A stretch of DNA of 64,000 nt from Octopus bimaculoides (taxonomy: Eukaryota). This document shows, piece by piece, positions 1-64,000 of the stretch. Position 1 is the stretch's first letter; every line of letters starts with the position of its first letter. The stretch lies in assembly GCF_001194135.2 (NCBI RefSeq), contig NC_068995.1, positions 51,293,243-51,357,242 of the forward strand, read 5' to 3'. The position numbers were made by a program, and so were the translations under genes. The notes under the pieces are model-generated. The model did not search any database. It was given only the letters and a program-made list of their open reading frames with translations, and had not been told where the DNA came from.

Positions 1-927
1 CTTCTGTCACTGTTTTTTAAATGTAGAAAACCAAGCAGCTTGTTCATGTAACAATCATGACATGCTGCCTCTAGTGAATATTGTCATGCATGAACGGAAT
101 CTTGGTGATATAGGCCTAGTATGGCTACAGATGGAATGTTTGAGTAACGTCAAGGAATTTGTTGGGAAGAGGATGAGGGGAAAAATTGGGATTGTTGATG
201 ACAAACAAAGATTAGAGTGGTGTGGAGGTTGCACCTCTTGCAGTGTACCTACATCCTCCTCCTCTGTAGATTATTAATTTAATTGATTAATCTGACAATA
301 AGATTAATATGACAATAATCTAGTAAGAGAGAAGGAATAGATTTTACAAAGTGAGAAACAATAGATACAATGTTGGAAATTTCTCATTTTTTCATGTGTT
401 GGTGGTAATACATGGCTGATTATATCTAAAATAAAAGTACTGATTTATTAAAATAAGTACAAAATAAGTACAATCCTATAAATTCACTATATTTTGGATA
501 AGAAGAAGCTAAAATGCTTTTGTACAAAATTTCAGCTCTCTGGGTCCAAAGCTGTGACTACTGGGGATACATATTCCTAATAGTCACAGGGACTGGAATT
601 ATGTATTACCAAAATAAGGTAAAAACAAATGAAATATTTTCATTTAGAATTAGAATACTTTTTTCTTTGAAAGATTCATTTTTTTATTTTCATGACTATA
701 TTGAAACACAATGTTTCAGGAATGATCAAGAATTTGATGTGTTTTAGTAAAATAGCCGATCAATAAATAAGTGTTTGTGAACATCACTTAACAAAAGGTC
801 TTGAAAATTTTGTCAGAGGATTTTAATTGAAATCTAAAGAATACCTAGGTATTTTGGTATTGTAAAATCTGAGCCAGACTCAGACAAGCTAGTAATTAAA
901 GTGTTAATCAAAATGTTAACCTTCCTT

Positions 928-1030
<103 letters not shown>

Positions 1031-1088
1031 TAGTGTAGAGACCCTTTGAACAATTCTTAGTCTTTGTTGTGTCTTTTTCTGTTTTCAG

Positions 1089-1175
1089 GGCGTAAGGATG
1101 CTGGGCTATACCAATGCATGTTCACTGTTGGAAAGAAAACAACCAAAACCTTCTCAATCGATGTTGCTATGAATA
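1089..1175 (+). CDS. BSG: Basigin/neuroplastin-like gene, internal exon (end of an Ig domain); gene starts upstream of the window
   Basis: ttttcag|GG acceptor and AATA|gtaag donor, phase 1/1. Reads RKDAGLYQCMFTVGKKTTKTFSIDVAMN with the Ig D-x-G-x-Y-x-C motif and joins in frame to the 3872 exon. Confidence 0.85.
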
Positions 1176-3090
1176 GTAAGTCTCCTGTAACCCTTTTCAA
1201 ATGCCTGCTTCTTCTCCAACCCCATCTCATTTCAGACCACCTCTCCTTTGCTATTCAGTATTGTAATTGAAGCATGTCATCTTTAAACATATTTGGTGAC
1301 ATTTCCCTGCCTCCTGACATTTGCTGATAATCAAGGAGCGATTCCATCACAAATTGTTAATAGGTTAGACTTCACATTCTACAGTGTTGTTTGTTTTCTC
1401 ATCTCCAAGAATAAATTTTGTTTTCTGTGTATTTTCTTTTCTCTATACTGATGATTCAACTCTCCTATGTTTAGCAATGATTTTTGTGTGTCTATTGATT
1501 TTTATTTATTTGTATGTGGTAGGGGCTAATTGTACTACACGAGCTGCTTATAAAATGTCAGATGCTTTCTACTTTATTGTTAGTAATTTCGTTGAACATT
1601 GTATAGGTATTACTAAGATTGCTATAACATTGAAAGCTCTTTTTTGCATCAGTGAGTTTGATATTCTATAGAAATGAAGATATTTCCTTCGTTTTGCTGT
1701 TTTTCTTTCTACAAAATGAGAAGATACATTGTGAAGCTGTTATCTTAGCGAGTTGCATCTATTTACCACCTGATGAGACACATCTTCACCGTCGGATGCT
1801 CCTGAACCAGTTGTTAAGTGTCCCACCCATGAGGGATCAATGCTAGATGTGCCAAAACAATTGTCGGGATTAATAATTCTTTCTACTATAGGCACAAGGC
1901 CTGAAATTTAGGGTGGTGGGGACTAGTCGATTGCATCGACTCCAGTGTTTCACTGGTACTTATTTAATCAACCCCAAAAGGATGAAAGGCATGTTAAATG
2001 ATGATGATGATGTTTATCTGTCTCATCTTAATGATAGACACCAACCTGGCTGAAACCGGCTCTGACTCTTGAGTACTGATGTCTTATTTTCATAAGTCTT
2101 GAATTAAAATCTTCCATCAAACCTTGGTTACAATTTATGTTCCTAACACCAGTTTAATGATAACTAAGTTATTTTACTAGATTCTTTGTTATACTTAAAA
2201 TTAATTGAAAGAAACACAGAGCATCTCAACAGAAATATGGTAACAAAAAGGTTAATGATAGATACCTTGGTATGATTGTATGAAATAATCAATGAACTAA
2301 GGCTAAAATTAAAAATCCTTAAAAAGCTTGCAGTGTCTTGTTGGTATTGAAACAGCAGCCTAATTAATTTTATAAACTAAATACATTTTGGTTAAGAAGG
2401 TGAGCATTCTTTGAATCTATATGTCCTTTTGGTCAAATATCTATTGTCATTAGCTTACTGTGGTGAATGTAAAATAAATGTTAAATATGTAGGCAATCAT
2501 AAGTATTGTTTGACAAAGTATATGTCGTATTAAAACTAGTGCTGTTGCCATTAAGGACTATTGTATCATCAAAGACTGCATCATTGGATTTGCATTTGAC
2601 ACATTCTTAACTGTAATTGTAGAGTTTTTTGTTTTCATTGCAGTTAAGCTTCTTTCATTGGCTGAAAGATGTGTGGTTTGTTTGTTTGTTTGTTCATTGT
2701 TTTTCTTCTTTTTTTTCTTTTTGTTTTCTCTTTATGTTGGAATATGAAGATGTCATTGAAAGTGTCAAGCATCTCAACTTATTCTCTCTGTCTCCTCTTT
2801 CCCAAATGTCAATCGTCTCAACTGTCATTTCTCTTGACACACGCACGTGCACGTGTACGCACATACGCATACACACGTGCACACGCACATACATGCCTAT
2901 GCACGCACGCACACACACACACACACACAAACATCATGTTGAAGTTGTGACCAAGATATGTAGAAATGTGGGAGTAACATACAATGAATTTGAATCCCTT
3001 AAGTACAAACCTTCACCCATTGTGCACCTTGAGTATGGAGTGTTACTGAGGTCCATAATTAACCCTTTTGCATTAAAATACTAAGTCTGT

Positions 3091-3479
3091 GTGGAGGCAC
3101 AATGGCCCAGTAGTTAGGGCAGCGGACTCGCAGTCATAGGATCGCGGTTTCGATTCCCAGACCGGGTGTTGTGAATGTTTATTGAGCGAAACTACCTAAA
3201 GCTCCACGAGGCTCCGGCAGAGGATGGTGGCGAACCCTGCTGTACTCTTCCACCACAACTTTCTCTCACTCTTACTTCCTGTTTCTGTTGTGCCTGTAAT
3301 TCAAAGGGTCAGCCTTGTCACACTCTGTGTCACGCTGAATCTCCTCCGAGGACTACGTTAAGGGTACATGTGTCTGTGGAGTGCTCAGCCACTTGCACGT
3401 TAATTTCCCAAGCAGGCTGTTTCGTTGATCGGACCAACTGGAACCCTCGACGTCGTAAGCGACGGAGTGCCAACTCCAA
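3091..3479 (+). mobile_element. Full-length tRNA-derived SINE (family A) with 11-bp target-site duplication
   Basis: A box TGGCCCAGTAGTTAGG and B box GGTTTCGATTCC; flanked by actaagtctgt at 3080-3090 and 3480-3490. Confidence 0.85.
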
Positions 3480-3871
3480 ACTAAGTCTGTAAAATACTAA
3501 GTTCAATTCAATTCACTATAGTCCTTCCCTAACAAAATGAATCCTGTTTGATTAAAGTCCTTTATCATTGTTGATAGAATTGGTAGAGTTGAGATGTTTA
3601 TTTTTGGTCATCTAGGTGTTTTGAGAGTCTATTTTAGTTTAAAGTCTTGGTACTGTTGATTTGGGGAATTCATATATCTCATAAAGATGGATGCCATGTT
3701 CTCTAAATTTCATCCTCTTAGAAAATGGTGGCTGTGTGTGTGTGTGTGTGTGTGGGTGGGTGGAGTTGAAGGAGAAACACTTTGTATGTCGAAAATATAC
3801 GACTGAGGAAGCAGTAAAAAAGAAAGAAAAAACTGAAGTAAATATGTTTTTTGTTTCTGTTTAATTTCCAG

Positions 3872-4138
3872 TGGCTCCTTACATTCAGTCAACTGAGAAG
3901 TCTCGTAACTTGGTACAAAGTGACAAATTGCAATTGGAATGCAATGTTCAGAGCTATCCACCTTCAACTATTACTTGGAAAAGAGATAATGTTACTTTTG
4001 AAAAGGGTCAAAGAATTCATTGGAATAACAAGACACTTACCATCTACGACCTTCAATTCTCGGACAAGGGCAAGTATATCTGCATTGCTAGCAACATGAT
4101 TGGCAACACATCTATGACTGTCCTAGTTCGTGTTAAGG
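3872..4138 (+). CDS. BSG: Basigin/neuroplastin-like gene, membrane-proximal Ig domain exon
   Basis: ttccag| acceptor and AAGG|gtaagt donor, phase 1/1. MAPYIQSTEKSRNLVQSDKLQLECNVQSYPPSTITWKR...DKGKYICIASN...VRVK has the Ig Cys-Trp-Cys pattern and N-glycosylation sequons NVT, NKT, NTS. Confidence 0.92.
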
Positions 4139-4339
4139 GTAAGTTATTTTCGTGTTTCTTTTAACTTTCGTTCATTTATAAATAATCTTAAGAAATGACT
4201 TGTACATCATCAAGAGTAAACCTTCAAAGTTGGAATTGCTTCTTGCCGATGTCAGATCATTAAAATCTATTGAAATGTTAAAAAAAAGTCTCAAAAATTT
4301 CATGGTATTTTTACTTGAATAAAGGCAGAAAAGGCTTTA

Positions 4340-4501
4340 TCTTGCATTATCTCAAAGCTACGAGAATTCAATAAAGTGATTTCTTTCTTTTTTTTAGCGA
4401 TTTCATACAGGAATCAGATACGGCCAGATTTGGCCAGTTCAAACAAATCAAGGGGAATTATTTTTGGCTGGTTTTGGCCAGTCTGAATACTAGAGGGTTA
4501 A
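4340..4501. mobile_element. Possible piggyBac-like MITE end (...GGGTTAA); a similar terminus ends at 2255
   Basis: Ends gagggTTAA and aaaggTTAA; the matching left ends were not located. Confidence 0.3.
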
Positions 4502-5065
4502 AATCTGAGGCATCGAACCTCCCCTCTATCCAATAGTACACAAGCTTGTGCTATTTTATTAGTTACTGTTGTATTGTGCATTTGACTTGAAATTTCCCCT
4601 ATGTCAGATTTTATCCTTCTTCCCCTCTAAGGCTAAGTGAATTTCTATTATATATTATTATCTTGGAGTGGTTGGCGTTAGGAAGGGCATCCAACTGTAG
4701 AAACTCTGCCAAATCAGATTGGAGCCTGGTGTAGCCTTCGGGTTCCACCAGTCCTCAGTCAAATCGTCCAACCCATGCTAGCATGGAAAGCGGACGTTGA
4801 ACAATGATGATGATGATGATGATCCTTGTAGTGTTTGCCAGAAAACAGAACAATATTCATCATCGCAACTCTGAATTGAAAGTTTGATTTTCACATAATT
4901 GTTATGTTGATTTCTTGTTTGGTGCAAAGAGATAAATCTTATTTTATTTTCTCAAAAACATGATCTATCATGAAATTACTTTCTTTGAGACATGTTTCTG
5001 CATAATTAATTAGATTAAACAACCATTTTGTCTATCTTGTATGTTGTTTATCATTTATTTTCCAG

Positions 5066-5201
5066 ATAAACTTGCTGCTCTCTGGCCTTTCCTTGGCATT
5101 GTTGCTGAAGTTGTTATCTTATGTATAATTATTTTTATATGTGAGAAGAAACGCAGTAAAGACATGGAGGAAGATTATGATGGAGCCGGCCAGCAAAACA
5201 T
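5066..5201 (+). CDS. BSG: Basigin/neuroplastin-like gene, transmembrane exon
   Basis: ttccag| acceptor and AACAT|gtaagt donor. DKLAALWPFLGIVAEVVILCIIIFICEKKRSKDMEEDYDGAGQQN matches the basigin/neuroplastin TM signature LAALWPFLGIVAEV with the intramembrane Glu. Confidence 0.95.
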
Positions 5202-5376
5202 GTAAGTATACCTGGGGTGAGTCAGCAGTGAATCAATGTCTGACACTTGTATAAAACAAGTAACTTGTGTGATTCAGGAGTGTCAGCTCAGACTGGGTGG
5301 CCATATTGCTCAGTTTTTCAAGTTAGACCCTACTTACTGTGTTCTGTTTAAAGAAGATCCAGCTGGGCTGGTGGCT

Positions 5377-5656
5377 CATGTTGGATGACCACATACTACA
5401 TGATCATGTTGGATGACCACATACTACATGATCATGTTGGATGACCACATACTACATGATCATGTTGGATGACCACATACTACATGATCATGTTGGATGA
5501 CCACATACTACATGATCATGTTGGATGACCACATACTACATGATCATGTTGGATGACCACATACTACATGATCATGTTGGATGACCACATACTACATGAT
5601 CATGTTGGATGACCACATACTACATGATCATGTTGGATGACCACATACTACATGAT
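5377..5656. repeat. Perfect 28-bp minisatellite x10
   Basis: Unit catgttggatgaccacatactacatgat, 10 identical copies followed by catg. Confidence 0.95.
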
Positions 5657-5744
5657 CATGGCAGATGAGGTGGGTATCACATTACGAAGGGGACTGACCA
5701 GGACTCTGCTCCACTGGTTGCCCAAGAGTCAGCAAAAAATATGA

Positions 5745-6135
5745 ATGCTGGTGTAATTGTCTGGTAAGAAGTTTGCTTGCCAACCACATGGTTCCGGGTT
5801 CAGTCCCACTGCATGGCACCTTGGGCAAGTGTCTTCTATTATAGCCTCGGGCCGACCAAAGCCTTGTGAGTGGATTTGGTAAACGGAAACTGAAAGAAGC
5901 CTGTTGTGTGTCGTTTGTGTCTGTCCTCACACTGCTTGACAACTGGTGTTGGTTTCTTTTCATCCCCATGACTTAGCAGTTGTACAAAAGAGATTGATAT
6001 AATAAGTATCAGACTTCAAATGAAAAAAAAAAAGAATATTAAATACTGGGCTTGATTTGTTTGACTAAAAATCCTTCAAGAGGATGCTCTAGCATGGCCA
6101 TAGTCTAATGATTGAAACCAGTAAAAATAAAAGAT
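5745..6135 (+). mobile_element. SINE family C (tRNA head + CORE-like segment) in the last basigin intron
   Basis: gtggtaag...ggttccgggttcagtcccactgc..ggcaccttgggcaagtgtcttcta (CORE/MIR-like accttgggcaagt) ...cagcatggcc...gtaaaa tail. Confidence 0.8.
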
Positions 6136-6734
6136 GTGATGAGACCTAATGACACAGAGATAAGTTAGTGGTAACGCTTTAAATTTAGAGAATATTAAAA
6201 AAAAAATGAACTAAAAATAGACATGCAGTGAGACAGACAAATAGGCAGACAGCTAAGTTTGGGGTAACATATTTAATGTAGGGAATATTAAAGGGTTAAC
6301 TAAAAATAGTGTATAATGAGCAACAATAAGCATTAGACAATGAGCAAATACAGGACAGAACTCCCGACAATATATTTTGTGACTATTAGTCAAAGTCATG
6401 CATGGCAGGCAATTTTAGACATGTTTCAGTCTTATTCTGGCTTCACCAACAAATGATAACTTTCACTGTGCTTGCCTAATATGGTGATGAATGGCAAACT
6501 AAATAAATGTATGAGATTGTATATTTGTTGCCATAAGAAAGCAGACTCATTCAGAAATTAAGTAGTCGAGAAATTCTCGAATATTTTTCAAAAAAAAGTA
6601 TTCAAGAAAAAAACAAAACAAAAAAACTCACCATTAAAAAATTTTTTTTTTTTCATTATGAAGATTGTTGAAAATTTGCTTTTTATTTATTTTTATGTAA
6701 TTTGTTTTATCTCAATATTTTCCTTCTGTTCTAG

Positions 6735-6795
6735 GCCAAATGCTAAAGATCACAAAGGCAAAGATGAAATCCGGCAGAGAAATGTCAGGACATGA
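6735..6795 (+). CDS. BSG: Basigin/neuroplastin-like gene, last coding exon
   Basis: ttctgttctag|G acceptor. The phase-2 join gives (M)PNAKDHKGKDEIRQRNVRT-TGA, with the family C-terminal RQRN motif. Confidence 0.88.
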
Positions 6796-6970
6796 AAGAA
6801 AGAGAAAGAGAGCTACTGAACTTTTATTATAATGATTACATTTTTTTATAGTTATTATTATTACTACTACTATTACTACTACTACTATTATTATCATACA
6901 CCCCCTCCCTCCCTCATGGATTTTTTGCGATCTCATTTCAGAATTGGATACTGTAGCGATTAAAAAATTT

Positions 6971-7008
<38 letters not shown>

Positions 7009-8030
7009 CATCCTGTTTTAGTTGAATCTTCTTAACCAAAAGAAAAGAAAAACAAAATGAAAATAAAAAAATAACAAACAAGGCTTGTATATTGGTCAGT
7101 ACTCACTCATTCATTTACTCAATCTAAATGTAAAAAAAAAATAAAAGTGAGTACTCAGTGAAATACTCCCACCACACTTCAACTCCTGTTGTACATTCCA
7201 TCATGAAATAATTTGTATAGTACTCACAATCTGTAGTAAAAAAAATCTGATAAGAATCTTTTTCTCTTCTTTCCTATTCTTCTGAAGAAAAATTTTGATG
7301 TGACCAATGTCTTTGGATTCAAATTGAAATTTGGTGAATTTCAAAATTTTTTTTGTTTTAAACTAGTTCACTCCTTTCGCTCGCCCCCCCCCACTCCTAA
7401 TGATTAAAATGNNNNNNNNNNNNNNNNNNNNNNNNNNNNNNNNNNNNNNNNNNNNNNNNNNNNNNNNNNNNNNNNNNNNNNNNNNNNNNNNNNNNNNNNN
7501 NNNNNNNNNNAAGATAAAAAAAAAAAAATCAAAATTTATTCTTGACTTATATTGTGGTTATAAGCATAAGAAACGGCTATATACAAAAGACATATAGCAA
7601 TCACCTACAAAAAACAAAAAACAAAAAAAAAAGGTTTTCAGTTTGAAGATTCCTAAAGATTTAGCTTTTTTTTTTTTTAGTCTTTTTCTGGGTGTCCAAT
7701 TTTGAGTTACCAATAATACAATTACTTACTAAATGACAGCTAAGGGTTTTATTATTTTTAAGATTGTAAAAGTTGTGCATGGGTGCGCACGTATGTGTGT
7801 GTGTGTGTGTGTGTGCTTGTGTGTGTGTATATGTGTTTGTGGCAGCATGAAAACTGGAGATACTTGGATGTGGTTGTTTTACTCTTTTGGCTTAATTTTA
7901 TTGAGCCATTGTCAGTTAGTCCTGAGTGAATAATTTTAATAGAAGCTGTATTGGCTAATATTTAACTCAAGAAACAACAGAAGTAAAAACTATTATTATT
8001 ATCATTATTATTATTATTATTATTATTATC

Positions 8031-8490
8031 AAGGTGGTAAGCTGGCAGAATTGTTAGCATGCTGGAGCAGAAATGCTTAACAGTATTTTGTCCATCTTGG
8101 GTTCTGAGTTCAAACTCTGCTGAGGTCGACTTTGCCTTTCATCCTTTCGGGGATCGATAAAATAAGTACCAGGGTTGATGTGATTGACTCTGCCCCTCCC
8201 CACAAATTCCTGGCCTTGTGCCTTTAGTAGAAAGGATTATTATTATCATTATCATTATTATTATTATTAAGGCGGTTAACTGGCAGAATTATTAGCATGT
8301 TGGACAAAGTGCTTAGTGACATTTTATTTGTCTTTAAGTTTGGATTTCAAATTCCGCTGAGGTTAACTTAGCCTTTCATCCTTTCGGGGTCGATAAAATA
8401 AGTAGCAGTTGAACACTGGGATTGACTTAGTCCCTCCCCCAGAAATTGCTGGCCTTGGGCCAAAATTTGAAACCATTATTATTATTATTA
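8031..8490 (+). mobile_element. Two head-to-tail SINE family B copies separated by (ATT)n
   Basis: Repeated ggYggtaagctggcagaa...gaggtcgactttgcctttcatcctttcggggtcgataaaataagtacc...gccttgtgcc with (ATT)n tails. Confidence 0.85.
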
Positions 8491-8629
8491 TTGACTTTTT
8501 TTTTGAATTTTGAGATTTCACAAAATTTTAATTTACCTTTTTCTAAAATAAGTAAAAAAAAGTTAAATAATCAGGACTTAGTAGATGTGGGATGGCAACA
8601 AACAAACACACACACATACCACGTGATCA

Positions 8630-8901
8630 TATGATAGACCAAGCTATTGGATGTTATACACCACTGGTCACAATGCGCTTTGCGTTTTTGGCTTTTGAAT
8701 GATGCCACCCCACTGGCTGGGCAAGTAGGCCAACATTCCCCTTAATCGGAATGTTAATCCATCACAGGGTCACCCATTTACAGCTGGAGCAACAGGAAAT
8801 GAAGTGTCTTGCTCAAGAACACTATGCATTGCCTGATCTGGGAATTGAACCCATGATCTAGCGATTGTGAGTGGATCACCCTAACCACTGGGCCATGCAC
8901 C

Positions 8902-8905
<4 letters not shown>
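8630..8905 (-). mobile_element. tRNA-derived SINE (CORE/V-like body)
   Basis: The minus strand reads GCATGGCCCAGTGGTTAGGG...GGGTTCAATTCCC...GTGTTCTTGAGCAAGACACTT...CCTGTGATGGA. Domain naming is from memory. Confidence 0.65.
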
Positions 8906-8933
<28 letters not shown>

Positions 8934-9223
8934 NNNNNNNNNNNNNNNNNNNNNNNNNNNNNNNNNNNNNNNNNNNNNNNNNNNNNNNNNNNNNNNNNNN
9001 NNNNNNNNNNNNNNNNNNNNNNNNNNNNNNNNNNNNNNNNNNNNNNNNNNNNNNNNNNNNNNNNNNNNNNNNNNNNNNNNNNNNNNNNNNNNNNNNNNNN
9101 NNNNNNNNNNNNNNNNNNNNNNNNNNNNNNNNNNNNNNNNNNNNNNNNNNNNNNNNNNNNNNNNNNNNNNNNNNNNNNNNNNNNNNNNNNNNNNNNNNNN
9201 NATATATATATATATATATATAT

Positions 9224-9264
<41 letters not shown>

Positions 9265-9523
9265 TATATATATATATATATATGTACACACACACATATA
9301 TATATATAGACACACACATTTGTATCAAGATGATTAATTTCTATTACTGCCTGAAAGATTCTATTCAGTAAGAAAACTCTGAGTAGCAATGGGATGAACT
9401 GCCAGCTTCATACGGATAAATATCTTCTACAGCATGTATCGAGCAATCTTTCTCTTGTTTATTAAGCAAGTGTGTGTCTGTTTATGATGATGATAGTGTG
9501 TCTGTGTGTATGTAAGCATGTGC

Positions 9524-9575
<52 letters not shown>

Positions 9576-10340
9576 CGGACGTTAAACGATGATGATGATG
9601 ATGAATGAGGTCTGTGCTTTGGCTTGGCTGTAATCATATTTCTTTAACCAGAAAACCCTAACCCTAACAACCCCCACTGGAGTGGCTTCTGCCTGCTCTG
9701 TCTCTCCTGAATTGTACCCAATTAATTTGACAGATTTGCGTGTTCTGCTTCTTAGCCGTGCAGCTGACACACACACGAAGAGTCTCATGCGTTTCTCAAC
9801 CACAAATACTACCCCTTTATATACATACACAAATTTAATACACTTTTTGTACATTTCTTCCACAGATATCTACAGTAATTGGAGTTGATTTTAATGATTT
9901 TTAATTAGTAAAAAAGAAAAAAAAGTCAATAAAATTTCCACTCTGAAATTTATCTTATAAAACATAATCACATGTAATATTAACATGGTAGATAATGATG
10001 TCACCTGTGTAGATTTAGATACGTTTTAGAATTAAAATCTTTTCAGAAATGAATGATCTAATTGAAACACTTTAAGTTGATATTGAACCACTGTAATATT
10101 GATGATGATGATGATGATGATGGCAGTAGAATGGTAAAATTGGTAGTGCCAGACTCTCTAGCACAGTGTCCTGCGTTACTTAATTATACTGCTGTGTGGT
10201 CAATAAAGTATATGCTAGTCATGTAAAGAGGGTTATTTAAATTGACTCTATCCCCTACTTCACTCCTATATGAATCTGGAGGTCTTACACCAATGTAGGG
10301 ACTCATTATTATTATTATTATTATTAATCATTATTATTAT

Positions 10341-10985
10341 AAAGGTGTTGGATTGATAGACTCGATATTCAACTGAATAAGAAATCTTGTGTTATTCAGT
10401 TGTATCCTTTTTGTTCTGAGTTCAAATCCTGCCAAGGTGGGTCGATAAAATAAAGTACCAGTTAAATACTAGGGGTCGATATGAATAGATTAGCACCCCC
10501 CAACTCTCTTTAAAATTGCTGGCTTTGTACCTAAATTAGAAATTATTGTTATTATTATTATTAAGGTGGTAAGCTGGCAGAATCATTAGAATGCTGGGCA
10601 AAAATGCTTATCGGCACATTTTACTTGTCCTTGTGTTCTAAGTTCAAATTCTGCCGAGACTGCATTTGCCTTTCACCCTTTCGGGGTCAATAAAATAAGT
10701 ACCAGTTGAGCACTGGGGTTGATGTAATTGACTAGGTCCTTCCCCCAAAATTTCAGGCTTTCTCCCTTCAGTAGAAATTACCATTGTTATTATTATTATT
10801 ATTATTGGCAGATCTGTTAAAGCATTTGGGTCGTTATTACCTTAAGCTCAAATCCAGATTAGGCAGATTTTCACTTTTATCCTTGGGTGGGGATCGACAA
10901 AATCACCAGTGAGGTACTGAATTTGATAGAATCGACTTTGCTCTCCATCCCCACACGAATTTGTGGCATTGTGCTAATTATTATT
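10341..10985 (+). mobile_element. Three head-to-tail SINE family B copies of differing divergence
   Basis: Same family-B consensus blocks, each ending in (ATT)n-like runs. Confidence 0.75.
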
Positions 10986-11991
10986 AGTTTGAAACCATCC
11001 TGATTTTTTTTCAGTATTATTCTTAAAGATATTAGTGACGACGAAATATGGGGTGGGGTTGAAATTTCTGAAATTTCTACAGAATTGTTTTTCTGTACCA
11101 ATCATTTTTCATGTCTCTAATCAAAAATTAAAAAAATTAAAATAATAATAATAATAATAATAAATTTATATATGTAAATCCATACACAAGGCACTAGCAC
11201 AATACTGTTGATTTGGGTTTTTTTCTCCCTTTCTGTTTATGTAGTGAGTTAACAGTTAATGAATATTGAAATTAATTAATTTTTGTCTCCCTTCTCATCA
11301 CCTTAAAGTTTTAATTTATTTCCATTAAATATTTCATTGATTAGCTTTACTCTCAATTTTTGTTTAGTGGTTATTATTATTATTATTATTATTATCAATT
11401 TTTGCTGTTTTCTACCTCTTTTTTTTCCTCCCTCATCCTTGTTCTCTCTTTCTTTCTTGACAATTTTTTTTAAAATTTTGTAAATTACTTTATAATTACT
11501 TTAATTGCAATGCATGTTTGTGGGAATAACACTCAAAATGATTTCTTCTGTTGTTTTTCTTTTCTCTCTCTCTCTCTCTTTTTTTTTTTTAATTAAATAT
11601 TTCAATTGATTAAATTCTTTGATTTATTAAAAAAAAAAAAAAAAAGAAAAATACAAATGACAAATTTTTGTTTTATTGATTGGCTTCCTGTGTCTGGTTT
11701 TAAAAAAAATTCCTGAAAAACAAAAAAAAAAAACCGAAAAAAAATCCTCCAAGAACGAAAGAAAGAAAGAACCAAACAGCCATGTTTAAATTTGAGAGGC
11801 CATAATAATTGTGGGTACACTATACCATAAGTTTGGTTAAATTCTTGAAAACTTTGATTTGTTCCAATATTTTTTTCTCATTGAAACTATATTTGATGAA
11901 ACTTGTTCTCATTTTCTTCTTTTGCTTTCTGTCTGTCTTTCCTTATTTCTCTTTTGGTCTCTACCTGCCTAGTTCTTTCTTCATACATACA

Positions 11992-12056
<65 letters not shown>

Positions 12057-12150
12057 ATATATATATACATACATTCATACGTATATATATACACACACAT
12101 ATATATATATATACACATACATTCATATGTATATATATACATATATACAT

Positions 12151-12184
<34 letters not shown>

Positions 12185-24803: not shown

Positions 24804-24893
24804 TAGGTGGGAGGAATTTGTCCACATTCTTATAGTGAATCTGCAGGACAAGATGTTGCACATTGGAACTGCCACCGACTTTGAATCCAACAT
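24804..24893 (-). CDS. Phm: PHM coding exon 5 (CuH ligand His)
   Basis: ttttcag| ... |gtgagt. (D)VGFKVGGSSNVQHLVLQIHYKNVDKFLPP; LVLQIHY = rat Q170/H172. Confidence 0.95.
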
Positions 24894-25053
24894 CTGAAAA
24901 TTTTTTTAAAAAAAGAAGGAAACAGAGAAAGAAATGGATAAATCATTAGCAATCAATGTGGTAAAGATTCTTGCAAAAAGAAAAAAAATTACTAAAAACT
25001 CCAAAAATTAAAATGCAAAAATTATAAAAACAAAACTATACATATGTATGTGC

Positions 25054-25084
<31 letters not shown>

Positions 25085-25404
25085 NNNNNNNNNNNNNNNN
25101 NNNNNNNNNNNNNNNNNNNNNNNNNNNNNNNNNNNNNNNNNNNNNNNNNNTATATGTATGTATACACACACATATATACATACATTCACCAACTTAAACA
25201 AGGAGACCATCCAGAAGGGTTGCAGGAGATTCCGAAGTTGTCTGGAGGCCATGGTTGGAACCAATGGTGATTTTATTGAATAAATTTACTCTTTAGTATT
25301 TGAAGATGTTTTTATGTAATTTAGGTAAATATATCTGTTAAAATGAGATGTCAGAGTTATTTTCATTTTTGTGTAATTTAGATGACAGTATATTCACTAC
25401 ACCC

Positions 25405-25436
<32 letters not shown>

Positions 25437-25654
25437 GGTATATGTATGCATATATGTATTACACACATGTGATGTGAATTTATGATGGGTTGAATGATAC
25501 GTCAGGGTCTTAATATAATTATTTAAAAAAGCAATAATTTGGGTCAAGCACATCTTATGGATTACTGCTGGGAAGAAATAGAAGCAATAAAAATTTTTTA
25601 ACAAAGGCAAAAGTATTAAAGGATAACAATAACAACAACAACAACAACAACAAT

Positions 25655-25997
25655 AATAATAATCATATTGAAAAGACGAAAAGGGAGCACCTGTCGCGAT
25701 TGAGAAAAAAATTGACTTCAAAGCGGAATGCCAGAAACATAATTTCGGCAAATAAACTTGCACACAGTTGCAGTAGTTTGGTATGGTGCTGGAATCCTGA
25801 AGTGGACAGGGGAGGAGCTAAAGGAGATGGACAGGAAGTCAAGAAAGCTCCTAACGATGCATGGAGCCCATCATCTATGTGTGGACACTGATTGCCTATA
25901 CATGGAGAGAGCAAATGGAGGAAGGCGACTGATAAGTGTGGAAGACTGCGTGTGTATTGAACTCAAGAGCTTAATGAGAGCTGAAAGGAGAGGATAG
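25655..25997 (+). pseudogene. Decayed R4/Dong-like LINE ORF fragment (post-RT region)
   Basis: Frameshifted KREHLSRLRKKLTSKRNARNIISA.../AVVWYGAGILKWTGEELKEMDRKSRKLLTMHGAHHLCVDTDCLYMERANGGRRLISVEDC matches the remembered R4-type pattern LDRKTRKLLTMHGAHHPxADxDRLYxxRxxGGRGL. Confidence 0.75.
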
Positions 25998-26239
25998 CAT
26001 GGGGCTGTAGGCTACAAATAATAAGAACGACAGCCCTTTCCTGTTGCCCCTGCACTTCCCTTCTCACACTTCCTCTTCCGGTCAGTCCCTTGACCATTGA
26101 CATCATGGCTCTCTTCTTCCCCACAATTTGAATATAGATTTGATAATCTTCTAATGTTCTTAACTAGGTTTAAAAACTATGGATGGCTGGTATGATTCTG
26201 TATTGATATTGGCCAACTTTACATAAGGGTTTTCTTATA

Positions 26240-26483
26240 CAGGATGTTCAGAAGGTCTCTCTGCAGTAAGTATTTTATTGCAAAATAAATATTTATAAGA
26301 TGATATAAGACTACAAAAGAATATATTAGACTTTAAAAGACTTAAAAAAAACTTTATAAGAGGTGTTGAAAGTGTTGTTCTTCATTTTCAATACATAAGT
26401 TGACTCTTCTACAAATGTTTGGAAATACATCTTGGAGAAAAAAAAAAAAATTCACTGTGGAGAGACTTTTTTTGAACACCCTG
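26240..26483. mobile_element. Tc1/mariner-type MITE with TA target-site duplication
   Basis: Left TA|caggatgttcagaaggtctctctgcagt; the reverse complement of the right end is TA|cagggtgttcaaaaaaagtctctccacagt. Confidence 0.7.
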
Positions 26484-26917
26484 TATAATTTGTACAGATT
26501 AATGCCAAGGTTAAACCTAAGGAATTAATAACAATAAAGTTTGTTGCTATGGTGATTTTTAGCCTTGAAGTATTGTAGAAGTGGAGCATGTCCTCTCTGA
26601 ATATATCTAGTGTGTATCTGCTAGCATTATTGGAAATGGCTAACATAACCTATAAAATTTAATACAGCAATCTGTTATGTAAAACAACGTGGAATATTAA
26701 GTCATGTTACGTAGTATAACCCAGCTAAATTTCAAGCCTTGAGCTTAGAGTAGAAAAGAATATTAAGTGTTTATTGGATAGTAAAATGACAAATTGTAAT
26801 AAGACCTCATACTGTTTTTATTAGCTCTTTGTGTTCTGAGTTTAATTTCTGCTATGGCCTACTGATATGGCTTGTAGACTTAATTTGTTGCCTTAATTTG
26901 TGCCTTTAGTAGAAAGG

Positions 26918-26988
<71 letters not shown>

Positions 26989-27003
26989 CATCATTATTAT
27001 TAT

Positions 27004-27215
27004 AAAGGTGGTAAGCTGGCAGAATCAATAGCACGCCAGGTAAAATATTTAGTGACATTTTGTCTGTCTTTACATTCTGAATTTAAATTCCGCCAAGGTT
27101 AACTTTACCTTTCATCCTTTTGGGGTTGATAGAATAAGTACCAGTTGTGTATTGGGTCAATGTAATTGATTATCCCTTTCCCCAAATTTCAGGCCTTGTG
27201 CCTATAGCAGAAAGG

Positions 27216-27291
<76 letters not shown>

Positions 27292-27300
27292 GTAGTAGTA
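27004..27300 (+). mobile_element. SINE family B flanked by long (ATT)n arrays
   Basis: Family-B sequence with (ATT)n of about 25 units on both sides (26920-27003 and 27215-27290). Confidence 0.8.
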
Positions 27301-27773
27301 GTAGTAGTAACAGTAGCAGCAGTAGTAGAAGCAGTAATAGTAGTATTGATTGCGGTGGGACCTCATTTGATAACATACTTTTCCTATTACTATCAAGGTG
27401 AGGAAAGAAATGAAGGAGATGTATTTTGTTTGCCTTTGTTAAAATATACAACGGAAAAAACCACCACTGCACTTCAGATCGTGACTATCGAGGTATTTAC
27501 TGACAGATAAACAAAAGAGACAACACAACAGATACTCACTTCACACACACACACACACACACATGCATGCATGCAAAAGAAAAAAAATCAAAAAGAAATC
27601 TGTCAAAACTATTTCTGTACAAATATACACTTTGATATAAGGAAAAGAAAAACAGTCAAATAGAAAGTCTTTAATATAGATAAGTTTTGAACACCTACTT
27701 GTTCAGGACATTTCAACATTATTGGCACCACCTTACTAGTAAATGTTATATTAGGGTATGTATGTTGAATATA

Positions 27774-28025
27774 CAGGGTTTGGACAAAATAATGGAAACA
27801 CCTAGCATCATAGCATCATAATTTTGAAATATCTATAAAACCGTCAAAAGCTTGTTTATTTTAATGTTTTTTGATTTATTATTAGTGTTGCTTAATATGT
27901 TTTGCTAAAATTGCTGTTTCTTTTCAGATATCATCAGAAAAAGGTAATTAAAATTCATTAAAATGACAGTTCTATCGGACTTTTAAAGAGGTTAAATTGC
28001 TGGTGCTTGTATGGCAGGCGCTAGT
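27774..28025 (+). mobile_element. Tc1-like transposon left end with pseudogenised transposase start, truncated next to a family D insertion
   Basis: TA|cagggtttggacaaaataatggaaacacc TIR; from 27963 MTVLSDF*RG*IAGACMAGAS resembles the Tc1 start MxDLSDFxRGQIVGARxAGAS. Confidence 0.7.
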
Positions 28026-29227
28026 GGAATGAAAACAGTGTTATGTAACTGGCACTCATGCCAGTGGCATGTAAAAAGCACCCACTACTCTTGGAGTGAT
28101 TGCCATTAGGAAGGGCATCCAGCTGTAGGCACCATGCCAAATCAGATTTGAGCCTGGTGTAGCTTACCAGCTTACCAGTTTTCAGTCAAACCGTCCAACC
28201 CATGCCAGCATGGAAAAACGGACGTTAAATGATGTATGTATGTATGTATGAGAAATTATGATAAACAGAAGTTTATATTATTAATTCTTATGTATGCTTC
28301 ACCATTATTGTCTCTTGGAGCCCTGCAAGTGATGTTCTATGAGCATTTGGATGCTTAATCAGAATGGGTCATCAGGGAACATTCCATTGCAGTAAATTAG
28401 AAAGAATTAATGTCAAAAGTTAAGGGAGATGGCAAGGTATTTTATAAGTATTTTGAAAGAGAAATTGAAGGAAAGTAACTGGCAGAGAAAGAAAAAAGAC
28501 TAACTAAGAATTAAGAGAGAGGGGGAAAGTGAATGAAAGACAGAGAACACAAATAGAGAAAAAAGAGATAGAAAAAAGAAGAGAAGAAGAATTGGAGAAG
28601 AAAGTAGGAAGAGGGGGGAAGAAAGGAAAAAGAAAGGAAGAGTGAAATAAGAATGTAATTTGGACAACCATAAAAGGGATAAACAAAAAATATAAAAATA
28701 TATAACACCATGGTAGTTTAGGTGAAAAGAAAAAATAAACAAATAAATGAATAAATCTTGGGGATGGAAAAGGAAGGAAAGACATGAATGCAGGGTGGGA
28801 ACAACAGCAAATGAGAGGGAGAGGGGTGTAAGAGGTGACAAAAGGGGTTGTGAGTCATTAACATCATTGATCGTTACTTAACTACTATACTATGTGGCAC
28901 TCTAAACAGTATAACAGCAGCAGTCATTTATCTGTTGGTACAGGCAACATATACATACATACATATCTGTATATTTTCAAAATGTAACCACATGTGAATT
29001 GTTGGTGATTTTCTTCCTCCGTCTTCCTTTCTATTGAACTTTCTTCTGTTTCCGAAGAAGAGCGTATGCTCAAAACATTACACCATCTTTCTTTACTTCC
29101 CTGAGCATTTGCTAATACTTTACATGTACCATGTCCTCACGTTGTTGTTTTTTGTGTTTGTTCTTTTTGGATTTACTATATACATATGCAGAAACACACA
29201 CACACACACACATATATATATGTATAT

Positions 29228-29297
<70 letters not shown>

Positions 29298-29527
29298 CTG
29301 TATATCTATCTGTCTGTCTGTCTCTGTCTGTGTGTCTCTGTCTGTCTGTCTGTCTGTATGTATGTATGTATGTATGTCTGTACACCTTTCAATGCAATGT
29401 ATGCCAGAAGGTCTGCAGATCTACTCCTTCATGCACAAACACACATATACACACATATTTATAAGTAAAAACAGAATACAGAGAGAATACACACATATAC
29501 AAACACATATAAATGCATGTAACTTAC

Positions 29528-29649
29528 CTTTGGGAAGTTTTAGACTTGGTGCATCCATTGCCCAGGCGTACAAAATTGAAGGATTTGTACGACATGTTGG
29601 ACCAGTTGCATAGTGTCGAGAAACACTAGGTCCCATTTCTCCACAGTTC
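29528..29649 (-). CDS. Phm: PHM coding exon 4
   Basis: ttttaag| ... |gtaagt. (W)NCGEMGPSVSRHYATGPTCRTNPSILYAWAMDAPSLKLPK contains the ILYAWAxDAP motif. Confidence 0.95.
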
Positions 29650-30026
29650 CTTAAAAAGAAACGAAATCAATAACCAAAATGAAAAGATGGCATAAGGTAT
29701 TCTTTTTTTTTTCTTTTGTAGTCATTTGGCTACGGCCATGCTGGAGCACCGCCTTTAGTCAAGCAAATTGACCCCAACTGTCTCATTCTGCCTTTGTACA
29801 CAACAGAAGAAATGAGAAACAGAAAGAGGAAAATGTAATGACTATCAGTCTCCCAAAGTCATTAGCACCACGAGAGGAACTGATCCTAATAAATTAATGG
29901 AAACTGTGTTGACTGAAAGATGGCTTACACCAAACCACCTCCCCAACCCCTTCTGCCAAGATAAAGAATAAATTAGTGCCGAGATAAAGAATAAACTAGA
30001 AAGGTAGAGATTAAATATTTACATAC

Positions 30027-30114
30027 CAGATTTTGGTGTCTTTACCCGGTAAACCACAACCATACAAGAGAAGATGGTGAGCAGTTGCCATATTGGCATG
30101 GGGCTGGAAACCAA
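30027..30114 (-). CDS. Phm: PHM coding exon 3 (CuH ligands His-His)
   Basis: ctttcag| ... |gtatgt. GFQPHANMATAHHLLLYGCGLPGKDTKI(W); HH = rat H107/H108. Confidence 0.95.
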
Positions 30115-31035
30115 CTGAAAGAAGAAAGAAAAGGAAATAAATTAAATGAAAAACAAATTGATAAATAAGTAAATTAATACATAAAAACTACAAATTTTTG
30201 TACTCTTCTGGACTCATGTCAGGGTCCTGGAACTATATCGGTTGTGCTCATGCCTCCAAGAGCAAGTTACAGGCTTATTGCTGGTTGTACCAGCATTGAG
30301 TAGAAACTGCAATATATTTTTCAAATAGATCCCTCCACCTAAGGTTCAAACACATCTCATGTTAACCCATGCAACAGACAATGTGATATGATTATTTTCT
30401 TTTATCCCTTTTCATATTGTAGTTTTTGGTGGTCTTATTCACACCTAACTCCAAGGCTGTATTTGTATTGAACATGTGATGCTGTTCAATGGTGTATATA
30501 GCTCAAAGATCAGTGAGTCTCTCTATGTCAAACTGAAAATCTTCTACACTGAGAAGTCACATTTCTGGTACAGCAGACATGTGATTAGAATGTCACAACA
30601 AAGAATTGTAAGAGGATTCTTCAAGTTTAGTCAAGAGACCTCAGGGTTGACTAAGAATGAGAGCGATGGATAATATCCATAGTCTCAATTGGTTATGCTT
30701 AGGAATCCAGCCAGGAATTCTTATTTCTTTATTGCCCACAGGGGGATAAACATAGAGGGGATAAACAAGGACAGACAAAGGGATTAAGTCGATTACATCG
30801 ACCCCAGTACATAATTGGTACTTAATTTATCGACCTCGAAAGGATGAAAGGTAAAGTCGACCTCGGTGGAATTTGAACTCAGAACGTAGCGGTTGACTCA
30901 AAAGAATACACACCACCACCACCACCACCACCACCACCACAATGACAACATAAAAAACAAACAAACAAACAAACAAAAAGCATCTCAATTCTTAGTGGAA
31001 TACAAAAGTATCAAAGTAGTTGTTTTTCTTCTTAC

Positions 31036-31090
31036 TTATGTAGCTTGCCGTAGTATTTGCCTTCAAGGAGAGACATAAATACGTATCAAC
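31036..31090 (-). CDS. Phm: PHM coding exon 2
   Basis: ttttccag| ... |gtaaga. VDTYLCLSLKANTTASYI contains the DTYLC motif (rat Y79/C81 equivalents). Confidence 0.92.
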
Positions 31091-32215
31091 CTGGAAAAGA
31101 AAAATGAAAGAGAAACAATCAGCGATTAATACATAACGAGAGAAAACTTTAATTGAATTTGAGTTGTTTTATTTGACATTGTATATTGATTGTGGCCAAA
31201 GGTACAAGAGTAAAGACCACCGTTGACTGACTGGTATTTTGAATATTGTTTTTATAAGAGGTACAAAGGGCTAAATATTTGTGGAAAAGAGTAAATTTAC
31301 CTCAAAACTTTATTTTGTTAAGTGCAGGTATGGTTGTGTGTAAGGGACCTAGCTTGACCCTGCCTGAGATTTGAAACCAAATCTTCCCGCTTGTTGCTTG
31401 TCAAAGCAAGCAGGAAATCCTCTCCATGCTAGGTAATTGATGAAGAAACACTCGATGTCCTAGGATCTGTGCTGGTCAAGGAAAGGTCAGTCCTTTGTTT
31501 AGGGTTAGACCTACATTACTGACCACTCTATATAACAGGCTAGTCCTAATCAAGCTCTTAGGCATTCCAGCCATGATACTCTCATCTTTTTTAGGAGTAC
31601 CTAGGACTCCATTATATAATGTGCTGTTTTTGATTTTAAAACCAGAGGGTGTAAAATGACCATATTTGGCTGCTATTTCTAGAAAGTCAAGTGACTATTA
31701 GAGCCTCCCTCATTAACTCTGTTTTGTTGTCAAGGTGATGCTGAAATTTGCTGCACTAGAATCGTTGTTTTTATCCAAGGTCAACCATGACACCATAGAC
31801 TTTTGACCGAAGGTTCTTAAGTTTTGGTCAGCCCATCCATTTTTAAGGCACAATGTGTCCGGAATTACATCCCCTTTGATGAATGTATGTATCTCCTTGA
31901 TTTAAAACAGACAGCTGTGAGATTTGGCTGTTATTTGTAGCATGTCAAGCAGCCAGAGAAATTCCTGTGTTAAACTAGTGTCTGCGTCCATTATTCATCA
32001 TTTTAAATTTAGCAGCAATGATGGGGGAAGTACTGAAATCAATAGGAATATCATTGTGGCTGGCCATAAGATACTATCGACCAGCATCAATAAGGAATTT
32101 CCCGCATGTGGATATATATACATGGATATATATATTGATTTTGTTACATGCGCATGCACACACACACACACACGTACATACACACACATATATATTATAT
32201 ATATATGTATGTGTA

Positions 32216-32260
<45 letters not shown>

Positions 32261-32556
32261 NNNNNNNNNNNNNNNNNNNNNNNNNNNNNNNNNNNNNNNN
32301 NNNNNNNNNNNNNNNNNNNNNNNNNNNNNNNNNNNNNNNNNNNNNNNNNNNNNNNNNNNNNNNNNNNNNNNNNNNNNNNNNNNNNNNNNNNNNNNNNNNN
32401 NNNNNNNNNNNNNNNNNNNNNNNNNNNNNNNNNNNNNNNNNNNNNNNNNNNNNNNNNNNNNNNNNNNNNNNNNNNNNNNNNNNNNNNNNNNNNNNNNNNN
32501 NNNNNNNNNNNNNNNNNNNNNNNNNNNNNNNNNNNNNNNNNNNNNNNNNNNNNNNN

Positions 32557-32614
<58 letters not shown>

Positions 32615-33300
32615 GTATATAAATATATATATATATGAATATATATATATAAATAAATATATATATACACACAAATATATATATATACATGTGTGTGTGT
32701 GTGTATGTGTACATGTATCTAAAAAATTTAAAGCTTGGCAGTATGCCATTAAGATTGTTCTCCCAAACACATTCAACACCATCCACTGCAGTTGTCTGCA
32801 AATCCGCACAACTGCTGGGTGTGCATGGAACAACACAAAGTTCGCATGGATTACTATTCCCATCTTGTGAGAATTCATATCAACATATCAGCACCACCCA
32901 CTATTATGTTATTCAACACGTTTATAGTAACTGTCAGAAGCCATCTGAAGTATCAAGATGAATAATAGATAATACAGTTGAGTGCTCAGAATATTTCTTG
33001 GTCATCACCATTAATTTGTTATTGCAGTTCTGCAATAACTTTGTCCTGATCGAAATAATGGTTTCAAATTGATTTTGGTGCAAGACCAGCGATTGTTAGG
33101 GGCTAGTCAATTACATCGACCCCAGTGCTCAACTGGTACTTATTTCAGTGAACCTGTAAAAGATGAAAGGAAAGGTTGACTTCGGCAGGATTTGAGCTCA
33201 GAATGACAAGAACTGAAAGAAATGCTGCAAAGAATTTTGTATGGCATGCTAAGTAATCTGTCAGCTCATCACATTCCTTGACTGAAACCATAGGCAGAAA

Positions 33301-33588
33301 TGTGAAGGTGGCGAGATGTGAAGGTGGCGAGATGTGAAGGTGGCGAGATGTGAAGGTGGCGAGATGTGAAGGTGACGAGATGTGAAGGTAACGAGATGTG
33401 AAGGTGGCGAGATGTGAAGGTGGCGAGATGTGAAGGTAACGAGATGTGAAGGTAACGAGATGTGAAGGTGGCGAGATGTGAAGGTGACGAGATGTGAAGG
33501 TGACGAGATGTGAAGGTGGCGAGATGTGAAGGTGACGAGATGTGAAGGTAACGAGATGTGAAGGTGGCGAGATGTGAAGGTGACGAAA
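33301..33588. repeat. 16-bp minisatellite x18 in PHM coding intron 1
   Basis: Unit tgtgaaggt(ggc/gac/aac)gaga; explains the SPSHLVTFTSRHLHI-repeat ORFs. Confidence 0.95.
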
Positions 33589-33803
33589 TATTTAATGAAA
33601 GCAAGAATAAATCGCAAGAATAAACTATGGTGTCTCATTTTAGGAGACAGAATGACAAATGCCTGAAAGTTTAATACCCAATGAAGTTGCTTAACAAGCA
33701 ATACAGACATTGATCAAGTCACATTAGCAGCTTTCTGTCTCAGGATAATGCTTGTAATATTAGCAATACTTTAAAAAGAAACAAATGATATATGAATACT
33801 CAC

Positions 33804-33920
33804 GACTGTGGGTTGTACATTGGGCATCAACAGCTTCACTTTTCTGACATTTCCAGAAATGGCTGTCACAGCAAGGCAGAACACGAGTAGTGACAGAGTC
33901 ACAGCTGGAGTACTGGTCAT
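33804..33920 (-). CDS. Phm: Peptidylglycine alpha-hydroxylating monooxygenase (PHM), coding exon 1 (signal peptide)
   Basis: ATG at 33920. MTSTPAVTLSLLVFCLAVTAISGNVRKVKLLMPNVQPTV is a signal peptide followed by the PHM N-terminal LxMP motif. Donor |gtgagt. An acceptor ttccag| at 33938 implies an upstream 5' UTR exon. Confidence 0.9.
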
Positions 33921-35055
33921 CTTTTATAAGTTGGTGTGCTGGAAAGAGGAAAGAAAAAGATATATATATATATATACTTGGGCATGTATGTGTGTGTGTG
34001 TATATATATTTATGTAGAAGGTTGAAAAGGAACACATGAGTTGATATATATATATATATATGGAAAAAATGTCAAGGTAGAAAATGCTAAAATAATTTTA
34101 TAAGAAACATTTCAGTACCGGTTTCAGTCATTGAGACTTTTTCAACTGTAAGTATGGAAAACAATGAAAAGTTTTTAAAAATAATATTTGCATAGCATTC
34201 AAATACAAGGGGGCATTTTCCTTGTTTCTGTCTATCTGTGTCTCTCTTGTTTACTCTTGTGGGTTCGAGGTCGTTGTGAATTCTTGGCAGAGAAGAAGAA
34301 GACGAAGACGAAGAAGAAGACGAAGACGAAGACGAAGAAGAAGACGAAGAAGAATAAGAAGAAGACGAAGACGAGCCAAATCAGATTGGAGCCTGGTGCA
34401 GCCTTCTGGTTCACCAGTCCTCAGTCAAACCATCCAACCCATGCCAGCATGGAAAGTGGACGTTAAACGACGATGACGACGATGATGATGACATACACAC
34501 ACATATATATATGCATACATACATATACACATGCATACATACAAACATACATGCATGCATCCATCTATTCATTCATCCATCCATCCACACATACATACAT
34601 ACATACATATATGCATACATACATATATACATACATACATGCATACATATATATGTCAATACACATATTGTCTCTATTAACAAAAATTTTCTAGGAATTT
34701 ACGCACTAAACTACTTGAAAACAAGCAGTAGAACGAATTATTATTTACTTATTGTTTGTTTTTCTTTGGTTTGCGAGGTTATTGGATTACATATTCGGTA
34801 GGTGTTGGTCATGTAATTCACACAGAAGCTATGTATAAAATTGTGGTCGATGTTGTTGCTGCTTGTTTTCAAAACAAATACCTTCATGCTAAATAAATAT
34901 TGGCACAGAACGATTCAGTGTGTTTTTTTAGCAAAATGGTGTGAAATTCACTTAGTGCCCAGTGTTATTGAGTATGCATAAACACACACATACACACACA
35001 CACACACATGCTCCACACACACATGCTCCACACACACATGTATATCGTGTCTATC

Positions 35056-35250
35056 ATCATCATCATCATCATCGTTTAACGTCTGCTTTCCATGCTAGCA
35101 TGGGTTGGACGATTTGACTGAGGACTGGTGCAACCGGATGGCTACACCAGGCTCCAATCTAATTTGGCAGAGTTTCTACAGCTGGATGCCCTTCCTAACG
35201 CCAACCACTCAGAGAGTGTAGTGGGTGCTTTTACGTGTCACCTGCATGAA
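35056..35250 (-). mobile_element. Family D copy in inverted orientation
   Basis: catcatcatcatcgtttaacgtctgctttccatgctagcatggg...gtgggtgcttttacgtg is the near-exact reverse complement of 37353-37535. Confidence 0.85.
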
Positions 35251-35294
35251 TATATATATATATATATATTCATATATATGTGTGTGTGCAAATA

Positions 35295-35338
<44 letters not shown>

Positions 35339-37538
35339 TCGAAATTTTTTTGGGAGGAGACCAGTCGATCTGATCGACTGGTACTTAATTTATCGACCCC
35401 TGAAAGGCAAAGTTGACCTAAGTAGTATTTGAACTCAGAATGTAAAGACAAACGAAATGCCGCTAAGCATTTCGCCCGGTCTGCTAACGTTTCAGCCAGC
35501 TTGCTGCCTTTAACTATTGATATATTCTTGGCAGTTCACTGGATTAACAGTAATTTGTTTCAGTGCTATAACTACAGGGTGCAGCAGAAAGGTCACCCTG
35601 ATTTCAAAGGTTAATAAAAAACAAACACATGAAGATGGATGAAAAAATTTTGTATTTCTACAAAGTTCATTAAATGCCATTTCTTTTTCTGTCTTTCAAG
35701 TCGTACTCACCATGGCCTGGAGTGGAGAGCATGGTTTTTTTCTTATGTCTTCATGTGTTTGTTTTTATTAACCTTTCTGCTGTACTCTGCATTTTTAGTC
35801 TGTACACACACATACACTCACACACATATCTATCTTTGAACATCTGAAGAGGTGGATGTGTCCAACTACCATGAAACTTTAAGTAATGTACAGTTGAGTC
35901 AAATTATTAAATACAACCAAATTATTAAACTCCAACCAAATGTGTTGAGGGTTGCTTTCTCTCGTTTCTTCAGCCATTCGCATTTATATGCATGTGCATA
36001 TATGTGCCGGTGCCACATTAAAAGCACTTGTGCTGGTGCCATGTAAAAGCACTTGTGCCCCGATGGTAAGCTAAAAAACACCCAGCACACACTGTAAAGT
36101 GGTTGGCGTTAGAAAGGGCATCCAACTGTAGAAACCAAGCCAAATCAGACTGGAACCTGGTGCAACTTGCAAGCTTACCAGCTCTGGTCAAACCGTCCAA
36201 CCCACGCTAGCATGGAAAACGGATCTTAAAGCATGAGTTTGATGACGACGACAACGACAACAATGATGATAATGGTGATTGTGTGGTAAGTAGCTTGCTT
36301 ACGAACCACATGGTTCCGGGTTCAGTCCTACAGCATGGCACCTTGGGCAAGTGTCTTCAACTATAGTCTCGGGCCGACCAAAGCCTTGTGAGTGGATTTG
36401 GTAGACGGAAACTGAAAGAAGCCCGTCGTATATATATATATANNNNNNNNNNNNNNNNNNNNNNNNNNNNNNNNNNNNNNNNNNNNNNNNNNNNNNNNNN
36501 NNNNNNNNNNNNNNNNNNNNNNNNNNNNNNNNNNNNNNNNNNNNNNNNNNNNNNNNNNNNNNNNNNNNNNNNNNNNNNNNNNNNNNNNNNNNNNNNNNNN
36601 NNNNNNNNNNNNNNNNNNNNNNNNNNNNNNNNNNNNNNNNNNNNNNNNNNNNNNNNNNNNNNNNNNNNNNNNNNNNNNNNNNNNNNNNNNNNNNNNNNNN
36701 NNNNNNNNNNNNNNNNNNNNNNNNNNNNNNNNNNNNNNNNNNNNNNNNNNNNNNNNNNNNNNNNNNNNNNNNNNNNNNNNNNNNNNNNNNNNNNNNNNNN
36801 NNNNNNNNNNNNNNNNNNNNNNNNNNNNNNNNNNNNNNNNNNNNNNNNNNNNNNNNNNNNNNNNNNNNNNNNNNNNNNNNNNNNNNNNNNNNNNNNNNNN
36901 NNNNNNNNNNNNNNNNNNNNNNNNNNNNNNNNNNNNNNNNNNNNNNNNNNNNNNNNNNNNNNNNNNNNNNNNNNNNNNNNNNNNNNNNNNNNNNNNNNNN
37001 NNNNNNNNNNNNNNNNNNNNNNNNNNNNNNNNNNNNNNNNNNNNNNNNNNNNNNNNNNNNNNNNNNNNNNNNNNNNNNNNNNNNNNNNNNNNNNNNNNNN
37101 NNNNNNNNNNNNNNNNNNNNNNNNNNNNNNNNNNNNNNNNNNNNNNNNNNNNNNNNNNNNNNNNNNNNNNNNNNNNNNNNNNNNNNNNNNNNNNNNNNNN
37201 NNNNNNNNNNNNNNNNNNNNNNNNNNNNNNNNNNNNNNNNNNNNNNNNNNNNNNNNNNNNNNNNNNNNNNNNNNNNNNNNNNNNNNNNNNNNNNNNNNNN
37301 NNNNNNNNNNNNNNNNNNNNNNNNNNNNNNNNNNNNNNNNNNNNNNNNNNNNACGTAAAAGCACCCACTACACTCTCTGAGTGGTTGGCGTTAGGAAGGG
37401 CATCCAGCTGTAGAAACTCTGCCAAATTAGACTGGAGCCTGGTGTTGCCATCCGGTTTCACCAGTCCTCAGTCAAATCGTCCAACCCATGCTAGCATGGA
37501 AAGCGGACGTTAAACGATGATGATGATGATGATGATAG

Positions 37539-37583
<45 letters not shown>

Positions 37584-38984
37584 TGTATGTGTGTATGTGT
37601 GTGTATTTATGTATGTGTTTGTGTGGTGCGTGCACGTACATATGTATACGACGAGCTTCCGCACACTTTCCGTTTATCCGTTCCCTAGATTCCACTCTTG
37701 TCCAAGGTACTGCGCAGTGCATATACCTCTAATTACTTTTTTGTTTTGTTTTTACCTTTCTCATTTTCAAGCCAATACTGTATGTACAGGTCGACATGAA
37801 CACCTTGTCTTAACATACAATATGTTTGTGGAAATAAACAAATGGACGACTCTATTTAGAAGTCACGTAGACCACCTACAGCACGTTCTTTTTGCTCCAG
37901 ATAAGCAGTTCTAATGGCGCAGACATTGTGATGGAAGACACTCCAACTCTGACCACCCTGTTTTTCTTGTTTTAATCTTATATGTCTATAGGACAACAAT
38001 TTCTAATATATTCTTGGATATATTCTTCTTTTAAGACGATAGGATGAAGAGGATGGATGTAATTTGAGCTAGATTTGGCTGCTAGCTCTAGCATACAGAT
38101 CGACTGCATAAAATCTCCCTCATTGTCATCTGTGTTGCTCAATTCATCCTGGAAACCTATAATCAAAAGCGATATGAGGGAGATTTGGCTGCCATCTTTT
38201 GAATGTCCAGCGTCTGCACAGAGAGGAATCTCCCTTTTTCTTAAGTTTATACTATTTTCGTTCTAGATCACCATCTAACGCCATCTCTCTTCTCTTCCTC
38301 TTCACCATCAACAGTTCGTCTTCCCTCCATCCATCAGCCATTTATTGTCGTCTGATTTATAGCAGTTTCATGGCCGACAAAGCAAACAATTGGTACTACT
38401 ACCACTAGTCTCATCATCATCATGAATATCATCATATCATCGTCGTCATCATCATCATCACCACCACCACTACCACCGTCATCATCACCAGCATCACCAT
38501 ATTACCAACTAACACCACCACCACCACCACCACCATCGCCATCGTCCTCTTCGTCATCATCATCATCATCAACAACAATAACAACAACAACAATAGCAAC
38601 AACAACAATAACAGCTAATATATTTCACCTCTACCACTTATACTAAAGGAGATGACTATGTCTATCTTGGCTATTGGAAGTCTTGTTGTGGGTTGTTTTA
38701 CAGATTGATGGCGGACTTCGGAGAGAAAGACAACCGAAGAGGAAAATAGAAGAGAATGTATGAAAGCACGCGCGCGCGGACGAGTGGACACGCACGCACA
38801 CGCACACACACGCACGCACACGCACGCACACGTACGCACGCGCACGCACACGCACACGCACACGCACACACGCACTCACACATGATCTCTTATATTTACA
38901 TAGGAACTGATATGCGTAGGTTGGTGTTTTCGCACTTAGACAATATGTGTGTTTGTTTACATAGATATATGCATATTACACACA

Positions 38985-39036
<52 letters not shown>

Positions 39037-39208
39037 AGTAGTGACATCGATTTGTTTAAAATGTAATACATATACTTTATACAATGAATTATCTACACAT
39101 ACATACAGACATACATCCACCCGTCCATAGATATACACGCTCATACATACGTTCATACACCTCACCCACGTATAGAATATAAATATAAACACATTCACAT
39201 ACACACAC

Positions 39209-39255
<47 letters not shown>

Positions 39256-41129
39256 TGCATTCATACATTTTGATACAAAACAGATCTTTTAACAGGAAAT
39301 ATTCCACGGAACATATGTTTATTATGGCATTAACTGGCACTGTAATCTTTATTTTATTTACAAAACTGCTTGGGAATATGTAACAAGCAGACAACGTTGA
39401 CGTAAATATAATTTTTTTTCTGACGACTATGAAAATTTCTACATTGGAAATTATTCAGTAGATTGAAAAATAGCTGGAGAAAAACTAGTTTTAGTTGATA
39501 GTCGTAAACAGATTTCCGTCTCCAAAATTATTCCGTGAGAAAAATTGCTTTCCAAATCACCATTATTCAAAATAATGGGTGCTACAAATGAATAAATACA
39601 TTTGCATGGATGAAATTTCTTAATCTTATATTAGAAGATATGGTGGTCAAGGTTTTACATAAGACATTTTAAATGAATGGCAGCCGGAGATTCTTATTAA
39701 AAGAAGACAATATCCCAGAACGCATTTGCTGTTACCAAAATTTGGGTTTCTTGAGAAGAATCCAGAGAAAATATGTTTCATTTGATGTTAAAAATCAGGG
39801 ATCTTTCTGAATTGACGGGCACCACTTTGTTTTCTTAACAAAACACTTTCAAACTTGGGATACTGGTAGAATGTGTCATATAAAACATCATTTTCTCTTA
39901 GCCTTCTTAACGAAATTTTTATCTGTTCTATAACACAAAATATACTAGTATACGAAGTTTGAAAGTGTTTCGGTACCAAAAACACTACATAAAACGGATT
40001 AAGGTTTAGTTCAGAGCTTATTGTTGTTTAGATCCTTAAATCAACCCTTATTGAACAGACCCTAAATCAGAGATGTTTCACTCATACCGTCTAGCGGGGC
40101 TTTCTGAATGACACGCTCCATGAAAGATTACTTTGGATTCTTTTTAGCATTGCGGTCCACGTGTTGACGAGCCATGTCTCATGTGTCCCGCTTCTAGAAA
40201 ATAACTTGTCTATGTTCGATCTAGTTAATCCGAAATATCTGAGACCGTACTTTATTTAACATGCCCTTCCCTTTATTTTAAAGCTGACAGAAGGATGTGA
40301 TTTAAGGGAGTTCGATAGCCCGTTTCACACCTGTCGAATGACTGCATTCAAGCGCCTGCCTTTTGTCGTCTGCTATCACACTAATAACATATAAGGAGAA
40401 CAATATCTTATGAGCGAATGCTTACTGAACACTCGGTATTTTCATGTGACTCTAAACTGCTGGACGGACGGGTTTATGTTTATGGAGGACCTGACAGAGA
40501 AATGACCTACATAGGTAGGTTCTTTAGACAAGGCGCAGTGGGACTGAACTAAACAACGTGCTTACGAAGGAACTTCTTAACAACACAACTATGACTCTGT
40601 GTGTGTGTGGGGAGGGAGGTAGATATAGGTATATAGTTTTACGATACATCTCACGGATGCTCTGCAATGCATCGCCAATGATGTTTCTGGGATCTCAGAA
40701 AGTTTCGGGTCTTTTAAAGATCAGACCCCTTCACCCAATTGAGCCCAGCCGGATGTTGATCAAGTCCCAGCCTGCATCCCAGAAGCAGCAAACCCTTGGT
40801 TTGCCCTCTTTGTAACATAGATTTGTTACAGCTGGAGACTATGAATCGAACGCACGACGTTTCTAAGCAACATACTAAAACCGTTATAGATGTGTTTACA
40901 TTGGATATGATATATAGATAGCCAGTTTAATCTAACACTACTTCTATTGTATATATCGGAATGTGGGGGTATGAGAGCTAATCGAATCATCTAGTGGTTC
41001 TGGAATTAACAAATACTAGCCTATCTACCCCAAAAATATCAGTGAATTTTTTAATGTTTTACCGCCCTCCTATTTGTTAATGAGAATACAAAAAAATTTG
41101 CATCTGTGTGATTCTTCATTCTTTGCCAT

Positions 41130-41525
41130 ATAGGCGCAGTCATGACTTTATGGTAAGAAGTTTGCTTCCCGACCACATGGTTCTGTGTTCAGTCCCACTG
41201 CGTGACACCTTGGGCAAGTGTCTTCTACTATAGTTTCGGGCCGACCAAAGCCTTGTGAGTGAATTTGGTAGACGAAAATTGAAAGAAATCCGTCGAATGT
41301 GTGTGTGTGTGTGTTTGAGTCAGTGTTTGTATCCCCCTACCACCGCTTGACAACCGGTGTTGGTGTGTTTCCAACCCCGTAACTTAGAGGTTCGACAAAA
41401 AAAAAAAAGAACCGATAAAATAAGTACCAGGCTTGAAAAAACTACAAACACTTGGGTCGATTCGTTGGACTGAAAATTCTTCAAGGCCGCAGCCTAAGGA
41501 CTAAAACAAGTAAAAGATAAAAGAT
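41130..41525 (+). mobile_element. SINE family C, near full length
   Basis: Same head, CORE-like segment, internal microsatellite and gtaaaaga tail as the 50417 copy. Confidence 0.8.
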
Positions 41526-41820
41526 ATAGTTGGACAAATTTAGAAAGTTAAAAAAACCAATTTAATCTAATTAAACATGGCAATTTTTACGCTCTCCTCC
41601 GCTTTTCAATCCCCATCGGCCCTTCCTCTCATGAGAAACTCGTTCATAAACTCGAGAACGACAACAACCTTGACATATAACTGTAACCACGCTTATTTCA
41701 CATTTCGGAAGTTATTCTGCTGCAAGCTGAGAGCAAAATACCTGATGAACAAAACGTGATAGAAACACCATTACAATATCGATTGCGTTACATTTCTCTC
41801 GAAGGAATTATATACAGGGC

Positions 41821-41863
<43 letters not shown>

Positions 41864-42068
41864 TGTGCAGATGTAGGTATACAGTTATGAAAAAAGAAAA
41901 CACGTGCAATACTCTCTTTTACTCTTTTACTTGTTTCAGTCATTTGACTGTGGCCATGCTGGAGCACTGCCTTTAGTCGAGCAAATCGACCCTAGGACTT
42001 ATTCTTTGTAAGCCTAGTACTTATTCCACTGGTCTCTTTTGTCTAACATATACACATACATATATACA

Positions 42069-42103
<35 letters not shown>

Positions 42104-42150
42104 CTACACTACTTGTCTTCGTCTTTTGTTTTTTTTTGCGAATTCTCCCC

Positions 42151-42193
<43 letters not shown>

Positions 42194-43444
42194 TTTGTTT
42201 GTCTCCCCACATCGCTTGACAACCGATGCTGGTGTGTTTACGTCCCCGTAACTTAGCGGTTCGGCAAGAGATAGAATAAGCACTAAGCTTACAAAGAATA
42301 AGTCCCGGGGTCGATTTGTTCGACTAAAGGGCGGTGCTCCAGCATGGCCGCAGTCAAATGACTGAAACAAGTAAAAGAATAAAATAATATATATATATAN
42401 NNNNNNNNNNNNNNNNNNNNNNNNNNNNNNNNNNNNNNNNNNNNNNNNNNNNNNNNNNNNNNNNNNNNNNNNNNNNNNNNNNNNNNNNNNNNNNNNNNNN
42501 NNNNNNNNNNNNNNNNNNNNNNNNNNNNNNNNNNNNNNNNNNNNNNNNNNNNNNNNNNNNNNNNNNNNNNNNNNNNNNNNNNNNNNNNNNNNNNNNNNNN
42601 NNNNNNNNNNNNNNNNNNNNNNNNNNNNNNNNNNNNNNNNNNNNNNNNNNNNNNNNNNNNNNNNNNNNNNNNNNNNNNNNNNNNNNNNNNNNNNNNNNNN
42701 NNNNNNNNNNNNNNNNNNNNNNNNNNNNNNNNNNNNNNNNNNNNNNNNNNNNNNNNNNNNNNNNNNNNNNNNNNNNNNNNNNNNNNNNNNNNNNNNNNNN
42801 NNNNNNNNNNNNNNNNNNNNNNNNNNNNNNNNNNNNNNNNNNNNNNNNNNNNNNNNNNNNNNNNNNNNNNNNNNNNNNNNNNNNNNNNNNNNNNNNNNNN
42901 NNNNNNNNNNNNNNNNNNNNNNNNNNNNNNNNNNNNNNNNNNNNNNNNNNNNNNNNNNNNNNNNNNNNNNNNNNNNNNNNNNNNNNNNNNNNNNNNNNNN
43001 NNNNNNNNNNNNNNNNNNNNNNNNNNNNNNNNNNNNNNNNNNNNNNNNNNNNNNNNNNNNNNNNNNNNNNNNNNNNNNNNNNNNNNNNNNNNNNNNNNNN
43101 NNNNNNNNNNNNNNNNNNNNNNNNNNNNNNNNNNNNNNNNNNNNNNNNNNNNNNNNNNNNNNNNNNNNNNNNNNNNNNNNNNNNNNNNNNNNNNNNNNNN
43201 NNNNNNNNNNNNNNNNNNNNNNNNNNNNNNNNNNNNNNNNNNNNNGACTGGGTCATTATACAATATGCGTTCTCCAGCATTGATAGCTCCTGAAGATGAA
43301 ATCTTTGTCTCCCGTAGACGTATAACATCCTATTATAGTCTTCTGCAATTTAGAACCAAACATCGAATTGACGAATTCTTGCAGAGACTTCCATCGATAT
43401 TTATTGAAGAATCTCCAAATATCAATCAGCTAACCCTAAAATAT

Positions 43445-43655
43445 TAGGGAGGCGAGTGGGCAGAAACGTTAGCGCGCCGGGCGAAATGTTTAGCGGTATT
43501 TCGTCTGTCTTTACGTTCTGAGTTTAAATTCCGCCGAGGTCGACATTGCTTTTCGGGGTCGATAAGTTAAGTACCAGTTGAGTACTGGAGTTGATCTCAT
43601 CGACTGGCCCCCTCCCTAAAAATCTCGGGCCTTGTGCCTAAAGTAGAAAAGATAT
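43445..43655 (+). mobile_element. SINE family B, CpG-intact copy
   Basis: ggcagaaacgttagcgcgccgggcgaaatg...ccgccgaggtcgac...ggggtcgat...gccttgtgcctaaagtagaaaag. Confidence 0.85.
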
Positions 43656-44055
43656 ATGAAAATATTAATTATTTTTTTCATGTTAATAAGATGAATGTAT
43701 CGCTTGTTGTGTGCATGACAACAAAACAGAATAATGTGCGGCACAGCTTCTTATGATTTTTTTTGACAATTAATCAAATCTCATTTATTAATCGTATTTC
43801 GATATGCTTACGAATATTGTTTATTGTATATTGTCACGCTGCTCTCTTTCTTTAATAGTCTGAATACTTAGAAACGTAAAACACTGTGTAACGATTCAAG
43901 AAGACCCCAGCTATTAATATAAAATGCACACTCTACTTTATCTATTGAGTCCTTTTCCTTCGTCTGTAAACATAAATGTTCAACAATCCATTATCTATCT
44001 ATGTCTGTCTGTTTGTCTACCTAAGTACACATGCATATGCATGTGTGTGTGTGTG

Positions 44056-44102
<47 letters not shown>

Positions 44103-44237
44103 AAACACATAGACTGTGTATATCAGTGTATATAAGTGACTCAAAGGTCAATACTTTCGTTCAACGGCACGTGAAATAGAAACTACACATTGCTTGTGTA
44201 TACAAGTAAAATACAGAAACGTATGTATGTATGTATG

Positions 44238-44268
<31 letters not shown>

Positions 44269-44847
44269 GTTGGTAGGTAGGTAAGTAGGTAGGTAGGCGG
44301 ACAGGTAGGAGGGTGTGTGTTTAATCGTGGGAAAGAGATTAATCATTAACTAAATACGAAAAGGAAATATATGTATTAAGAAAATAGAACAATGAGAATG
44401 AAAAACAACAAACGAAGGAGATATTATTATTGGGCGGGAAAAGGCCATATGTTTGTTTAGTTTATTGATAAGTTATCAGGAGATGTCAGATTCAAGGAAC
44501 AGATCCAAATATGCACGTATTCGACACCCGCACCTCTACGAAGTAACAAGATTTACTAGAAATAGCAGTCATAATTCATCTCAAATCGTACCGAACCGTA
44601 TTAAGAACCAACGAGGAGCGTATGGGTTAATGTAGTCTCAGATACGCAATGGTCGAGATTAGGATGCGATGGGTTTTTACTGCGGAAATCGGAATAGTTA
44701 ATTCGTAACCTGATTCACCCCTCCGTCGTAAACATCGTAGGCGTAGCTGTGTGCTAAGAAGTGGTGGGGGTGGGGCACAAAGACATACACACGTTGGTAT
44801 ATACACACACACACACATTGATACACGGAGAGAGAGAGAGAAAGAGT

Positions 44848-44885
<38 letters not shown>

Positions 44886-45342
44886 AACACACGCACGCAC
44901 ACATACGCAAAAATATAGATATGTATTTATTTATATCCAGTTTATTGACTGAAAATTGAACCTCCGCCGTTTCGGACAAAATCCATTCTTCAAGAAACAA
45001 GAAACTTTTTCTCATCATCCCCAAGAACATGAACATAGTAGAAAATGACAGGAAATTAGAGGGAGTTGCTACGCCTGTGTGGGATAGAAATGTTCAAAGG
45101 AAGAAAATTTTTGGGAGTAAGAAAGGAAGTATATTTGGGAAAGAGTAATAAACGAACGGCACAATCATATTAGTCCCTCGTTTACAGTCTTCCATGGAAA
45201 TATTACCTTGCTTGGAAACAAGTAAATGTTGGCGACAGGAAGGGTTTCTTGTCGTAGAAAATCCTCCCTCCTCAACGAATTACGTCTCACCCATTTAGGC
45301 ATAAAAAAGTGGACGTTAAACCGTTGATGTGTGTATGTGTAT

Positions 45343-45389
<47 letters not shown>

Positions 45390-46877
45390 GAGAAATAGAA
45401 AGATAAAGATATCTAGCTAGTTAGCTTGAAGGCTCCAGGTTTAAAGAAAACCGCCTTTTTTTTTGTCCTCTCAGGTTTGTAGGTTATTCAGAGAGCTGTC
45501 CGTTAATATCTGGAATGCGATGAGACTTTTACATTTACGTTTTTCTCAAGGGTGTCATCTTTGCAAGAGAAAATGAAAGGGCCTTGAGCAACAGGCGTTT
45601 CTACATCCCACTCTTCATCAAGCCCATCAGCTGAAAGGCATCTGGATTAAAGAAACGTAACATGATCTTGCTGGGTATTTTGTCTTGAGGAAGTGGAAGG
45701 ATGCTAAGCGAAGTTTATCTAGCACAAAGACAGGCTGGGATACTCAGGGACGTCCTTTGCATGAAAACAAAAAAGTAAAGTTGGGGCCATTATGCGAAAT
45801 GAAGTGAACTAAGAAATTTTAGTTAATTAAACTAATAAGCGACAAAACCTTTATTATACGCTCAGTCGATCTCTAGAAATGATAGCTAAAACTTACTCAA
45901 ACCACACTGCACTGTTTTCAGAACTCATTGGATATTGAAGTCCTTCAGATGCTATGTCTGAATAAAAGAATAAAAGTAGGTACGGGCACGGCTAGAATGT
46001 CTTTCATCATTGGTCTGATCGAAAAAGGTTGGCCTGCGACTAAACAATAATATTTGAAAGGAAATACTAAAGACTCCGCCCCAGAAACCAGAAATCTTTA
46101 CGCCTTTTGCTCAAGACCCCGTCATCATCTCTTTCAAACCTGACTGGCACCCTTGAGTAAAACGTAAAAACTCATCGTATTAATGGCGTTTGAGAGAGCA
46201 GACGATTATATCGACTCCACTGCTTGATTAGAATTTGTGTTACCGACCTCGAAAGGATAAAAGACTAAGTCGATCTCGAGAGGATTTGACCCGAGAACGT
46301 AGAGCTGGTACCAAAATTATTAAGTCTGCTGCTCTAACGATTCTGCTAGCTCACCACTTTCACGATAACACTTATAACAAACAACAAGAATATTATACAA
46401 CATAACAAGGAGCAGTAGGAGCAGTAATGATACTGGGGCTAAAAGTCTGACATCAACAATAAAGACATTAATACAGAGATAAATGTTTCTGATTGAGATA
46501 CAACAGCGATTTGGAAAAGGAGAAAGTCTATTATACAGACCCCAGTACTTGACTGGTACTTTATTTTATTAACCATGAAAGAATGAAAGGTAAAATACTC
46601 AGAGATTCACCGTACGATCAATTTAGACGTTCTTGTGAATCACAAACTGTATACAAAATCAATTTCACATTTAATTGAAGGATTATTCAATACGTTTTGC
46701 AGTGTACATGTTTATTCTTCTACAGTGACTTCGAAGTTTCGGCCGTCTTAACTTTCATCGTCCGAAATTTCAAAGTCACTGACAACACTATTCATGTAAA
46801 AGAATGATATATGTAATGTAATGTACTGTACTGTAATGTAATGTAATGTAATGTATGTATGTATGTATGTATGTATG

Positions 46878-46908
<31 letters not shown>

Positions 46909-47164
46909 TTGTACTATGTAGGATCAGGCAAAAGACATTTAAGAGTATGGCAGGTTTTTAAGAACCATTGTCGAAATCGCAATTCTCTTTATAGTCAAAT
47001 ATGGTCGACTTCGGACTCGAGTGGACAGCTATACATACATACATACATACATACATACATACATGCATGCATGCATGCATACATACATGCATACTATATA
47101 TATATATATGTGTGTATGTGTGTGTGTGCATGTATATATATATATGATTATATACATATAAATG

Positions 47165-47545
47165 TAGTGGCTGTGTGGTAAGTAGCTTGCATGGTTCCGG
47201 GTTCAGTCCCACTGCGTGGCACCTTGGGCACGTGCCCTTGAGCCGACCAAAGCCTTGCGAGTGAATTCGGACGGAAACTGAAAGAAGCCCGTCGTATATA
47301 TATATATATTTATGTATGTGTGTGTCTGTGTGTGTTTGTGTGTCTGTGTTTGTCTTCCACCATCGCTTGACAACCGATGGTGGCGAGTCTACGTCCCCGT
47401 AACTTAGCGGTTCGGCAAAAAGAGACCGATAGAATAAGTACCAGGCTTACAAAGAATAAGTCCTGGGGTCGATTTGTTCGACTAAAGGCGGTGCTCCAGC
47501 ATGGCCACAGTCAAATGACGGAAACAAATAAAAGAATAAAAGAAT
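47165..47545 (+). mobile_element. SINE family C with small internal deletions
   Basis: Family-C blocks; internal (TA)/(TG) tract; gaataaaagaat tail. Confidence 0.8.
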
Positions 47546-49157
47546 ATATATATATATGTGTGTGTGTGTATGAATATATATATATGTCTGTGTGTGTTGT
47601 GTGTATAATAGGAGAGTGGTACCTACTTTACTTCGCTTTCAGGCAGGATAGGAAGTGACTGATATCTTTTATGGGAATTGTCTTGCGAATGTTCAGAATC
47701 CCCTACCTTCCTCGGACCTCCCGCTACCATCGAAAACAGTCACACACAGACACACACACACATGTATGCAGACATACATTTTAGAAACATATACACAGGT
47801 TCTCATACGCAATATCTTATATCATACACAACGCACAGCACACACACTCGCACGTGCATCACACGAGCGCGCGCGCTCGCAATACTCACACGTATACACA
47901 CACACACACACACACAGACACGCACACGCACACACAGAAAATGACACGTTACATTTCGTAATTTTCCAAGAAGTATTCTATATCCAAGATCTTAGAATTT
48001 GAATAAATACAATAAGGTAGCCTCGACGTGGTCGCTCGACTGCTAGAAGTAGCAGTGAAACAACTTCAAATTACACTCTACAGGCCGTAGAAGAAATGAG
48101 AAAGGTAGCGAAGTTTCGGATTAAACGTCTAATACCTTTTAAGAAAAGAAAAAGGGTAGTTCCCCCCCACCCATTTCTTCTCTTTTGAAACGGATTTTTG
48201 CTTAAGTGGTCTGTCTGTTGTTCTCATAGTTAAATGATTATCAAAATCATCACCATTTATTGGGGTCTCCATTATCATAAATAGATATTTTTGAAGTACC
48301 ATAACTTAGCGGTTCGACAAAGTGAATAATAGAATAAGTATCATGCTTTAAAATGTGGGCTGGGGTTGATTTATTCGGTTTAACCTTTCAAGGTGGTGCT
48401 CCAACATGGCCGCAGCCTAATGTCTGAAACAAGTAAAAGTTTAAAGATTAAAAAGTAAGCTAAAAGCCCAGGCTGTGATGGGGGAATCAAACACAAACAC
48501 ACATAGACACATATACGATAGGCTTCCATGCAGTTTCTGTCTACCAAATTAGTCGGCCCAGAACTATAGGAGAAGCCAATTGCCCAATGCCACGCGGTAG
48601 GATTGAACCAGAAGCCATGCAGTTACAAAGTGAGCTTCGTAATCACGCAGCAATGTCTGTGTCTATATTTAATTTTTCTTTTTCTTTTTTTTGTACATTT
48701 TTATGAATTGCTTGGAGGCAACAATTCTGATTGAATCAATATTTCCAGAGCAACCGAAGATTTCCCAAATTTTTCTTTAAGTGATTTATCCAAATTATAG
48801 TGAATTCACGCGCGATTGTATTTATTGAAGATATCAATAAACTCGGACAAGGCCGTGCGTAGCTGTTAGTATCAACACGCCACCCCTTACCCCCACCAGA
48901 TTCCAGGCACTAACTGGTACTCATTCTATTGTTACTTTTGCCGAACCCGTAGGTTACGGGGTCGTAAACAAACCAACACCGGTTGTCAAGCGGTGATGGG
49001 AACAAACACAAGACACACACAGAGATGCTCAAATATACGACGGGTTTTCACACGGTTTCCAAGGTGCTGCCCAAGGTGCTGCCCAATGAGGCTGAACCCG
49101 AAACGTCGTGGCTGCAAAGCGAGTTTCTTAACCACACAGCCATACCTGCCCTTAGAG

Positions 49158-49404
49158 CACTGGTTCCCAAACTTCTTCGGGCTGTCGACCCCTTGGCTTG
49201 GATCGTAGACCACTTTCTGTAGCAAATTCAAAACAATAGCACACACACACACACACACACAAACAAAATCTTAACTTAATGAAAGCATTATTTAGTTATC
49301 TTTAAACCCATCGTCCCTTTTGGCTACCCCTACTTTTCTTCAATGCCCCCAAGATCTATCCCCCGCCCCTGGAGGGGCAATACCGCCCACTTCGGGAGTC
49401 ACTG
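49158..49404. mobile_element. Decayed hAT-type MITE
   Basis: Left cactggttcccaaact versus right-end reverse complement cagtgactcccgaagt (11/16 match); flanks ccttagag / gccttgag form an imperfect 8-bp TSD. Confidence 0.45.
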
Positions 49405-49880
49405 GCCTTGAGGAATTTTCATCACATTTTCTCCTCCAACTGTCTATCTCTTCCTCTTTTCCCCTCTCCATCTTACTCTCCCCCCTCTCTCTCTCTCTCT
49501 TCCTCTAACACAAAGACTAAAATATGGTCAACAGCTGTTATTATCAGTTCTTAATCACATCGCTCACTAATTGAAAAATCATTTGTAATTAAATCAAATA
49601 TGATTCCAACGCATAGTAATTAGTTTTTGAAGATAGATTTCTGTATCTCACTCTTTCTCTTTCTCCCTCCATCTTTCTCTTTCTCCCGCCATCTTTCTCT
49701 TTCTCTCTTCCTCCTCTATCTCCGTCTCTCTCCGGCTATGTCTTGTCTGACTGTCTGTCTCTCTTTTACTCTGTCTCTCTTTTACTCTGTCTCTAATTCC
49801 TTGAGCTGGTTTCGTTTTCAATGGCGCAATGGTAGAAAGAAATAGGTTTTGAAGTTTGTCCACGTATAATGAAAACTGAT

Positions 49881-49952
<72 letters not shown>

Positions 49953-50416
49953 CACATTCCCAGAAACTGACGGGAATGGGTTTTTAAGAACTCTAAGAGG
50001 ATACATTGAAGTCCGTGAGGTTGAGAACGAATTGGACGGAAGAGTCGTTGCTTAGACGCTTTAATCCTCGACGCNNNNNNNNNNNNNNNNNNNNNNNNNN
50101 NNNNNNNNNNNNNNNNNNNNNNNNNNNNNNNNNNNNNNNNNNNNNNNNNNNNNNNNNNNNNNNNNNNNNNNNNNNNNNNNNNNNNNNNNNNNNNNNNNNN
50201 NNNNNNNNNNNNNNNNNNNNNNNNNNNNNNNNNNNNNNNNNNNNNNNNNNNNNNNNNNNNNNNNNNNNNNNNNNNNNNNNNNNNNNNNNNNNNNNNNNNN
50301 NNNNNNNNNNNNNNNNNNNNNNNNNNNNNNNNNNNNNNNNNNNNNNNNNNNNNNNNNNNNNNNNNNNNNNNNNNNNNNNNNNNNNNNNNNNTATATATAT
50401 ATATATATATATATAT

Positions 50417-50784
50417 GGGCGCAGGAGTGGCTGTGTGGTAAGTAGCTTGCTTACCAACCACATGGTCAAGTGTCTTCTACTATAGCCTCGGGCCGACCAA
50501 AGCCTTGTGAGTAGATTTGGTAGACGGAAACTGAAAGAAGCCCGTCGTATATATGTATATATATGTGTTTGTGTGTCTGTGTTTGTCCCCCAACATCGCT
50601 TGACAACCGATGCTGCTGTGTTTACGTCCTCGTAACTTAGTGGTTGGGCAAAATAGACCGACAGAATAAGTACTAGGCTTACAAAGAATAAGTCCTGGGG
50701 TCGATTTGCTCGACTAAAGGCGGTGCTCCAGCATGGCCACAGTCAAATGACTGAAACAAGTAAAAGAGTAATAGAGAAAAGAGT
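50417..50784 (+). mobile_element. SINE family C, young full-length copy
   Basis: gggcgcaggagtggctgtgtggtaagtagcttgc...gggccgaccaaagccttgtgag...cgtaacttag...ggggtcgatttgctcgactaaaggcggtgctccagcatggcc...gtaaaagag. Further partial copies lie at about 15295, 19625(-), 23455(-), 36275, 41918(-), 42190, 48300-49150, 51330, 57905, 59325, 61173 and 63830(-). Confidence 0.85.
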
Positions 50785-50855
50785 ATATACTTTTATCTCT
50801 CTCTCTCTATATATATATATACACATATCTATACATACAAAGAGAGAGAAAGAGG

Positions 50856-50887
<32 letters not shown>

Positions 50888-50889
50888 GT

Positions 50890-50921
<32 letters not shown>

Positions 50922-51183
50922 TACACACAGACGCAAACAAACACATACGTAGTATACATTTATAAGATAAATATTTATCTATGCATATTGTATACCATAT
51001 GTAGTCAGATAGTTGACCTTACGTGAAGGAGAAGCATGTATCAATGGTTGATCGGCTTAACTGTCTTCTACTAAGCACTTTTGTAAGTTGTTTATTGCCG
51101 TCTGTCCCTTGCACATGCGCACTCGTTAGATACTCGACGTTTCAACGTAGTTTGACGCGAAGCTAGATTGTATTTTGTGTCTT

Positions 51184-51312
51184 GGGGGAGCCCATGGCAC
51201 TTCCTGGAAAGTTCCGAGGGTGGCACTTCCTGGAAAGTTCCGAGGATTTCCTGGAAAGTTCCGAGTGTGGCACTTCCTGGGGAGCCCCATGGCACTTTCT
51301 GCAAAGTTCCCC
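51184..51312. repeat. Short compound tandem repeat built on (tggcac)ttcctggaaagttccgag
   Basis: ttcctggaaagttcc at 51201, 51227 and 51248; degenerate units at 51274 and 51297; outer direct repeat ggggagccc(c)atggcactt. Confidence 0.85.
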
Positions 51313-52595
51313 GGGTATATACGTATATATCTATGCGTGTGCATCTTTGTGTCCATCCCCGTCACCATTCAACAACCGGTGTTGATTTGTTTACGTCTCC
51401 GTAACTTAGCGGTTCGGTAAAAAGAGACACAGATAAAGTGCCAAACTTAAAAAATGGAAAGTACAAGGGTAGATTCTTTCAACTAAAATTCCNNNNNNNN
51501 NNNNNNNNNNNNNNNNNNNNNNNNNNNNNNNNNNNNNNNNNNNNNNNNNNNNNNNNNNNNNNNNNNNNNNNNNNNNNNNNNNNNNNNNNNNNNNNNNNNN
51601 NNNNNNNNNNNNNNNNNNNNNNNNNNNNNNNNNNNNNNNNNNNNNNNNNNNNNNNNNNNNNNNNNNNNNNNNNNNNNNNNNNNNNNNNNNNNNNNNNNNN
51701 NNNNNNNNNNNNNNNNNNNNNNNNNNNNNNNNNNNNNNNNNNNNNNNNNNNNNNNNNNNNNNNNNNNNNNNNNNNNNNNNNNNNNNNNNNNNNNNNNNNN
51801 NNNNNNNNNNNNNNNNNNNNNNNNNNNNNNNNNNNNNNNNNNNNNNNNNNNNNNNNNNNNNNNNNNNNNNNNNNNNNNNNNNNNNNNNNNNNNNNNNNNN
51901 NNNNNNNNNNNNNNNNNNNNNNNNNNNNNNNNNNNNNNNNNNNNNNNNNNNNNNNNNNNNNNNNNNNNNNNNNNNNNNNNNNNNNNNNNNNNNNNNNNNN
52001 NNNNNNNNNNNNNNNNNNNNNNNNNNNNNNNNNNNNNNNNNNNNNNNNNNNNNNNNNNNNNNNNNNNNNNNNNNNNNNNNNNNNNNNNNNNNNNNNNNNN
52101 NNNNNNNNNNNNNNNNNNNNNNNNNNNNNNNNNNNNNNNNNNNNNNNNNNNNNNNNNNNNNNNNNNNNNNNNNNNNNNNNNNNNNNNNNNNNNNNNNNNN
52201 NNNNNNNNNNNNNNNNNNNNNNNNNNNNNNNNNNNNNNNNNNNNNNNNNNNNNNNNNNNNNNNNNNNNNNNNNNNNNNNNNNNNNNNNNNNNNNNNNNNN
52301 NNNNNNNNNNNNNNNNNNNNNNNNNNNNNNNNNNNNNNNNNNNNNNNNNNNNNNNNNNNNNNNNNNNNNNNNNNNNNNNNNNNNNNNNNNNNNNNNNNNN
52401 NNNNNNNNNNNNNNNNNNNNNNNNNNNNNNNNNNNNNNNNNNNNNNNNNNNNNNNNNNNNNNNNNNNNNNNNNNNNNNNNNNGGCTCCAGAACTGAGGGG
52501 ATATTAATCCGAGCCAGGGCCCGCTTATGTTTGCATATTCAATTCGCCGTGGTCCTGTAATAACAACGGTTATTACAATAATTCTTTCGAATTAA

Positions 52596-53245
52596 GGCGG
52601 TGAGCTGGCAGAAACGTTAGCACGCCGGGCGAAATGCTTAGCGGCATTTCGTCTGTCTTTACGTTCTGAGTTCAAATTCCACCGAGGTCGACTTTGCCTC
52701 TCGTCCTTTCGGGGTCGATTAAATAAGTACCAGTTACGCACTGGGCCGATATAATCGAATTAATCCGTTTGTCTGCTCTTGTTTGTCCCCTCTATGTTTA
52801 GCCCCTTGTGGGCAATAAAGAAATAAGAAACGTTAGCATGCTGGGCGAAATTCTTAAGCGGTATTTCGTCTGTCTTTACGATCAGTGTTCAAATTCCACC
52901 GAGGTCGACTTTGCCTTTCATCCTTTCAGGGTCGATAAATTAAGTACTAGTTGCGTACTGGGGTCGACCTAATCGACTGACCCCCTCCCCCTAAATTTCG
53001 GGCCTTGTGCCTAGAGTAGAAAAGAATAATTCTTTCGAATTTTGACACAAAGCCAATAGTTTTGAGGGTAAAGGTGGAGAAAGTCGATTGCGTTGACCCC
53101 AGTACTTGACTGGTACTTTATTTTATCAAATCCGAAAGGATGAAAAGCTAAGCTGACCTCGGTGGGGTTTGAACTCTGAACGCAATGTGTCGGAAAAAAT
53201 GCCGCTGAGCATTTTGTCCGACGCGCGAACGACTCTGCCAGATTG
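52596..53245. mobile_element. Cluster of family B SINEs: B2 (+), 5'-truncated B1 (+), then a B copy (-)
   Basis: ggcggtgagctggcagaaacgttagcacgccgggcg... starts at 52596; a second copy begins at agaaacgttagc near 52826; an inverted copy follows at 53050-53245. Confidence 0.85.
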
Positions 53246-53280
53246 ATGTATTTGTGATTTACAGTAATGATAGACATAAG

Positions 53281-53445
53281 AGAGACCTCTTACACGGTCG
53301 CTCGACCTGTTGAAAATAGCAGCCAGATCTCCCTCTAATTACCAACCCACTGCCTTTATAGAACAAAAAACACGTTGGATAATGCATGTCTGAAAAGAAA
53401 TGATGGATGGTCACGGTTGGAATGTCTTTGAGCGTAGGTAAAATA
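53281..53445 (+). repeat. Old diverged interspersed repeat (family E)
   Basis: Blocks ggtcgctcgac..ctagaa..tagcagccaaatctccctcaaattaca...ggtcacggctggaatgtcttt recur, diverged, at about 14480, 31440(-), 38000(-), 40030(-), 45840, 48020, 53700, 55400 and 63280. Confidence 0.6.
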
Positions 53446-53508
53446 TGCCCGATTAGAGCGCAACTGCGACTAAACTGAAACCAACCTCATACATACATAC
53501 ATACACAT

Positions 53509-53546
<38 letters not shown>

Positions 53547-53562
53547 CATGTGTATATATATA

Positions 53563-53613
<51 letters not shown>

Positions 53614-55674
53614 ATATATACAATGTGTATGTATGTGAGTTTGTGTCATATGTGTATCTATGCGTGTACAAATTATATACAAATTATATGTAAATACACA
53701 CCATGGCGAGAGGAGACTACATGGTTGTTGAACGTGCTAGAAGCAGCTGCATGAAACTCCCTCAAATAAGACCAATCTGTCTTAAAGTCTTAAATATAAG
53801 AACGGAATATTCGATATTGTACTCATAAATACAGTATTTCTTTTAGGGATACATCAAAAATAAGAATGAAAAACTAAAACGTATGGTCACAGCTGGAACG
53901 GTTTCGGTCATAGATATGTTGATGGATCAGAGCTGACGCGCGCTTATACAAAACAGTGAATAACAACATGTACATACTTGATAATAATAATGGTGTTTTT
54001 TGTTTTCCCCAGGGGTAGAAATGAGTGGAACATCACAAAAACAGCCTATAAATTGTGTACGGGTTCACACACACACACAAAAGAAGAAGAAGAAGAAAAT
54101 AAACACGAGGGGAAAGAAAAGGAAAAGATGGTGGGAAAATAATAATAATAAGATTTACTAACCCTTTCGACGGCACTCCTCTTATATGTTGATATTTTAC
54201 GAGTGAAAGTGTTTTTAAAAAAACCCGACAGACGACAACATACGTTTAGTCCTACCTTGTCTTCGTAGGAACTTCAAAGAAATAGCAGGTATGTTTGTTG
54301 CGTGTTGTGTGCAACCAGTGGAGAGAGAAAAAGAAAGAGAGAAAGAGAGAGAGAGAGAGAGAGAGTGTGGGTAGTAATACTACTGGCTTCTCCAAGGAGC
54401 ACGACAGTGTTATGGAAAGATAGTAATTGTAGCAGTCAAATCTACCAAACAACGCCGACTGTATGTCTTCGACGAACCTGTTTACTAATATCGATTCTTA
54501 GTTATCCATTATCTGTTACGTGCAACTCCCACTTCGCTCTTTTCCTCACAATCTTTCACTCTCTTTCTTTCTCTCACTCTCATAAATACGCACCTTTTTC
54601 ATTTACTGTCTTCTTCATCTAATTTCCTCATCATCTCTCCCCTTTGTCTACCTATCTATCTATTCGTTTTATTTCTCTCTATATATTCCTAAATTGTCTC
54701 TGCTTCCTCCTCTTCTCATCACTGTTTCTACTTCGATTTCCCTATCACCAACCCATCTTTTTCTTTCGCATCATTGGTCCTTTTCTCCTCCTCCTCCTCC
54801 TCCTCCTCCTCCTCATCACCACCACCACCACACTCAGTTCTTGCTTTTTAAAAATTCTGTCTGTCGTCCCTTCATCATATTTTTATTCGAGCTCGCTTTC
54901 CCCCCTAAAACTCATCTTTCATCCTACCTCCTCCTCCTCTTCTTCTGGTACTTTACCTCCTCTTTCGTCACTCATCGTTCTCCTCCCACGTCCTATCATC
55001 ATTTTCCCATTTCCCATCCAATACAGATCTCTCTCCATCTCTACACTCCCCCTCTCTCTCTTTCTTACTATCATTTACTCTCCCTTCTGTCCACAGTGCA
55101 CACACAACTATAACTCCCCCTCTATAAACCCCTATTCATCTCTCTCTCTCTCTCACCATAATTTACTCTCCCCTCTTTTTCTCTTCATCCTAAACACAGC
55201 TCCCTCTCTTTCTATTTCTCCATATCTAAACGCCTACACACATCTCTCTCTCTCTCTCTCTTTGTCTTTCACACACACACACACATGATATTACTCACTC
55301 TTCCTCGCTCTTTTCCAGTGTGTCCTATTCTGAGTTCATTTTGTATCACTAACACACACACACACTACATCCCCTTTACCACTTTCTCATGGAGTCTTCG
55401 AATGTTTGCATAATTTGCTAGAAAAAGATGTCAAATCTCCTTCAAATTACACAGTCTACCGTCTTAAAAAACACATTAGATATTACACATCTCGTCCCCC
55501 GCACCACACACAAAAGATGAGCTGGTCACGGCTCGAATGTCTTTGACTCTAAGTACGCTTGTGATAAACAACAGTTTGGCGAAGGTAAAGAATACGCACA
55601 CCCGGTGGTTAGGGTTTAGGGTTAGTTTTTGGGCTAAGGTTACGCCGAAAACGGGTGGTATTCTTTACCGCCGC

Positions 55675-55705
<31 letters not shown>

Positions 55706-57049
55706 ATCTCGTCTCATCTCCATCTTCCCTCTCAATCGCTCCATCCTATCCATCTCCCTTCTTGTTCCTTTCTTCCCACTGATTTTCCTCTTCAGTTCAA
55801 ACCTTTGGCTTTCTATCTAAATACATCTCTGCCCTCATTCATTTCTCTCTCATCGGGCTCCTCCCTCTCTTTATAAACCCTTCTTATCTCCCTCACTCTA
55901 ACTACCCCTCCTACTCTATCTCTGCCTCTTATTTCTCTCTAATACTTTCTTTATTTCATATTTTCCCTTCTCAACTCCTCCTCTCTCTTTCTCGTTTTTC
56001 TGTCTTTAATTCTCTCTTTCTTTGTCAATGTCTCTAACTCTCGTTTCTCTGTCTGTCTGTCTGTTTCTCTCTCTCTCTCTCCACTCTTTCTTTTTTCACT
56101 GTCACCTTTATATATACAACTGCACGTATACTGTTTCGTTGTCATAGAAACTACAAATGGAACTGATTGAATAAATGCATATTGATATGACGTGAGATAT
56201 ACATATATAGAGATAGAGAGAGAGAGAGAGACAGACGGACAGACAGAGAGGGAATACGTGTTGGATGACGTCAAAACCGCGCCTTTCTCAGTTACGGTGT
56301 ACATAATGCCTGTACCTGTTACTGCTGCTGCTGCTGGAATTGTCAGTCGTTACCGCTATTGCAGTTTTCTTACTATTATAACAACATGGACAGTGGATTG
56401 GAAGAACCCGTCAAGCATGGGACAACAATCTTTTTCGGTTGTTTGGTCCGTTTCTTTACGTTCAGCGCTCAAATCCCACTTACGGTCGGTTTAGTATTTC
56501 ACCCTTTCAGAATCGACTAAATCAAATACCTGCCGGATAAGCCTAGATAAGGCAAAGTTGAGAAGCCAATTACTGGAAGCTGAGTGCATCGGTCCCAAAT
56601 GGAATAATTTACAGGGACTGGATTAGTCTGGCAGCAGTCGTCAGGACAATCTTCAACAGCTTGTGGTGGTCTCATTAAAGAGAGAAATTAGAGGAGAGTC
56701 CTTTAATCATAGCAAGGGTATAGTGAGTGAAAATGCTTATCTAGGGTTGAATTTTAGTAGGTAGATTCGAAGAGAGTATTATGAAAGGATTTGCCTTTGA
56801 CATGTTAAAGACAAAATAACGTTCTACTTCTTATTTGTTGCTGAATATGATGTTTATATTGTTTGAGATAAAGCATATCCTCCAAGATACGAGTGAGTAC
56901 AAGTCGTTTAACAGCCCTATTGAGTAGAGGCGCGACTTGTCAATAGATCCACAATCTGGCTTTCGACGGACCTCGATGGGAACGTCCTATCCAATTTCAA
57001 GCAGAAGCGTACGTTTTTCGGTGGATCTTTATGCAACAACGCAGAGGAA

Positions 57050-57370
57050 GCTTTGATTGGAGATGGTGAACTACCTCGACCATCATCTGCGATTCTCGCT
57101 AGAAAGAGTGATGTGCTGTGAAAAGCTGGCAACGGCAACTGAAATACAGAAGATGGATGTGCGAGGGGGAAAATCATCGTGTTTGGTTAGAGTGCTGGTA
57201 AAAATATTGGAATTTGTCCTGCATACTATTCCAAACCTGTGCGATTTCCAACAGATCTAGTCACTCTATTCGATTAACATGTCAATAGTTGATAGTAAAT
57301 CTGGCTTTGGTAAGATTCAGGCCAACTTAGATTAAGCTAAAGGTTTTGACAGGGTCGAGCATAACTGTAA
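57050..57370 (+). pseudogene. Decayed Tx1/L1-clade reverse transcriptase fragment
   Basis: caaacctgtgcgatttccaacagatct = QTCAISNRS (cf. QTCAVPGRSI); ttagattaagctaaaggttttgacagggtcgagcat = LD*AKGFDRVEH (cf. LDQEKAFDRVEH). Confidence 0.55.
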
Positions 57371-57827
57371 TTCATTATTGCCTGACCGTTGAGACGGCTT
57401 TTGATGAGTAAAAGATCCACTTGCTACCAACAACCACTGCGCAGAGGGCACGGAATAATGTATCGGTGTAGTAATCTTTAGTCTGCATGTTTTAATCATA
57501 GTTAGTCTCTCTATTGGGTCAAGTGTTCAACAAAAGTGAAAGTCAGGCATCTGGAATGTTATCAAACGCACACAACTCCGCCAATCGTCCCTTTGCCTTC
57601 ATTGTAGTACAATGTGGGAAGATTGTGAATGGAGAAGTCACAAGAAATAACATGTGGTCAGGAGGAATCGGTGTAGACTTAGAAGACATAACGAAACCAG
57701 AAAATTACAAGGTTATTCCAATGCTGTGCCTCGTCGTCGGTGCAGAAATTGAACTAAGCTTAGCTGTTTATACGTGTGGAAGTAAGAACCACATGAAGAC
57801 AGAGCTCGAGGATCTGCGTGTGTGAGT

Positions 57828-57882
<55 letters not shown>

Positions 57883-58531
57883 CACACACACATATATGTG
57901 TGTGTGTAATTGTGTCTGTGTTTGTCCCCCAACATCGCTTGACAACCGATGTTGATGTGTTTACGTCCCCGTAACGTAGCGGTTCGGCAAAAGACACCGA
58001 TAGAATATGTACTAGGATTACAGAGAATAAGTCCTGGGGTCGATTTGCTCGACTAAAAGCGGTGCTCCAGCATGGCCGCAATCAAATGACTGGAAGAAGT
58101 AAAAGAATAAAGGAACCATTGAACATATTCTTCCGACATAGCATCTCCAAAACTTACAATTAGCCGGATATGTGTTTCCTTGCTCTTAGAAGAATGGTTG
58201 TGCAGCCGGAGGAGGTGACTTGGTGGTCGTTTCTTGCGGGTCGAACGAACACGCAAAGGTTTCTTCGCTGGCCGAACTAGTCACGGTGGTGGTCGGAGGT
58301 GGATGAAAACGGTGAAGATGATGATGGTGGTGGCGGTTACGATGTTGTTTCAATGACGTTTTCAACAATGATAAATGAGGAAAAAATGCGTGGGTAGATA
58401 GCGTGGGCGTGACTTTCAGCTCGGACAGTTCCATATATATTTATACCAATATGGTCGCACTCGTGCACTTGCACTCTTCTTCTCATATGCATATAAATAC
58501 ACACACACATACACATAATTACACACACATA

Positions 58532-58778
58532 TTAGGTTGATGCATAATTATTGCGGCTTTTTTTCAATAAATTTTATTCAACGAAAACAATAACAACATG
58601 TAACAAAAACATCTTTAAATGATTATTCCGGAGCATATTCACCATCTACTTCAATTACCGCTTCCCATTTGCTTGGCAGACGGTCAGACCGTCATTTAAA
58701 GATGTTTTTGTTAAATATTGTTATTGTTTTTGTTGAATAGAATTTGTTGAGAAAAAGCCGCAATAATTCTGCACCAAC

Positions 58779-58782
<4 letters not shown>
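58532..58782. mobile_element. Mariner fold-back MITE (two inverted 91-bp right ends around the transposase C-terminus)
   Basis: TA|ttaggttgatgcataattattgcggc ... gccgcaataattctgcaccaacctaa|TA. The spacer on the - strand reads DRLPSKWEAVIEVDGEYAPE-TAA. Confidence 0.85.
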
Positions 58783-58831
<49 letters not shown>

Positions 58832-59979
58832 ACTTGGGGATGGTCATATTGCCAGTTTAGCCAATATATATATAATGTATGTATGTATGTATGTATACAT
58901 ACATACACACATATATATATTGACACACAAATACGCGCGCGCGCATACACAATCGTTTGAATCGTTGAAGCGTCGGGTGAATAACCTTGTATTATTCGTT
59001 TTGGATCTCTGCGCTCTGGGTTCAAATACTGTCGAGGTCAACGTATCTTTTCCTCCTTTTGGGGTCGATAAATAAAGTACCAGTTCTGTACTGGAATAAG
59101 TGAGTTCACACTTCCTTTTCTTTTTCATTCTTATTTGTTTCTTTTTTAATGTCGGTCTCTCAAGTCTCTCTATTTCATGGCATCACGACTCCATTAAGAG
59201 ATGAGCGTCTGAGGTAAGGCAATATGTACACACGCACACACATACATACACACACACACACTCACGCGCGCGCACTCACACACACACACGACGCACTTCT
59301 ACGCAGTTTAGAAATAAGTGTACACATCTTTATAAGAAGTTTGCTTTCCAAACCACATGGTTCCGTCTCACTGAGTGGCACCTGGAGCAAGTGTTTTATA
59401 CTTGGGCCGACCAAAGTGAGCGGATTTGGTAGACGGTAACTGGAAGAAGCCCAATATATATATATATATATATATATAAACAATATCGAATGTGCGTACA
59501 CAAGGTACGTGTTTTGCTAGTTCGTGGGTCGGCTGCGCTTATAGGCGTAAGAGAATATGCACATACATTGTTGTACGCATGTGCAGACAGTGTTGCAAAT
59601 GAATAAACGTTTAGAGCAGTTCAAATATGTTTGGGACATATTTAACCCCTAGAAAAACTGAATTCACTGCTGTTTGTTGTTGAGAAGAATTCACATAAAA
59701 GCACCCAAGCCGGTGTCATGTAATGGCACTTGTGCCAATGCCACATAGAAAGCGGCCAGTACACTCTGTGAAGTGATTGGTGTAAGGAAAGGTGTCCAGC
59801 CATAGAAACCATGCCAGCATGGAAAATGGACATGTAATGATGAGGATGATGATGGTGATGATGACACACACACACAGGCATTTCAACTGTTCCAAACATT
59901 ACACCCTGCCATACACAAGAGCAAATCAATTAAAAAAAAAACAACAAACAAAATAAATACAAAAGTACAAAAATATAAA

Positions 59980-60261
59980 TCACTTTTTTTTGTTTGTTTT
60001 GTCAATTCTATCGATGATTCGTTCACCGTACAACTTCAGTGAAGGCGGCAGTTCATATTTAACTCCCATCAACATGTCAAAGGGCAGCCAAACCCTCCCT
60101 GGTCCAAGGAATTTATTACTGGGACCCGTTTGAAGCTGGTTGACTACTTTGATGCTTGCCTCACCCGGAAACAACTCCCTGCTGAATGGTTTCAGGCGAA
60201 GGTCTTCGGCTATATCGAAGCCAAGGATATCTTTGCCACACTGCTTCCGGAGTCGGGATTC
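59980..60261 (-). CDS. YqaJ-like nuclease gene, probable last coding exon (93 aa + stop)
   Basis: Polypyrimidine tract + ttacag|GAA, phase 0 matching the upstream donor. Open frame ESRLRKQCGKDILGFDIAEDLRLKPFSRELFPGEASIKVV...IDKTNKKK-TGA. The intron contains an N-gap, so a hidden exon cannot be excluded. Confidence 0.72.
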   Translation of the reverse strand, partial: ESRLRKQCGKDILGFDIAEDLRLKPFSRELFPGEASIKVVNQLQTGPSNKFLGPGRVWLPFDMLMGVKYELPPSLKLYGERIIDRIDKTNKKK

Positions 60262-60439
60262 CTGTAATGAAGAGAAGACAAAAAAAAAAGTAAGGTCTGT
60301 GATTACACACACACACACAAACACATGTATGCACATATATTTTTATTAATATTTAATGGAAGCAACAACTAAATATTAATACAAAAATATATATATACTT
60401 ATATTTTGATTTCTATTTTACCTGTTTGCATCACCATAC

Positions 60440-60482
<43 letters not shown>

Positions 60483-62119
60483 NNNNNNNNNNNNNNNNNN
60501 NNNNNNNNNNNNNNNNNNNNNNNNNNNNNNNNNNNNNNNNNNNNNNNNNNNNNNNNNNNNNNNNNNNNNNNNNNNNNNNNNNNNNNNNNNNNNNNNNNNN
60601 NNNNNNNNNNNNNNNNNNNNNNNNNNNNNNNNNNNNNNNNNNNNNNNNNNNNNNNNNNNNNNNNNNNNNNNNNNNNNNNNNNNNNNNNNNNNNNNNNNNN
60701 NNNNNNNNNNNNNNNNNNNNNNNNNNNNNNNNNNNNNNNNNNNNNNNNNNNNNNNNNNNNNNNNNNNNNNNNNNNNNNNNNNNNNNNNNNNNNNNNNNNN
60801 NNNNNNNNNNNNNNNNNNNNNNNNNNNNNNNNNNNNNNNNNNNNNNNNNNNNNNNNNNNNNNNNNNNNNNNNNNNNNNNNNNNNNNNNNNNNNNNNNNNN
60901 NNNNNNNNNNNNNNNNNNNNNNNNNNNNNNNNNNNNNNNNNNNNNNNNNNNNNNNNNNNNNNNNNNNNNNNNNNNNNNNNNNNNNNNNNNNNNNNNNNNN
61001 NNNNNNNNNNNNNNNNNNNNNNNNNNNNNNNNNNNNNNNNNNNNNNNNNNNNNNNNNNNNNNNNNNNNNNNNNNNNNNNNNNNNNNNNNNNNNNNNNNNN
61101 NNNNNNNNNNNNNNNNNNNNNNNNNNNNNNNNNNNNNNNNNNNNNNNNNNNNNNNNNNNNNNNNNNNNNNNNCAAAGAAATCGATAGAATAAGTACTAGG
61201 CTTTTAAAGAATAAGTACTGGGGTCAATTCGTTCAGCTAAAAATATTCAAGGCGGTGCCCCAGTATGGCCGCAGTCTAATGCATGAAACAAATAAAAGAT
61301 ATCAGCGTGGAGCAACATCCAGCAGTGAAACAGAAATAGTGGTACGAATGCCTGACTGAATTATCTCCCTTCCACGTCAATCACTATTTTGTAAGAAACC
61401 AATGAAATTAGTAGAAATATGGTGGTCGAAATAAACAGCTTCATCATCGTTGTTTAACGTCTGCTTTCCATGCTGGCATGGGTTGGATGGTTTGACTGAG
61501 AACTGGCAAGCCAGGAGACTGCACCAAGCTCCAATCGGATCTGGCAAAGTTTCTACAGCTGGATGCCCTTCCTAACGTCAACCACTCTGAGAGTGTAGTG
61601 GGTGCTTTTTACGTGCCACTAGCACAGGGGTCAGTCTGGTGACACTGGCATCGACCATGCTCGAATGGTGCTTTTTACGTGCCTCTGGCATGGGAGCCAG
61701 TCAAGGGGCACTGATGCAGTACCAGGCAGTGGCTTTCACCAACAGTCAGTTAATATAAACATTTGGTTAACATCAGCAGTCAATTACCATGAACAGTTGG
61801 TTAACAAGTAAGTTAACATAAATAATGAACATATACAGCTAGATAATACCAATAATCCTTTCTACCATAGGCACAAGGCCTGGAATTGTGAGGGAGGGGG
61901 CCAGTAGATTACATCGACCCCAGTACATAACTGGTAATTATCTTATCAACCTCAAAAAGATAAAAGGTAAAGTTGACTTCAGTGGAATTTGAACTCAGAA
62001 TGTGAAGACACGAAATATTACTAAGTATTTCGCCCAGCATGCAAACGATTCTGCCAGAACATTCGTTTAATAACAATTACATGAGGAAATCAATTTTATG
62101 ATAAAAATTTGCAACAAAC

Positions 62120-62719
62120 CTTTAAAACTTGACAAAAAGCTATCAATTCCATAGAGATATATTGCCAATATTCACGGCAGAAGTGAACTCGTTTTAGCAT
62201 AATCTCTTTCGTTTTTACACAAACTGCCACAAAGTCACACCATTGCATTCGACAGATTGCCATTTGTCCTTGAATCTGGGCCATATATGCTCGTGGAATG
62301 CCATGGATGAGATTATCTCCAGAGTACAGTTTATAGATGGGGGCTTTGAATTCAGCAAGTCCAATAGTCCAGTTCAACCCACTTCCTTCACAAACCAAAG
62401 CATCAGGGGAAGCCCCAACATAACCAGCTAACAAGTCACTCTCTTGTGGAACCCAAAATCCAGTCTCATTTGTTTTACAGCCAGTTAATAGTTCGTAAGC
62501 TTCTCCAATGATTTTTTCCATTTTAATTCCATGACTCATATTTCGAGTTTGTTCATTTTCTTCTTGGTAATGCTCACTGTCAACTATTAGGGAGACAAAA
62601 AAATCATAGGGCTTGCCTCTGCCAAGACCAAGTGCTTCACCAAATTTAGAAGCTGTCAGGGTTACTTTTTTACGAGCTTCAAACCATTCTGGAGTTCTTT
62701 GCTTCACTTTAACTTCCAT
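62120..62719 (-). CDS. YqaJ-like viral recombinase / lambda-exonuclease-family PD-(D/E)xK nuclease, main coding exon
   Basis: MEVKVKQRTPEWFEARKKVTLTASKFGEALG...HGIKMEK...GASPDALV...LAEFKAP...YMAQIQGQMAICRMQWCDF shows the recognisable YqaJ motifs. Acceptor ttttcttttacag| at 62757, probable ATG at 62719, donor AAG|gtttgt at 62120 (phase 0). Confidence 0.88.
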
Positions 62720-63651
62720 CCTGGTTATTATTAATGGTATGCTTCCTAATGCTGGAGCTGTAAAAGAAAAAAACAAAAAATTAACATGCTTGCTTCAGCA
62801 AGGAATCTTAATTTAATTTTTGGGGTTTAAATTAATATAAAACGTCGGTTATTTTGAAGCCAATATAGATATAAGACCTATGCTTCTATTCCTCCTTACT
62901 GAATTTTATTATTTGTTAACTAAAGAATTTTTGCATGCAATGCCATATAACCTACATGACCGATTTTGGTGAAAACGAAAAGAAATGTAAGGGAGACAAC
63001 CCCGACACTTTAATTAAATTCCTTTGTTAAACTTAACTCATTTATTTAAAAGATTGATTTAATATTTTAAAAACGAAGTGAGGAAGGAGAGGATATTACA
63101 GTGACATCTATCCCTTCTTATCTTCTAATTGTTTTGTAAATAGATTTTATAGCTTCTTTACGTGGTCGCAAAGCTAAAGTGTTAAAACGAAATCGTTGGG
63201 CGAAAAGCGGAAGACTAACTTGGATCGGTTCCAGTTTGCAGTAGCCTATAGCTTCCTTATCTCAATCGACAAGTTAACGACGGAACATTTATGTGGTCGC
63301 TCGATCGGCTGACAATAACAGTTAAATCTCTCACAAATCAAACTCTACTCTCTTATAAAATGAAGGAAAAAAACTTTAAAAAAATGCAGGATGGTCACAA
63401 CTTAAATATTTTCGTAATAGGGTTTCTTCAGCAGAGCTAACCTTGGTTATAAAAACAACGACAGCAATTATTTAATTAATCAAGATTAATATGTGAAACA
63501 AAATAACATTCCGCGAAATATTCACGCGCAAAGTTATTAATCAACGCACGGAAACAAATTAAAAACAACAAGAAAAAAAATGGAAAACGAAAAGTCATGC
63601 ATGTCTTAATCTCAAATGTATTTGTTCTTGTATTACAATACCAAAGCTTAC

Positions 63652-63750
63652 CTGTAAAATAAGTTTATAAACAACTTTTCAATTCTCCGTAAATAAACAA
63701 AAACAAATTTCTTGATTATTTTCATGAGAATATTTCAATCTCTCATATTG
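63652..63750 (-). other. Putative non-coding 5' exon of the YqaJ-like gene (upstream boundary uncertain)
   Basis: Strong donor CAG|gtaagc at 63652/63651. An in-frame TAA upstream implies ATG 62719 is the start. Surrounding DNA is CpG-rich. Confidence 0.4.
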
Positions 63751-64000
63751 AAGAGTTCGACTGAAATTATTTGCAATTAGAGTTACCTACCATTATTAGA
63801 CCTTTTTACCAACATCATTAAAAATATACTCTTTTACTCTTCTACTTGTTTCAGTCATTTGACTGCGGCCATGCCGGAGCACTGCCTTTAGTCACGCAAA
63901 TCGACCCCAGGACTTATTCTTTGTAAGCCTAGTACTTATTCTAACGGTCTATGTTGCCGAACCGCTAAGTTACGGGGACGTAAGCACACCAGCATCGGTT

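Follow-up and report, generated by a model that had tools for sequence, protein, structure and literature searches.

A predicted lambda-exonuclease-type nuclease of octopus and its small, old, apparently single-copy gene family in choanoflagellates and several animal phyla

YqaJ nucleases are overwhelmingly a family of phages and large DNA viruses. The closest described enzymes to the octopus protein considered here are LHK-Exo of Laribacter hongkongensis (PDB 3syy) and lambda exonuclease (Red-alpha, 1avq/3sm4). The same core and catalytic motifs recur in the mimivirus protein R354 (the 'Cas4-like' component of MIMIVIRE, PDB 5yet/5yeu) and in other NCLDV YqaJ proteins, whose trees suggest repeated exchange with phages (PMC3493329). 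The domain is also carried by mobile elements: it is present in ORF2 of ISL2EU (PMC4482050), and most mollusc YqaJ-domain genes, which can be numerous, have been counted as TE- or EVE-associated (PMC10225492; PMC7826175). Such genes are multi-copy, TIR-bounded, located beside a DDE/THAP transposase and often fused in PHD or herpes alkaline-exonuclease-like arrangements (PMC4482050; P0119). Finally, the kinetoplastids Trypanosoma cruzi, T. theileri and T. grayi code for proteins of 450-520 aa with a 'YqaJ-like viral recombinase domain'.

The octopus gene, LOC106870791, departs from each of these systems in a different way. Its product shares with LHK-Exo and lambda exonuclease the predicted PD-(D/E)XK fold and the motifs QR..EW..R, TAS, E, SPD, ExK, YmaQiQ and WCDF, but the gene is eukaryotic, intron-bearing and stand-alone, without Red-beta/RecT, and the identity is only 18-26%. 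Further, the phage and bacterial enzymes lack the conserved 93-aa C-terminal extension of the octopus family. For processivity, lambda exonuclease and LHK-Exo require a toroidal trimer. The NCLDV proteins are larger or otherwise extended, intronless and devoid of the choanozoan tail, and their sequences are no nearer to the octopus family than those of the phage enzymes. With ISL2EU ORF2 and the TE/EVE genes of molluscs it has the Pfam domain and the host phylum in common, but it is single-copy in every locus seen, syntenic, and without transposase or TIRs. The kinetoplastid proteins are likewise products of stand-alone cellular eukaryotic genes and likewise uncharacterised, but their C-terminal regions are unrelated and lack the PGE..I.V / GPS.VW..FDFLMG tail. 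We found no functional study in the literature on the family in animals, plants or trypanosomes.

We analysed the gene within a 64-kb stretch of the Octopus bimaculoides genome (hereafter the window, to whose numbering all coordinates refer unless stated). Of the three exons of this ordinary nuclear host gene, the first is 5'UTR and the other two are coding (Table 1). Joining 62719-62120, to which tblastn aligns residues 1-200 at 100%, with 60261-59980 on the minus strand in phase 0 (K200/E201) yields a stop-free ORF of 293 aa. This join is letter-for-letter P0128, RefSeq XP_014772477.1 and UniProt A0A0L8HGX9, a protein labelled uncharacterised. Exon 2 is bordered by the acceptor tttacag/CTCC and the donor TTAAAG/gtttgt, and exon 3 by the acceptor cattacag/GAATCC. 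The exon 1 donor, ACAG/GTAAGC at 63652/63651, is kept in O. vulgaris (locus L001, 10001-10143, 91% identity). The first-pass annotation had proposed an intact ORF with canonical splice sites, a 63652/62757 junction upstream of it and a CpG contrast across the gene. The RefSeq model confirms the first exactly; the conserved donor and the annotated O. vulgaris gene start agree on the second; and the third reappears, on small counts, as an observed/expected ratio of 0.28-0.54 at 61501-63000 and 1.25-1.35 at 63001-64000. The two coding exons and their junction are identical in layout in O. vulgaris and Argonauta, in which the counterpart of intron 2 measures ~4.6 kb (contiguous) and 1.1 kb, respectively. 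We considered and rejected an N-terminal extension or targeting peptide: such extensions, present in some O. vulgaris/sinensis isoform models, are not conserved, and in the window they are closed by in-frame stops and a 1-nt T indel.

Table 1. Features of LOC106870791 in the window
Feature	Coordinates	Strand	Remarks
Exon 1, 5'UTR only in O. bimaculoides	63652..63793	-	Approximate start, from homology with O. vulgaris, in which the gene start is annotated
Intron 1	62758..63651	-	CpG-rich, observed/expected 1.26
Exon 2	62120..62757	-	CDS from ATG 62719; aa 1-200, entire predicted YqaJ/lambda-exonuclease domain
Active-site codon span	62345..62674	-	R16 62674-62672; E68 62518-62516; D106 62404-62402; E123 62353-62351; K125 62347-62345
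Intron 2, phase 0	60262..62119	-	Holds gap 60483-61172, (TA)n 60429-60482 and SINE-like repeat copy 61182-61299
Exon 3, coding part	59980..60261	-	aa 201-293 (family-specific C-terminal tail) and TGA 59982-59980

Residues 11-156 match Pfam YqaJ (PF09588) over profile positions 1-147 of 150, with a score of 67.3 bits (E = 2.3e-18) that is well above the gathering cut-off of 22. The full series of motifs is present, namely QRTPEW (7-12), TASKFG (22-27), HGIKME (63-68), GASPD (102-106), EFK (123-125), YMAQIQGQM (145-153) and WCDF (160-163). The score against the NCBIfam model TIGR03033 (phage_rel_nuc), 42.8 bits, is below the 68.05 cut-off; judged by sequence, the octopus protein is related to, but outside, this bacterial/phage subfamily model. 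The AF2 model of the whole protein (pLDDT 88.5, pTM 0.85) is closest to LHK-Exo (Foldseek E 2.8e-10, with a target TM of 0.75) and then to lambda exonuclease (5e-8), the best PDB matches being 3syy, 3sz4, 3sm4, 1avq and 6m9k at probability 1.00, with R354 at 3e-7. A profile of the family searched against PDB sequences likewise retrieved LHK-Exo (4e-16), R354 (5e-10) and lambda exonuclease (3e-3), with the motifs in register. The YqaJ assignment of the first-pass annotation held in the profile and structure comparisons, and every motif that it had listed is present in the sequence.

E68, D106 (of SPD), and E123 and K125 (of EFK) align to the catalytic motifs of LHK-Exo and lambda exonuclease and are unchanged in every named orthologue. 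R16 (in EWFEAR) lines up with the arginines of two motifs, WHKLR of lambda exonuclease and WFAAR of LHK-Exo; R28 of lambda exonuclease is the arginine that binds the terminal 5'-phosphate of the degraded strand. Nearly all members keep R16; among the named ones, only a sponge model (R16->C) and Lottia (R16->K) depart from it. The active site is altered in two decapodiform cephalopod transcripts (P0003, E68->G; P0004, K125->E), so catalysis may not be essential in every lineage. Together, alignments and model show the N-terminal 200 aa to be a predicted PD-(D/E)XK domain of the lambda-exonuclease/LHK-Exo type, with a complete putative metal-binding and catalytic set plus R16. We also looked for the four cysteines of a Cas4/RecB-like Fe-S cluster, and found only C161, C167 and C196 to be conserved; Cas4 structures are weak Foldseek matches (E ~3e-4, TM ~0.3), and no PADLOC defence model matched. 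C161 is general to YqaJ proteins.

The 93-aa tail that follows the nuclease domain carries motifs common across phyla (PGE..I.V.NLL, GPS.VW..FDFLMG and ID) and is absent from all viral matches. It corresponds to no Pfam family, and the tail alone retrieved nothing from the PDB at E <= 0.001 in Foldseek. A database search with a tail profile returned 4 short fragments only, and did not recover the known family itself. Modelled alone, the tail reaches an AF2 pTM of 0.37, as against 0.85 for the whole protein. Since a high-confidence model is obtained only when tail and core are modelled together, the confidence scores suggest that the tail probably packs on the nuclease body; it may modulate oligomerisation, access to DNA or interactions with partners.

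The LOC106870791 family is small, old and apparently single-copy, and its members come from choanoflagellates and several phyla of animals. A search of 1.84 billion representative proteins recovered only 39 clusters (50% identity) at E <= 1e-30. Full-length orthologues with the tail are found in bivalves, gastropods, echinoderms, hemichordates, a homoscleromorph sponge and six choanoflagellate species. These start at a conserved ME..V.QRS and carry three to at least five introns, among which the intron at the nuclease/tail boundary coincides with that of octopus in position and phase. In a tree built by NJ only, whose deep nodes are weak (the animal clade has 20% bootstrap), the family is monophyletic with 81% bootstrap, choanoflagellates are basal to the animal sequences and shallow animal clades are recovered. 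Its sister group in this tree is formed by the kinetoplastid proteins (64% support), which at 92-98 bits are also the nearest named relatives outside the family. The closest non-family sequences sit on compact, eukaryotic-looking contigs, and one of these sequences, P0165, groups with Trypanosoma at 100% bootstrap. Proteins of ~200 aa labelled 'metagenome' (P0019, P0036 and others; 49-56% identity) were considered as possible bacterial or viral donors and rejected: they are exon-only ORFs on animal contigs, which are gene-poor, contain LTR/LINE elements and hold the tail on a separate exon ~1.1 kb downstream. Among the named matches, there is no orthologue from vertebrates, arthropods (including insects) or nematodes; hence, the gene may have been lost in these groups, a loss that would account for the lack of studies on it.

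This distribution marks LOC106870791 as an ancient choanozoan cellular gene, rather than a recent viral or transposon capture. The first-pass annotation had read it as a domesticated host gene, derived from a virus or transposon. Its intact, spliced, cellular nature and the lack of transposon hallmarks stand, but nothing in the data supports domestication from a virus or transposon on any timescale that they can resolve: the whole 293-aa architecture, including the tail, is shared from molluscs to choanoflagellates, and a TE-type protein scores far lower. The first-pass annotation had also counted a well-annotated pan-metazoan orthologue of known function as a refutation. Orthologues indeed exist in several phyla, but none is characterised, so that the gene was already annotated while its function was not.

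The gene bears the signature of strong purifying selection. Compared with O. vulgaris, overall dN/dS is 0.052, with 0.016 in the nuclease part and 0.116 in the tail; compared with Argonauta, it is 0.073. Public sequencing runs of a decapodiform cephalopod and of oysters contain contigs of 1.1-1.2 kb with the uninterrupted full CDS; these are spliced transcripts. In both O. bimaculoides and O. vulgaris, the gene sits in a syntenic locus with p450 and Cu2-monooxygenase genes on either side; the Acanthaster orthologue has WD40 and MFS genes as neighbours. The window (64 kb) and the O. vulgaris locus (91 kb) contain one copy each, and each species cluster is represented by one contig, so the earlier claim of a single copy apparently holds at this scope. 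Within the window there is no ORF for an adjacent annealing protein (Red-beta/RecT/ERF).

We consider it probable that LOC106870791 is an old host gene encoding an active lambda-exonuclease-type enzyme that acts on DNA ends, and weighed several alternatives against this reading. That the ORF is an artefact of joining across an assembly gap might be suspected from the 690-N gap between the coding exons, one of 9 in the window. However, the gap lies wholly within intron 2, at a distance of 222 nt from its acceptor and 947 nt from its donor. No coding base is affected, and both splice sites are in read sequence. Its flanks are collinear with the contiguous O. vulgaris intron (61173-61738 with L001 18092-17520; 59793-60456 with L001 21102-20411), the assemblies of O. 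vulgaris and Argonauta, which are gap-free here, show both exons and the junction, and the cephalopod transcript contig holds the junction as continuous sequence. The artefact reading is already refuted. Next to it in improbability is the proposal that the gene is cargo of an active or recent transposon, as in ISL2EU-type ORF2, or part of a recent giant-virus or herpes-like integration in the octopus genome. The prevalence of TE/EVE-associated YqaJ genes in molluscs (PMC10225492; PMC7826175) and the domain's presence in ISL2EU ORF2 (PMC4482050) speak for it, as might a 171-nt inverted pair (57944-58114 / 63830-64000) that flanks the gene. We rejected this pair as TIRs, because the SINE-like repeat to which it belongs is dispersed, occurring 11 times in the window and 27 times in L001, and no other long inverted pair exists. 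The long ORFs of the window and the called neighbours contain no transposase or viral domain, as the first-pass annotation had maintained for TIRs and transposases in the window, and neither the window nor the O. vulgaris locus shows the ISL2EU combination of a DDE/THAP transposase ORF, TIRs and multiple copies. Against an endogenous viral element, the gene is spliced, collinear in O. vulgaris, present in Argonauta and bordered by host genes. The introns, an omega of ~0.05 and the collinear orthologous locus point the same way, and the TE-type mollusc protein P0119, which has PHD and alkaline-exonuclease domains, scores 52 bits as against >200 within the family. The cargo or recent-virus reading is effectively refuted.

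A capture from a phage or giant virus by the host before the choanoflagellate-animal split, with vertical descent since, is compatible with the reading of an old host exonuclease, and we give it a serious though less than even chance. In its favour are the mainly viral membership of the YqaJ family, the best BFVD structural matches, among them proteins of phages, Pithovirus, medusavirus and, at 33% identity, Mimiviridae ChoanoV1, and the 'phage-type endonucleases' that come next once the eukaryotic tiers are passed. Conversely, the nearest sequences outside the family cluster with cellular proteins of kinetoplastids, the viral matches are tail-less, and the present data are compatible with transfer in either direction. 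Such an early capture is the first-pass idea moved back by >600 million years. A different kind of alternative, which we regard as improbable, is that the fold was kept for another substrate or compartment, such as mtDNA turnover (as in MGME1) or RNA decay (as in herpesvirus SOX), or for a mainly structural, non-catalytic part. PD-(D/E)XK nucleases have repeatedly switched substrate, MGME1 (E 3.7e-3) and KSHV SOX (E 0.11) are weak structural matches, and two decapodiform transcripts have the active-site changes described above. Yet, dsDNA-end exonucleases are by far the best matches, the 5'-phosphate arginine is kept, the catalytic tetrad is intact in every named species, and the orthologues have no N-terminal presequence.

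Under the favoured reading of an old host exonuclease, the enzyme would most likely be Mg2+-dependent and load on 5'-phosphorylated double-stranded DNA ends, digesting the 5' strand in the 5'->3' direction and leaving a 3' single-stranded tail behind. A nuclear or nucleo-cytoplasmic location would be favoured over an organellar one, because the orthologues begin at the domain without a presequence and many end in a basic KKRK/KRRK-like patch. Its role would most likely be to process or destroy linear DNA ends, either in recombination and repair or in clearing foreign or extrachromosomal linear DNA, and it would act without an adjacent annealing partner of the phage kind. A more specific version, which we hold to be unlikely though somewhat less so than a change of substrate, casts the family as an exonuclease of the choanozoan ancestor for end resection or against linear DNA, equipped with a C-terminal regulatory module of its own and independent of MRN/EXO1/DNA2. 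For example, it might serve a separate recombination pathway, or destroy linear DNA of viral or extrachromosomal origin.

YqaJ genes of animals, molluscs included, are routinely dismissed as transposon or viral debris. A separate small clade can now be set apart from these, which is single-copy, intron-bearing, under purifying selection, present in choanoflagellates and several animal phyla, and furnished with a conserved tail that has no known relatives. Should the enzyme be active, animals would ancestrally have had a 5'-3' DNA-end exonuclease of the phage type, with a role testable in tractable carriers such as sea stars, oysters and possibly choanoflagellates. For annotation, members can be told from TE-borne YqaJ genes by the tail motifs PGE..I.V.NLL and GPS.VW..FDFLMG and by the intron at the nuclease/tail boundary.

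The gene LOC106870791 is read from the minus strand as two coding exons (see table) that join in phase 0 (K200|E201) into an open reading frame of 293 amino acids with zero stops or frameshifts. All the YqaJ motifs listed in the first-pass annotation, which had described an intact and canonically spliced frame, were recovered in this join. It is identical to XP_014772477.1, "uncharacterized protein LOC106870791 [Octopus bimaculoides]" (UniProt A0A0L8HGX9), and the gene model is already part of the public annotation, with no function assigned. The upstream junction proposed in the first pass (63652/62757) also stands: it agrees with the conserved donor and coincides with the annotated start of the O. 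vulgaris gene, and the exon upstream of it is non-coding in O. bimaculoides. The start ME..V.QRS is common to all orthologues. N-terminal extensions, as in some O. vulgaris/sinensis isoform models, were rejected, being closed in the window by in-frame stops and a 1-nt indel. No second copy was found in the 64-kb window, where the next-best tblastn matches had E > 0.2.

Coordinates of the YqaJ gene and of other features in the window
Feature	Position	Strand	Details
Exon 2	62757-62120	minus	acceptor tttacag|CTCC; ATG 62719; donor TTAAAG|gtttgt
Intron 2	62119-60262	minus	
N run in intron 2	60483-61172		222 nt to acceptor, 947 nt to donor
Exon 3	60261-59980	minus	acceptor cattacag|GAATCC; TGA stop 59982-59980
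C161 codon	62239-62237	minus	conserved Cys
C167 codon	62221-62219	minus	conserved Cys
C196 codon	62134-62132	minus	conserved Cys
SINE-like repeat (~171 nt)	57944-58114, 61182-61299, 63830-64000		three of 11 window copies
Cu2-monooxygenase exon	18879-19373	minus	C-terminal end of copper type II ascorbate-dependent monooxygenase domain, PF03712, E 1e-5
16-nt minisatellite	33300-33586		consensus ATGTGAAGGTGACGAG, 17.9 copies, 94% matches

The assembly gap in this gene lies wholly within intron 2, away from both splice sites, so the coding sequence and the splice signals are complete. A (TA)n run borders it on one side and a SINE-like repeat on the other, as is common where assemblies break. The window from 29434 to 63828 is collinear with a contiguous O. 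vulgaris chromosome (locus L001) at 81–93% nucleotide identity, and the counterpart of the gap there is an unbroken intron of ~2.3 kb. The two coding exons and their junction recur as in O. bimaculoides both at this locus (L001 15439-16038 and 20626-20907) and in Argonauta hians (locus L002, 10001-10600 and 11705-11986). Further, the decapodiform orthologue is present as a single unbroken 885-nt CDS, junction included, on a contig of 1172 nt (L013) obtained from a public sequencing run; this contig is a spliced transcript spanning the exon junction. The gap is harmless to the gene model.

The assignment to the YqaJ/lambda-exonuclease-like nucleases, made from motifs in the first pass, was borne out by profile searches and structure prediction on the 293-aa join. 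The Pfam YqaJ model matched it with E 2.3e-18, far over threshold, and a profile of 20 family members recovered, with motifs in register, the PDB entries for LHK-Exo (3syy; 4e-16), mimivirus R354 (5e-10) and lambda exonuclease (3e-3). The AF2 model of the full protein is confident (pLDDT 88.5, pTM 0.85); its best structural match is LHK-Exo (E 2.8e-10, TM 0.75 on target), with lambda exonuclease, R354, and phage and NCLDV YqaJ proteins among the other top matches. Residues E68, D106, E123 and K125 are retained in every named orthologue, and R16, the counterpart of lambda exonuclease R28, in nearly all family members; the roles of the lambda residues come from the work on 3sm4. Given the domain match, the fold match and the conserved catalytic residues, the octopus protein is predicted to be an active Mg-dependent exonuclease acting 5'->3' on dsDNA ends. 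Two decapodiform transcript proteins depart at sites conserved elsewhere: P0003 has H63N and E68G, and P0004 has K125E, a change of the catalytic lysine. In the decapodiform lineage constraint may have relaxed or catalysis been lost; alternatively, the changes may be assembly variants. Among the conserved cysteines, C161 (of the WCDF motif) is general to YqaJ proteins, whereas C167 and C196 are nearly invariant among the animal family members and not conserved in the phage enzymes.

Conservation between phyla extends to the C-terminal tail (residues 201–293), in which the motifs PGE..I.V.NLL, GPS.VW..FDFLMG and ID precede a basic patch. This part is under purifying selection, with omega 0.116 relative to O. 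vulgaris and 0.06 relative to Argonauta. The tail matched no Pfam family, and no structural neighbor was found for it when modeled alone. Since it is well modeled only within the whole protein (AF2 pTM 0.85, versus 0.37 for the tail alone), we infer that it is a family-specific module probably packed on the nuclease core. An alternative O. vulgaris isoform (P0127, 268 aa) has "EERAVGRHTNL" in place of the last ~59 tail residues; it represents a genuine tail-less variant or else read-through or mis-annotation. In the O. vulgaris annotation the gene covers 71 kb (L001 10001-81355) and stops 3 nt short of the Cu2-monooxygenase gene.

Full-length orthologues (44–80% identity, ~98% coverage) are present in cephalopods (Argonauta and decapodiforms), bivalves (Pinctada, Crassostrea, Saccostrea, Mytilus, Ruditapes and two unionids), gastropods (Lottia, Patella, Haliotis), echinoderms (Acanthaster, Patiria, Amphiura), hemichordates (Glandiceps, Ptychodera), the sponge Corticium candelabrum, and the choanoflagellates Choanoeca flexa, C. 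perplexa, Salpingoeca macrocollata, S. punica, Hartaetosiga gracilis and Codosiga hollandica. Across 1.84 billion representative proteins scanned exhaustively with HMMER, just 39 clusters reached E <= 1e-30, and the named matches include no vertebrate, arthropod, nematode or cnidarian. A score cliff separates members of the family (>200 bits) from proteins outside it (<=131 bits). In a neighbor-joining tree the family is monophyletic (81% bootstrap) with the choanoflagellates basal; cephalopods, oysters, patellogastropods, unionids and asteroids each received 100% and Ambulacraria 69%, the deep nodes being weak. The CDS has three introns in Pinctada and at least five in Acanthaster. For the intron that separates nuclease from tail, Octopus and Pinctada agree in both residue and phase; a mytilid-like contig agrees in the residue, and a further animal contig has this intron at roughly that place. 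Together, the spread of orthologues, the score cliff, the tree and the shared intron point to presence of the gene in the choanozoan ancestor, followed by vertical inheritance with losses. A capture within cephalopods or molluscs does not fit the distribution, tree and intron results. The domesticated host gene proposed in the first pass is partly supported: it is a conserved, apparently single-copy cellular nuclease gene, but it is ancient, and nothing here demonstrates a domestication event.

Contigs from ENA and JGI datasets labeled metagenome (L005–L010) are gene-poor and bear LTR and LINE reverse transcriptases. Their 196–207-aa YqaJ proteins correspond to the first coding exon of the family's animal gene, with the tail exon ~1.1 kb downstream, starting at or beside the residue at which it starts in octopus; these contigs are animal sequences inside such datasets.

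Mollusc YqaJ genes have been regarded as derived from TEs or EVEs (PMC10225492, PMC7826175), and the YqaJ-type ORF2 of ISL2EU has been described (PMC4482050). The octopus gene is neither a transposon nor an integrated virus. At 52 bits, a mollusc YqaJ protein of the TE type (PHD + YqaJ + alkaline-exonuclease region) falls far below the >200 bits seen within the family. The absence of flanking TIRs and transposase noted in the first pass held: the one long inverted pair that brackets the gene, considered as possible TIRs, consists of two copies of a dispersed SINE-like repeat and was rejected, and no transposase or viral domain was found in the window's long ORFs or called neighbors. Host genes adjoin it in conserved order, with a p450 upstream in O. 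vulgaris and a Cu2-monooxygenase downstream in both octopus species; the presence of the latter family at both loci indicates that local synteny is conserved between them. Its dN/dS is 0.052 against O. vulgaris (24 synonymous and 5 non-synonymous differences); for Argonauta, with saturated dS, it is 0.073. A literature search found no paper on a choanozoan YqaJ clade; what is new here is the recognition that such a clade exists, set apart from the TE-borne copies and bearing a C-terminal module of its own.

Outside the family, the nearest relatives are YqaJ proteins of kinetoplastids, together with environmental sequences from compact, eukaryote-looking contigs, and beyond these lie phage-type endonucleases. 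The YqaJ family is mainly viral, and an ancient viral origin of the octopus gene's family is therefore plausible. P0165, one of the nearest non-family proteins, clusters with Trypanosoma (100% bootstrap), a placement that suggests an uncultured kinetoplastid chromosome. The contigs carrying the nearest non-family proteins (L011, 1.39 Mb, ENA; L012, 135 kb, JGI) are compact, with densely packed genes and eukaryote-type domains.

The CpG contrast reported in the first pass agrees with the ratios across 61501-64000, though counts are small: observed/expected is 0.28–0.54 over the coding exon and adjoining intron sequence and rises to 1.25–1.35 in intron 1 and at the 5' end, as expected for a gene whose body is methylated and whose promoter is not. 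Besides the copies in the table, the SINE-like repeat occurs eight more times in the window, and 27 times in the 91-kb O. vulgaris locus. On the Cu2-monooxygenase side, window 29434-33600 was compared with L001 81359-91355; in O. vulgaris a member of this family is the downstream same-strand neighbor of the YqaJ gene. The minisatellite is the source of long spurious minus-strand ORFs.
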